A DNA stretch of 64,000 nt from Paramoeba atlantica (taxonomy: Eukaryota > Protista > Discosea), in NCBI GenBank assembly GCA_977017575.1, contig CDRNVI010000024.1, positions 1 through 64,000 on the forward strand. Reading direction: 5' to 3'. The notes under the pieces are model-generated. The model worked only from the letters and a program-made list of their open reading frames with translations, did not search any database and was not told where the DNA came from. The position numbers were made by a program, and so were the translations under genes. Of the stretch, positions 1-64,000 are shown one piece after another. How positions within the stretch are numbered: the first letter of the stretch is position 1; each line of letters starts with the position of its first letter.

Positions 1-1084
1 CCTGAATACACCGAGCTTGCGGACAAACCACGTCTTTGGTTGGGGGGGACAAACTACGTATGGGGGGGCTCCCCCGTGCTGCCATGAAAAGTCTTATTTA
101 ATAATAAAATGAACAAGGTACAGAAAGTCGTCGTCGCTGCGACAATTTGATGTTCATGCGCTCGTTGGCGCAGAGATACAGCCCTCGATGCGACAGCCGA
201 TATCATCGGCACAATCCGTAATGACGGATGTCGCACCAAGGGGGTTAGCACGGACTCTTTCAAGAACAACAACACTGATATAGATCATTTAAGGAGGTTA
301 AACTGTTTGCCATACTAATTTTCACACTTAGGTTAGGTTATCGTCGCAACGTTGCCTTAGGTTAATTAGCCGTGATTATCTTCCTAGCTTTTTTTTTTAT
401 CTTCCTAGATGGGCGTGGCTAGTTTTACTGTTACTACCTAGCTAGTTTGAGACAACTTACCTGAAATTGCGAGACGAGCGGTACACCAGCTTCACGGTAT
501 ACTAAATTAGTTTTCAACCAAACCAACATCAAACACATAAAAACGAAATGCATCTTGCAGAAAAGAAAAGAAATAAAATCGGACAATATGCTGGCGGGGG
601 GGTGGGGGAGATGGGGTGGGGGGAGGCTGGGGGGGTTACTCACTGTTTTCTCCTTCATATTTTACAGAAGCCTTAGATAATTCCAACTCCTGGATCTCTT
701 GAGTTGGCATTTTTCGTTTCGTTTGCATCTTCTTGGGGGTTGAAAATGCTGGTGATAGTTTTGAAGCTGGCAGTTTCTGTTTCTGTGATCTCTTTCGCAG
801 TTTCTTTGGAGCTTCTCCTGTAGATATGGATCTCTTTTGTTCGTTTGGTAACATTTCTTTATCGGTCTTTGGAAGTGTATTTTTTGCATTTTTCTCCTGG
901 TTGGTTTTTTCTGTTTTCTGCGACAGAGGAAGACCCCGCTACCAACAACAATGTTAACCCCCCCGCAAAATGGCCCTTGCCCCTCGACAAAAAGGGGGAT
1001 AAAAAACTGAGTTTCGTTTTGAGACTAAAAAATCGGGCCTCTCGTCCTCAGTTGAATTTTTTTATCGACTCCCTTAAGAAGGAG

Positions 1085-1130
1085 AGGAGAAGAAGAAGAC
1101 ACGGAGGGCTAGCCGCTAGGGTAGAGTCTC
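1085..1130 (-). mobile_element. 3'-end fragment of SINE family B ((TTC)n tail)
   Basis: gaagaagaagacacggagggct...tagggtagagtctc matches the tail of the full copy at 2919-2980. Confidence 0.75.
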
Positions 1131-1139
1131 CAAAAAAAA

Positions 1140-1507
1140 CCAAATCATTCCGGATTGCTCCGGATGGTCACTGGCAAGCCAGACCCTTCACAGACAGATT
1201 TGGAAGTTCCGAGGCCGACGTTCTCTACCAGTTTCCGCTTGTCCAAGGCGGCACCAACGTGCTGTTGCCAACACGCTGCGTCGACGAACTGTACGTCAAC
1301 ACGGCTTACCCAAGAGTTTTAAGCTGGGTAAGGGAGCTGGTTCCCTGAGGGGAGGGTCCGGGACGATCCTCCGAGTACTGGGCCTAGTTGGTTATCAGCC
1401 CAGCCTCTTAGAGTGAGGCCGCCGGGAATATTGCGATGAGCGGGTTTGAACTCGCCTTCTGAGCACCATGTGCTTCAAACTTTGAGTTCTTGCCACTCCG
1501 CCACCTC
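1140..1507 (-). mobile_element. tRNA-headed SINE family A, full-length copy
   Basis: Near-identical to 13823-14205; minus-strand A box TGGCGGAGTGG, B-box-like GAGTTCAAACCC, tail ATGATTTGG. Confidence 0.85.
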
Positions 1508-1509
1508 CA

Positions 1510-1945
1510 CCTCGTCACTGAGTGCAGCAACAAAACTGCGTTTGTTTGATTGCCTCGCTTATCCAATCATGACCTTTGGTGCCGCTTCGCTTTCCATATC
1601 CAACATAATGCTTCGGCAAACAGAAGTTGAGCTCAATATGATGCGAAGATTTTGCTATAATTGTGCTAAACTGGACGAGTTTTGACACTGCTACACTATC
1701 GAGTGACTTTATTGCGGCACTCCTCGTTTCTCCACCGTACATCGCGTTAGTCGGGCTAAAATTGTTGGTCACATTCTAAGGCACTCATTCATGTTTCGAG
1801 ATCTTATTCAGTGGAAATGCAGCGATAGGAAACGAAATCCCTCACCAAGCGAAGCTTGCTTTCACGATCTGGACATTACCGAAGAACAAGCCCTCGTATA
1901 CGCTCAGGATCGAGATCACTGGAAAAAGTTACGTGAAGATTTAAA
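1510..1945 (+). pseudogene. RTE-like LINE 3' ORF fragment (post-RT region)
   Basis: SLSAATKLRLFDC...YAQDRDHWKKL with in-frame stops; homologous to 6840-7258. Confidence 0.8.
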
Positions 1946-1956
1946 GGTACCCACTC

Positions 1957-2090
1957 GCACCATTATCTGTCATAAACGCGGCACCCTTATCTGCCATAGA
2001 AACTCGCACCCTTATCTGTCATACAGCACCCTTGTCTGTCATAATGCACCCTTATCTGTCATATAAGCCGCACCCTTATCTGTCATAAAC
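1957..2090 (+). repeat. Tandem repeat, 6 copies of GCACCCTTATCTGTCATA with short spacers
   Basis: Units read directly in sequence. Confidence 0.9.
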
Positions 2091-2247
2091 CGATTAAAAA
2101 GAAGTCGACCCCTTCAAAAAAATTTCAAGGCCTAAAAAAGATTTCAACCCCTAAAAAAAAATCGACCCCTAAAAAAAAATTTCAACACCTTCCAAAAATT
2201 TACAATTTTGCCACACAGTTAACATAAAAAATAGGTAACCTCAATTG

Positions 2248-2340
2248 TGCTCCCGGTGAGGCCCCGGAGTTGCGAGAGGCCTCCATACCCCACAACTACC
2301 ACCTTCCCCCCTATTTAGCGGGGGTCGCGCGAGCGACCCC
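2248..2340. repeat. Half copy of the foldback repeat at 5190-5330
   Basis: Reverse complement of 5238-5330, ending at the central GGGGTCGC..GCGACCCC hairpin. Confidence 0.85.
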
Positions 2341-2600
2341 TGCTCCTCTTCCTCTTTCTTCCTCTTTCTTCCTCTTTGCTCCTTGTTTAGGGTGACACTA
2401 ATCTGTTGCTGGCTGTATCGCCGTTCCAGAAGGCTGGTCACTAGTCCAATTACTTCGCCGTCTACTTTCCGGTGGCGGACCAAGCGCTTTGACATTGTAT
2501 TCTTCGCCGTTCGTTCGGCCAAGCGAGGGTCATACACGTAGCACTCGAACCGCTCCCGGATTACGAAAATTTGTATGTGTGCAAAGTTAAATCTCATAAT

Positions 2601-3465
2601 CCAAAATCCAAATCATTCCGGATCGCTCCGGATGGTCACTGGCAAGCCAGGCCCTTCACAGACAGATTTGGAAGTTCCGAGGCCGACGTCCTCTACCAGT
2701 TTCCGCTTTTCCAAGGCGGCACCAACGTGCTGTTGCCAACACGCTGCGTCGACGAATTGTACGTCAACACGGCTTACCCAAGAGGTGTAAGCCGGGTAAG
2801 GGAGCTGGTTCCCTGAGGGGAGGGTCCGGGACGATCCTCCGAGTACTGGGCCTAGTTGGTTATCAGCCCAGCCTCTTAGAGTGAGGCCGCCGGGGATATT
2901 GCGATGAGCGGGTTTGAAGAAGAAGAAGAAGAAGAAGACACGGAGGGCTCTGCAGCGCCAACCGTTAGGGTAGAGTCTCAGGCCACCGACCTTCATCGTG
3001 TTGCTACCCCCTTCCCAGACGGCACTCGACGCCTTGCGGCCCGAGCACGGCTACCCAACCGTAGCTACCAGGACGGGCGTCCACCCCGTTGCATCGTGTA
3101 GGCTGTGTCTCAAGCCTCCTTTGCGTAAGCATCTCGCAATTTATCGGCTGCGCTGGAGCCTGGTTCAGCTCGGCGGTTCCGGGTCGGTCCTCCAGGGGAG
3201 CGGGGTTGGGTGTGGGCCTTGAAGGCACTCCTGATCGCTTTCCCTTTGCAGTGAGGCCGCCAGGTTGCGAGTTTTGTCGATAGCGGGAATCGAACCCACA
3301 ACCTGCAGGTTGTAAGGCCCACCGTCTAACAACTACGCGAGCACCGCGGGTTTAAACTCGCCGTCTGAGCACCATGTGCTTCAAACTTTGAATTCTTGCC
3401 CCTCCGCCACCTCCGCCCCTTTTTAGCTTCTCATACCAACAAGGTACAGAAATTGCATCTTTATC
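2601..3465 (-). mobile_element. Composite retro-insertion: SL-gene fragment + SINE A, with SINE B nested in it
   Basis: Flanked by 15-bp TSD GTTAAATCTCATAAT (2586-2600, 3466-3480) that splits an RNase H motif (KVKSHN|GNEYSDKADVLA). Confidence 0.85.
2919..3345 (-). mobile_element. tRNA-headed SINE family B, full-length, (TTC)n tail
   Basis: tRNA-like head GGTGCTCGCGTAGTTGTTAGAC...CTTACAA...GTGGGTTCGATTCCCGC; TSD GCGGGTTT(G/A)AA at 2908-2918 and 3346-3356. Confidence 0.85.
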
Positions 3466-3468
3466 GTT
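3425..3468 (-). ncRNA. Spliced-leader RNA gene fragment (3' part of exon + first 12 nt of intron)
   Basis: AACGATAAAGATGCAATTTCTGTACCTTGTTG|GTATGAGAAGCT resembles the kinetoplastid SL exon end (TTTCTGTACTATATTG) and the T. brucei intron start GTATGAGAAGCT; truncated, not a complete gene. Confidence 0.8.
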
Positions 3469-3689
3469 AAATCTCATAATGGGAACGAATATAGCGACAA
3501 AGCTGATGTCTTGGCTCTCTCGGCGTCACGAAGACCTTTAAAATCACAAGCGGCAAAGAGGTTGAAGACGATAAAGGCTCCTTCTTCTTCTTCTGACCCC
3601 GTATCCTCGCCAGAAGTGACACTCATATTGCGCCCAAGAAGGAATGTTGACACTATTTCATCCATACGCAAGAATCCAGCGCAAGAATC

Positions 3690-3895
3690 AACACCAGCTT
3701 GAACCCAGGACCTCGTACACTAAAACAACTTCAAAACAATGGGAAAATCTTTTTCTAAAGGAGGTAAACAAGGGGTTCTACGAAACCCTACAGTGCATTG
3801 AAGAAGGGCGGCAACGATTTCCAATCGGGCCAAATGAAACCCACATTTATACAGATGGAGCACGAATCGTTAAAAAGGATGAAACTCACACAGGT
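3690..3895 (+). pseudogene. LINE relic, region before and start of RNase H
   Basis: SKQWENL...LQCIEEG...ETHIYTDG, homologous to 7262-7445 and 9620-9750. Confidence 0.7.
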
Positions 3896-3899
3896 TGTG

Positions 3900-4022
3900 C
3901 CCGCCCATCGCAATATTCCAGGCGGCCTCACTCTAAGAGGCTGGGCTGATAACCGAATAGGCCCAGTACTCGGAGGACCGTCCCGGACCCTCCCCTCAGG
4001 GAACCAGCTCCCTTACCCGGCT
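3900..4022 (+). mobile_element. Internal fragment of SINE family A
   Basis: catcgcaatattccaggcggcctcactctaagaggctggg...cccttacccggc matches the SINE A core. Confidence 0.85.
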
Positions 4023-4024
4023 CG

Positions 4025-4350
4025 TTCCGTCGTGGGCTCCAAAAGAGCCTTAGGAGAGGCAGAGCACATTGCCTGTTGAGATCTTTCAATTTCTCAGGGA
4101 AGGAGATCACTTTTGAGGTCTTAGATAGGACCCATTCTTCCTCCCTGTCCTCCGACTCCCAAATGAAAGCCCCCAGAAGTTTAACCCCCCCGGGGAGTGA
4201 ATCATTCTGATTCCGGAAAACTCAGAGAAGAGGTTGTGCTCCCTCGTGGCCACTTTACATTTGGCCGCGTTTAGGCGCAACCCAATCCAATCCAATAAGA
4301 CCGACTTAAAGTCGGTTGAAAAACTTAACACTGTCACCTTGAAAGCTTTC
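4025..4350 (-). pseudogene. CRE-clade-like non-LTR RT fragment
   Basis: LDWIGLRLNAAKCKV, GGLNFWGLSFG, then (frameshift) LKDLNRQCALPLLRLFWSPR; resembles the post-YADD motifs of CRE-type RTs. Confidence 0.55.
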
Positions 4351-4569
4351 ATCTATCACCTCCAAGTTCGTTATTATAAGGTCGGAACTGTCCCTCTTGT
4401 CGCTGAAGCAGGGGGCGCGCTTTCACCCCTTCACCCCTCCCCGACTCACTCCCCTGGAGTGAGTGTGCTTCCCCCTCTCGGCTTTTTTCGACTTGTCTTT
4501 TTCCTCTCCGAGAGGGACATGCGTCATGGTGGCCTCCCTTGAGGACCACTAGACGTGTCCTCCGCCGAC

Positions 4570-4855
4570 GAGACTCGGTTCTCTGCACCTGGCGGTCGCC
4601 CAGCTCTCCGCACCTCGGCTCTGTCGCAGCTCTCTGCACCCGGATTGCCCCCGAAACTGTAATATGGGGATTACGCATCCGGCTCTCTGCACCTGCACAT
4701 GACAACCGAGCTCTCTGCACATGCACATGACAACCGAGCTCTCTGCACCTGGGACGCCAGCTCTCCGCACCCGCACACCTCCGGCGAGGACGAAACCTCA
4801 CGTGATCCACCCGTCGTATGCGGGATAAGGACATGGTGAGTAAATCTCTGCACTA
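4570..4855 (+). repeat. Degenerate tandem array of CTCTCTGCACCT-containing units
   Basis: Repeated ctctctgcacct / gagctctctgcac / cagctctccgcac units. Confidence 0.75.
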
Positions 4856-5009
4856 TAAGTGCATGATAAAACAAGCGTACTTAAGTATGTAATATATGTG
4901 TGTGATGCGGTACAAAAAAACAATATTTTTCCCATAACCTACAAATAATCCCTCCAAGTTTACAAAAATGCGATTCCATCAATTCTTTCCTTACTTGGAC
5001 GGTTTGGCA

Positions 5010-5492
5010 CCCGCACATTTATAATGCATATTAAGCTGCACATTGCTAATGCATATAGCACATTTATAATGCTTATAACAATAGTGATTTTTTTGGACAC
5101 CTCAACTTATTTTTTTTTGCAGCATTCACCGGTTTATGTCGCAGACGGGTAAACAAGGTCTGGGGTTATTGGCCAGGCCGGCCCGGTTCGGCCTCTCATA
5201 TTCCCCAAAACAACTACCACCTTCCCCCCATTTATCAGGGGTCGCTCGCGCGACCCCCGCTAAATAGGGGGGGAAGGTGGTAGTTGTGGGGTATGGAGGC
5301 CTCTCGCAACTCCGGGGCCTCACCGGGAGCAAAGGTGAAACCCATTTGCGTCCCTGGCTAAATGTGTTTTTCGGCTAGTCCGCCTGGTGGAAATGTTTTG
5401 TGCTATATGCATTATAAATGTGCTATATGCATTATAATGTGCCGTATTAATATGCATTATAAATGTGCCTTAATATGCATTATAAATGTGCT
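5010..5492. repeat. Inverted arrays of GCACATTTATAATGCATA units (probable TIR-element remnant)
   Basis: 5010-5075 units are reverse complements of the 5398-5492 units. Confidence 0.7.
5190..5330. repeat. Foldback repeat centred on GGGGTCGCTCGCGCGACCCC
   Basis: Arms caactaccaccttccccc / gggggaaggtggtagttg. Confidence 0.8.
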
Positions 5493-5924
5493 GATGGGTT
5501 TCCTATTACCGCCAGTTCTCGCAACCTTACCTCGGAGCACACTCCGTGCCTCAGCTTCGCGCTTGGATGCAGGAATGTCTCGCGCTGGCCCATTTACAAG
5601 GGATTTCCTTTTGAGTAAGGCCTTTAAAGGCCATAACGGCTGTGAATTCTCCTCATTTTCCGATTTGTCAGTTGGGTTTCTCCTTTTTGGTATCGGAGGC
5701 CAAGCCACTTTACGCGCTGCTAAAAGTGCTAGGCTCTGCCTCTTCATTCCATGTATTTCCAATGTGCGCCCTTACGTTGCACAAGTATATGGTATAAGAA
5801 TTAAAATTTAGGAATCGAAGCTGAAGATCCACATCATGCATCAAGTCACCATTTTTTATTCCACTTTATCCCACTATAGCCTGTGAACTTGGCTGCCACC
5901 TTGGAAATCGCCCTTTGAATCCCG

Positions 5925-7445
5925 ATGGCGAAGAGGATTGGGGCCATAGGGTCCCAATTTATAACCACTTTTAAAGTGGTTTGCGATTTCTTTTCAAACA
6001 TAGGAAACGACGATCGGGGAAACCGAGACATCGAATTTGACGAGGCGAGGAAATCATTGATTCCAATAAGAGATGAATGGTTTACCGAAGAAGAGTTTCA
6101 GATTAGAGCCCCCAGGCTAGCACGAAACAAAGCCCTTGGAATTGATGAAATACCCGTCGAAGTGCTTATTATGATGGTGGAACACGGAAAATTACGGCGC
6201 ACACTCCCTGATCTTATCAATAATGTCTCCGAAACTGGTGTTGCCCCCGGCTGTTGGAAGAACGTGCTACAAGTTTCAATTCCGAAAAAGGGTAATCTTA
6301 CTCAAATCAACAATTGGCGCCCCATATGCCTTGTCAAAAGCGTGGTCAAACTGATGATATTGCAGCGCATTCGGCCTTCGATTGAATCAGTGCTTCGCGG
6401 GAGTCAATTTGGTTTTCGATCAGAACGATCGACTGCAGGGGCTCAGCGGTTGCTTAATGAAACGAAGACTCGAGCATCCAGAGATAAATCGGGAATCCAA
6501 GAGGTGAGGTTGCGGGGTATTAACTGTGCTGATGAAATTGCCCTGCTGGCTCCCACAAAGGGTGAACTGTCAAAGATGATTGACTCTACCGCACACGAAG
6601 CGAAACAAGCTAATTTACACATCGCCGTTGGCCAGAATAAAACTGTTTGGTTGGCTTTTGGAAAAATTCCTGGTGGGACGCGCGATCTACGTAGTAACTC
6701 ATTCGGCAAGATTCCATATGTCGACAAATACCGTTATTTAGGGAATATGCAAGATGCGTCCAACTATTCTTCTTCTGTGAAAGATAGGCTCCGACTAACG
6801 TGGGCAGGGTTTCGGAAACTCAAGGGCATTTGGGAATCACCACTGAGCGTGGCGACAAAATTGCCATTATTTGACTGGTATACCCCGTACTCACATTTGG
6901 AGCAGCTGCTATAACGATTCCTAATTACATGATTCGCTCAATTGAGGTTGAAATCAATATGATGCGGAGATTCGCTTGTCAATGCGCGAAGCTGGACGAA
7001 CTTGGGCACTGTTACCCACTGGAGTCTCTGTATTTTGGAACGCCACGATTCTCAACCGTGCACCACGTGAGCCGCGTAAAGCTTGTTGGCCATACCCTCC
7101 GACATTCCCCGACTTTTCAGCACCTTCTAAAATGGAAATGCCGAGAAACACCACGCACTATGTCACCAGCTGAGGCATGCATTGGAGACTTAGGGATAAC
7201 TCTGGAAGAGACCTTAGTATACCCCCAAGATCGCGATCACTGGCGCACTCTGCTATAGTTTGCAGCAAACACTAGGACCACTGCCGAATAATACTCGCGT
7301 TATAACATCACAATGGAAGTCTCTGTAAGCGTGGCGTCGAAAAGGAAAACTTATGTGATTTACAATTCTTGGAAGAAGGTAGCGACTCATTCCCTATTAA
7401 AGATAAAGAAGCTCATATTTACATAGATGCACCCGTAACTGAAGT
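5925..7445 (+). pseudogene. Degenerate RTE-like LINE: RT, post-RT region and start of RNase H
   Basis: KALGIDEIP, IPKKGNLTQINNWRPICL, QFGFRSERST, CADEIALLA (degenerate YADD), YRYLG, FRKLKGIW..LSVATKL, QDRDHWR, then LQFLEEG...HIYID. Confidence 0.85.
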
Positions 7446-7619
7446 TTCCTTCAGTTAAGAGTTTTACAGTTTTATCAAAAATAGTATAGTTCTTTCCGCT
7501 TCTGGCCCCGATTTCTTTACGGAAACTTTTCAAACAACGTCTCGTTTTGAAAATTTCATAATTCCTCATCAATTGTATGTGAGTATTGAACTTTAGTACT
7601 TAGCTAAAATATCCGGTTT

Positions 7620-8480
7620 TAAACCGTAGCAATCACGACAGCATCAACGAAACATTTCCACACTTTCCAATAAGTGAGCCCAGATACAATTATATTTTGT
7701 TAAGGCACCCTATCACTGCTTTCTTCAGATTCATTAGCTCTCGTTTTATGTAGGACTTCTTTCTTCTTTCCCCCTTTTTTCTTTTCCCCTTTCACCGTGC
7801 ATTTTGATGATGATCCACCTTTTTCATTCGTAGACAACTTGCGTGTAGTTACCAATTTTGATTTCAGAACTATATGATTGGTGTTATCATGGATTTCGCC
7901 TGACGAATGGGACCTTTTTATTTGCGGAAATCTTTTCTTCAATGCTTTATCAGTCTTGTCTTGAAGTGTGCATGGTTTTCTTCCCTCGCTGCGTAAATCT
8001 TTTTGCTTTTTCTGCGTTTCTTCCGGTCGTACGTTTCTTGAGCGCTTGTCCGAGGATGCATTGTCCTTTGATGGCCGGACAATGTTGTGCTTATTTTTTT
8101 GTTCCTGCGACGAAATTTCTTTTGTATTTCGTGTTTTATAACGCTACCTTAAACATTTAGCAGGCCGAAGTGCTACTAAATTGTCAGGGAATCCGCACTG
8201 TCATTGTAGGGATTTTCGTTTTGCGCTTTTACTTTGACACAAAAAATCCTTTTAGTAACTCGAATGCTCGAATATGTTTTCTGAAGCTGTGTAAGAAGTT
8301 CGTTTCCCTCAAAAGCTAAGAACCCGATGAGACGATATATTTGCATGACGTTGTGGAAAAAATTCCATATGTATTCAGAATCAGTATGTAGGAAGATGTC
8401 GTTGCCATAATAATTCGCTTGATTAAGAGCCTCGATTGCCGCATAGGCTTCTACTGCAGGTGCTGAGTGGGAAGCTTGTG
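7620..8480 (-). pseudogene. LINE RNase H relic with K/S-rich tail
   Basis: Minus-strand VEAYAAIEAL...IFLHTDSEYIWNFF and VKVKAQNENPYNDSADSL. Confidence 0.75.
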
Positions 8481-8499
8481 TTGGCGGTCTAGTTCCGGA

Positions 8500-8870
8500 T
8501 GAGAAAGTACAAAATGGAAAGGTATTAAAAGACCTTGATTTTGAGATTCGTTCCCTACAAGCTAAGAATATAAAAAGTTATGCGAGTAAGGTGAAATCAC
8601 ACAATGGTAATCCCCACAATGAAAAAGCGGATGCGTTAGCACTTGCTCTCGTAAGCCTGTTCCTTCCCTATAAATTAGGAGGAAGAAAACGTTAAATAAG
8701 AATACGGAGGAGCTTGTAGACTCTCCCCAAAAGAAGGGCATATTACGTCCAAAAGCTAATGTTCAACGTGTTGCCAAAAACAAACGCAAGATATCTAACA
8801 CTGGGGGAGAACCGGTCAACAACAGGGGCACATTACTTCCCACTAGTACTGGAGTAAAATCGTCGGAAGA
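8500..8870 (+). pseudogene. LINE RNase H C-terminal relic
   Basis: SKVKSHNGNPHNEKADALA at ~8585-8645. Confidence 0.7.
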
Positions 8871-8929
8871 GAGTGATGAAGCTCATAATGTTGAAAAAGA
8901 TAAAAGTTATGAACAATCAAGAGTGCTTC

Positions 8930-9070
8930 TCTAAAAGGTGGATAATGAGAGGGAAGATTCACCTAAGAGGAAGGTGTCTTCACGAAAAACAAAATAGTAG
9001 TTTTATCAGCCAATGTAAATCGGCCTTTTTGGATTGGATTGGACTTCTGGAGGTAAAAGTCCCCGTTTGC
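8930..9070 (+). pseudogene. Second CRE-like RT micro-fragment
   Basis: CKSAFLDWIGLL resembles FKSVLLDWIGLR at ~4270-4310. Confidence 0.4.
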
Positions 9071-9599
9071 GAGCAAGGCCCAACTGTGAGCGTAGCCCTG
9101 GGACATAATTATATTTTTTGGCGACTCGCGCGCTCCAGCGCGCGGGTCGTGCACTGAGGACCTATGTCTGCCACTTCCGCAGGATTGCGTATTTTTAATT
9201 TTCTATTCGCTTATTCATCGACGAAGTGGCAGCCACTTTTTTTTATCAATCAAAGAGGTAGAGAAGTACCCGAATTATTCATAGTTTTACCTTAGTTTGT
9301 TAGGACTCGAGGGTAAACTCGACAAAAGATACTTTGGCCCCCCGCTCTTAGTGCCGCGGTGAACTTGTAGTGCCGCATCACTTATAGTGCCGTTTTGAAA
9401 AATGACGAAAAGAGTTGTCCGAAAAAAAACTGACCATTTTTTTGACCAAAAAGGTTGAGTAAAAGTGGTGTAAATTTCTAATATTTTCATTTACGGAAAT
9501 CATTGAAACGTTATGCTTAGTTCCCTTCATCCATTCAATGACTGCTGATTCTCACGAAAACGAGGTGCCAGACAAAGCGCAAACTCGTGGATCGGCGAT

Positions 9600-10790
9600 T
9601 TCAGTCCCTTTGGGGCAGCCGTCTTGGGGCAAATGCTATCACATGTCAATTGCTCGTCAGGTCGGATACAAGGAATTACAATTCATCGAAGAAGGAAAAA
9701 CAGCGTTTCCCATCAGAGAGAATGAAACACATATTTACACTGACGGGTGGCTTATTTACAAAAAGAATCAACAACTCCAGTGATGCGGCATCGTAATTCT
9801 GAGAGGAAGCGAGCGCACACAGTTTAAGGGGATGAAACCTCCTCTAGAATATTCCAGCTCAATTCAATCGATCGAATCATATGCAGCAATTGAGGCCATA
9901 AAAGGTGCACAATCGTACGAGGGAGACGTCATCTTACACACAGATTTTAAATATATGGGAATTCTTTAACGAAATTGTTCACAGATACATGTATAGGCTC
10001 ATAGGTTACCAATCCTTCGAAGACGGTAAGACAATGGAATTGCTAAAAGATGCTTACTTTTACATTAAGACCAACAGAAATTTTTATTGCGTAAAAGTAA
10101 AATCCCATAACGAAAATTCATACAACGACACAGCCGACTCCATGGCGAAAGAGGCTTTTGAGCTAGCAAAACACGAGCTTTCTGTTAAGTATTTGGGAGA
10201 CGTGCTGTTTCTGGAAGGGAAAAGAAAGACGGGTCAAAACCTGGGTCCCCGCTTAGCTAAAACTCAGCGTAAGCGACAAGGTGCCAATACAGAACAATCT
10301 CAGCCAACTGAAAAAACGTTCAAGGAACCGCTGTCTGCAAAATCCAAAATACGCGGAAACTGTCAAAAATACATATAAGAAAAACGATAAGATATTAACG
10401 ATAAGATATTAAACGATAATACGTATAAGAAAAACGATAATCAGGAAAGCAGTGATCAACATACCGTCAAACGATCTAGGAATTCGACGCGCAACATGAC
10501 CTCAACTGTGTTAAATACGAAAAAGCAGAAAAACAAAGATTCTGTCCCAGAGCCTCCACGAACAGCTCGACCTAATACAAATATACTAGTAAAAGCGCGT
10601 TCGAATCATCCGCAAAAGAAGAGGTTAAAAGATACAGGAGAGGAAGATACCAAAGTTTCAACAGGTGAAAAACTCAAAGAAGGTCGTCATAAGACTACGA
10701 AAACAACGCAGGTATTGTTAAGTTCGAGATCGAATACAGGGGGGAAATTAAGTTATGTCAACAAAAGTCGTGTTAATTTCTGGGATTAAC
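9600..10790 (+). pseudogene. LINE RNase HI domain + basic tail (frameshifted)
   Basis: IYTDG, SIESYAAIEAI, VILHTDFKY, KVKSHNENSYNDTADSMAKEA: all four RNase HI acidic motifs. Confidence 0.8.
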
Positions 10791-11093
10791 ACGACTTTAA
10801 GGAGGTGCAATTTAGTTCCAATAATTTCTTTGTATCGCTGCATGATTCAGAATACAGATGAGAACTAACCCGTTTGCTGTCGTGCTCACATCGGTAAGTG
10901 CCTTACACAGCAAACGAAAGCTAAGTACTGAGGTGTCATAGGGATCGAATGATTAGGATCCATAAAATACAAAGTCTGTTTGTTTTTGAAAAATTTTCTG
11001 TAAATTAGCCCCGCGCGGTTAGGAGGAAGGGTGTATGTTCAGAAGAAAATTGTAAATCCATTAACTGGGAAATTTTCCCAGTGTTGGCTGGTT

Positions 11094-11150
11094 GGTAAGC
11101 CGTGTTGAAGTACTATTCGTCAGCGCAACGTGTTGGTAACATCACGTTGG
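11094..11150 (+). mobile_element. Diverged fragment of the SINE A 3' half
   Basis: ggtaagccgtgttgaagtactattcgtcagcgcaacgtgttggtaacatcacgttgg aligns with SINE A ggtaagccgtgttgacgtacagttcgtcgacgcagcgtgttggcaacagcacgttgg. Confidence 0.7.
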
Positions 11151-11425
11151 GAGTAGTAGTAGTAGTAATACACAGGGCCATTTGTCTCCGAAGAGATATG
11201 GCCCCCTAGTTCCAGCCTAGGTCCGCTGTGCGGATGCTGATGCTCGAAGCATCTGTACCAACACAGGAGTAATCTCAACCATAGAGGGCACACACCCGAC
11301 TTATCCTCCTATGAAAGGAAGCCACTAATTAACAGCTCCAGGGCAGGAGGGGTTCGCTACCCCCCAGCGTGGATTAACAAGTTAATCCACTACTCTGCCT
11401 TAATTTGTTGCGTGGAAACTACCCT

Positions 11426-12019
11426 AGTTTCTTGACGTCTTGTTGTGCTGACACCGGGTAGCTCCACAACATGGGAGATAGGGGCGCCGAAGGGCGGCGA
11501 AAAGAGGCGCGGTGGAGATCGAAAGGGCGGGGGAGAGTGCAGCGGCGGGAGAGCGCGGCGGGGAGCGCGACGGAGAGAGTGGCGGTGAGAGAAGTCGGCG
11601 AAGGGGGCGGCGAAGGGGCGACGAGGGGGGCGGCGAAGGGCGGAGAAGGGGGCGGAGAAGGGGACGGAGAAGGGGGGGCGAAGAGGGCGAAGGGGGCGGT
11701 GAAGGGGCGGCGAAAAGGGCGGCGAAGGGGGATGAAAGGGGCGGCGAAGCAGGGGGTGAAGGGGGGGCAGGAGCACAGGAGGGGGGCCAGGAGGGCGGCG
11801 CTGGTGGTGGGTAAGCGGGGCGGCGAAGGACGCGCAGGAGGGGGGGGCAGGAGGGCGGCGCTGGTGGTGAGCGGGGCGGCGAAGGACGCGCAGAGCAGTG
11901 GGCGGGGAGGGCGGGGGGCGAAAGGGGGGGGCGACGAAGTCAGCGCAGGAGGGGGGAAAAGAGGCAGCGAAGAAGGGGGCGCAGGGTAAAATGGTGTTGT
12001 GTAAATTTTCAACAAGGTA
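11426..12019 (-). repeat. GC-rich, strand-skewed dispersed repeat with SL remnant at its 5' end
   Basis: TACCTTGTTG at 12010-12019; C-rich body; terminal motif shared with 27505-27542. Confidence 0.7.
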
Positions 12020-12388
12020 ATTTTTCAATATTGATCCGATTCGCTCCCATCGGGTCAATTGGGCATCCCTTCATCATGGGGTATTTTATCTCGCCGAACC
12101 AAGTTTTTCTCAAAAAACTTGCGTAAGTGCCCGATCGCTTGTAAACCGGGGGACGGAATAATATTAAGTTGTTGAAACTTAATAATAACTTGACAACTTA
12201 ATAATAACCTGTCAAACCTAATAATAACCTGTCAACGTTGTGAAACTTAATATTAACTTGTCGGCGGGTTATTATTAAGTTTGTAATAAAATTAACAAAT
12301 TGTTTTTTTATGTATGCAATCTTTAACAATATTTTTTTTATCTGAATCTTTACCCGACTTCATAAACTTCATAAATCTTTCTTTACCT

Positions 12389-14655
12389 TTATTCGGTGGA
12401 GCGTCGTGGGTTACACCATTTATCGAGCCGTCCTTGGAATGATTTTCGTGCCTGGACGCTTTTCCCACGCTTAAAGGCATCTTCGATTCTCTTAGCTTCG
12501 TCTCTCTCATCGTCATCGCTTGGTGGAACAAAGACATATCCTTCTAAACAATTCACATGCGACCACGATGCATCACAAGGGTCGATATACCCCAAGCTTT
12601 TGAATTGTTGAACAACGTTCATAGAAGAGGAAAGGGTCCCTGATTCATCAAGAGAGTCGTTGTCGAGGTTTATAACTTGTTCGTGCGCTCGGGCAACGGC
12701 ATTATGCATCCATTGTCTTTTTTGGCGGGCGGTCCGACGGATATGTTGTTCTCTGTGCCAAATGTTTACTTGCTCGCGTTTGTACGAAGAAGCATAAAAT
12801 ACATCAATCCATTGGATCCAGGATGTTGTTGCAGGGGGTAATATGGCACAATAGCAGTTAGCCACAGTGGCAAACGCATCGAGAACGTCACTTGTTATGT
12901 GAGATCGGCAGGAGTCTAGATAAACTAAAGTGTGGCCTGCGTCATTTATATCCAGTTCACGTTTGAGAAAGGGAATAAAGTCTTGGAGAAAAAAATCTTT
13001 GTTCACGACACCTTTCGGAGTAAAAGCTCGAGCCGTCCTTGCATCAAATATCTCGTGACTAGATCCTTTTCCAGCTCCTTTCCACACGATAAAAGGTTTT
13101 AGAAAGAAATGACTCGTTGGACTTCCATTTTTGTCCAGTTTCACGCCAGCACCGCAGATAAGCGTTGCGCATCGCTTCATATCATTCGGATTGCAACGCC
13201 CTCGTACATCTTCTTCTCCTCGCTGTGCAATTGTTTTTAAAGATTTCATGGACCCGCGAAATGATATGGGAATTTCATCAAAGTTCAGAACGGAACGAAA
13301 CTTTTTTGTTTTAAGACAGCGATAGGCAAACGTATGAAAGGAATGAATTCTTTTCTTTATCTCTTCACTTGATAGCTGAGTTGATCTCTTTACTAATCTT
13401 ATAGACCATTTGTAAGAGTGGAGGAATCTCCCTATCCTACGTTCGCTTACTCTTGTAATCCCCCGTGCTTTGTTCCGCTCTGGTGATTTGCGGTTTTCCT
13501 TTTTCAGCATGCGAAATGCCTCTTGGCGCACCATCTCGGTTGTTATCAAAGCATCGTTCTCTCGAGCTCCAAGAATAAAATAATGCAATTGTTGTTTTAA
13601 CCATTTCAGTTTATGCCCCTTTACATGCCTTTTACGCTTTTGACTATGCCTAGGAATATTAGAGTATGCCATAACTTGCTTTTTGTTAAAAATGTGGACA
13701 CGTTTCTTAGGGAATCGCTTGTCGATCCAAGAGTTTAACTTGCGGAGTGGTCCATAAGCATCTCGATCTTGTTGCGACCAGGAAATCCACTTCTCATATA
13801 TTACACGCTTTTGTCTAGCCGTCCAAATCATCCAAATCCAAATCATTCCGGATTGCTCCGGATGGTCACTGGCAAGCCAGACCCTTCACAGACAGATTTG
13901 GAAGTTCCGAGGCCGACGTTCTCTACCAGTTTCCGCTTGTCCAAGGCGGCACCAACGTGCTGTTGCCAACACGCTGCGTCGACGAATTGTACGTCAACAC
14001 GGCTTACCCAAGAGTTTTAAGCCGGGTAAGGGAGCTGGTTCCCTGAGGGGAGGGTCCGGGACGGTCCTCCGAGTACTGGGCCTAGTCGGTTCTCAGCCCA
14101 GCCTCTTAGAGTGAGGCCGCCAGGAATATTGCGATGAGCGGGTTTGAACTCGCCGTCTGAGCACCATGTGCTTCAAACTTTGAGTTCTTGCCACTCCGCC
14201 ACCTCATATATTACACGCTTTTGTCTAGCCGTGGATTCCACTCGACCGCGCACACCCTGGTCTATATGACGCCCCGTATATACTACGGAATGTTGTTTTT
14301 TGCGCTCGTTCTTGTCTTTCCCTCCAACAGTCAGCTCCGCTCCGTTATCTTCATCATCCGAAGTTGAATTACTCTTAATTTTACTTTCGCTCGCACTTTC
14401 AACATTATATCCTATTTCTTCTTCGCTTGAATTCACACTTTCACATTCGCTTTCACTTTCGCTCTCGCTAGCACTTTCACTTTCTCCATCGCTTCCGCTA
14501 CCAATTAAGTCCGACGAGTCATCAAGCATTTCTACCCCTTCATCATCCTCAAGGGACATAATCTCATCGTTTTCCTGAACGTAGGTTGGGTCACACTCTG
14601 CCTGAGCCAATCTATGAAGGGTCAAACTTTCGGCGAAAAAATCTCCTTCTCCCAT
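12389..14655 (-). pseudogene. pogo/DDE_1 transposase interrupted by SINE A
   Basis: CENP-B-like HTH, VLNFDEIP, LVYLDSCRSH, ILPPATTSWIQWIDV; ORFs 14173-14667 and 12389-13846 join in frame at RQKRVIYE once the SINE and one TSD are removed. Confidence 0.85.
13823..14205 (-). mobile_element. tRNA-headed SINE family A, full-length, long TSD
   Basis: TSD (CTC)ATATATTACACGCTTTTGTCTAGCCGT at 13793-13822 and 14203-14232; A box 14191-14201, B box 14140-14151. Confidence 0.9.
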
Positions 14656-14926
14656 CGAAAAACACAAACTTAATAATAACTTGACAACTTAATAATAACT
14701 TGTCCAGCTTAATAATAACCTGTCTAGCTTAATAATAACTTGTCTAACTTAATAATAAACCGCAACTTAATAATAAACCGCATCTTAATATTATTCCGTC
14801 CCCCGGTTTAGTATTTGTCACCGTAAAAAGTTTATGTCCTTTCCCCAAAACAGTGGCCCCCGTCGCAGAAAACCCGATACATTTGCTTATGTGAAAAGTA
14901 ATTTTTTCAACAAGGTACAGACACAC

Positions 14927-15060
14927 CAACATCACGTTGGTGCCGCCTTGGAAAAGCGGAAACTGATAGACGATGTCGGCCTCGGAATTTCAAAATCTGT
15001 CTGTGAAGGGTCTGGCTTGCCAGTGACCGTCCGGAGCAATCTGGAATGATTTGGATTTTG
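14927..15060 (+). mobile_element. 5'-truncated SINE A copy
   Basis: cacgttggtgccgccttgg...ggaatgatttggattttgg. Confidence 0.85.
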
Positions 15061-15531
15061 GTGGCCAGCCGTCCCCCCCAACACACTTGACCCCCCCCCT
15101 CCCCCCCCCCATCAGCACACCTAGGACCTCTAGAATGTGTTTGTCTAGTCTGTTTGTTCGAGCTTTCCTCGTTTCATGCGACTCGGGTCGCGCTGGGATT
15201 CATGAAAACAGCACATTTTGATCGTCCGGATACGTCCCGCATAATACTTGGACCATGCGGAGTACAAGAAGGTTCCTTCAGCAGCCCGTGATTAGGAAGC
15301 AACACTTCTACAGCCCTTGATCGGAAAATAAGTACACAATCCTGAGGATGTTGAAGACATGGGTAAAGTGAAGGAGAATTCGCCTTTTCCGAAATATAAT
15401 TAGATTTTCCGAAACACTGTTTCAAAAAGATACAAAAAAAGACGTAGTGGAAAGTAGTGTCTTTACCGATTTACAAAGAATGCCAGATATTTCCCAGCCG
15501 TTTTGGGTGCTTTACAGTAGGCTTGTGACGG

Positions 15532-16134
15532 TTATTTTGAATTTATCTCTCTTAAATCGGTTCGATCTATATAAATTGAACGTTTCAGTTTTTCACAGAG
15601 TTTTTTTCGAGCCATATCACCCCAAAGGCCTGCATTATCCGCTAAATATAGGAAAGATAAGTCTTCTGGGAGGTTAAAAAAATTAACAGAACCGGAGAGC
15701 TCATTGTTACCTAACAGAAGCTTTTTCATTGTTCTTGGCATAGCTTGAAGATTAATGCTTCCGGTAAAGTTATTGCTGCCTAAGCTGAGATACTCCAGGT
15801 GGGGTGGCAGATCTTCTAGCGCGATACTACCAGAGAGCTTGTTCGATGACATTCGCAATTTAAGAAGAGTATCCGGTAAGTGTTTCCATTCTAGTGAACC
15901 TTCTAATTTGCGCGCTGCCCAATCAATTCCCATAACTTTGCCTTCTTGATTACAGGTTACTCCATCCCATTCGCAGGCTGGGGTACCGGCCTCCCACGAT
16001 GCATGATGATTGGATACATTTTCAATGAACTTCAACAGTTTATATTCCTGAGGTAATGACGCACGGACTCGCCCTAAACGTGTAGAACTGCATCTTTCGT
16101 CCTTTGTGGGAAAGGCAAACAGGGAATAGAACAT
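15532..16134 (-). CDS. Leucine-rich repeat protein with CxWxGVxC N-cap
   Basis: CEWDGVTC; LxxLxLxxNxLSGSI repeats; paralog of 26446-27156. Confidence 0.85.
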   Translation of the reverse strand: MFYSLFAFPTKDERCSSTRLGRVRASLPQEYKLLKFIENVSNHHASWEAGTPACEWDGVTCNQEGKVMGIDWAARKLEGSLEWKHLPDTLLKLRMSSNKLSGSIALEDLPPHLEYLSLGSNNFTGSINLQAMPRTMKKLLLGNNELSGSVNFFNLPEDLSFLYLADNAGLWGDMARKKLCEKLKRSIYIDRTDLREINSK

Positions 16135-16290
16135 TGAATAAAAATAACCAAGAAACTAAGGAGTGCGCATAAGAGAGGATACTTACGTTATGTTATAGGA
16201 AATTCTACTCTGATACAAAGCAGTGCGGGGTTGTAATCAGCTCTCTACTTTGCAGAATTCTAAGTAAACCCCTCTCACAGTTATTATTTA

Positions 16291-17459
16291 CTGTCCCCCC
16301 CTATTTAGTGTTGAGTGAAATTCAGAAAAATTCAACACTAAATAGGGGGGGGTAAGAAATCTCCTCCTCTCAAAAAAAAGCGCGCCGCTTCGCGGCGTAT
16401 TGTTTTCAAAACCATGAGTATAGTATTTTTTTCACTCAGTTGGGGATACAACTTTATGAACGCTGTGGGGCATTTGTATAAAAGCCCTGTGGGGGGACAT
16501 ATTTTACAAACTGAACAAAAACCTGCCTTGATTCTTCTCTTGGATTGCTGCTCCGTACATACCACGCGCTTTGTACTTATCGCGCGCAACGAAGACACTT
16601 TTTCATGGTTGCGAATTGTATACATTCCAGCAAAGTGCACATGAAGACTTCAGCCTTGTGATGTGGGTTTCTTTAACCGTTTGAAACCAAACTATTAGAC
16701 CACCTAATCATGGCCTTACTGAAATACTGTCAGAGTCAATACACTGAGGGAAAGCGAATCGGTGACACTCGGTCGATCGGAGCAAAAATAAGCAAAGCGC
16801 AGCTTCTTGACAGTATTATCAAAACGTACGCCCACCTTAATGATAATCGGCAGAGGTATGCCAATGTTCAAGCGTGGAGTAAGGTCGGAATTTCGCCGGA
16901 AAGTCTAAATAAACCAGAAAACATCCTTGAAGCGATTCGCCGGGCGAGCGAACTGCTTACAGTGGTACCGGTTCTTGATGCAGCAGAAGAAAATGAAGAG
17001 GAATTTCCCCTGAAAGTGCTGATCACCTCTTTGTTTTGTAAAAGCCTTCGTAAATTTATTTACCACCAGTAGTTAATTTTTTTTAGACAAATTTGTTGTT
17101 AGGAAGAGCGCTTCTCTCGACGCATTTTCATTACTTACTCTATGTTTACTTACCGGAACTGAACTAAAACTTCTTAACTGATGTAAAAAGTCGATGTAAA
17201 AATCAGTATCCTTGGGAAGCTTTCTCATTGATTTTTATAAACATAAATTTAAATTTTCATTTTTGCTATAAATTATAAATTTATTTATAAAAATGAATGA
17301 GAGGGAGAGTAAACAATCACAAATAACAAGCAAAGATAAGAAAAAAAGCGTTATGGAAAAAAAATCAAGCGCCGCTTCGCGGCGCCTATACGCACCGAAC
17401 CCAAAATTCAACACTAAATAGGGGGGGTTGAGCACTCAATAGTAAATAGGGGGGGACAG
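16291..17459 (+). mobile_element. Deleted pogo-like transposon with DDE_1 remnant
   Basis: TIR CTGTCCCCCCCTATTTA; left TA; LLLDCCSVH...IPAKCT*RLQPCDVG at ~16530-16680. Confidence 0.8.
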
Positions 17460-17989
17460 CACATGTAAATAATACGAGCATGCAAATAATAACTGTGTTT
17501 GTAAATATTACGTGTGTTTTACACTTATTATTTACATTTGCGATAAAGGGCACGAAAAAGTGAAAGAAAGCCCGAAACACCGAAAAACATTCAGCGGTTA
17601 GTTCCTCTTGCTGCTCCCGTGTTCCACTTGCTGCTCCCGAAATTGAGCCTTTTCGATGAGATACCCAGCCAACCGATACTGGTAAGGCACTCAAAACGGC
17701 TTAAAACACTGGGAAAGCTGGAGAGTTTGTGAAAAACATTGAGTTTTTGTCTTAGGTCTCGCAAAAATAGTATTAATAGCATTTGCCAAGAGAAGAGTTC
17801 ATAAAAGTGAACTCGCAGTCCAATATGAGCGTGGCTTATTGCGGTGGTTGCATAACTACCGCTCTACCCTCGATTATTGAAAGAAAAAGTCAACAAAAAC
17901 AGTGAAAATATAAAGAGAAACGCAGTAATACAATAGAAGAAAAAAATATAAAAGGGGCTCCGGTAGTCCAAAACTGAAAAAAAAAATTC

Positions 17990-18525
17990 AAATAAATTGG
18001 TGGTCCACGGGGGTCCAGGGGGATACATCGCGATTTTTTTTTCGTTTTTTTTGCTTTTCAAAAAAAGCGGCGATGATTTTCCACCCCCCACCCCCACCTG
18101 GGGGTCCCCCCCCTGGTACGCGCAGGATGGGTCCGACACGGTCAAAACTTCCGAATTTTTTGGGTGGACCCAAAAAATCTATTTTTGACGCGAAAAAAAG
18201 AAAAAATATTATTTTTCCAAAATCGACTCCTAAAACGCTTTTTAAGAGTTTGGGACCTCAGCTACCATTCAACGACGTTTTTTGACAGATTCGCCTCCGG
18301 CCCGTACTGGTAAGGCATCAAAAACGGTCCAAATTCGGGTTAAAATTTCGCAATGTTCGCCGAAAAATCGAGCTTTTTCACCCAGGAAAATAGATTACTC
18401 CTGATCTTTTGGCGATTTTTCTTTCTTAGGCTCTTCGTTAAACGCGGAGGTAGTTTTCAACGCGAAGCGCGTATCATGAGTGACTTCTATGTTGAAAACA
18501 ACCACCGCGTTTAACGAAGAGCCTA
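17990..18525. repeat. Dispersed ~500-bp repeat ending in a ~100-bp palindrome
   Basis: Homologous to 25420-25915; inverted arms taggctcttcgttaaacgcgg..ttttcaac at 18427-18524. Confidence 0.75.
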
Positions 18526-18608
18526 AAAATCCCAATGATTAGTACGAAGGTATTTACACACATGTATTATTATGAATTTATTATATAGATTACTAGTACA
18601 GTATAATG

Positions 18609-18790
18609 TACCTAGGGTAAAGTGGACGAGGGAGATACCAATAGTGTGTGTGCGGCAGTTTCCACAGGACAAACGGCATCTCTACCTTTTTAGGCGCTTT
18701 TCTTCATGCCATAAGGGAGATACCGTTTTTCCTGTGGAAACTGCCGCACCCACACTATTGGTATCACCCTCGTCCACTTTACCATAGGTT
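18609..18790. mobile_element. Foldback MITE with ~80-bp inverted arms
   Basis: ggtaaagtggacgaggg..ataccaatagtgtg.gtgcggcagtttccacagga on both arms. Confidence 0.85.
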
Positions 18791-19221
18791 ACATAGTAAA
18801 AACATGTTCCCTAGGACTCCTTACAGCTTCCCGCGCGAGGAAGTCGTCGTCTCTGCGGCCAAAAGGCAGAAGGCTCATTCTTTTTGCCTTGCGCTTCCTC
18901 CTTCCTCTATGGTCTTGCGTACCCCTTCAAGTTGAAAAAAGAATACGTGGGGAATTTGAGTTTGCCAATCGCTTCCGAAGAAGGGGGTCTCGAGTCGTCC
19001 AAAAGGTGCGTTTTTCTTTCCTAAAACTATCTGTTTATGGTGCTGCCTTTGGTATTTTGCGAAAAAAACCTTTTCCGGGAAAAATTTTTTCGGGCCAAAT
19101 TTCGGGTCAAATTTTATTAATACTGGGTAGCCAGATAGTATCTCCCTCAATAGTACATTATTTATAACTGAGGAATGGGAGTAAAACTTGTACAAATCCA
19201 AGGCATCTCACAGGCTGTGAG

Positions 19222-20103
19222 TCACAGCTCGCAGCCAGACAACTCTAAAACGTTCCGTATGTGAAGAAGAAGCTTCGTGCGCACCTCATCCAAGGGATGT
19301 ACCTCTTTGTAATTTTGAATACTCATATCAAACAATTCCAAACTCTCTTCCTGAAAAGCCTGCGCAATTTGAGATAGAATTCGGTGTTCCCATGACTGTT
19401 GGGTAAAGAATGAATCAAGACGCTCATAATATCGCAAAGTCTCGTAGAAAGATGACACCCCTTCCTCCTTATTTAATGGACGGATGAGCGCCAAATGGCA
19501 CAAACCCGCCAGCAAAAGTTCCCTTCTCGCACACCCGCGAAGTACCCTATCATTAGCATACGTCTTTCCCACTTTCTCGTAAATCTCCAGAGCTTGGCGG
19601 TATTCCCCGGAGAGCGCGAGGAGTCGTGAAGCACGAAGAGAGATTTCGTCCGCCGTCCGTGCGCTACCCTCCCGGTGCCATAGTTTCGAACTTCGCTGAT
19701 ACCAATCTACAGCCCCCGTCGTGTCGCTTTGGAGCTCGCACGTCTCCCCGGCGGTGGTGCACAGCTTAGCGGCAGGCCCATTCCGCCCACGCGCCAAAAG
19801 TAGCTCCGAGGCCTTTTCCAGATAGCGCAGGGCCCGCGGGTCGCTACTTAAGTGATACATGCGAGCCGCGTTTCGAAGATCTTCTACAATGGAGTGCTCC
19901 TCATTGAGCTTGGCAGCCATGTCGTAGGCACGCGTGTACGACTCAGCCGCATCGGACCAATTTCCCGCAGCCTTATAGAGATTCGCGGCGGTGTTGAACA
20001 ACGTTCTGGCCTTTTCGTACTTGGAAGTGCCACCAAAAAGAGAAAACGTTTTTACGGTTTTTTCTGCTTTTTGCGTGATCGCATGAGCTTCATCAACGGA
20101 CAT
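19222..20103 (-). CDS. NAPA: Alpha-soluble NSF attachment protein (Sec17)
   Basis: FSLFGGTSKYEKARTLFNTAANLYK; TPR-like helices; C-terminal motif. Confidence 0.9.
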   Translation of the reverse strand: MSVDEAHAITQKAEKTVKTFSLFGGTSKYEKARTLFNTAANLYKAAGNWSDAAESYTRAYDMAAKLNEEHSIVEDLRNAARMYHLSSDPRALRYLEKASELLLARGRNGPAAKLCTTAGETCELQSDTTGAVDWYQRSSKLWHREGSARTADEISLRASRLLALSGEYRQALEIYEKVGKTYANDRVLRGCARRELLLAGLCHLALIRPLNKEEGVSSFYETLRYYERLDSFFTQQSWEHRILSQIAQAFQEESLELFDMSIQNYKEVHPLDEVRTKLLLHIRNVLELSGCEL

Positions 20104-20502
20104 GGTAAAAAGTATTTAGGGTAGATTCCAAAGTGTACTTTCAAACCGAAAATTGTGAGATCAGTGGGGTTAAAATGTTGGCACACATAACGGCGTACAG
20201 TACTACTTATCTGACCCCACTTTTGGTTACCTAAAAATAGACAGAAGACAACGCATACGATGGAGTACTTGGCCTACTAAATAAAAGAGAAAATTGTCGG
20301 CCAACGCACATGTATAATCTTTGCAAAAAAATCGGCTCCAAGTCGAGAAATACCGAGTCTACAAAAGGGCAACCGAATGAATTAAAGAATGCGTTGTATG
20401 TTACTAAAAAAATGCAGCAACAACAAACACGACTAGCGAACTTACCATAAATATGTTGAATACAATCAAAAATAAACTGAATGACTTTTTTGCTGCATGC
20501 CA

Positions 20503-21282
20503 TTATCTGGTATTTCCGATTTCTTCTGTTCCGTGTAGTTTCCCTGCTGCAGCAATGTACTCGTCCAATGCCCCTCCTTGAATCATTCGGAACCTCAGTT
20601 CAGGAGCCCCACTCGTATTTTCAAAGGAAAGCGTACTGACCTCGACCTTATCCTCCGACAGAGCCGCCACATCCAACACTCGAGAAACCGCCTTCAACGC
20701 GATCTGCACACCCTCCTGCAAACTCATCTCCTCCCTCCACTCCCCTTTCAGCACACTCTGCGCCGTGGTGCTGCCATTCCCAATCGCATGGGCTCTCCAC
20801 GCGGAGTAGTTCCCACTGGGCTCCGTACAGAACAACTGAAACCCCCCCACCTCATCATACCCAGCCAACAGAAACGACACCCCAAACGGCCGCAGCCCAC
20901 CGTACTGCGTGTAGCTCTGTTTTAAATCCGCCACACGCTGGGCCATAGCATCCACTGTGATCCCCTCATGGTAGGTAGCGCGGTGGGACTGCGCCACCCG
21001 GCGGGCGTACTCCACGAGTAGGTAGCTATCACTCGTCATCCCGGCCACCACCAGCGCAAGGTGGTCATCCAACATAAACATCTTATCCCCGGAGAGGGCA
21101 CTGCGGTCGCGGTCCAGCAACGGGGACGGGAGGCGCTTCTCCGCGACGAAGGCTACCCCGTGGTGGGGGGAGACGACCGCGATCGCACAGCCTGCGTGCT
21201 CGATGGATTGTAGCGCGTACTCCACTTGGTAGACCCGCCCCTCGGGGGAGAACATGGTGGTGCGCGAGTCGTACCGGGACAT
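20503..21282 (-). CDS. PSMA4: 20S proteasome subunit alpha-3 (alpha type 4)
   Basis: MSRYDSRTTMFSPEGRVYQVEYA; YTQYGGLRPFGVSFL; EPSGNYSAWRA. Confidence 0.93.
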   Translation of the reverse strand: MSRYDSRTTMFSPEGRVYQVEYALQSIEHAGCAIAVVSPHHGVAFVAEKRLPSPLLDRDRSALSGDKMFMLDDHLALVVAGMTSDSYLLVEYARRVAQSHRATYHEGITVDAMAQRVADLKQSYTQYGGLRPFGVSFLLAGYDEVGGFQLFCTEPSGNYSAWRAHAIGNGSTTAQSVLKGEWREEMSLQEGVQIALKAVSRVLDVAALSEDKVEVSTLSFENTSGAPELRFRMIQGGALDEYIAAAGKLHGTEEIGNTR

Positions 21283-21652
21283 GGGAAGGGGGGAGAGAGA
21301 TTAAGAAAAGATTTCTTTCGTTTGCTAAAATCGTTTAATAAAAATATTTTTTTGAAGAGAATATGATATTTTTCAGAAAAGGAAAGCGGGTTGTGGAGGA
21401 AAAAAGGGGAGAAAGTGACAAGTAGTGGGAGCAGGTTGTAAGTGTGGGTGGCTGCTATATCACTGGCGTGCGAGGTTAATTCTCAGAGAATACTAAAGCA
21501 AATATTAGAACCCAATGTTGTTGTGGAAGTTAACAAACGAAGGATTGTAACGCATTCGGAGATGGGAGAAAAATGCAAAATTAAACTCTTGTGCTATAAT
21601 TTCGTTTTCAGTCCATTGCAATCTAGTTATCTGTAGATTAGAAGACGTACAC

Positions 21653-23929
21653 TTACGCTTCAATTTTTCTAGATAGACGATACTGGGGTATCTGCCTTGA
21701 CATGCTTTCTCGTGGGCCTTGGCAAGCTCGGGAAAAAGCATCCGATGGAGGGACCTCGAGTGTGGCCTCCCACTGCGATGTCTGCCCAGATTTCGATAAG
21801 GTATTAAGTAGTTTGCCGCAGACTATGTTGTTTTTTATGGCCGCCTTCAAGGAATCGCTTTGTTCGAGAAATAGTGGATCAGAATTCTGGTGAGATCGTA
21901 CGGTGCTAGTTACATCTTCCAACCGCTCTAACGCCTGAAAGAAGAGAGAGAGCGTCCGTTCAAGCAACTTTTCTTGTCCCACCTCTTGTATGTTTAGTAG
22001 TGCTATTTGATAGGAAGCGTATGAAAAATAGGACGGACGAAGGAGGTATTCAAAGGGGCCAAAACGATGCTTATATTTCATTTCAAGGGAAGAAAGTGAC
22101 TTTTTTATGGTAGGTGCAAGAATTCCACTGCGCTGCAAATAGAAGTGTAACTTCAACACTGCATTCAGAGCTATACGCTGAACGTCTACTCGGAGCGCAA
22201 CAGTTGGTGTAGGGAAACATAGCTTCCTTTCCCTAACGATCGGGGAAAAAAGTCTCATCGCTTTAGGACTCCTCGGAATGAACTCACGAATTCGGTAGAG
22301 AGTCGTAGAAAACTCACACATGTGTGCCAAAATATAATCCATGTATGAAAACACAAAATTCAGCTCTTCATTAGCGAAAAGCTGCAATTCGATTCCAAGG
22401 ATAAGATATTCCATCATCAACCTTGTAGAAAGATCAACCACTAAAGCCGACAGAACCGCAGCTTGCTGTACTGAAGCGCACTGTTCGCATGAATTGCCAT
22501 CGGACATACCCTTTCCAATGTTTTGAGAATGCTCAACGCATAGCATGCCACCTCCTAATACGGTGGTGTCAATGTCCCACGCTTTTTGTTGCAGGCCTGC
22601 TAGCTCAGGAAATAGATTGGCAAGGCGCCGTCGATACTTTGCACGATTATGAAGAGAACAGTACATGAAATGTAGAAAAAATCTTCCGATGAGGTGAACG
22701 ACTTCACTTACCTGTGCTGAAATAATTTGCTTCTCTAGGTTTATATCCAGCAATTCCTGAGGCGGAGTTCGTGCAGAATGTTTTTTAAAGTCTCGAATCC
22801 TTTGATTGCGATATTCGCAGACTGCATGAAGAGTTTTCGTCTCGCCTTGAATAACTGCCGCAATAGTAGGGCAACCATAAGTGTCGGTCAACATAGACTG
22901 AACACAACTTATCATCGGTGCAATGCTCAAAAAGATTTCTTTCTCCGGGTCGTAAGTCAGAAGCATGAGCAGTGAGCGCGCTAAAAGGCAAGGTTGACGG
23001 GAACTGAAACTCAAAACGAAAGTGAAGTACTCTGCAAGATCTTTCCGGAGGAAATTAGTATAATATAGTATGATTTCAATATCCGAAACAATCTTTTGAA
23101 GGTAGAGAAAAATGTCATTTCTTTCCAGTGGCTTTAGCACACGCAAAGGAGTTAAAGTGGCAACCCATTTGAGAGTTACGGGGTGGAACATTTTTACCGA
23201 AGCCTCTGTACGCACGTCGGTACTGCGAAGTAAGCTTAGGCAGTTGGAAATGCTTTCCAGAGTTTGTGAAATTGATGTGGAAGGACAAACTTTGCGAGGG
23301 GGCAACTCGTTGAGTAAGCGTATGAATGATGAATGCAAGCTAAAGTACGCAATCAGTTGTAGTGATGCCCCTTGTTTTTCTAACAACTTGGCAGCCTCAT
23401 CGAGCGCTTCTAGGACGTTTTCAGTCGTATCATTGTGTAAGAGATCAAATCCGAAGGTATATACAGGAAACTCATCGTCCTCACGAACGTCTGCTCGCAT
23501 TAAAGTTTCCAATGTAAGTAGAAGAAAGCGAAGAACACCACGAAGGTAAGCATGTAAAATGGGACAAACACGTCTAAAGTCATCCATTCGAAAAAGATAC
23601 GGACAGGTGTATACTGTTTGCGGTAAGGACCGACCCTCTAACCACTGCACTTCGAGCCCCAGCATATTCTGCACAAACGATTGCATATCTTGATGAGATA
23701 TACCACTCAATTCGTCGTAAGTAAGAATGTTCCCACTCAATTGAAGTAACCTCAATGTTTTCACCTTTTGGTAGGAAACATTGCTGTCCGTCCGCGGATC
23801 AAGAATTTCTACCGCAGATATCAGATCGTGCAACTGCACACCTTCTGCAGTCGCAACTGCTCCGCGGGAAAGAGAAGCAGCTTCCGCTTTAAAGTCTCCC
23901 AACAAATCGCACGAGTTATCTTCTTTCAT
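21653..23929 (-). CDS. NAA35: NatC auxiliary subunit Mak10/NAA35
   Basis: LHDLISAVEILDPRTDS; WLEGRSLPQTVYTCPYL; DVREDDEF. Confidence 0.8.
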   Translation of the reverse strand: MKEDNSCDLLGDFKAEAASLSRGAVATAEGVQLHDLISAVEILDPRTDSNVSYQKVKTLRLLQLSGNILTYDELSGISHQDMQSFVQNMLGLEVQWLEGRSLPQTVYTCPYLFRMDDFRRVCPILHAYLRGVLRFLLLTLETLMRADVREDDEFPVYTFGFDLLHNDTTENVLEALDEAAKLLEKQGASLQLIAYFSLHSSFIRLLNELPPRKVCPSTSISQTLESISNCLSLLRSTDVRTEASVKMFHPVTLKWVATLTPLRVLKPLERNDIFLYLQKIVSDIEIILYYTNFLRKDLAEYFTFVLSFSSRQPCLLARSLLMLLTYDPEKEIFLSIAPMISCVQSMLTDTYGCPTIAAVIQGETKTLHAVCEYRNQRIRDFKKHSARTPPQELLDINLEKQIISAQVSEVVHLIGRFFLHFMYCSLHNRAKYRRRLANLFPELAGLQQKAWDIDTTVLGGGMLCVEHSQNIGKGMSDGNSCEQCASVQQAAVLSALVVDLSTRLMMEYLILGIELQLFANEELNFVFSYMDYILAHMCEFSTTLYRIREFIPRSPKAMRLFSPIVRERKLCFPTPTVALRVDVQRIALNAVLKLHFYLQRSGILAPTIKKSLSSLEMKYKHRFGPFEYLLRPSYFSYASYQIALLNIQEVGQEKLLERTLSLFFQALERLEDVTSTVRSHQNSDPLFLEQSDSLKAAIKNNIVCGKLLNTLSKSGQTSQWEATLEVPPSDAFSRACQGPRESMSRQIPQYRLSRKIEA

Positions 23930-24488
23930 GGAGGCTATTGGAATGATAACGTAATGATTTAGAAAAATGTTTTATTTACTACGTTAGTGTAATACATACA
24001 TGTACCTCCCGCTGGAAAGAATCACCTGTAAGCGTCTTCTATACTAGCACAAAAGCACGCCGTACTTAAGATAAATGATCATACTCAAGATTGAAAGAAA
24101 AAAATATTCTCTGTGACACACCAAATGTTAATGAAGACATTCTTTTTTTTTTGAGAGACATTTTTGAAAGGCATTCTTGGTGCTTTCATCGTCAATAGAA
24201 TACGACGAATAATTTTCCCCACTTTTTGTCTTATGTCCCTTTTAATCGCATCATCAATCTTTTTTTCAGTATACATAGGGTTTTCAATGCTTTCAAAATA
24301 GAAGAATAAAGGGGTTAATCTAAGTAAAAATGGGACAGCAAGAATGTACTTTTTTAATGTAATTGTTTTATGTAAATATTTTCCTCTTGTCAAAAAACCG
24401 ATGCCCTGTTCACAAGAAGATAAATTATTGCAGTAAGATTAATTTTTCCACTGGCCCACCGGAAGCCTACACCCCCGCCCCTCATAAA

Positions 24489-24851
24489 TTAGATGCCATA
24501 TACGTTTAATTGTTTTGTATAACATGTACTTAACATTGATAAGATTCTGCAAAACATAATGGGACCCAACTCATTGAGAAGAGACATTAAAGTAAGAAGA
24601 ACGCTCGATGAGGTCATCAGAGGAGAAGTTGCCGGTCCGGCACGAATTGCAGTTGTAAGACCGTCTATTGCGAGAAAAGGAGTGCTTTGCAGAATTACAC
24701 GCGCTGGAGTCAGATACGTACACAGTGGACTTGTACTCGAGGAATTTAACAGAATGCATCGCAAGTGCCTAGAAGAAGTGATCGGAAAAGACGTACTAAA
24801 TCGAGTTACTCTCGGTATTGTAGAACCCACAAATGTTCTTGTGTAAAACAT
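24489..24851 (-). CDS. Hypothetical protein, possible mitochondrial presequence
   Basis: ORF on the coding strand in a gene-sized gap; R/S/T-rich N-terminus; competes with + strand ORF 24559-24846. Confidence 0.35.
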   Translation of the reverse strand: MFYTRTFVGSTIPRVTRFSTSFPITSSRHLRCILLNSSSTSPLCTYLTPARVILQSTPFLAIDGLTTAIRAGPATSPLMTSSSVLLTLMSLLNELGPIMFCRILSMLSTCYTKQLNVYGI

Positions 24852-24981
24852 AAATCAACAAAAGTATTGAAAATTATTAAATAAATGAGAGTTACTACTC
24901 TAGAAAAGCTGAACGTTTGTATATAAAACGATTGTCGCGTAGAAAATTAAACAACTGGATTGTGACCAGTAGGCTATCTTA

Positions 24982-26289
24982 GAGGGGGGGCCACGCGTCT
25001 GTGGTGATCGGCAGAATATGGCAGAAATGGGCAATAATCTGCTGTTAACGAGGACTGCAGCGGAGAAAAAAAGTCCCATGTGAAAAAAAAATCGGTGCCG
25101 CTTCGCGGCGTAAGTCCTCAGTTACTTAATCGTGACATCCAGCATGTACTTTGTGCTAAAAAAATGTTCTTTGCTAAAAATGTACGAAAATTATGTTAGA
25201 TGTGTGTTAAAAGTCTTAATTTTTTAGTATTTGCCTTGTTTTGATTGCAGTTCGAGAGCTTACTTCACCACATGATTTTTTTTTCAGGTGCACCAAGCCA
25301 CACACCATGATACGTGATGAGGTCGAGGATTGACTTTGCAAGCCCTTCCTCGCGAAGCGTCACCCGGCATACAACATAGTCGTCGTAGGTCCAAACATTG
25401 AAAAACAAAGTTGAAAAAAATGGGGGGTCCAGGGGGGGCATATGCTCTTTAAAAATCTTATGTTTCGAAATCCAGCGAAGGGAAGTATTAGAGTACGCCG
25501 CAGCGATAATTCCCCCCCCCCACTTGGGGGTGACCCCCCCCCCTGGTACGCGTAGGAGGGGCCCGACAAGTTCGAAATTCCAAAAAAAATCCAAAAGAAA
25601 AGTAAAAATATTATTTTTCCTAAATCGACTCCTAAAACATATTTTAAGAGTTTGGGCTACCATTCTACGACGGTTTTTTCGTCAGGTGCGCCTCCTACCC
25701 CTACTGGTAAGGCATCAAAAGCAGCCCAAATTTGAGTCAAAATTTCGCTTTTTTGGCCCAAAAATCGGGCATTTTCACCCAAAAAATTGTATTATTCGTG
25801 ATCTTTTTGGCAATTTTTTTTTTTAGTCGCTTCATTAAACGCGGGAGTAGTTTTCAACTCGAAGCACGCAACATGAGTGACTTCTACGTTGAAAACAACC
25901 ACCGCGTTTAATGTCCCGTTTAATGTCCAGTAGGTGTTTGGGCGGGTGGGGGTATTTGGGCGGGGTGAGGGCGGTTGCAAGGGAGCGAATGTGGAGGGTG
26001 ATTGCGGGGTTGGATGGACTGAAAATCAACGCACTCATGAACAAAAAAGCACCTTTCTCTCCCAAAAAGTATGCCCCCTCAGTAACAAGGATTTGATCCA
26101 TTTTGATCCAAAATCGATTCTATTACTGGAGGGGCATATAAGCACCAAATCAAAAAAAGCTTTCCACACAAAAAAAGCGCGCCGCTTCGCGGTGCGGGGC
26201 AGGTTCCAAAAATAAAGTACGCCTCAAAAGGACGAAACCCCTGCGATCGGCAGAATATGGCAGTGTCGCATTGGCGGTGGCCCCCCCTC
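24982..26289. mobile_element. PIF/Harbinger (Tourist-like) non-autonomous element
   Basis: Perfect 13-bp TIR GAGGGGGGGCCAC; TTA on both sides; internal direct repeat GATCGGCAGAATATGGCAG. Confidence 0.8.
25420..25915. repeat. Second copy of the ~500-bp repeat, nested in the Harbinger-like element
   Basis: Shares aaatcgactcctaaaac..ttaagagtttggg, tactggtaaggcatcaaaa and the terminal palindrome with 17990-18525. Confidence 0.75.
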
Positions 26290-26445
26290 TTAGTATCGCT
26301 GGATCATTGTTAAATAAAAAAGCTTTTCCAGAATCGCACTAATAAGTTATTTTGCTGAAACAACTTAAAACTTACATACTGAAAAAAAACCACTGTTTAG
26401 GGCTGTTTCAGAATTTTAGGCCGTAGCCCCCCATGTATCGACTTT

Positions 26446-27156
26446 CTAGAATTCTACAATTTTAGTATTTTCCCATTTCCAATCCTTTATCGACATTGGA
26501 ATTTTTAGCCAAAACCAGTCGCCCTCTAGATTCGGATTGTTATGAAGATATACTTCTTCAATTTGGTCGGGAAAGAAATCCAGTTCAACAGAACCGGTAA
26601 ATAAATTATCGTTCAGACGTAACACACGAAGAGTGGATGGAAAATTATAGAAATCTAGTGCTCCGGTCAGAGTGTTATGAGAAACGTCCAATACTTCAAA
26701 AGTTTGCGGCAAACCGCGAAGTCGAATCTCTCCGGATAGCAAGTTGTGATCTAATAGAATGTGTTTAATTGATCGAGGTGCTTCGGAAAACTGAATAGTT
26801 CCTGTCAAACAGTTATCTCGTGCGTTTAATACTTCGAGTTGTGGGGGCATAATAGCGAGCGCAATGCTTCCTCGGAGAAGATTCCTGCCAATATAGAACC
26901 CCTCGATCGTCGTTGGAGCATGCTTCCAGTTTATTTCCCCCTCAAGTCTGTGATTCTCGAGATCTACGCTAACGACATTACGCTCTTCATCACATGAAGC
27001 GAATTCCCACTCACAGGAAGAAAGACTCGTATTGTACAAAGGATCTGGGCTAGTAATATTCTGTAGCATGCGTATCAAGTCATATTCTACAGGCATAGGG
27101 ATATTTCGTGCTCTTCCTCGCTGGAGGCCTTCGTAAACCAAGTTTTGAAGAGACAT
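26446..27156 (-). CDS. Leucine-rich repeat protein
   Basis: CEWEFASC cap; LxxLxxxxNxLTG repeats. Confidence 0.88.
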   Translation of the reverse strand: MSLQNLVYEGLQRGRARNIPMPVEYDLIRMLQNITSPDPLYNTSLSSCEWEFASCDEERNVVSVDLENHRLEGEINWKHAPTTIEGFYIGRNLLRGSIALAIMPPQLEVLNARDNCLTGTIQFSEAPRSIKHILLDHNLLSGEIRLRGLPQTFEVLDVSHNTLTGALDFYNFPSTLRVLRLNDNLFTGSVELDFFPDQIEEVYLHNNPNLEGDWFWLKIPMSIKDWKWENTKIVEF

Positions 27157-27183
27157 ACTTACTGTAAACTCAAATTTACACTA

Positions 27184-28140
27184 CTCCCCCCTACACAAGT
27201 AATTATAAGTATAAATTATAATTTTTTTGAATTTATATTTATAATTATAATCACTTATGGATGTGAATCTAGTGAACCTGGAGAGGGGTAGAAATTGGAA
27301 TTTCATGTGATGTGATGGTATACATGTATGGTCATGGTCAGCCGCCCATTTGGCCTCGAAAGGCTGTGGGCCCTCAACCATCCAGATGAGGTGGCTGACA
27401 GCTCAGGTATATTCCGAGCCGTCACCGCTCCTTTCGGAGCAGTTTGCATAGCCAATCGCAGATCGCCGCGATTGACCTTCATTCAGGATGGGAGCAAGAG
27501 ACGCAGTTTCTTGACGTCTTGTGCTGACGCCGGGTAGCTCCATACTCGGAAAATGCGGTGGGGAGAGCTACGGGTGGCGCGTCGGGTGGCGAGGCGGAAG
27601 CGCGGCGGGTGGGGCGGGGGGAGCGCAGTGGTGAGCGTGGCGGGGAGAGCGGCGGGTCGCGCGGTGGCAAGCGTGGCGGGGAGCGTGGCTGGGAGAAGGG
27701 GCACATGGGGGGTGTCAACAAGGTACAGAATAAAATACCAGCCAACAGGGTGATGGTATATACAGTGTATAGCACTAAAATTGTTACGCTAAATATTTCA
27801 CTCATTTCGAATATGGAGTGAAACCAGAGAACCTTTTTCTCAACCCACCTTTTTGATGGTCTACCGCCAACCGAGATAAGTCGGCTATTGAAGAAGACCC
27901 GCTTGATGACCTTTTTCGAGATATCTTTGAGAAGGATTAAGTGAAGTAGTGACAGGACACTAAAAATAAATAGAAATGACAAAAAAGAGAAAATAAAAAA
28001 AAACGCGACAAAAAAAAATATCGATCGAATCGATCGAAGTTGTATTTATAATTACTTATGAAAGGCATAGGAATTATAAGTCACAAGGGAGTAAAAGTGC
28101 TAGTTCAAGGTGTATTTATAATTACTTATGGAGGGGGGAG
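27184..28140. mobile_element. TA-flanked MITE-like element
   Basis: TIR CTCCCCCCT..A.AAGTAATTATAA.TA.A at both ends, TA on each side. Confidence 0.75.
27505..27730 (-). repeat. Second GC-rich repeat copy with 15-nt SL remnant
   Basis: TTCTGTACCTTGTTG at 27716-27730; C-rich body; end motif shared with 11426-11466. Confidence 0.75.
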
Positions 28141-28348
28141 TAATTTGGTGTAGAACAAGAGAATTACACTATCATGGACCATTGATGGTATGAAAGAAAT
28201 CTATGAATTATCTTTCTTCGCTTCAAAATGACTTTACATTAAAATTACTTTGGTAAAAACAGTGCGTACCACGAATGAGATATCAATCGGCCGAAATGTA
28301 ATGTAAGCGTACAACTGACAAATAATGTGCGGTGCACGACGTTTGTTT

Positions 28349-29527
28349 TTAGAGCTCCGTGTGTAGTAATGGGAAATTGTTATCATCCCTCAAAACTGTA
28401 CCAGGAGCAGTTTTATTAAGCAAGTTCTTTGGAATCCATGTACTCCTTAAACCGGTGAAAGTAGAACCTTCTGGAATTAAACTATATGATACGGCTGACC
28501 AACGATGAGAAGTAACGTTAGCTCCTATGCCCATGAGAGTAGAGTGATCCACCAGTAAAATATCACCGGATTTGGGAAATATCGGTTGAATGTTTGTTTG
28601 AGAAATATCGTTGTCGTGCGGTATTATTTTTTGTTCCCCAAGCTTGTAATGTCGGTACCACAGACCGAAATCAAAGCTGACAGGCTGAGTGCGTTGCCTA
28701 TGGATATCTTCCATTGTGGGAAACTCATTTCGCATCACTTCCTGACTTCCTCGGATCAAACACGGGGCGCCATTCGTCATTGTAACGTCTTGAAGAAACA
28801 GCCACATAGTACATCCCCTTGACTCCACCTCCCCTCGTGTATTGCTAAGACCAAGATAAGGTAAAACGCAATGCAAAGGTAGTGCATTGCTAAAGGGTTC
28901 TTTTACGAATAAGTCTTCACACCAGAGACGTAGACCGACACAGCCGGTGAGTTGTGCCGCAGTGACGAAAGGAAGTACGGATGGGTTCGCAAGAAGAACA
29001 TGCCTTCGAATGGTGTCGCAAGATTGAAATAGGTTATAATGGTGAGTTCCCATGCTACGAATATACGCATGGAACTCGTCATAGTAATATCTTTTTCTCA
29101 TCTCTTCATAAAACTTTGGATTATTCATCCAATTCTTATCCTGCATAGTAGATTTCGCTTGCTCTTCGGTCATCATACGAGGACCAAATTTCTTTTGAAA
29201 GCGCTTTATCAAACGATCACGATGCTTTTCAGAGCGGCACTTAACATAATAAGTACGATTTCCTCGTGAGGGCACAGACGAAGTTGAGCCTCTGCTGAGT
29301 CCATCGTCGGTGCTGTTCATCGCACCAGGGGGCGCGACCTGAATAGTGCATAATGTCCCCTCCATTTTCTGTAGGGCACCAGGATACATTGATTGCCCTC
29401 GCTCTTTTGCCGCAGAATTGTATAGCGTATTGATACCACTTAAGTGCTCGCACGGGACAGCTTGTTTTAGGTGAAGAAACCCTTCACGTCGGTACTGGCG
29501 CACCATGGATGCTAATGCCAAAGACAT
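28349..29527 (-). CDS. PhyH-like (phytanoyl-CoA dioxygenase fold) protein, metal ligands degenerate
   Basis: YRREGFLHLKQAV; WLFLQDVTMTNGAPCLIRGSQ; GDILLVDHSTLMG. Confidence 0.7.
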   Translation of the reverse strand: MSLALASMVRQYRREGFLHLKQAVPCEHLSGINTLYNSAAKERGQSMYPGALQKMEGTLCTIQVAPPGAMNSTDDGLSRGSTSSVPSRGNRTYYVKCRSEKHRDRLIKRFQKKFGPRMMTEEQAKSTMQDKNWMNNPKFYEEMRKRYYYDEFHAYIRSMGTHHYNLFQSCDTIRRHVLLANPSVLPFVTAAQLTGCVGLRLWCEDLFVKEPFSNALPLHCVLPYLGLSNTRGEVESRGCTMWLFLQDVTMTNGAPCLIRGSQEVMRNEFPTMEDIHRQRTQPVSFDFGLWYRHYKLGEQKIIPHDNDISQTNIQPIFPKSGDILLVDHSTLMGIGANVTSHRWSAVSYSLIPEGSTFTGLRSTWIPKNLLNKTAPGTVLRDDNNFPLLHTEL

Positions 29528-29727
29528 TTCAAATTGATAAATTTAAGCACAAAAAATAAATTAGGCAAAAAATGTTCAAAATACAATTGAATGCAGTAAT
29601 GTTCAATCTTTGAAGAAATACGATGTATTGTCATGCCAAATTCATCCATTCCACGTAAAAAACTATGCGAAGTTGTACGTTAAGCTTGAGTAGATTCTTT
29701 TACAATTACAATTAGAAGTGTGGCAGA

Positions 29728-30102
29728 CTATCGTGAAGGACCCCTACCCTTTTGCATTTCTTCAGCCTGACGCATCTTTATCATTGCATCCCTAGCCATT
29801 TTTTCGTACCCTTTACTAAATTGACTGTACGCACTCTCGGCGAACGTGGCGTACAATGTGGCATATTCTTCAATACATGTCATTTCGTCTACCGTTAATG
29901 TTGTGGATTGAGTATCTGAGATTGATGAGGCCTGTCCACGATAAGGCAGCATCTCAGTGTCCCTTACACTTGATGGAAGAACACATTTCAGGAACGCTTG
30001 GGCAGTTACACCGTGTAAGTCGTTTTCGCTATGCAAATAATTATAAGAGGCAAGTAATTCACGAGTCGTTTTATAAGGATTATTCGAGCTCCCGAAAAAC
30101 AT
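29728..30102 (-). CDS. Hypothetical protein
   Basis: 124-aa ATG ORF on the coding strand in a gene-sized slot. Confidence 0.55.
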   Translation of the reverse strand: MFFGSSNNPYKTTRELLASYNYLHSENDLHGVTAQAFLKCVLPSSVRDTEMLPYRGQASSISDTQSTTLTVDEMTCIEEYATLYATFAESAYSQFSKGYEKMARDAMIKMRQAEEMQKGRGPSR

Positions 30103-30579
30103 GAGTAGTTGTTGATGAATCGCTTAGTAATAAAGTGGATTTATAAACTAAAATTGTATCCACACGAATGCAACCAAAATAGTATTACGGGAGAGGATTA
30201 GATTACTAAACTTTAATGTGAAAAGATAAATTGCGACTACCAGCAGTCGTATTTAGATCCTATAGCTTAATGAATACTAATACAACATTTTTGTTTAAGA
30301 GAAATTAGTTCTTAGCAATTAGCATTTTTCTAATGACCATAAGGAAAACTCAGTAAATTATGGAATCGAATTAGACAAGATAGGAATAAACCCTCAAAAT
30401 ATGTTTCTAAGAAACGCTTTACAGAGTCTATACCTTTCAAATAGAATAATATAACTTGCACAAGATGAATTATTTTTTTGCATCCTAATACAAGCGGCTA
30501 GAGAAATGAAAAACACCGTGCTTCTCTAGCCCACCTAGCACAAAATAAATAATATTAATGCCGATACATTGCGACCCAT

Positions 30580-31053
30580 TTACTTGCGTCCAGAGTCATC
30601 CTTGAAGCTAACCACGGCTTCTCGATTCATTGCAGTAATCACCACTACACTCACATCATCCCCGCCTTCATGAGCCTTACGAATCTTGTCCGCGAGATCT
30701 GCATCTTTGGGAAGATCCAAATCTTCCTTCATTGAGCCGTCGTCCAGCATTAGCGTAAGTTGGTCTGCTTGGATATCCATAATCTTGTACTCCGTGCGCT
30801 TCATCACAACACCCTGCATGTTGTGAGATGAGGGACATACTTCTTCGTGCTTCTTGCCCTCAAAGATATCAAGTCCGATCACATGAGCTTTTGCGTGACC
30901 ATGCTTCCCAGTCTTGCTTGTGGACATATCAACCACTTTGCATGGGAAGCCATCCAAAAGTACAACGTCACCCTTTTTAACATTTCCAGCCTGAACGGGA
31001 AAGGTCAGAGACGCTCCCGCATCGGTGGACTCAAAGGTTTCGTCGTCCGACAT
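30580..31053 (-). CDS. EIF5A: Translation factor eIF5A
   Basis: STSKTGKHGHAK hypusine motif. Confidence 0.97.
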   Translation of the reverse strand: MSDDETFESTDAGASLTFPVQAGNVKKGDVVLLDGFPCKVVDMSTSKTGKHGHAKAHVIGLDIFEGKKHEEVCPSSHNMQGVVMKRTEYKIMDIQADQLTLMLDDGSMKEDLDLPKDADLADKIRKAHEGGDDVSVVVITAMNREAVVSFKDDSGRK

Positions 31054-31347
31054 TGTCTACTATGCAAACAAAGATAGCCTTATGAAAACTATGTATTCTT
31101 GACTAAAACTCGTTGGTATCATGTTTAGTTCGTATTTGGGCGTTATATATCAATTCAAACTTTTGCATGTAGAAGAAATAAAAAAGATATCATGCCTGTC
31201 TAAGGGATTTCGAATCTGAAAGGGGAATATTTCTTCAAAAGAAATTCTATACATATGTATGATCATTCAGCCCATTCAAAGTCAGGAATCAGCTCAACAC
31301 AAAGAATTTAGTTCAGAATTCCTAAGGAACATAGGAATACGTTCACA

Positions 31348-32268
31348 CTACTCGCTTTCTTCGTCTGATTCGTCCTGATCACGTTGGTTTGTAGTCGGAG
31401 AGGCGATGTCGTCTTCCTCCATAACTTGCGGCGGTGATCGCACGACACATTCGCCACCCTTCTCTTCCATACCCTCAGTGATCAGATCGACAGCCTTCTG
31501 TACTAATGCAATGCCTTCCGCTTTATCCATCATCTGAGTCCGGACAGTATAGTGCGGTGCTGCAACAACATGAACCTTTATTGTGCTATCTTGGTCGATC
31601 TCCAACATTTCAGCCTTCGCAAATACTTCTTTGATACCTCGAATCCCTTCGGGAGTGTATAATGTTACCTCAACTTCGGCACGGATACGAAAGGCGGAGG
31701 CTTTCATACGGTGCTTGACCTCCTCCATTAGACTTCGAAATATAGGCTCTGACTCAACAGTGAGTCCAATGACCGAAATTACTTTTTCAGGACTGCTTAG
31801 TGCAACTTTAAACCCATCATATGCATGACCATAGCGACTGTACAAGGGCCATCCCACAACTTTATAAAGTTCTTCGGTGGAGTACTTCGGATTTCGCTGT
31901 ACAGTAGACTGCAAAATGCCATGGACCATTTTGGCGCGAGTGTAGCGTTCCTCACATTGCCTCATGTCAGACTCACTGACCCTTTTCTTTGATAGATCTA
32001 CATAACCGCGAGCCTTGTCGACACGAATTACGGTCATAACTTCCACTGATCCAACCTTGATGTGTTTCGAAATAGAACGGATTCGACGACGTGAGAGTTC
32101 GGTAAAAGGAACCATTCCCTCTAGGTGATCGTACTCTATGAGCCACACGTACGCTGCAGAGTCCCCGACCGACTTGACCTTTACCATGACGAGGTCATCT
32201 AAATCTGGCACCGCCTTTTCGTAAAAGCGAAAGGAGGAGAAATTAGTCTTTCGCACCGGTTCAGTCAT
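31348..32268 (-). CDS. EIF2S1: Translation initiation factor eIF2 alpha
   Basis: S1 domain, ELSRRRIRSI, KARGYVDLSKKRV, AAPHY. Confidence 0.96.
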   Translation of the reverse strand: MTEPVRKTNFSSFRFYEKAVPDLDDLVMVKVKSVGDSAAYVWLIEYDHLEGMVPFTELSRRRIRSISKHIKVGSVEVMTVIRVDKARGYVDLSKKRVSESDMRQCEERYTRAKMVHGILQSTVQRNPKYSTEELYKVVGWPLYSRYGHAYDGFKVALSSPEKVISVIGLTVESEPIFRSLMEEVKHRMKASAFRIRAEVEVTLYTPEGIRGIKEVFAKAEMLEIDQDSTIKVHVVAAPHYTVRTQMMDKAEGIALVQKAVDLITEGMEEKGGECVVRSPPQVMEEDDIASPTTNQRDQDESDEESE

Positions 32269-32516
32269 AAAGATTAAGGAAATAAAGGGTGTGGTAGAAA
32301 ACGAATCTCACTGTAGACATAAAAAAGGCATCAAAAAATTGGGTACGTGGCACATGATTCGTTGAAATATCAATGCAACCCACAAATCCTAATCACATCG
32401 CACATAAAAAAATCAAGAAGCTGAAGCCGCGCGAAAGTGGTGCCCCCCATTTCTTTTAGAATTCAATGTGCCCCCGAAAATACGTTTTTCTGAATGTACA
32501 ACACGAGTTGTACGGT

Positions 32517-33815
32517 TCATTTGTTCCTTATTCGAAAGTATTCCCACATACCCCCGGGAGGGTATGTACCTCTTTGATCGTGTAAGATTTGTACTGCTCC
32601 ACTGTCGTCACTGATAGCCATTACTCCCTGCATCATTCCAGGGCGGCACCAAATTCGTCGCAGGGGTGATCTTCCAAGCTCCAGCAGACACTGTTTGCTT
32701 GTGGGGGAACAAACTACAAGGTGGGATGTAAGAGACCCGCTCTCCCAAGCAGAGGTAAGCACAAGTGGCTCGGCACACACCGAGCTCGCCGCTCTTCCAC
32801 ACAACATGATGTCACACGGGCCCTCGGTTAGGGTTTCGAGACCCTCAAAACGCGAGAGGTGAGCATTTTCCTTGATCTTGCGAAGATCGTATATCACCAC
32901 AGCCCCACAGTATGTTCGCACGGCCATGTAATGCTCCAGTAATGATAATCCACAAATACCCTCTTGGGAAACTTCTGTGCGGGAAGTGTGTTTCCTAGAG
33001 TGCAACCTCTCACTATCCCATAGCTGAACTGCTCCATCCTGTCCCCCGGTCGCGAAATGCGTCGCTCCTCCGTAGAGTTGGGAACTCACGGCGGTAATAG
33101 GCACGCGCGCGGCAAGAGGGTTGCTCTCTCCATGTTTGATCACGGCTCTAGAAACAATGAAAGAACTGGCATCGGAAATATCATAGAGCCGTAAAGTTCC
33201 GTCCATCGAGGACGAGTAAAACCGTTTCGTGGATTCGAAGGCATTTTTCACCCACCCCACCTGTGAAATCGAAGATGTATGTCCGGGGTTTCGATACGCA
33301 TCGCGTACAGTAGCCACACCCAGGGAGGTGACGGCGCAGAGTGACAAAGGCTCTGTAGAGGTTTCATTCAGTTGGTAGAGTCGACAATTAATACCCTCTG
33401 TTCCCGCTAACAATATATTCCTTCCGTCGCCAATGTCATTCGCGAAACTCGAACGCCATGCTACATCTGTGATTCCTACGACCGGCCCTCCGTCGTATCC
33501 AGGAAGACCCTCTAACACTTGAGAAGGATTGCCCACCCCATTTGGCCGAGATATCGAATGGAGATGAACTTTTCCGTCCATCGCTCCAGACACCATCCAT
33601 GAATTATCTTTACCACACTTTGCGCTAATGTCTATTCCTCTGCATGAAGTCTCGTGATTTTGCACCTTCAAACAATGCGTAATTGGAACCCCTATGTGAG
33701 GCAAAAACGAATCAGCGGAAATCGACCCCTCCGTAGAAAATGGGACCAGTGACCGATTTACTCGCATTGCGGCAGTTGTCACTGACCGCAGTCCCGCGGA
33801 ATCCACGCACGACAT
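32517..33815 (-). CDS. WD40-repeat protein, WDR70-like
   Basis: SGAMDGKV, GHTSSISQVGW, SSSMDGTLRLYD, ATGGQDGAVQLWD. Confidence 0.7.
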   Translation of the reverse strand: MSCVDSAGLRSVTTAAMRVNRSLVPFSTEGSISADSFLPHIGVPITHCLKVQNHETSCRGIDISAKCGKDNSWMVSGAMDGKVHLHSISRPNGVGNPSQVLEGLPGYDGGPVVGITDVAWRSSFANDIGDGRNILLAGTEGINCRLYQLNETSTEPLSLCAVTSLGVATVRDAYRNPGHTSSISQVGWVKNAFESTKRFYSSSMDGTLRLYDISDASSFIVSRAVIKHGESNPLAARVPITAVSSQLYGGATHFATGGQDGAVQLWDSERLHSRKHTSRTEVSQEGICGLSLLEHYMAVRTYCGAVVIYDLRKIKENAHLSRFEGLETLTEGPCDIMLCGRAASSVCAEPLVLTSAWESGSLTSHLVVCSPTSKQCLLELGRSPLRRIWCRPGMMQGVMAISDDSGAVQILHDQRGTYPPGGMWEYFRIRNK

Positions 33816-34564
33816 GCACCGTGACTCAGTTTAATAAAGTGACATGAAAAGGAAAGAAATTTATGGGAGTGTCATAGTTCACAGAGATGCGTATTAGGCA
33901 AAGTAGCAACACATTGCCTCTCAAATTGAATTCAAATCTTAACCTTATTCCGTAATACCATGCTGTACAATAACTGTGAACCACGGAACAGAAGCCTACT
34001 CAATGTACCGAAAAATGCATGCTCGGCGAAAAATTATAATTTTTTTTCCTTTAACTCATAAGGGCCTTTACAGTGCGCCCTCCATAATGATTCCAAGAAT
34101 TCGATTCTACGTGTGAGCAGTTTCAGCGCTGGTGGGGTGTCTCCTCATGTATTTAAGATTGAAGGCTGAAACCCCTGATTCATCATTTACACGAAGATAG
34201 TAAGAAAAAAATGAATAAAGTGAGAAAAGGAAACAAATGTGAGAAATTTTACTAAGAGAAATGTGACTGTACTACCAAAAAAAGTAATATGCACAAGCAT
34301 CAGGTTCTTTGCATGTTTTCGTGAATCTTAAGATCTATCATATTTTTATCTTATTTTTCAATCTAAAAGGAAGTAAAAATAAACAAACAAATCAATGAAG
34401 CACAGATCCACGCCGTTGTGAAAACAACGTTAAGAAAGAATGCACTCTAAAAGAATTCTTACTTCGTGAATCGCATATCTAGAACAAAAAAACCAATATT
34501 CTACAAACATTCTAAACTAGAGAAACCCCTAAGCTGCTTCAATCACCCAAAACTGCAATATTAG

Positions 34565-35605
34565 CTAAAGTGAATCGCTTAGCTCCGGGAGCGGCTGATC
34601 GGAAACCTCACCGCATTTTGATGAGGCATATTTCCGTTTCACCGCGGTGTACTTGCTGCTCAGCAACACGTGGGCGTACTCCAATAACTGCTGGGCGACA
34701 CTAAAGACATCGGGTAGAGTGTATCCCGAGTAGTGTTGCATCAGAGGAGTCCATGGCTCCGTGTGGCCCCGCGTACGACATGCGAGATACACACAGGCGG
34801 CAGCCACTAGACTCGGCAGATATCCGTACATCGCGTAGCTCAGTAGGGATATCTCCGAGTAGTAAAAGGTGGCATGTGTCAATGAAGTGTCGGCGTCCAT
34901 CACGTCTAACAGACGGCTTGTGAAGTGCATTACATTCGGAGTTGTCAGTCGGAAGTGAAGCGCTCCACAAATAAGTCGTTCCATAGTGAGAATATCTTCT
35001 CGGGAGTACGTGTTGGCGCTAATGTACACACAGTCTTTAATTTCAGGTGGCCATATTTCCTCATATTTAGCCGCGAGCAGTATCGCGGTAACACCCACGA
35101 GCTGAAGTGTAGATCGAGTGGTGCGTGCGACGGAGAGGTATCGGTCAACAATATCGACGGCAAGGAAGAGTGTCTCGGGCCGACACTTGAACTTCAGGTG
35201 TACCTCGACAAGCCAGTCAACAAGAATGGTTCGCATTTTTTCGCTCAATTCAGGTTGATGACTCAAGTAGGGGTCGCGCGAAAGTTGTTCCTCGGCGTGT
35301 CTCAGACTTGACATGATATCTTTCATATACTCTGCGGCGTACTGGGGATCAGCGTGTCGTCGCTTGTCGGCCTGTGGGGAGGCAGAGAGGTACGGCTGTG
35401 ACTGTTCTACGGATTGGGTTAGAATCTTTTCTTTTTGAAGAAAAAGGGAAGGACAAGACTTGATTGCTTGACTGAGAACTGGAATCACATTGATATCTGC
35501 TTTAGCTAAAGGCATCGTACGTTGGGATAATCCTTTGGATGGCTGAGAATTTTGGGAGAGTGCAACTTCTTGCTGGGAAAGAGAAAGCGCTGCTTCGCGG
35601 GGCAT
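34565..35605 (-). CDS. Mitotic-type (A/B-like) cyclin, copy 1
   Basis: MRTILVDWLVEVHLKF; LQLVGVTAILLAAKYEEIWPP. Confidence 0.93.
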   Translation of the reverse strand: MPREAALSLSQQEVALSQNSQPSKGLSQRTMPLAKADINVIPVLSQAIKSCPSLFLQKEKILTQSVEQSQPYLSASPQADKRRHADPQYAAEYMKDIMSSLRHAEEQLSRDPYLSHQPELSEKMRTILVDWLVEVHLKFKCRPETLFLAVDIVDRYLSVARTTRSTLQLVGVTAILLAAKYEEIWPPEIKDCVYISANTYSREDILTMERLICGALHFRLTTPNVMHFTSRLLDVMDADTSLTHATFYYSEISLLSYAMYGYLPSLVAAACVYLACRTRGHTEPWTPLMQHYSGYTLPDVFSVAQQLLEYAHVLLSSKYTAVKRKYASSKCGEVSDQPLPELSDSL

Positions 35606-36142
35606 AAGCAGATATAGAAAATAATAAAATAAGCCTGTTTGTGTGATAGTAGTATAAGGTTTCGAAACAGTCGGTAAATTTTACCGACTTCATAGCTTTT
35701 ACTAAAAGCTATATAAAAAAATCTATATGCTAAAAACTCGTGCTATATTTGTAGTGGCATCTGAAGAAAGAAACTCTGAACGATGTCAAGCCCAGCACAT
35801 GTATACAGGGGTACCAGTATGCGTAACGCGGAACTAATACAGATGAAAAAGCAAAACTCTGACAATTGTGGAATTATAACGTTTTGTACTGGTATTATTC
35901 GTCTTTTACCAGTACTACAGTCCAATACTACAGTCCACAGTGTACTATCTCTCATTAATACCAATGAAGGTCAGAAAAAAGAAGAAACCTCAACTTTCCA
36001 TTCATGCAGGCGGGAAAGTCAATGCGATGAACCAAAGTCAATAAAGATCATTACTTGGTGGTATCATTACTTAATATCTTTTCTTAGTGGTGCACGGACG
36101 ACTTCTCCAATATAGTGTGGAACAAAGCGAAAATGAAGATTT

Positions 36143-37684
<1,542 letters not shown>

Positions 37685-38061
37685 TCACACAACATATTTA
37701 ACGTGTTATTAAATAGACTGAGTTACTTACGTGTACTACAAGAAATATTTCTGAAGCACATGACTTACATCGGCGAGTGCCTAATAAAGTTTACAACAGG
37801 CGGAGGAACATTACATTCAACAGAAATCGGAATTCCAGAAGACTAAAGAATCTGGCGCTACGAAACCAAAAACCCTTTTGGTTCCTTCTCATTGGTTTTT
37901 GGAATAGGGAGTCACACACCTCGTGGTAACACTTACTACTACAAGGAACAATGGCTTACTGCTTCTAAAATCTAGTTCTACTTTTTAACTAATGAAGTAA
38001 TTCTACTATAGAATCACCCATACAATATGCCAAGGATAAGCTCTACAGACATACAGTGTAG

Positions 38062-39081
38062 CTAAAAATCTTCCCTCTGTGGAAGAGAACAAGATGCCGC
38101 ATTTGCGTATTTATCCGTATCGTATTTCCGTTTCACCGCGGTGTACTTGCTGCTCAGCAACACGTGGGCGTACTCCAATAACTGCTGGGCGACACTAAAG
38201 ACATCGGGTAGAGTGTATCCCGAGTAGTGTTGCATCAGAGGAGTCCATGGCTCCGTGTGGCCCCGCGTACGACATGCGAGATACACACAGGCGGCAGCCA
38301 CTAGACTCGGCAGATATCCGTACATCGCGTAGCTCAGTAGGGATATCTCCGAGTAGTAAAAGGTGGCATGTGTCAATGAAGTGTCGGCGTCCATCACGTC
38401 TAACAGACGGCTTGTGAAGTGCATTACATTCGGAGTTGTCAGTCGGAAGTGAAGCGCTCCACAAATAAGTCGTTCCATAGTGAGAATATCTTCTCGGGAG
38501 TACGTGTTGGCGCTAATGTACACACAGTCTTTAATTTCAGGTGGCCATATTTCCTCATATTTAGCCGCGAGCAGTATCGCGGTAACACCCACGAGCTGAA
38601 GTGTAGATCGAGTGGTGCGTGCGACGGAGAGGTATCGGTCAACAATATCGACGGCAAGGAAGAGTGTCTCGGGCCGACACTTGAACTTCAGGTGTACCTC
38701 GACAAGCCAGTCAACAAGAATGGTTCGCATTTTTTCGCTCAACTCCGGTTGATGACTCAAGTAGGGGTCGCGCGAAAGTTGTTCCTCGGCGTGTCTCAGA
38801 CTTGACATGATATCTTTCATATACTCTGCGGCGTACTGGGGATCAGCGTGTCGTCGCTTGTCGGCCTGTGGGGAGGCAGAAAGGTATGGGTGAGAAGATG
38901 AATTAGGATGAGCTAAGTGATGTTTCTTTCCAGCTGAATGTAGAGTGGCGTGACTTTTAATTGCATTGACGTTCGCGCTCGTTAGCGCCCCGGTACTCTG
39001 AGATACTATTTTTGGGTACTGGATTGTAAGGACATCGAATAGGGATTGTGCCTGTGTATGGGGTGTCGACTGAGGTATCAT
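38062..39081 (-). CDS. Mitotic-type cyclin, copy 2
   Basis: Cyclin box near-identical to copy 1, different termini. Confidence 0.93.
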   Translation of the reverse strand: MIPQSTPHTQAQSLFDVLTIQYPKIVSQSTGALTSANVNAIKSHATLHSAGKKHHLAHPNSSSHPYLSASPQADKRRHADPQYAAEYMKDIMSSLRHAEEQLSRDPYLSHQPELSEKMRTILVDWLVEVHLKFKCRPETLFLAVDIVDRYLSVARTTRSTLQLVGVTAILLAAKYEEIWPPEIKDCVYISANTYSREDILTMERLICGALHFRLTTPNVMHFTSRLLDVMDADTSLTHATFYYSEISLLSYAMYGYLPSLVAAACVYLACRTRGHTEPWTPLMQHYSGYTLPDVFSVAQQLLEYAHVLLSSKYTAVKRKYDTDKYANAASCSLPQREDF

Positions 39082-39326
39082 ACGTTGTGTGTCCGAGGAA
39101 GCAACAGATAATATGTACTTTTGTGGTTCCCCGTTCGAGTGAAAGTAATAAAAATATGAAGAATGATGTACTGCCCAATAATAAAGATGTGTTCAAAAAA
39201 TAGTTGATTGTGTAAAAACGCCACTAATAAACTGAGTGTATTATTTTGGACTTTTAGATACGATATGTGTACGTCAAAAATACATTTGTATTTTTTCTTA
39301 CAGAATTATCAATTCTGTACATCTAT

Positions 39327-40139
39327 CTAAATTTTGTGAAGATTATCTAATTGATTTCTGATCTCATCCGTCTTAGAAAGACACTCATTCGATTCACCTA
39401 GCAAGCGTTCTAAGCTTTCTACCCGAGAAAGGCATTCTGATTGCTCACTGGAGAGAGACTGCTGTTCGCGACGCACGGCAGAAATCTTTTCTTGCATATC
39501 TTGTATCGAAACTTGTGCCTTTCGCCGCTCGCGCACAACGTTCCCTAATTGTTCGTCCAGCGTTGCTTTTTCCTCTGATAAAATACGTTCTTTCGCATAT
39601 AATTCCTTCATGTAACGCTCGGTTTCATATGCTTTTTGTCGCTTTTGGGTCAGCACCTCCAATTTTTGTTTCAGCAACGAGATCTCTCGGTCTTTTTCGT
39701 CTAACACAAGCGCAAGTGCGTTCTTCTGAACAGTAAGACTGGAAATGGCTTCCGCATGCGTACCTTCTATTTGGGCATATTCTTCCCGCACTCGAGACAC
39801 ATGAGCGGTACATTGGCGGTGCTCTTCTTCGTATGCTTTTTGTTGAGTCTCAAGCGCTTGTTCGAGTCTCTCGATTTCATCCTTTTGTGACTCGCACAAA
39901 GCGATGTACCTTTTTCTTGTCATTTGTTTTTGCTGTAACATGTTTTGCAAGTGAGAAATCTCTTGTTTCATATTCTCTGTCTCATTATTCTTTCCCTGCA
40001 CTACTTGTCGAAGCTCTCGGAGTCTCTGATCCGAACTTTCCAATTCTCTTTCCTTGGCCCTCAGTGTCTCAAGTTGCTCACCAAACGCAAAATCCGAAGG
40101 TCCAGGGTTTCTAAGAGGAGGTGTCTTACTTCTTGACAT
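39327..40139 (-). CDS. Coiled-coil protein
   Basis: 270-aa E/K/Q/L heptad-rich ORF. Confidence 0.7.
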   Translation of the reverse strand: MSRSKTPPLRNPGPSDFAFGEQLETLRAKERELESSDQRLRELRQVVQGKNNETENMKQEISHLQNMLQQKQMTRKRYIALCESQKDEIERLEQALETQQKAYEEEHRQCTAHVSRVREEYAQIEGTHAEAISSLTVQKNALALVLDEKDREISLLKQKLEVLTQKRQKAYETERYMKELYAKERILSEEKATLDEQLGNVVRERRKAQVSIQDMQEKISAVRREQQSLSSEQSECLSRVESLERLLGESNECLSKTDEIRNQLDNLHKI

Positions 40140-40330
40140 TTACATCAAATAAGAAAAATGTAATGGGGCAAGTGGAAAAAAGCTTTTATGATTCATACAA
40201 TATTATTATTCGGAGTATTTTAAAAAGAAAGAAAGAGAGAAAGAAATTCAAAACTAGAAATACTAAAAAAAAGAAATACAATGTAAAATAGGAAATTTGA
40301 CACTCATAAACTCTTCTAGTATGTACGTAT

Positions 40331-40870
40331 TCAAAGTTTGTCCTCCCCTCGAAGATATTCCCCAACGTCTGCCTCATGAAAGAGAACAATGGCGTTGCTT
40401 TCGCACTTTCTGCACTGCAACGTGCTCTGCGCTGTGACCCCGAAGCCTAATGGGAGGTCAGACATAGAAAACACAACGACCCCCGCGTGTTGAGGGGTAT
40501 TTTCCGTTATGCGACCCAATCCATTTCTCGTTATATTATTTCCGTACAAGAAAGATTGTTCTTGGTTTGGTTTCACCCATACTTTAAAAATAGCGTATTT
40601 CGCCAAAATATCCAGGGCTGTAATTATGATACGAATGTTTCCATGATGTGTTACCCTAGCGAGAGCGGTTCCGATCCCCACAAGATGTTTGCGGTGAACC
40701 TGGCTGGCGACTTTTTCTAGTGCTGTTGGAATAAGCCAGATGCGCTTAGCATGAATGCGGAAAACCCACTCTTCACCACCTTGATCCAGTAAACGACTCA
40801 TATTCGACCCAATATATTTCGCAAGTTTCGCAAAGAGCTTCTCGGACTCTTCTTTTGTTAAGGGGCGCAT
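40331..40870 (-). CDS. NIP7: 60S ribosome biogenesis protein NIP7
   Basis: MRPLTKEE..LFAKLAKYIG; PUA domain; HEADVGEYLR. Confidence 0.95.
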   Translation of the reverse strand: MRPLTKEESEKLFAKLAKYIGSNMSRLLDQGGEEWVFRIHAKRIWLIPTALEKVASQVHRKHLVGIGTALARVTHHGNIRIIITALDILAKYAIFKVWVKPNQEQSFLYGNNITRNGLGRITENTPQHAGVVVFSMSDLPLGFGVTAQSTLQCRKCESNAIVLFHEADVGEYLRGEDKL

Positions 40871-41051
40871 GGAAGATGATAAGAAAGTTGAAAATCAGAG
40901 AAACATTGAAAAAGGAAAACCGCTGCTCCTTACCAATTACGGCAGATAAATACACATCTATAAAATATCTAGATCTATCCATAAGTATCTAGAAAATATA
41001 TTTTTAGGAGGGTGCACATTAATCCAACCAATCTCACAGATTGCTTGGTCT

Positions 41052-42347
41052 TCACCTGCGCTCGTTAACAAATTCAAATGTTTCTCCACCAAGGAAGAAA
41101 TGTGTCCGACTTTGTCTGAGAGCCGCATAAGTTCCGTGTGCTCCCTCCAGCTGTATTAATCGTGTAGGCAATCCCATGACGCAGAGCATGTTACAATGAG
41201 AAATCCAGCACATACGTGGGGGTTTGATAAAAGGCCCACATGTATGTAATACAAGGGAGGTAAGCTTAGATAAAGCAGGTATACGCAAAATTTGAACAAC
41301 AAGTGAGTTTTCTGTTGTACCGTAAAGAACTGCTAAACAAGGGTGTCCCTTTAGTGTGATACGACATATTGCGTAGGCGGTCTGCATGAGATGGTTAAAG
41401 AATGCTCCCTCGGGAAGCAAACCGCTACTGGAAAAGACCTGACATGAAGTATCATAAGCAAGAGCAAAAATATATTTTCCTTCCGACGATGCCTCCATGC
41501 ATGTTATTGGTGCCCCAGGGGAGGTGCAAGTGATGGTATGCTGCAAAACCATTCGATCGCGTTCCACTGCTAGAAGCAGCAGGTCTCCATTTTCCACGCC
41601 AAGTGCGATGTGCCCGATATCAAAATTTGTGTCGGAGAAAAGCGGGGTACTTGCGTTCGATCCCACCCACTGAATACAGCTAATTCTATTTGAGAATGTG
41701 AAGCCCCATTCGAGAAACTTACTGTACGTATCCGTTCGGATAACGACAATGCGACGTCCGCATTCGTCCACTGCCCAGATCCACTCCCCAGAAGAAGAAA
41801 ATTGTGCATCACTCACGGAGGAAAAAGATAAACCTGTGATAGAACATACGTCAGATATTTGAGTTGTTGCCTCGCCTAAAGAATAATCTTCACTAATATT
41901 CCAAAAAAATACTCCGGTGTCAGAAAAAGTTAAGAACAGATGAGCTAGCAGTGGATGAGTTCGAATACCACGTAAAAGATAGTCAAACACAGATACGGCC
42001 CCAGATTCGTATGTATTAATAACTTTTTGAAGTTTGAGGCACACCTCTTGAACGACACCAGAGTAAAGAAGCACCAGCACGCGTCCTGATGGGGGACTAT
42101 CGACCTTTTGATTCTCCTTATCACAAATTTGTTTGTGTCCATCGTGCGGTCCTGTGATGAGTGCCGCATCGACAATTTTATCGTCTACTGAAATTTGCCA
42201 TTGCTTCAGAATCGGCTCAACAATATATGCAACGTGTTTATTGCCTGGTAAGGTTTTTAATGTGCTCGTACTTTGATTGGGACCACACAACGATAAATAA
42301 CACGACAGAGCATCAAGACCCTTGTCTTTGTATTCAGTACTTACCAT
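41052..42347 (-). CDS. Hypothetical beta-propeller-like protein
   Basis: 431-aa ORF with WD-like segments (ISCIQW, ITCMEASSEGKYIF). Confidence 0.6.
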   Translation of the reverse strand: MVSTEYKDKGLDALSCYLSLCGPNQSTSTLKTLPGNKHVAYIVEPILKQWQISVDDKIVDAALITGPHDGHKQICDKENQKVDSPPSGRVLVLLYSGVVQEVCLKLQKVINTYESGAVSVFDYLLRGIRTHPLLAHLFLTFSDTGVFFWNISEDYSLGEATTQISDVCSITGLSFSSVSDAQFSSSGEWIWAVDECGRRIVVIRTDTYSKFLEWGFTFSNRISCIQWVGSNASTPLFSDTNFDIGHIALGVENGDLLLLAVERDRMVLQHTITCTSPGAPITCMEASSEGKYIFALAYDTSCQVFSSSGLLPEGAFFNHLMQTAYAICRITLKGHPCLAVLYGTTENSLVVQILRIPALSKLTSLVLHTCGPFIKPPRMCWISHCNMLCVMGLPTRLIQLEGAHGTYAALRQSRTHFFLGGETFEFVNERR

Positions 42348-42652
42348 TTAAAAAAGATCTATGAAAAAATAATAGAGTTGTACAGAATTCGTAGCCCCAG
42401 TTGTAATGTACATACAACGCACGTTGTGCCGTGATGTATAAAGCAAAGAAAATGTAATGTAACATGTCCACTATTCTACAGTTTAAACTTCTATTTAAAC
42501 AGTTGCATGGGGCCGATGACACATATAAATATGGTTGGATTTCCAAAATGTCGGGAGAGAAAATAAGTACATTCTCTCTCAATGTCATGAAATGCTTGTG
42601 CCTGCGAGGAATGATAAGCTCGTAACAAGCAGAAATTCTGCACTCAAGATTT

Positions 42653-43357
42653 TCATCGTCTCTTCCCTTTATTTTTCTTAACATCGCCCTTCGATAGCAC
42701 AGTAAACCCTTGTGGTATTGCGTTAGAAACCTCTCGTTTTTGCGATTGAAAAGTTTTCAAAAATTCTTCTCGACATCTTTCTTCCTCCAACCGTTCTTTT
42801 TCACGTTCTGACTCTTTTTTTCTTTCTTCTTCATCGGCTACCCTCTTTAGCTCAGCCAATCGTTCAAGTTCTTCCATGTCAAATTCTACGATTTCTTCGG
42901 TTACCTCACATGTTACTGGAGTTTGAGTGGAAGAAATTATTGCGTTTTGCCTTTTAGCACCTGTTTCAGATGTATCGTCTTCGGAATCATCAAAACTATC
43001 TGCGCCTTCACTTGTATTCAGTATGCCTCTACGTTTCTGCTTGTTCGCCGCCTGTGCAAGTGCTTCTCGGAGCCTTTGCAAATAAGATTCCTGTGTACAG
43101 TCAACGACTTTGAGTAAATTGTCGATTTCATTGGGGTCCTCTACAAGCCCTAAAATCTCTCTCGTGAACGCCGCAATGCGACTGGGATCTATTTTCCTCT
43201 TTTCCAACACGTTCCTGCTCTCATCAGCATTATATGATAAAGTGGAAGCAGTCTGCAATACTTTTTGCCCCACAGCTTTTCCAAATTCCACCGCTTTGCT
43301 GTAGGTGCTCAGATCGTAAAGCTCCAAGGGTACAGAACTACTCTGTGAGTTATGCAT
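42653..43357 (-). CDS. Hypothetical protein with charged coiled-coil C-terminus
   Basis: 234-aa ORF on the coding strand. Confidence 0.65.
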   Translation of the reverse strand: MHNSQSSSVPLELYDLSTYSKAVEFGKAVGQKVLQTASTLSYNADESRNVLEKRKIDPSRIAAFTREILGLVEDPNEIDNLLKVVDCTQESYLQRLREALAQAANKQKRRGILNTSEGADSFDDSEDDTSETGAKRQNAIISSTQTPVTCEVTEEIVEFDMEELERLAELKRVADEEERKKESEREKERLEEERCREEFLKTFQSQKREVSNAIPQGFTVLSKGDVKKNKGKRR

Positions 43358-43600
43358 TTAGAAAGAATACTATAGTGCTAATAAACATTATCTCCGACTA
43401 TCTATCTACCCGCTGTACTGCTTTACTATATAGCACTCGCAAAGCTTTTTTATGGAATAATTCGATTGTTGCAACATGATCAACTCAACAATTGTTGCAC
43501 CATTTTTCTACAAAAAATACAAAAAAGAAGAGAAGAATTTGTTGTACAATGAAGCGTTGTCCAATTGTTGTATTACGATAAAATAACTTTCTGTCTTTCG

Positions 43601-45157
43601 TTACGTTTCGGAACTTTTCAACATGCTCCATTCACGTATCCAGCATTGAGACCCGTTGCATAATTCGGGATGACGACGGTTACCACCCAGGAGAAAAAGT
43701 AGGGAAATCTGATATGTAGCAAGTGAATTTTGACAAGTGAATTGTTCGAAGAATTGACGGCGTATCACAAGTAAATCTGCCGCAGGCAAATAGAGTCGCT
43801 TAGGAGAACACATAGAGGCGTGGTTCGAATTCTTTATTAACTGATAGGACAACTCCGGCAAGGAGGAGGTTGACTTTCTATCTTTCATTAAAAAGTGAAT
43901 TTCTCCATTGTCTTCACCACATACATCTGTGTTTCGAGCAACTGCACTATGATTTGTCTTGCCGCCCATCCATGCTACCCATCCTTGGCCGCACGCTACA
44001 CTAATATGTCCATTGCGGTGAGTGGCTTGAATGATTTGTGAAATCGGTTGCGATTCAGCGAGCTGAGGAAGTGACCAAATCATATTTTCCATGTCATAGA
44101 TGAAGCAGAGAGGAATTCCATTGATCAATTGAGCAGCTGAATTTCGGTTGCTGGTGTTCACACCTCCTAAGATCAGTAGTTCCGATTTTGTCAGCCGACT
44201 GATTGAACAAGACACGTACTCTTGAATATCTAGCTCCAAAGTGTCTTTGGAGAAAATATTTTGACGCACGAAAGTGGGAAGCTCGATATTGCTCCAGATA
44301 AACGATTCAAGATCAAAACAATGTAGTGTATAAAAATCTGAAAGGCCGTCGGAGGATTCACATTCTCCGCCAAATACAAACATGTGAGTCTCCGTTGCAC
44401 AAGCGGCGTGACGATATCGCGGGCACGGCACTCTACCGTACTGTGAAATCTTAGGTTTAAGAACAAAATGAAGGGAGGACTGCACCGGATCATTGCAGCC
44501 GCAAGTTATCGTTATCAAGTTCAGATCGTTTTTGATTGAATAATTCTCATCCATTCCACCAAAAATTACGATGTTTTGAGTGAGAAAAAGTCTCAGTACA
44601 TTTTCATTACAAGACGTTGAGGGATTGTATTTAGTGTTACAGGTTGTTTTTCCATACTGTCCTACTTTACATGCCGTGTGCCCCTCCAACAAAAGCTCAG
44701 AACCTAATTTTTTACAATCTTTTCTGATGCCACAATGTTCATCTTTCTCTGATTTCCACGGCACGGAAGACCACTGAGTTAACTTCTCAAACTTTAATAC
44801 TCTAGCAGGACTGCACCAATCAAGGCTTGAGCATGGATTTGTTGAATCTTGTTGAGCAAGAATTGACACCGAGGCTGTTATGTAGTAAGAACCCAGTATT
44901 TCATCATCCCCGTATCCTCCAATGCTCAGAATGAGGCAAGAAAAACTCGAAATTTCCCCAGGTAATGCTGAAGTCGAATCTGTTATTTGTAACACATTGA
45001 GCGTGCTACTCTCTACATGCGTATCCTCTGGAAAGAGTTTCGCGCGCGAACTTTCATTTTCTACGCAATCTTCCCGAAACAAAGATTTGGCGTTTCGTAC
45101 ATTTAAGCCGCCAAGGGAGTGCCACATTACCTTATATCTACATGTCTCCAGATACAA
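43601..45157 (-). CDS. Kelch-repeat protein
   Basis: IVIFGG, PCPRYRHAAC...MFVFGG, LLILGG. Confidence 0.75.
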   Translation of the reverse strand: MYLETCRYKVMWHSLGGLNVRNAKSLFREDCVENESSRAKLFPEDTHVESSTLNVLQITDSTSALPGEISSFSCLILSIGGYGDDEILGSYYITASVSILAQQDSTNPCSSLDWCSPARVLKFEKLTQWSSVPWKSEKDEHCGIRKDCKKLGSELLLEGHTACKVGQYGKTTCNTKYNPSTSCNENVLRLFLTQNIVIFGGMDENYSIKNDLNLITITCGCNDPVQSSLHFVLKPKISQYGRVPCPRYRHAACATETHMFVFGGECESSDGLSDFYTLHCFDLESFIWSNIELPTFVRQNIFSKDTLELDIQEYVSCSISRLTKSELLILGGVNTSNRNSAAQLINGIPLCFIYDMENMIWSLPQLAESQPISQIIQATHRNGHISVACGQGWVAWMGGKTNHSAVARNTDVCGEDNGEIHFLMKDRKSTSSLPELSYQLIKNSNHASMCSPKRLYLPAADLLVIRRQFFEQFTCQNSLATYQISLLFLLGGNRRHPELCNGSQCWIREWSMLKSSET

Positions 45158-45797
45158 GAACGGCTAGAAACCGCCGTAGATAATTAAACGCTAAATACCA
45201 TTAAACAGCTAACTACTTCCGTAAAGTAGAAAGTTCGTTCACGTCCGTAAGCGTTAGTGCCTTATTATGGAAAAAATACATACTAATGCAAAGAAAAAGG
45301 TGTAACAGATAAAAGGATAAGTGTATCTAATAGATTATTTTCGTTTGATAGAGTTTATCTTAGCGTAAACAGCTAGCTTGCATCACGTGCCGAAGAAAGT
45401 ATTTAGAACAAATAAAGACAATGCTGGTCCTGCTAAAAAAGCCCATAATAAAGGAATGAAATAACGAAAGAAACTTATTCCAGAAGAATAAGTTCGATAA
45501 AAATACGTTCCCCTGAGTTACGTTTCCCCTGAATCAAAAATACCATGCTTCTATTCAATAATCGCCTATGTACGAGATAATTTCGATCGGGTGTTATTAC
45601 GTTGCTGAAATCAAGAAAACAAAACAATAATAGGATTAATTGAAGAGGCCTACTATTATACAATGTAGTCAATACGGTTCAAAAATCTCGTGACAAACTA
45701 AGTTTCATCCCACTTAAACTGCTAAAAAAACTGTCAGCATCAGACTAATGACAAAGTCCGCACAAAATTTGCTTGATAATACTCACTCTCTAAAAAT

Positions 45798-46430
45798 TTA
45801 AGAAGCTTTTGCAACGTGTTTCCGGTTATCCAAGAGAGCGAGTTCTCTGTTTCTCTTTGTGGAAATATACAGAGGAAAAGCAAGCGGAAAGAGCAGCATA
45901 AAGGCAAGGAGAATCCACTCACTGGAATCTGTTTCTTGTGTTCGACGATACTCTGCAGGACTTAGTACTGTAACAAAGGGCGTGCGACTGGCCTCTCCTG
46001 CTCCAGGAATCCCATCCTGTATCTGTGTACTATAAGCAGTATAGGTATCTGCTGCAGGACTTTGACGAAGTGAGTATCGAACTGTGGCCATTCCGGTAAG
46101 AATTTCACCTCTCTCTGTAAGCTGCACGGTATACGTGAGATTGGAGCTCCTACCTGGTGCAAGTGTATCAATTTTATGCATGAATTCCTTATTCTTAAAT
46201 AGATCGCGCATTTCTAGTTGGTATGCTGGCGCTTCTCCAATGTTGGTTACGATGATGTCAAACCGAACTTCCCCGCCTACTATGACGCGAGACCGGTCGA
46301 CCTTTTTTTCAACCGAGAGCAAAGGAAGAGCGGGCATGTTTTGGTCGTTGCGACAATTTGTACACGACAGTCCACTTCCTAAACATAAAAGCACGAAGCG
46401 CCAAAATGGGGAAAGCGTCTCAGTTCTCAT
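45798..46430 (-). CDS. SSR2: Translocon-associated protein beta
   Basis: Signal peptide; VTNIGEAPAY...TLAPGRSSNLTYTV; C-terminal TM helix. Confidence 0.8.
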   Translation of the reverse strand: MRTETLSPFWRFVLLCLGSGLSCTNCRNDQNMPALPLLSVEKKVDRSRVIVGGEVRFDIIVTNIGEAPAYQLEMRDLFKNKEFMHKIDTLAPGRSSNLTYTVQLTERGEILTGMATVRYSLRQSPAADTYTAYSTQIQDGIPGAGEASRTPFVTVLSPAEYRRTQETDSSEWILLAFMLLFPLAFPLYISTKRNRELALLDNRKHVAKAS

Positions 46431-46870
46431 AATTGTATGTAAAATATAGAAAGAAGAGTTTAGGAGTTTGTTTTATAAGGGACTCCAATGTCAGGGCCAA
46501 TATGACAACCCTTGCAAAGTACTTTGTGTATTTTTGTAAATGTTCAACGGCATTCCTTTTAAAGTCAAGGCATAAAAAACGAAAAGCCAGGTTATGCATG
46601 TAGAAGATGCATTCAAGTTTGAGGTTTTGTTTATTTCTTAGGCATTTGAGAATAGTTTATAGAAAGTATTTTCCACTCCCCATTTTCATCCTATGTACAG
46701 AGGCGCTTTACCTAAACATATAAAAAAGTAACAATTCTTCGCACACCAAAAAGTGATTTTTCATTAAAATTCAAAGCGGAAAAATAGAAAAAGAACGAAA
46801 AGAATGTATCCATCAACAAGTTCCACTAAAAATACAACTGTAAGTTCCTAACAAGCAAAAAATCATTTTT

Positions 46871-47395
46871 CTATTTTTGTTCTTTGTTCTTCATTGCTTT
46901 GTCTCCTTTCTTTGATTCATTTATGACTTCTTGAACTGACGCTCGTTCCTGACGTTTACGAAGTCGCATAGTGAGACGCTTCAGAACGGACGAACTGGCT
47001 AAATAAAAGTCCTTCAAGCGATCCTTTGTCAGGTGCGTTGCGCTTCCAGACTTCGGAGCAGCTGATGGCTTCGGGACCACCGCTGGCTTCGGTGAGGGCA
47101 GTGGGACACTTTCGAAAGAACAAGGAGCTGCGACGGGAGGCCAGCGTTGGCGGGGAAGAAATCTTGGCGGTTGGATGAACTTGGGTGAGGATACGGATCG
47201 TGGACTCGGAACACCCAAATCATTCTCTGGTCCGCATGAAGCGTGACGCATCGCAAGAAGATTGAGATGAGAAATATCCTGCGCGAGCAGCGGAGTCGCA
47301 GCATGAACTCGTTGTGACGAAAATTGCGTTGTGACGGCTGCCATGCGAGGTGCCAGTCCGCTCTTTAGCGCACGGATGACAGTGCAATGAAGCAT
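46871..47395 (-). CDS. Hypothetical protein, likely mitochondrial presequence
   Basis: 174-aa ORF with R/A/L-rich N-terminus. Confidence 0.6.
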   Translation of the reverse strand: MLHCTVIRALKSGLAPRMAAVTTQFSSQRVHAATPLLAQDISHLNLLAMRHASCGPENDLGVPSPRSVSSPKFIQPPRFLPRQRWPPVAAPCSFESVPLPSPKPAVVPKPSAAPKSGSATHLTKDRLKDFYLASSSVLKRLTMRLRKRQERASVQEVINESKKGDKAMKNKEQK

Positions 47396-47631
47396 GTCCT
47401 CGCGCGAAAGGGCTTAACTAGGTGAAGTAGCGAAAGAGAAAACGTTTCTTTTAGATATAAAATGAAAGGTGGCACAAAACTTTTAAAGGAAAACACTTGA
47501 ACATTTCTTGACAAGGCTGCTATACCCTCGAGCGTCAGAGCTCTCGAGAATTTTAGAAACATGAGATTCTTAAGTGTATCAGACATAAAAAACATACTAG
47601 TACAGTATATTAGTTTCGTACTAATACATTA

Positions 47632-47941
47632 CCGTATACCCCCCCCCCCCCAAGTAAGAGAGATTTGGCCCTTTTTGGGCTGACCCCCAGTAAGAGAGAT
47701 TTGGCTTGGGAGCCCAACAGGAGGCGTATAGGGGGTAGGGGGTTGGTGTCTGCATGTTGGGGGCCTCGGGGGTAACCCAAAGAAGCGTTTTAACACGTTT
47801 TCAGAAGCAAAAAATAGAAAAAAATAGTCAAAAAAGTTGGGAGAAAAGAGGAAACTGGCCAGAAAAGCATACCCCCCCCAATAAGAGAGATTTGGCCATT
47901 TCGACCCAAAACCCATTCTCTTACTGGGGGGGGGTATACGG
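47632..47941. mobile_element. 310-bp pogo/Tigger-type MITE
   Basis: TA|CCGTATACCCCC...GGGGGTATACGG|TA; internal repeats (A)GTAAGAGAGATTTGGC. Confidence 0.88.
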
Positions 47942-47973
47942 TAGTACAGAATGCTGTCGCTCAAGATGTGAAA

Positions 47974-49461
47974 TCAAAAAGTTGAAGACTGCACCCCAGT
48001 TTTGAATTTGCTTAAAAAAGGATTTTCTTCTTGTCGCTTATGTCTCCGCACAAGCATTCGGTGCGTTCGTGATTTCATGTGCGCTTCCACCTGAGAAGGC
48101 CCTCTCAATGACTTTTGACACACATCACACCAAGTTGTGACGCATTGCTTTTGTTCGAAAGCTCTACCCGGAAGGATCTTATGGCGATATTCATGGGTAA
48201 GAATGTCCGGCAAGGGCAAAGAGGATAAAGCAAAGGCTTGTTTTGGAGTCAAAATTAGATTTCTATGATTAAAAGCGGAGGCGCCACGCTCATTAATAAC
48301 TCTAAAAAGGTTTACATAAGGGTGCGTGGCGAATCGATGACGTATCCACTGCTGTTGCTTCTTCGCATATTTTCGTGTAGCCCTATATAAATCTTCTGTA
48401 CACGATTGCCATATTTCGCACGCATTTATATTCGCTGATGGTATATCAAATTCTGTTTCTATGTCCAAGCATTTCAACCGGAGAAACGGAAGAAATTCTT
48501 TAAAACCAATGGCTTCAAGCAACGGAAATCGACTTCCTGAGTTTAATGCTCTTCTATTCAAAACGTGATCTTTCAATAAAGGATGATTTTTTAAAAGAAG
48601 AAAATAGTCTTCCACTTCACGCTGTAGTCCGCGAGTTTCCATGAAATTAATTCTTTCCCTAATGACATTGTCCATATGTTCATCACCGTCAAAATCACAC
48701 CAAAATGTTACATGGTTCATCCATCGTATTGGATCATGCTCGCTTTGCTCAATAATATGGTCGCTATGTTTTACCTTCCCTCGAGATAGATAGAAGACCT
48801 CCAAGCTCCGCCGAATACGTCTCGTATCTTTCGGGTGCCATCGAATTGCCATATTAGAATCTACGTGGGATAATTCTTCGTGTAGCGATTTCGCCGAAAG
48901 TGCATCAAGTATGCGGAACAATGAACGTCTGTAATATGTGTCAGGCATTTCAGCATTGTTTTGAAGCAACTCCTGTAAAGTAGAGTAATTTTTTAATGTC
49001 ATGTAAGTCCCTTGTTCGGTACTTGCTGAAAGAGAGTCTAATGAAGAAAATGAGCTCACTGCTGTAGATTCAATTATGGACTCACACATGAGAGCCTGTA
49101 CGTAGTAGTTGGTACCGCCACATACAATCGGGGTCTTACCATCGTTCAGCAAGTTTCGGATGAGTGGGAGAGCTTTGTTGACAAAGCTATGAACGCTGAC
49201 TTCGTAAGTTAGATCCACTTCAGAGGTATTGATTGCACCGTTCTGAATAGAGTTTAAAAAATGATGATGCACCTTTTGCAACTCAGCCTCAGTAGGTTTG
49301 TTGGATGCAATGGGTAGTCCCGGACACATTTGCATTACATCGGCACATATTATCTCGCAAGGACGATCAAAAGTGGAGAAAACATGCTGAGCCAATCGCA
49401 TGGAGAAGTTCGACTTACCTGAGCCTGTCGATCCTATTACGAAGAATACTCTAGAGTCCAT
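47974..49461 (-). CDS. TRIT1: tRNA dimethylallyltransferase with C-terminal zinc finger
   Basis: GSTGSGKS, CGGTNYY, HPKDTRRIRRSLE, AIGFKEF, ATRKYAKKQ, CDVC..H..SRTH. Confidence 0.93.
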   Translation of the reverse strand: MDSRVFFVIGSTGSGKSNFSMRLAQHVFSTFDRPCEIICADVMQMCPGLPIASNKPTEAELQKVHHHFLNSIQNGAINTSEVDLTYEVSVHSFVNKALPLIRNLLNDGKTPIVCGGTNYYVQALMCESIIESTAVSSFSSLDSLSASTEQGTYMTLKNYSTLQELLQNNAEMPDTYYRRSLFRILDALSAKSLHEELSHVDSNMAIRWHPKDTRRIRRSLEVFYLSRGKVKHSDHIIEQSEHDPIRWMNHVTFWCDFDGDEHMDNVIRERINFMETRGLQREVEDYFLLLKNHPLLKDHVLNRRALNSGSRFPLLEAIGFKEFLPFLRLKCLDIETEFDIPSANINACEIWQSCTEDLYRATRKYAKKQQQWIRHRFATHPYVNLFRVINERGASAFNHRNLILTPKQAFALSSLPLPDILTHEYRHKILPGRAFEQKQCVTTWCDVCQKSLRGPSQVEAHMKSRTHRMLVRRHKRQEENPFLSKFKTGVQSSTF

Positions 49462-49639
49462 TCGAGTCGAACATTAGTGACCAAGAAAATCGTAAAAATT
49501 CGCGTTGCATGAAGCTAATGTCCAGGAAAACGAAAATAGATCAACGCATCGGTATTCATTCAATAGGTATGATTACGGGCGTGAAGTGATTACGGCCATT
49601 CTTTGGTAAAAAGGATTACTCATACGTGCGTACCAAGTC

Positions 49640-49698
49640 CAAAATTCAACACTAAATAGGGGGGGGGTAGAGCACTCAATAGTAAATAGGGGAGACAG
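49640..49698. mobile_element. Solo right end of the 16291-17459 pogo-like family
   Basis: caaaattcaacactaaataggggggg..gagcactcaatagtaaatagggg.gacag|TA matches 17402-17459. Confidence 0.8.
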
Positions 49699-49945
49699 TA
49701 AATAAAAAAAAATTATTTATATTAAGACACGATTAAGACAGGAGTCATGTTAACACATGACTTCAATATTCAATAATATGCTCTACAAGATTTGAACACC
49801 TAAGGGGGGATCTATGAGTAGTAAAAGATTACTCCCTGGATTATCATATCCAGTGCACCAAAAACGCGAAAATTACATCCCGTTCCAGGTGTCAAACATT
49901 TTCTCATATCCAGTGCACCAAGAATAATAATAAAAAATGAACCTA

Positions 49946-50314
49946 AACCCTGTTCCGGGTTATTGTGCCCCCCCTGCACAATAACTGGCTCTAGGCACAA
50001 TATCTGGCTCCAGGCACAATAATTAAATATTAGAAAAAACCAAAAAAAGGGTAAAAAAAAATTGGCGCCGCTTCACGGCGCCTTTTTTACGGACAAACAT
50101 GTTCATATGCAGAAATAGTTCTATTTAACGAGTGCGTTGTTGAACCAACAACGTTAATTCCGAGAAAATGAGAATAAAAAACCCGCAAAAAAAGTGAGGC
50201 ACCGCTTCGCGGCGCCATATCTTGGAGGGGGGTACAATAATAGTGGTCGTTTCCACTTATTGTGCCCCCCCTGCACAATAACTGGCTCTAGGCACAATAT
50301 CCCGGAACAGGGTT
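49946..50314. mobile_element. TA-flanked MITE nested in the IS30 element
   Basis: TIR AACCCTGTTCCGGG(T/A)TATTGTGCC; repeats TGTGCCCCCCCTGCACAATAACTGGCTCTAGGCACAAT. Confidence 0.85.
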
Positions 50315-50316
50315 TA

Positions 50317-51084
50317 GTACGATGATACAATGATTGGTATATTTTTCAATGGTTTGCCCGTTGGGCCGTTTGTTCAACTTCTTGGTTGTCTTGTTCACCT
50401 CTTTGAGGCTCAGTGTCTCAAACGACTCACTCGCCTTGTGATATTGGCGAATGTTGGTAAGACCATTTGAATTTTCCACCGCCCCCTTTTCCCACGAGTG
50501 ATACGGGGCACAGAAAATGGATTTACAGCCCAGCTTTTCATTCACTCTTTCATGCTTTGTACATTCCGTTCCATTGTCATAAGTGATAGTAAAAGTTTTG
50601 TACTTTCTTAATCCCTTGATGATTTGATTCGCCACTTCTTTGGCATGCTTCGATCGCAGAACACGCAGAACGAGGAATCGGCTCTTCCGCTCACACAAAG
50701 TCAAAATGTAGCCTGAGTGATTATGACCTTCCACGAGGTCTGCTTCTCAATCCCCATACCGACGCCTCTTGCGTCCCGACAACTAAAGTGTTGGCAACCT
50801 GTTCTGGACTGTGAAGCTGCCCTAAGCGCTTCTTGATGTGGCGCTCCACGGGCCCAGAGATCATGCGAGGGCGCACGGGCTTTCTTTCCAAGCGTCTCTT
50901 GGATACTCTGAGCACGGCTGGCCTCGTACCGCCGACCCCGTTTTTCGTTTCGGGCCAGCTCACGGCTAACGGTGCTATGTGATTTTCCGATAGCCGTGCC
51001 GATCTCACGTCGCGTGGCTCCCGCCTCGAACATCTCTTGTATTGTGCGTCTCTCTCCTTCGCTGAGCCGCTTATACTTTGTCAT
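50317..51084 (-). pseudogene. IS30 transposase, frameshifted and internally deleted
   Basis: HTH (LSEGERRTI...IGKSHSTVSREL), HSPEQVA, GD*EADLVEG..ILTLCERKSR, ITYDNGTE, PYHSWEKGAVENSNGL. Confidence 0.9.
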
Positions 51085-51437
51085 GACGAAAGAAGGAAAA
51101 AAATCGAGTAATAGAAATGCCTAAATTGAATAAGTAAGTTGGATATGTAAATTGAAATTGTAAAAATATACTTTTGGTGCACTGGATATGATAATCTAAA
51201 AACTTTTGGTGAACTGGATATGATAACTTGGTGCACTGGACATGATAATCCACCCTTTAAACGGAAAACAAGGCGCAAACGTGAAATAATATCAAATAAG
51301 AATAGAGGTAACCTCACATAAACCTCAGGTTTATGTGTACGTGCTTCGGAGTTGTCAAAGAAGAAACCTTTCGGCAACCTTTCGCATTTTAGTTGTTTAT
51401 GCCTTAAAAACGGACTGGTTACAAACATCGCTGACAT

Positions 51438-52853
51438 TTACTTGAAAACGGTATCACCAGCCGCACACAGTTTGTCGTGCATGATGCTATGACGTATCGC
51501 CACACCATTGGTTCGAAGTTTGTGATGACGTGATGTACGAAAATAAAAAATAATTTTTTCTGCAAAACGTTTTTTTAACATTTGTGCGTCGTTATAGCGT
51601 GTGTCTTGCGCAGGTATGTCTGATAACGCAGATATAATATCATAAGTCGCGTGAGGAGGGACGCAAATATATTTAACGTTTGGATTATCTCCCCGAGGTC
51701 TCGGCCCGGAGGAGTCGGGTAGTATGGTATTACTTTCTGTACATTCTCTTATTTCGTAGTCGTAAGGAGGTGACAGAACCAATTGAGTACCAATTTCGTT
51801 TCCCAAGGAGAACTTCTTTGAGTTATCCTCAAAAAAAGGTATAAACAAGGGTGGATCGTCATCGTCAAGATTCTGATGATATGGATATTCAGGGTTGGCC
51901 CTTATATCTTGAAACAAATCCTTTGAAACAAGTAATTGAAGAAGAGCTTTGAAAATTGAAGGAGCCCATTCGGTGCGAAGCACTGAGACATCGGAAGGGT
52001 CTTCATCAGGAAGCATTTCTCTTGATTCATATCGCTCTATGTGTTGTCGCGCAATATCCTGTGCACATGCATGTACCATATTATCGTATGAGATAAGCCC
52101 CTCCCATGGACAGAAAGTTTCAAAAGCAACGATGTAAGGGCAGATACCGTTGAATAGCATTGGTACTTCAATATGAGCTAAGCAACATGCATCAAAGTAA
52201 ATAGCATTTAGGTGGGGTAGAGGACCAAGTGCGCGCAGAGTATCGGCAATATCACGGATGCTCAGAGCGTGACTCACATCATGTACACCCTCATCCATAA
52301 AAAGATGTAAACCTTTGGCATGAGAACTAAAGTAAAGTGCTGTTAACGATGACGCATCACCCACACACTCTTTGATAAACCATTGAAAAGTGGAAAGATG
52401 ACCCATAGGTCCCGGGATATCCACTTTTCTGTGCGAGGTATGCACATCCACAAGATCACAAAAGCTTGAGTCTTCGGAGCATGCAGAATTATCAAACGTG
52501 TGAGGAAAATCGGATGATATTTTTTCAGCATTTGTCAGCTCTAATTTCGACTCAGAAGCGATAGGCAAAACCTCTTCTTCATTTCCCCGTATTTCAAGAC
52601 AAGAAGCTTTGCCTTTGTGCGAAACAAGAACGACATATCGATCCTGTGGAGAAAGAATTCGCTGTTGTTGGTTGTTTAGTCGTACACCTTGTGACACAAT
52701 TTTGTGCTTAATATCGTATATGACGTGCGATAAAGGAAAGTCACCTGCTCCGTAGTAGAAAGCTGCTGTGCGAACACTCTCACTGTTTCTGTCAGTTTGC
52801 TTGAAGTCAGTCATATGCAAATAGTAAGAATAAGATAAAACATAGATTATCAT
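51438..52853 (-). CDS. Clostripain-family (C11) cysteine peptidase-like protein
   Basis: LYFSSHAKG (His), IYFDACCLAHIEV (Cys), YIVAFE..PWEG. Confidence 0.7.
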   Translation of the reverse strand: MIIYVLSYSYYLHMTDFKQTDRNSESVRTAAFYYGAGDFPLSHVIYDIKHKIVSQGVRLNNQQQRILSPQDRYVVLVSHKGKASCLEIRGNEEEVLPIASESKLELTNAEKISSDFPHTFDNSACSEDSSFCDLVDVHTSHRKVDIPGPMGHLSTFQWFIKECVGDASSLTALYFSSHAKGLHLFMDEGVHDVSHALSIRDIADTLRALGPLPHLNAIYFDACCLAHIEVPMLFNGICPYIVAFETFCPWEGLISYDNMVHACAQDIARQHIERYESREMLPDEDPSDVSVLRTEWAPSIFKALLQLLVSKDLFQDIRANPEYPYHQNLDDDDPPLFIPFFEDNSKKFSLGNEIGTQLVLSPPYDYEIRECTESNTILPDSSGPRPRGDNPNVKYICVPPHATYDIISALSDIPAQDTRYNDAQMLKKRFAEKIIFYFRTSRHHKLRTNGVAIRHSIMHDKLCAAGDTVFK

Positions 52854-53082
52854 TGGCCCCCGTGACCGAAAGGATAAAATAATATCTGCTTATGAACCTC
52901 GATGCTCATTGAAAAGGAATATTCCAATGTCCTAGCCAATAATGCTAGTCAACAATTTATAATGGTATCGTGTTTAGTGTTCTCTTCCATTTGAAAAACA
53001 ATACATTTTCCTAATCAAATCCTAAGAAGACTTTGCAACACTTCGACATTCTTGATCTTAACACTAACTCCCTTCATAGTGG

Positions 53083-53670
53083 TTATTTTTTCCCCTTCTT
53101 GCCTTTCCAGTTGCTCTTGGGTCGCTCCGACACAGGCTTGTTCTTCAAGAGGATGCCATCAAACTCCTTTTTGAACCAGTCCTGCGCTTCTTTCTTCGTT
53201 ACTCGGTGGTGCAAGCCAACAACCCCTGGGGCGTGGCGTCGACGACTGACACGAGTGCCTGGGCGTTTCAACACTACGTGGAAGTCCATTCCATAGATCC
53301 CTGTGCTGGGGTCGTACTTAAGTCCCAAATCAATATGCTCGCTGATTCCAAACCCAAAAGTGCCCTCGTTACTAAAGTTATCTGCATAGAGCTCGAACTC
53401 CTTGACTTTCAGTCCGCGCTCTAAGATCTCCCGAGCACGCTCGCCTCGTACTGTGGCGTACACAGCAATTTTTTCGTTTCGACGAATGCTGAAGCTTCGA
53501 ATGGTTTTCTTCGATTTGGCGTGTACGGGCTTTTGACTCGACAACTGCTCAAGTACGCGAGAAGCCTTTGTAAGCTTGTCACCAGATTCTCCAACACCAA
53601 TATTGATACAGAGCTTTTCAATTTTGATTTGGCGCATCGGATTCTCCGATGCCTTCGAAGATTTCACCAT
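53083..53670 (-). CDS. RPL11: 60S ribosomal protein L11 (uL5); start placed at MVKSSK
   Basis: [27 protein letters not shown]; [24 protein letters not shown]. Confidence 0.96.
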
Positions 53671-53901
53671 AGTAAATGAAGGGAGTAAAGACAAATTATC
53701 TGTAAGACAAGCTAAAACGATAGGAGAAGTTAAACCGAGCCCAACCCTTGTTAGCTCAACTCTAGTTTTTGCAAACGCTTTATTTGATAAGCTTCTTAAA
53801 TTTTCCTTCATTTCATTAAAATCGAATGTGAAAAAATAGTCATGGGAAAATCTTCTTACACTTCTGTCTTACCCATCTTAAAACACAGATAATCCGCTTT
53901 T

Positions 53902-54246
53902 CTAAATTCGGCTTGGGAACATGTAGACTCGGCACTTCTTCCCGATTGCTTGACTTGGTAGGTTGGGGTTAAATCGGGCACGCACGGCGCCACTCCCTCC
54001 GTGAGGCTTCACGACTCGGCCCCATATGACGCGAATATGAGACCGACGTGAGGGGACCTGCCGGCTTCGAAAGCACTTTCGTGGCTTCAAAGCACGATAG
54101 ACATACGCCACACGCTTGCCCTCATACCACCTTGCCTCCTTAGCACTGTTGACTTCGTTGATATGAAGTATCGGTTGGTCGTTGTATTGATTAGCTTGAT
54201 TGCGGCGAAACCCTGTCATCACTGCCCGTTGGAACAAACGCACCAT
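53902..54246 (-). CDS. RPL35A: 60S ribosomal protein L35a (eL33)
   Basis: YEGKRVAYVYRA; IWGRVVKPHGGSGAVRARF..NLP. Confidence 0.95.
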   Translation of the reverse strand: MVRLFQRAVMTGFRRNQANQYNDQPILHINEVNSAKEARWYEGKRVAYVYRALKPRKCFRSRQVPSRRSHIRVIWGRVVKPHGGSGAVRARFNPNLPSQAIGKKCRVYMFPSRI

Positions 54247-54510
54247 TAAATTAAAAAGATTGGACTATTATATAGGATCTATTGTAGTAGTAGAAGTAAG
54301 AAATGATATATATTTTCTAGTAGTAAGCTTTAGTAGTTAGTAAGATAAACCTAAGACTTGCGAAACTTCAAAACAAACAAGAACAGACAAGGGAAAGGTG
54401 AAGACATAAAACAAAATAAAGAAAGATCATCTGCCATTAAAGGATACAGTGAGATCTTGAACCTGAAACACAAATTCTTACACCTGCCAAGGTGCCTAAA
54501 AATCTTAATT

Positions 54511-57500
54511 CTATACTTGTGCAAAATACCAAGGTGTTTGCTCGATATCGTTATATGAAAAAGGAATGAGCAAAGACATGACTTGATTACAGTTATCAAG
54601 CTTGTTTCGAATGCTCGGGTACATGCAACTTGCTAAAGAAAAATACGTATGATACGCCCTTCCTGCATAGTGAAAAGTGTGTTCCTTGTCACCTATCTTT
54701 TCAACGAGATCTGCAAGTAAAATGTGTTCATCACAAGAAAAGACAAAATCGTTCAAATCTTCTAGTGTTAGGATCCACACCTCATAGTATCGTATACCGG
54801 GAATAAAATTGATGTGAGAGAGATTTTGAAAGTTAGGTGCTACGAAATTTAACAAACTTAAATTCAGAACGGGCTTTCGCAAAGAATTGTGCCTAACCAG
54901 AGATTTCGAAAAACCCGTCGTTTCATAACTAGGAGATGATATGCCTTCTTTAGCGCCACCTGTCTCATCTATCCAAAGGGCAAGCCTACCCAAGGTTACT
55001 GCGGCCTTTTCTATTTCTATGAAATCATGCGAATTCTTTGTAGAAAGGGGGAACGATTCCATAAGCACGAGGCTAATACCGTCTAGAACAGTATGTCCCT
55101 CAGATACTATGTGACTGATGGGTACAGAAAAGTTCAAAACATCCCACTCCGATGACAAATAGTCAGCACAAGAGACGGATTTAGACGCAATCGTACTCGG
55201 AAGATGAACTTCACACTCCCGTAAATCCTTGTGATTATGAAATCTCGCGTCCTCTGCGAAAGGAAAAAGCAATTCGGTTACGCAACTTTCATCCGGAATA
55301 CGCGTTTCGTCTGCTTGTACCAGTGTTGCGCAATCAGTACGCACAACCAACGAAAGAGCGCAATTAGACGCTAAAGTTGTTGGTTTATGAAAAACGACCT
55401 CAACAGTAAGATTACCACTTTCACTACTGTTACATTTACAGTTTTTCAAATTTACGCAACATCCAAACATTGTTGTCTTTGCTAATCTTGGGGAATCCGA
55501 TTCTGAAAAAGTACAACTGATATCGTTATAGTGCAATTTACCCTCCCAACTGCACCCCCCATGAAAAGCTCGATTCATGCAGGGTTGTGACTCTATGTAT
55601 GGTGCCCCCTTTTCCGAATTTTTTTTGTCTTCACCTATAGGGCACAACTCTTGCTGTGAAAGATGCTGCCATGGGAGTGCCTCAGCTACAGGACTGCCGA
55701 AACGACAAGTCTGGATACCGAATCCTGCGTTGAAATTTGTAGAAAACGGAAGACTTGTGATACAAGGCGTTACATGTGTAGGAAACAAAGTGGACCACAA
55801 TAAATTGTCGCGAGAAATAAACCCGGTTCCCTGTGAACTTCCATCACAGTTGATTTGCATCCCCGAACTCGTTTCCCACGTCCAACCGGGGGCAAAAAGT
55901 GCCGACGAAAGGGATCTAGTATCGGTCACCGCGCGATAAGACTCTGCGACGAGTTCAATTGAGGGCTTCTGACGAGGGGAGTTGCGACAAAATATGTCAA
56001 TACCCACGTAAACTTTATGGGATAGTTCTCCCGCCATTTTTATACTGTGTTGCAAGTGAGCTTCCGTCCAGTGATAATCAGTAAAAATGCCATCACAAAG
56101 CTCAAAGAATGAACTATTCAGTGAACTAAGACAGGATTGCCATTGTAATTTGCCTTGCACTGTGACACTGTCGTACCAAAAAACATGACTTGCGGGATGC
56201 AAACTATGCATAGTTGCGGTTAATAGGGAAAGAAAATGCAGGAGATGCTCTACACCTCTAGGAGAAACAGGATTTTCTATGTTCACCAGCCATCCGTCGA
56301 AGTTGTAATACATCGCAATATTAGCCAATTGACTTGCAACATGAGCAACGTTTGCTTCGCTATTCAAGAAATTTGAGCACTCATCAACCCCTTCTGACCA
56401 CTCGGTTATGAAAGTTCCCAAGACAGGAACTGAATTACTGTGAGCCACATCGATCCACACAGCGGGGGGAATTGTAACGCGATGATGGGAAAAATAGACA
56501 AACGTATCAATGCATTGCCAATGACGAAATAAGTAGCCGGGAAAAGGATTTTCTGTAGATAAGGTGATGTCCTTACCCTGAGGATAACGGTCGGATTCTA
56601 AGTAGCCACCACGACAATCGTGACACAAGAAAGTGCGACTCGAAGCAAGAACTCTCTCCTGTGAATGAGTGGAACATTTTAAGGTCCTCTGGGTGGAAAG
56701 CAATAATTTGACGTGCGACTTGGCAATAACTGAAGGAGGAATCCAATCCATGAGCTCTTTCATAGTATCGATTCCACTGCTCATAGAAAGTTTTAAGATG
56801 TTTATCGAAGATTTTGATATCAGGGCTTCATTCAATTTCAAACGTGCTTTCACTGGACCTCCGACAGCCATGTCAAAAGTGCTTTCTGGTAAAGTTCTTT
56901 CTGATACATCATTTTTGGCGTCCACGTTTACGGTGCCACTGACAGAAATCATCAAGGCTTCTTCTAGTTCTTCTTGAATTATTTCTTCCGAGACTGCGGA
57001 AATAAGCATTGGGATTGACACCGTACCTTCAAGTTTCGTAAACCGAAGTGAACAAGAGGTATTTTCGTTATTTGGTCCATTCGTAAAGCCAACCAAAAGC
57101 AAAGCTTCGACAATCTCGTTCTGTACGTGCGTCCACTCCTTACCAATTTGCAGAACACCGTAATTTATATCTTGAAATTCCTCCAAAAAACCTTCTAGTG
57201 ACCGCCAAACTGACATTGCAATTATGAAGCCATGCGACCCAGGTGACGCTTGTAAAATTTGCTTGACTTTGGATATGAACATGTTTGCGTCGTATACTAT
57301 TGGTGAAATTCCCTCTTTCAATACACTATTGCAGTCATGTGTATCTTCAGCAACTTTAATGTTACCTATTGCAGAGGTTGTAGACGAGTTCGAAGCACTG
57401 GCCGAGTCGAAAAAGGCTCGGACCCATGGCGTGGAAAGAACAATATTCATCATTTCACGGACACATGCTGGAAGACTTTGTACGCCAAGATAAGAAGTAG

Positions 57501-57828
57501 CTTCCTCAGTGTAGTGGTTACAATTATTCTCCAGGAGGTGATATTTTGTTTTGTGAAATCGTGACATTGTGTGACACGGTACGTAAACGTTCCATTCGTC
57601 TACAGATCGAGTAGTAATGCCCAAACTTTGGATTCGAAGCGGTTTTCCGAATCGAGTCTTTCCAGCAGGGCCTTGCACAATCCCCTCGTGCGCATCAAAA
57701 TAGCATTCAATACCCCCAAGAACAATGGATGTGTGCCAGATCGCATCCAAGTGATGCCCAATCAGGGACTGGCTAAGCAACGCGGCGGTGCCACGAGATA
57801 AATCGTACATGTATAACAGCACCTCCAT
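54511..57828 (-). CDS. Fusion of PPPDE/DeSI peptidase and GH85 endo-beta-N-acetylglucosaminidase
   Basis: N-term YMYDLS..IWHTSIV..YHLLENNCNH; internal CHDCRGGY, FVYFSH, FDGWLVNIEN, WYDSV, CDGIFTDYHW, VYVGIDIF. Confidence 0.88.
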   Translation of the reverse strand: MEVLLYMYDLSRGTAALLSQSLIGHHLDAIWHTSIVLGGIECYFDAHEGIVQGPAGKTRFGKPLRIQSLGITTRSVDEWNVYVPCHTMSRFHKTKYHLLENNCNHYTEEATSYLGVQSLPACVREMMNIVLSTPWVRAFFDSASASNSSTTSAIGNIKVAEDTHDCNSVLKEGISPIVYDANMFISKVKQILQASPGSHGFIIAMSVWRSLEGFLEEFQDINYGVLQIGKEWTHVQNEIVEALLLVGFTNGPNNENTSCSLRFTKLEGTVSIPMLISAVSEEIIQEELEEALMISVSGTVNVDAKNDVSERTLPESTFDMAVGGPVKARLKLNEALISKSSINILKLSMSSGIDTMKELMDWIPPSVIAKSHVKLLLSTQRTLKCSTHSQERVLASSRTFLCHDCRGGYLESDRYPQGKDITLSTENPFPGYLFRHWQCIDTFVYFSHHRVTIPPAVWIDVAHSNSVPVLGTFITEWSEGVDECSNFLNSEANVAHVASQLANIAMYYNFDGWLVNIENPVSPRGVEHLLHFLSLLTATMHSLHPASHVFWYDSVTVQGKLQWQSCLSSLNSSFFELCDGIFTDYHWTEAHLQHSIKMAGELSHKVYVGIDIFCRNSPRQKPSIELVAESYRAVTDTRSLSSALFAPGWTWETSSGMQINCDGSSQGTGFISRDNLLWSTLFPTHVTPCITSLPFSTNFNAGFGIQTCRFGSPVAEALPWQHLSQQELCPIGEDKKNSEKGAPYIESQPCMNRAFHGGCSWEGKLHYNDISCTFSESDSPRLAKTTMFGCCVNLKNCKCNSSESGNLTVEVVFHKPTTLASNCALSLVVRTDCATLVQADETRIPDESCVTELLFPFAEDARFHNHKDLRECEVHLPSTIASKSVSCADYLSSEWDVLNFSVPISHIVSEGHTVLDGISLVLMESFPLSTKNSHDFIEIEKAAVTLGRLALWIDETGGAKEGISSPSYETTGFSKSLVRHNSLRKPVLNLSLLNFVAPNFQNLSHINFIPGIRYYEVWILTLEDLNDFVFSCDEHILLADLVEKIGDKEHTFHYAGRAYHTYFSLASCMYPSIRNKLDNCNQVMSLLIPFSYNDIEQTPWYFAQV

Positions 57829-58076
57829 TCGTTATTAACATGAAAGGCAATAAATTAAAGGAAGATGGATAAGGAATATAATCGCGGAAAACAAATACGC
57901 TCAATGTATCAGGACGGCGAATAGAACCTGTAATTTGTGCCAGTATGGATATCTAACTGTAGAAAGTAAGGATACCTCAAATTTTTGAGGATACTCAGAA
58001 ATTCAACAATTTTTAAGAGCAGAACACACTAACACGAAAATAATATCGAATTGACAATTCTTGAAAAGGATGATCC

Positions 58077-59297
58077 TCAAGAGCTTCTCTTCGATGAGTT
58101 CAAAAGTTTAATTCCCACACACGTAATTATAGCACTCCGCTCATCCGATGTATCCTCGACTACCGAAAAAGCCACCCCAAAAAAGGACTTTAAAACGGAA
58201 TTCATCACCCTTCTCGTTCTCGGTGAGATCTCCCCACCCACGCGCACCTGTGACGGCAGACTCTGGGACAGCACCATGAGAAACACACACATCCCGACAT
58301 GATGCACGTCGACACACCCCGCGCGTGCGATTTGATCCAGCAGCTCATCCGCACATTCTGTGGCTATCTCCTCCGCGACCTGTCCGCGTTGTGCGACGAC
58401 CTCTGCCGTACACGTCGCCTCCTTCGTCGTGGACTCCGTGACGAGACAAATCCCGAAACCGGCGGAAGAGGAGGAAGAAGAAGGGGCCTGCATCGACGTC
58501 TGCCCCCCTTTTCCCACATCGGTGACGACATAGACATCCGAGAGAAGGGGGAGAAGCCGTCCTTTGGCGCCCGTCGCCATCCGGTTGCACACATCCGGGG
58601 CGACCCGCAGGCCGTAGGCAATCCCTCGAACCTTTTTGACCTTTCCTCGGTGCGTGAGTTGAATGTGGTGAAGGAAACGAACGTTTTGGATGGTGAGCAC
58701 GACTTTCCCTCTGGACTCGGTTTCAGAGGCCGTGGAGTCACGGCTCGGCGTAGGGTTCGTCTCGTTGTAAAGAATGCTGCGCTGAATAAGTTTGAGGGAA
58801 CACTCCACACCAAATTTCCGAAGGAGTGGGAGTGTAACCGTGCGGAGGACGTCAATGCCAAGATCCAGACTGTGGTTTGTGACAACAGAGGTCAGGGTAA
58901 TTTCAGTGCTGGATTTTGCGAAGGGACAGAGAATACAGGCGGCCTCAACCCAGTAGCCAAGGCCACGTGTCCCACAACAGGTGTGTGTTAAAGTTCCACC
59001 CTCAACTACGCCAGGGCGCATAGCTACGGAGCGCCCGTCCGGTGACACCTCAAATTTGGTCCCACTCGTGAGTCGTGACAGAAAATGTAAGAAATTTGCC
59101 TCGTGTGTCTGTATTCGTGTTGGTAGCTTCAAATTGATTGATTTGTTGCTGAGCAGCGACGCTATCAAGTAATAGCGAAAAAGAGAACGGTCACTAAAAG
59201 AAAGTGATTGTTGTAGTAGGTGTGATGTGCTTGATTCCGACTTGTGACTGACTTCAGCACTAGCAGAGGGGGGAGCATACCGTTCTTGAACCTTCAT
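58077..59297 (-). CDS. RCL1: RNA 3'-terminal phosphate cyclase-like protein RCL1
   Basis: EANFLHFLSRLTSGT; PGVVEGG; RGLGYW; CPFAK; KVKKVRGIAY. Confidence 0.88.
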   Translation of the reverse strand: MKVQERYAPPSASAEVSHKSESSTSHLLQQSLSFSDRSLFRYYLIASLLSNKSINLKLPTRIQTHEANFLHFLSRLTSGTKFEVSPDGRSVAMRPGVVEGGTLTHTCCGTRGLGYWVEAACILCPFAKSSTEITLTSVVTNHSLDLGIDVLRTVTLPLLRKFGVECSLKLIQRSILYNETNPTPSRDSTASETESRGKVVLTIQNVRFLHHIQLTHRGKVKKVRGIAYGLRVAPDVCNRMATGAKGRLLPLLSDVYVVTDVGKGGQTSMQAPSSSSSSAGFGICLVTESTTKEATCTAEVVAQRGQVAEEIATECADELLDQIARAGCVDVHHVGMCVFLMVLSQSLPSQVRVGGEISPRTRRVMNSVLKSFFGVAFSVVEDTSDERSAIITCVGIKLLNSSKRSS

Positions 59298-59633
59298 AAA
59301 TACAAGATTATGTAGATGCTACAAGAAAGCAGACAACAAAGATTGCTAGAGTAGCATTCAAAATTTGTAGGTTGCCGAAAAACGAACATCGAATATAAAA
59401 AAGTAGAAGACAAAGCACAAATAGAGAAATACAGCAATACAAATCAGATTTTCCGCCCAACCGGAAGATCATTGAAAACTGCTCATCAATCATAGTGTAC
59501 AGTACAATCTTATGCGTGTAGCACATACACGTCTATACAGGTGTGCTGTCAGGTGCTCAAAATAGAAGCCCACGCCGGCGTTAGTAAACACAGTCTACGA
59601 TGTTGAACCAAAGGTACAAGGATACAGGTATTA

Positions 59634-60122
59634 TCATTGAAGCTTCGCAAGACGTTCAGCGTGTCTCCCTCCCTCAAACGCCGTTGTTACAAAAGTTTCC
59701 ACAATGCATTTAATCACTTCCATCCCAAGCACTCGTGTCCCAAGACATAGCACATTGCAGTCATTGTGCTGCCGACACATACGCGCAGTGTACTCATTAT
59801 GGCAAAGTGCTGCACGTATTGAAGCACCTAGTTTCGGATCAACCCGATATTTGTTCGCAGCGATTGACATACCAATTCCACTTCCACAGAGAAGAATTCC
59901 AGCAATGGGACCTTTCGCTGACCACTCCTGCGTGAGTTGTCCGCATAATTTGTGAGCCACATCGGGATAGTCCACCCGTGAAGCATCATGTGTGCCAACA
60001 TCAATGATATCCACCATCCCAAGCGACGATAGCAAAGTTTTTAGTTCTTCTTTTTCTTTGACGGCAGCATGATCGCTCCCGATAATCATTCTCTTGAAAT
60101 GAAGAGAAGGATTTGTATTCAT
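59634..60122 (-). CDS. rpiB: Ribose-5-phosphate isomerase B
   Basis: IGSDHA, DYPD, CGSGIGMSIAANK, RQHNDCNVLCLG, FEGGRH. Confidence 0.95.
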   Translation of the reverse strand: MNTNPSLHFKRMIIGSDHAAVKEKEELKTLLSSLGMVDIIDVGTHDASRVDYPDVAHKLCGQLTQEWSAKGPIAGILLCGSGIGMSIAANKYRVDPKLGASIRAALCHNEYTARMCRQHNDCNVLCLGTRVLGMEVIKCIVETFVTTAFEGGRHAERLAKLQ

Positions 60123-60512
60123 TGGATTGTAGATTTAAAAACTCAGCGTTTGATATTAACGAGTTTGTTATGTGTCTGTTTCCGAAAATGTAGTGTACAA
60201 TGTATATGCTCGGTATTGTACTCTAAAAAATACGTTATAAAAGACAAGTTACATCCGCATATTTGCACACAGATATATTCGTTTTATCCCGACGAGTGCG
60301 TAACAACGTTTATAAACGTTGTAGTTCAGAATTTACCCCCTCTTAAATATTATCTTTTAAAATTGTCTGTTATACAGATGAACATGTATACATGTTCTAT
60401 GAATGAGTGCATCACGCGAGAAAATTTTAATAGAGGAAATACTTAAAAATCAATGACCTGTAGATAAACGTGAGCACACTCTCCGGCGTATCTCCTAGAA
60501 AAACGCAAAGAA

Positions 60513-62189
60513 CTAATCCTGATACACCCAATTCAATCCAAATCTAAACCGATCAAAAACGTAAGAATTTGGTTTCCATACGATTCCGCGGTGTTGAGAA
60601 TTCCTCAATTGGAAAGGGATTGAAAAATTTATCTCTAGCCTTCCGAATGTTAAGGATCCGATAACCGGTATTTCGTTTAAAAGAAGACCAGCTCCGATAG
60701 ATGCGTACCAATTTTCAGCCGAAAATATGTCTCTACGAATTTGACTTCCATGACGCGGATGAAAAAGAGATCGCATACTATCTGGTATGTATTGTACCGT
60801 TCCAGCATTCGCAAACACATGACCGGCAAACAAACCTCCTGAGAGAGGAAGAGGAAAACTTATACACGAGCTGAGGGCAACGAGCAATGTACCTCCCAGC
60901 TGATCGAGTGTCTTGGAGGTAAATTCCGTATTTCGTATTGTGCTATCAATCGGGACGGAAAAATGCTTCGAATTCGTAAAGCGGTGAGGGCCTATAAACT
61001 TGTACCCCCGCACGTAGGTCCCGTCCATGAAGTAACGATCAAGGAGGTGAATGTCACATCCCCGGCTCTTTGTTTTGTGAGAGGGTGACTCCTCCCCAAG
61101 TGGAAAAATCATACCAGTTCGTAGCCAAACCCCGGCGGTCACAAGCGGGTGAATCAGAAAATGCTTTGAACACCATGAGTCAAGACGAAGGTCGGTGAGC
61201 GTGCCACCAAGGGATAGACATTGTCGTATGCGCTTATTCATCGTTGTCAGCCCAGAGCTGTCTGTCGTCCGTTTGGCGCTCTCTGACGTAGGCAACCCAC
61301 CAGCTAGCTCACACCGTATTCGAAAATCGTGTCCCTGAACGGGGTGAGCGTACAGCTTACGAAGGTGGGGAGTCGAATGAGATAGGAGCGTAGACACTGC
61401 CCATTCGTATCTTGCAGCCAGTCGCGTGCGCAGGGTATCTTTGTAGGGGGCAAGTTCGTGAGGCACAGAGCGGGACTTTGAGGTGCAGTTCAGAGAGGAA
61501 TGAGTCGTACTAAGAGACAAAATGGATCGGTTTCGGTTGGGACCAAAGTGTACTGATGTTTTGGCCTCCGCACGGACTTCGTTGTCCAGTGCATGAAGCC
61601 TACCGTGATCGTGAGAGCCTTGACTAATGCTGTACTCCGCAAACCTTCCTAACCATGAGTCATACGACTGTAATTTTCCTGTTAGAGCTGAAACACTACG
61701 AGTGAGATTCGTAGGAAGGTACTCAAAGACAACAGTGTAGGGTGAACTCATAATGTTTGCAGCAGAAATCTTGATCTCTGGACTACCCGTAAGGTCCGTA
61801 GAAACGCCTGCTTGCTTTCTGCCAGCCGATTCGGACGCAATGAGCCGAACCACTACATAGTTTCCCCCTTCCTGCGCGGGCTCCACTCGTGAATCAATAT
61901 CTTTAAACAGACCCGTCTCCATAAACCTTTCTCTAAGTTCCTCGCATCGCAGCATAATTTCTGGAATGCTCGTCGCATTTTCTAAACCTCTGACAGAGTT
62001 CTGTACGAAATGATGTTTCGTATGCCGATCAAACCCCTCAAGATGCACACGTGTTATGACGTGACCTGAGTGGTTTAGTAATGCATGGAAGAGATATGGG
62101 TCATACCTTACTTCGTCTAACTCTGACACAAGATGCTCAACTTCGCTAGCCAAAGAGTCGGAATGCGAAGCGTTGTCGTCGAGTTTCAT
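60513..62189 (-). CDS. SAMM50: Mitochondrial outer-membrane Omp85 protein SAM50/TOB55
   Basis: POTRA-like N-term (HLEGFDRHTKHHF..ETGLFK); VRGYKFIGP; GHVFANAG; RLEINF; FRFGLNW. Confidence 0.8.
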   Translation of the reverse strand: MKLDDNASHSDSLASEVEHLVSELDEVRYDPYLFHALLNHSGHVITRVHLEGFDRHTKHHFVQNSVRGLENATSIPEIMLRCEELRERFMETGLFKDIDSRVEPAQEGGNYVVVRLIASESAGRKQAGVSTDLTGSPEIKISAANIMSSPYTVVFEYLPTNLTRSVSALTGKLQSYDSWLGRFAEYSISQGSHDHGRLHALDNEVRAEAKTSVHFGPNRNRSILSLSTTHSSLNCTSKSRSVPHELAPYKDTLRTRLAARYEWAVSTLLSHSTPHLRKLYAHPVQGHDFRIRCELAGGLPTSESAKRTTDSSGLTTMNKRIRQCLSLGGTLTDLRLDSWCSKHFLIHPLVTAGVWLRTGMIFPLGEESPSHKTKSRGCDIHLLDRYFMDGTYVRGYKFIGPHRFTNSKHFSVPIDSTIRNTEFTSKTLDQLGGTLLVALSSCISFPLPLSGGLFAGHVFANAGTVQYIPDSMRSLFHPRHGSQIRRDIFSAENWYASIGAGLLLNEIPVIGSLTFGRLEINFSIPFQLRNSQHRGIVWKPNSYVFDRFRFGLNWVYQD

Positions 62190-62467
62190 TTTCTAGTTAA
62201 AAGTTAAATTACCGAACGTACTGGGGAATAAACTCTGGATTAAAAAAATCTGACTTTTCTTAAGAGCTATGGTCACGAATTTGAATGTATTCACTATAAT
62301 AGAATGCACCACGCATTATCGAATCAATTAAGAGACCAATATCATTAGAGACTCAACACTTTGTGTACCAAATATAAAAATCTTTTCTTTCAGACGTTTG
62401 TCCACAAGCTAAAGGAACTCTACAAAGACGCAGGTAAGAATACTGTAGTACAAGTACAGATTAAGCG

Positions 62468-63433
62468 TCACATCTTTTTATCCTTTTCCGCAGCGACAAG
62501 AGCCGATATTGTTGGATAATACGAAACTATCCAATCCAATCGAGAACTTGAAGTCTCAGAAGAATCCAAAGTACCAGAATCCTTGGTCGAATCAGAAGCT
62601 AACCCTAGTCTTTCGTTTCGCATATTTCTCACCAACTTTACATATGCCTGCTTAATTTTATTTATTGACTGCCATTTGATTTCATGAATTTCACCAATGC
62701 ATTGTGGATAAAAGAGTGCGATAGTCGATGAGTCCCAGGGCCCCACACCACCGAATAAGACAACAGGCGCCCGTCCCTGTCTACTGCTGCGTCGAACGAG
62801 AGGTGACTTTGAAAGAAATCCCGACACGTCAGATCCAATCTCCTCCTTCGCCTCACGTAAGGCACATAAGTACTCTGTCTCCCCCGCTGCCCTCTTTCCC
62901 TTCGGAAACACCCAAGGAGAGGACGCATGGGCGCATACGGTAAGAACATGAGTTTTGCTACGGTCCAGCAGAACAACTCCACATACCGTGATGGATTGGT
63001 TGTATTTCAAAAATTGAGATAATCCGTACGTTATGTGATCCGTCGATATCGTGGGCAACAATCCCAAAAGAGAGCGAGCGAAATACGGGAATGGAACCTG
63101 TGAGTGTAATGTTTCTACACTTGTACTACCTAACTGCGGAGGACACGATTTCTGAAGAGTTACCGATGTTTCGCCTGCACTAACATCAACTTCGCTTGAA
63201 GCTTCGTTGAAAGCGTCAGCGCTGCCATCACAGTAATAATAATATGCTTCCTGCACGTGGTAGAGCAAGCGTGGCCAAGAAGAACGATCTTCCACGGGTA
63301 CGTTCAACACGAACCGCACAAGCAAACTCAATAGAATGTTGTTTGAAATCTCATTTAAACCACTCACCCCTAGGTAGTCCGTGTCATGCTTGAAGTACAC
63401 AGGTTTCTGCGATCCATACCCAGGTAAGCTCAT
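62468..63433 (-). CDS. DCP2: mRNA decapping enzyme DCP2 (Box A + Nudix)
   Basis: LVRFVLNVP..RLLYHVQEAYYYYCD; CGVVLLD; WVFPKGK..ETEYLCALREAKEEIG. Confidence 0.85.
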   Translation of the reverse strand: MSLPGYGSQKPVYFKHDTDYLGVSGLNEISNNILLSLLVRFVLNVPVEDRSSWPRLLYHVQEAYYYYCDGSADAFNEASSEVDVSAGETSVTLQKSCPPQLGSTSVETLHSQVPFPYFARSLLGLLPTISTDHITYGLSQFLKYNQSITVCGVVLLDRSKTHVLTVCAHASSPWVFPKGKRAAGETEYLCALREAKEEIGSDVSGFLSKSPLVRRSSRQGRAPVVLFGGVGPWDSSTIALFYPQCIGEIHEIKWQSINKIKQAYVKLVRNMRNERLGLASDSTKDSGTLDSSETSSSRLDWIVSYYPTISALVAAEKDKKM

Positions 63434-64000
63434 TTCATAACAGCTGATCAAAAACCACAAGAAGTTTCATTCATTCATAAAGTTAAATGTAAAATTGAAC
63501 CATCTAATAACTAAAACAATGTTGTAGTAAAAATAGTTTCCTAGTAGTAGAAGTATGTATCCACCGTTCACGGGAAATGATCTTTCAAGTTTTGGAAGAT
63601 GATACAGTAATTTTCTGAAGACTATCCAAGGAAATGTATATCCAAGGAAAATTTGTCATGTCAAGAAATTCGTTGCCAAAATAATCTTGGCCCAAACTGT
63701 CTTGGGCTGTACAGGAATCAAACACCAATGACATTAGAAAACGTTGATGCTTCGTGCGTCTTTCCATAATCGCGAAATAAACCAGGAGGATGTGCATATC
63801 TCCGAAGTCTTCCATCTACGTGCGGATCCGGATCGCTTCCGTACTTTTTATTGAGTGCCAAAGATTCAGAACGAGAAAGTTTTCTTTTTGTTACAGGACA
63901 ATACCCATGTGAACGATGAACAGAAACATACTGATCCCACTGTTTTCCTTGCAAGGTAGTGCCAGAAAATTTTGCATATGCTTGTTGCTGTTTTTGTGTC

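Follow-up and report, generated by a model that had tools for sequence, protein, structure and literature searches.

A piece of unspliced spliced-leader (SL) RNA is fused to the 5' end of a retroposed element, here called SINE A, in a window of 64,000 nucleotides (the whole stretch of DNA that was analysed). Read from 5' to 3' on the minus strand, host sequence is followed by a target-site duplication (TSD), SL RNA nt 4-50, the linker AAAAAGGG, a full-length SINE A with its tail, the second copy of the TSD and again host sequence. With a confidence little better than even we favour the view that this block is a bipartite chimeric retrocopy from one event of target-primed reverse transcription, in which the reverse transcriptase (RT) switched from SINE A RNA to a 3'-shortened SL RNA. 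The initial annotation had considered such a template switch as well as a SINE that entered an SL gene and was re-mobilised from its promoter, and these two routes stay the leading ones with the first being favoured.

Composition and setting of the chimeric block

The coordinates of all parts are collected in Table 1. The 15-mer ATTATGAGATTTAAC that forms the TSD occurs exactly twice in the 64 kb (2586-2600 and 3466-3480, both minus strand, 0 mismatches), compared with 0.01 occurrences expected in a window-wide count, and the 28-nt core covering exon and intron is present once against 0.00 expected from shuffles. The minus-strand string over the SL and SINE parts that was quoted in the initial annotation is found in the window, and its view of the whole block as one insertion was borne out by the exact 15-bp TSDs enclosing both parts. 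SL nt 4-50 and SINE A are fused head to tail and are both read on the minus strand. No second duplication is visible between the SL part and SINE A (at 3417-3425), and in the window sequence neither SINE A nor the SL piece has one of its own. Because exact 15-bp TSDs flank the entire block without a separate duplication for the SL or the SINE part, a single event is indicated; the SL piece has, as was proposed earlier, travelled together with SINE A inside one TSD. The flanks of the insertion belong to a decayed repeated element that is not an SL gene. Among the contig matches listed, paralogous contigs of this host repeat align to exactly 3466, and since they stop aligning there the insertion edge at this position is supported. 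The corresponding joint at the opposite edge is absent from the matches listed.

Table 1. Parts of the chimeric block and further SL exon ends in the window
Feature	Position	Strand	Remarks
Left (5') TSD copy, ATTATGAGATTTAAC	3466..3480	minus	SL exon nt 4-9 coincide with its last 6 nt, TTTAAC (3471-3466)
Copy of SL exon nt 4-38	3437..3471	minus	blastn against the L001 SL gene and contigs of the RNA run
Exon segment 3' of the left TSD, GATAAAGATGCAATTTCTGTACCTTGTTG	3465-3437	minus	
Copy of SL intron nt 1-12, GTATGAGAAGCT	3425..3436	minus	blastn against L001; its end falls on the 3' base of predicted stem-loop I
8-nt linker, AAAAAGGG	3417..3424	minus	neither in the SL gene nor in other SINE A copies
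SINE A, 5' part	3346..3416	minus	starts GCGGAGGTGGCGGAG, interrupted after AAACCCGC
Nested SINE B	2916..3345	minus	weak tRNA-like head 3333-3275, (CTT)7 tail
SINE A, 3' part	2601..2915	minus	GATTTG-type simple tail (...GGAATGATTTGGATTTTGG)
Right (3') TSD copy, ATTATGAGATTTAAC	2586..2600	minus	
Last 14-15 nt of SL exon, no intron, joined to unrelated sequence	126-112, 14921-14908, 27730-27716	minus	

SINE A is represented by two further full copies in the window (copy 1, 1507-1136; copy 3, 14205-13821) on the same strand, and contig depth suggests hundreds of copies. SINE A copies have a GATTTG-type tail. Copies 1 and 3 start within a few nt of the same head position and neither carries an SL piece (0/2). 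The other SINE A 5' ends in the contigs matched over 6,000 letters also stop at the normal head without SL sequence. Copy 3 is flanked by a duplication of 27 bp, the studied copy (copy 2) by one of 15 bp, and the 3' part of the studied copy is 96% identical to copy 3. The head contains an A-box-like TGGCGGAGNGG and a B-box-like GAGTTTAAACC; it has no match to the Rfam tRNA model, and no tRNA was found by ARAGORN. A literature search retrieved no papers on tRNA-derived SINEs of kinetoplastids or on kinetoplastid SINEs with Pol III-type boxes. The studied copy was split after AAACCCGC by the unrelated SINE B (3345-2916, minus) that possesses its own 8-bp duplication AAACCCGC at 3353-3346 and 2915-2908 and whose tRNA-like head is weak (Rfam tRNA 20.2 bits, E 0.4). 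A 3' fragment of the SINE B family adjoins SINE A copy 1 (1130-1076), the two families have the short motif GGCGGCCTCAC in common, and copies 1 and 2 of SINE A sit within one repeated decayed non-LTR element.

The junction of intron, linker and SINE was seen in one copy in the window and the contig matches over 6,000 letters, i.e. the contigs matched to this 6,000-letter region contain no second one. A joint 1132/3437 on opposite strands was considered as second copy of the chimera and rejected. Since the 35 letters on one side of the joint are those of the SL exon span 3437-3471, it is simply an SL exon attached at another place to SINE A in antisense orientation.

From ~12 kb onward the genes of the window lack introns and are arrayed on one strand. 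The dihydrolipoamide dehydrogenase encoded in the window is most similar to that of the prokinetoplastid PhF-6 (69%), with identities of 60-63% to Bodo, Trypanosoma and Diplonema. Because of this layout of the gene array and the dihydrolipoamide dehydrogenase similarity, the genome carrying the window is that of a kinetoplastid, probably a deep-branching one. The dihydrolipoamide dehydrogenase gene is flanked by two cyclin genes containing stretches (34629-34928 and 38123-38422, 3.5 kb apart) that are 100% identical over at least 300 nt, which by this identity points to gene conversion or tandem duplication in very recent time. Where the one-strand gene array meets the TE-rich region of 1-12 kb, a purine-rich degenerate tandem array of the GGCGAAGGGG type (11470-11970) exhibits strong GC and AT skew (GC skew 0.26). 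An ORF of 485 aa without Pfam match (12389-13846, minus) has its start within the tail of copy 3 of SINE A and could, from its position in the TE-rich zone, encode a transposase. In addition, there are RNase H-like ORF fragments (HIYTDG...) on the plus strand (3644-3949, 9538-9783 and 9905-10378) with a weak match to Pfam RNase_H (E 0.004) as well as C-terminal fragments of LINE ORF2 with the motif DRDHW (1791-2066 and 6929-7258). Judged by their sequences, both kinds of fragments are decayed non-LTR elements. The RT-like ORFs nearby have a weak RVT_1 match and otherwise match fragments from the same organism only.

Origin of the 5' piece

Positions 3471-3425 match nt 4-50 of an SL gene on the metagenome contig Ga0316204_10168667 (L001) in 45/47 letters (blastn, minus strand, E 3.9e-17), and the matched stretch comprises exon nt 4-38 plus intron nt 1-12. 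After intron nt 12 this gene reads TCGAACC and the window AAAAAGGGGCGG, but the reference stems from a metagenome relative or possibly from the same species, so that the point where SL homology ends might move by a few nt. L001 is the single match for the exon/intron 22-mer in the JGI metagenome contigs; the genome-contig and viral-contig collections gave no match. It is a 1.8-kb repeat unit of SL RNA and 5S rRNA (5S gene 98 bits) with the SL gene on the strand opposite to 5S, the exon at L001:26-63 (minus) and the start of the intron at L001:1-25 (minus). The two contig ends share 7 nt, and across their join the sequence folds into an RNA of ~109 nt whose three hairpins and T-run are typical of SL RNA. 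Tandem repeats of SL and 5S are known from bodonids and prokinetoplastids (PMC7859406). The L001 exon is identical to the leader in RNA contigs with the species label of the window, and because of this identity the environmental sample contains that species or one very close to it.

Those RNA contigs come from a run of 2015. Two of them match 3437-3471 and 3437-3469 (depths 1448 and 1181, respectively) and part from the window sequence exactly at 3437, which is the last exon base and the predicted splice donor; the L001 exon has the same sequence as their loose end, GATACAGTTTCTGTACCTTGTTG. At three other loci of the window the last 14-15 nt of the exon are joined to unrelated sequence at this same border. 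The assignment of exon and intron is thus sound, since the L001 match, the break of the RNA contigs at 3437 and the three other window loci agree with it. The initial annotation had identified the piece as SL exon plus start of the intron with unspliced SL RNA or its gene as source, and this identification stands: as 12 nt of SL intron follow the exon, the source was not a spliced mRNA.

Compared with the expressed SL the exon copy in the window differs by two transitions (GATGCAA vs GATACAG), in line with the ~4% divergence of the studied SINE A copy from copy 3. Only nt 4-50 of ~109 are present, i.e. the complete exon and the full intron of a functional SL gene are absent, and the chimeric copy is a dead copy without function as SL RNA gene. 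Neither a 5S gene nor an SL repeat was found in the window, where SL homology ends at intron nt 12. Rfam over the window returned nothing at gathering thresholds and no SL RNA family match at any threshold used. A full-text literature search with the 3' string of the SL exon found no paper, and exact-protein look-ups (ORFs of L001, the RT ORF and a 41-aa ORF across the junction) found none on record.

The three short exon ends begin at nt 23-25, at nearly the same cut and close to nt 21, the 5' foot of stem-loop I. By their sequence these loci look like SL-capped retroposed units. A further SL exon end possibly occurs at 12010-12019 (minus). RNA contig record 24 (run X5) opens with the SL 3' end in reverse complement and continues with SL from nt 4; this inverted start is probably a hairpin artefact of library or assembly at capped 5' ends.

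Junctions and possible routes to the fusion

On the 5' side the exon copy is unambiguous from nt 10 onward (3465; G10, A11 and T12 correspond to 3465-3463), and SL homology extends a further 6 nt (TTTAAC, SL nt 4-9) into the left TSD. As the same six bases are also found in the right TSD, TTTAAC belonged to the target. Therefore the 5' junction is a 6-nt microhomology, and the cDNA had reached at least nt 4-5. The chance of such a 6-nt match is ~1 in 4,000 if it were unrelated. The SL copy ends at nt 4-5 and nt 1-3 lie in the cap-4 region. In trypanosome SL RNA reverse transcription terminates at the methylated cap-4 nucleotides (PMC6173450), and by analogy we infer that an end at nt 4-5 would be expected from a capped SL RNA template.

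The same junction bears on the proposal that the exon was cut near nt 11 by an element of the CRE/SLACS/CZAR type, leaving a remnant of 29 nt outside the TSD. The remnant lies inside the TSD and measures 35 nt (nt 4-38) if the common TTTAAC is counted. Elements of the SLACS/CZAR type insert between SL exon nt 11 and 12 (PMC5814959), but here SL homology is continuous across nt 10-12 and back to nt 4, and since the exon copy is unbroken at 11/12 this link falls away. That the locus represents an SL gene remnant disrupted by such a site-specific retrotransposon has next to no probability, even though elements of this kind occur in trypanosomatids with insertion at exon nt 11/12 (PMC5814959) and fragments of RT-like ORFs are found nearby. 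The intron stops at nt 12 with no remainder of an SL gene following it, the host is a repeated decayed element instead of an SL gene, and other repeats lie between the locus and the RT fragments in its neighbourhood.

At its 3' side the SL copy ends at nt 50. In the predicted fold of L001 SL RNA stem-loop I comprises nt 21-50, so nt 50 is its last paired base. Five A and three G separate this base from the start of the SINE A head. The mutated 47 nt of the window itself do not fold better than shuffles (z -1.16), and the structural argument therefore rests on the intact L001 gene. Under this predicted fold, an end at the stem base followed by A5 would fit the 3' end of a structured RNA fragment better than a random site of DNA insertion, and the former is favoured. 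Our conjecture is that the acceptor may have been an SL RNA fragment trimmed by exonuclease and oligoadenylated, and that the G3 of the linker may be non-templated.

In the template switch that we favour a LINE RT would have used the tail of a SINE A transcript for priming and would have copied this RNA up to its 5' end. The SINE A part is complete at the 5' end, as expected if the enzyme reached the end of this template before continuing. The RT would then have proceeded on the 5' domain of unspliced SL RNA, i.e. the leader sequence and stem-loop I. If this second template was a 3'-trimmed and oligoadenylated decay fragment of SL RNA, A5 would be explained. Having stopped at cap-4-methylated nucleotides around nt 4, the cDNA would have been joined to the target via the 6-nt match TTTAAC, and the copy would later have decayed by ~4%, including the two exon transitions, before it received SINE B. 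Against the switch stand several findings: one copy was seen in the window and the contigs matched over 6,000 letters, the acceptor point is internal to the ~109-nt SL RNA, in contrast with classic U6 chimeras, the linker AAAAAGGG matches neither the SL gene nor other SINE A copies, and the 47 nt of the window fold no better than shuffles.

A rather unlikely but serious competitor is 5' transduction. SINE A would have inserted after intron nt 12 of an SL gene, and a capped transcript of SL(1-50) and SINE A, made from the strong SL promoter and recognised at its SINE tail by the LINE machinery, would have been retroposed. Exon plus intron, common orientation, the single TSD and the 5' end in the cap-4 region are explained equally well by this route. 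SL genes are numerous and highly transcribed, SL exon depth is far above single copy, and with hundreds of SINE A copies by depth a strike into the array is plausible. However, no source locus was seen in the window, in the one metagenome SL repeat or in the contigs matched over 6,000 letters; the SL end at the base of stem-loop I together with A5 would be a coincidence (~3 in 100 positions of the transcribed gene); and SL sequence is carried by 0/2 of the other SINE A copies in the window and by no other 5' end in the contigs. Ligation at the RNA level before reverse transcription, by which a cleaved 5' fragment of SL RNA and SINE A RNA would be joined by an RtcB-type ligase and retroposed as one template, would yield the same final structure and has been demonstrated for U6/LINE-1 chimeras (PMC6789731). 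It is nevertheless improbable here, as it predicts a direct junction and the 8 extra nt must belong to one of the RNAs. Moreover a SINE transcript of Pol III with its 5' triphosphate would need prior processing.

Still less credit is due to two independent abutting insertions, namely a retrocopy of an SL RNA fragment with a short A tail and an adjacent SINE A. A5 after the SL part resembles a very short poly(A) tail, and A-rich tails attract some LINE endonucleases. Each insertion should have left its own TSD, however, and the sole pair encloses both parts. Beyond the single event, the fusion might be recurrent, either because LINE RT regularly ends cDNAs on SL RNA or because an SL-SINE chimera became a source gene, with a class of SL-headed SINEs emerging that is driven by the SL gene context; we regard this as quite unlikely.

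Meaning and comparison with known systems

A template switch at this locus would mean that in a presumably deep-branching kinetoplastid the retrotransposition machinery met unspliced and probably cap-4-bearing SL RNA, which would locate the RT step to the compartment of the nucleus that harbours SL RNA. The formation of snRNA/LINE chimeras would thus be extended to the donor RNA of trans-splicing and to a lineage for which our literature search found no described SINEs with Pol III boxes. The 5' end can be seen as natural footprint of a cellular RT that stopped at the cap region of SL, and the 3' end as footprint of a possible decay intermediate of SL RNA at the base of stem-loop I. In practical terms, the locus provides the SL sequence of the organism and the SL-5S repeat of a relative, useful for the annotation of trans-splice sites. 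A cellular function of this single dead copy is unlikely. If recurrent fusion were true, SL RNA would join tRNA, 7SL, 5S and U1/U2 as a fourth or fifth kind of SINE head, and elements would have a DNA-level route to gain a trans-splicing leader.

Chimeras of snRNA and LINE sequences that arise by template switching occur in several LINE clades (PMC4476161) and are known in mammals and fungi (PMC4476161; PMC2104539). The parts, their orientation, the one TSD, the tail and the small-RNA 5' end region of such chimeras are all found at the studied locus. As in U6/L1, U5/L1, U3/L1 and the MINE-type chimeras of Magnaporthe, a small nuclear RNA is placed 5' and a LINE-mobilised sequence 3' in one orientation within one TSD. 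Microhomology is present at the 5' junction of these chimeras, whose U5 and U3 parts are shortened at the 3' end (PMC4476161), and the SL part resembles the U5/L1 and U3/L1 chimeras in both respects (PMC4476161; PMC2104539). In contrast with the mammalian and fungal examples the small RNA is here the trans-splicing donor of a kinetoplastid, the SL RNA. On its 3' side SL RNA is paired with a full-length SINE, which even in mammals is a rare combination (PMC4476161). Further differences from U/L1 chimeras are the 8-nt linker and an SL part bounded by the stem-loop base and the cap-4 region. SINEU elements are SINEs with heads derived from U1/U2 snRNA (PMC4494074). They have in common with the present unit that a spliceosomal-type small RNA forms the 5' end of a SINE-like unit, but their heads define amplified families whereas here a single copy is known and normal SINE A lacks the SL piece.

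Our literature searches found no report of SL RNA as partner in chimeras of the snRNA/LINE type. Retrocopies of trans-spliced RNAs also have an SL exon at the 5' end of the retroposed unit. Their exon joins the body at the splice junction, whereas here 12 nt of intron lie in between. SL relics in dinoflagellate genes are another example of this kind. Finally, SLACS, CZAR and CRE are a further case in which retrotransposition is linked with the SL RNA genes of kinetoplastids. While those elements enter SL genes at nt 11/12 (PMC5814959), at the present locus a copy of SL RNA has been taken to a site outside the SL genes.
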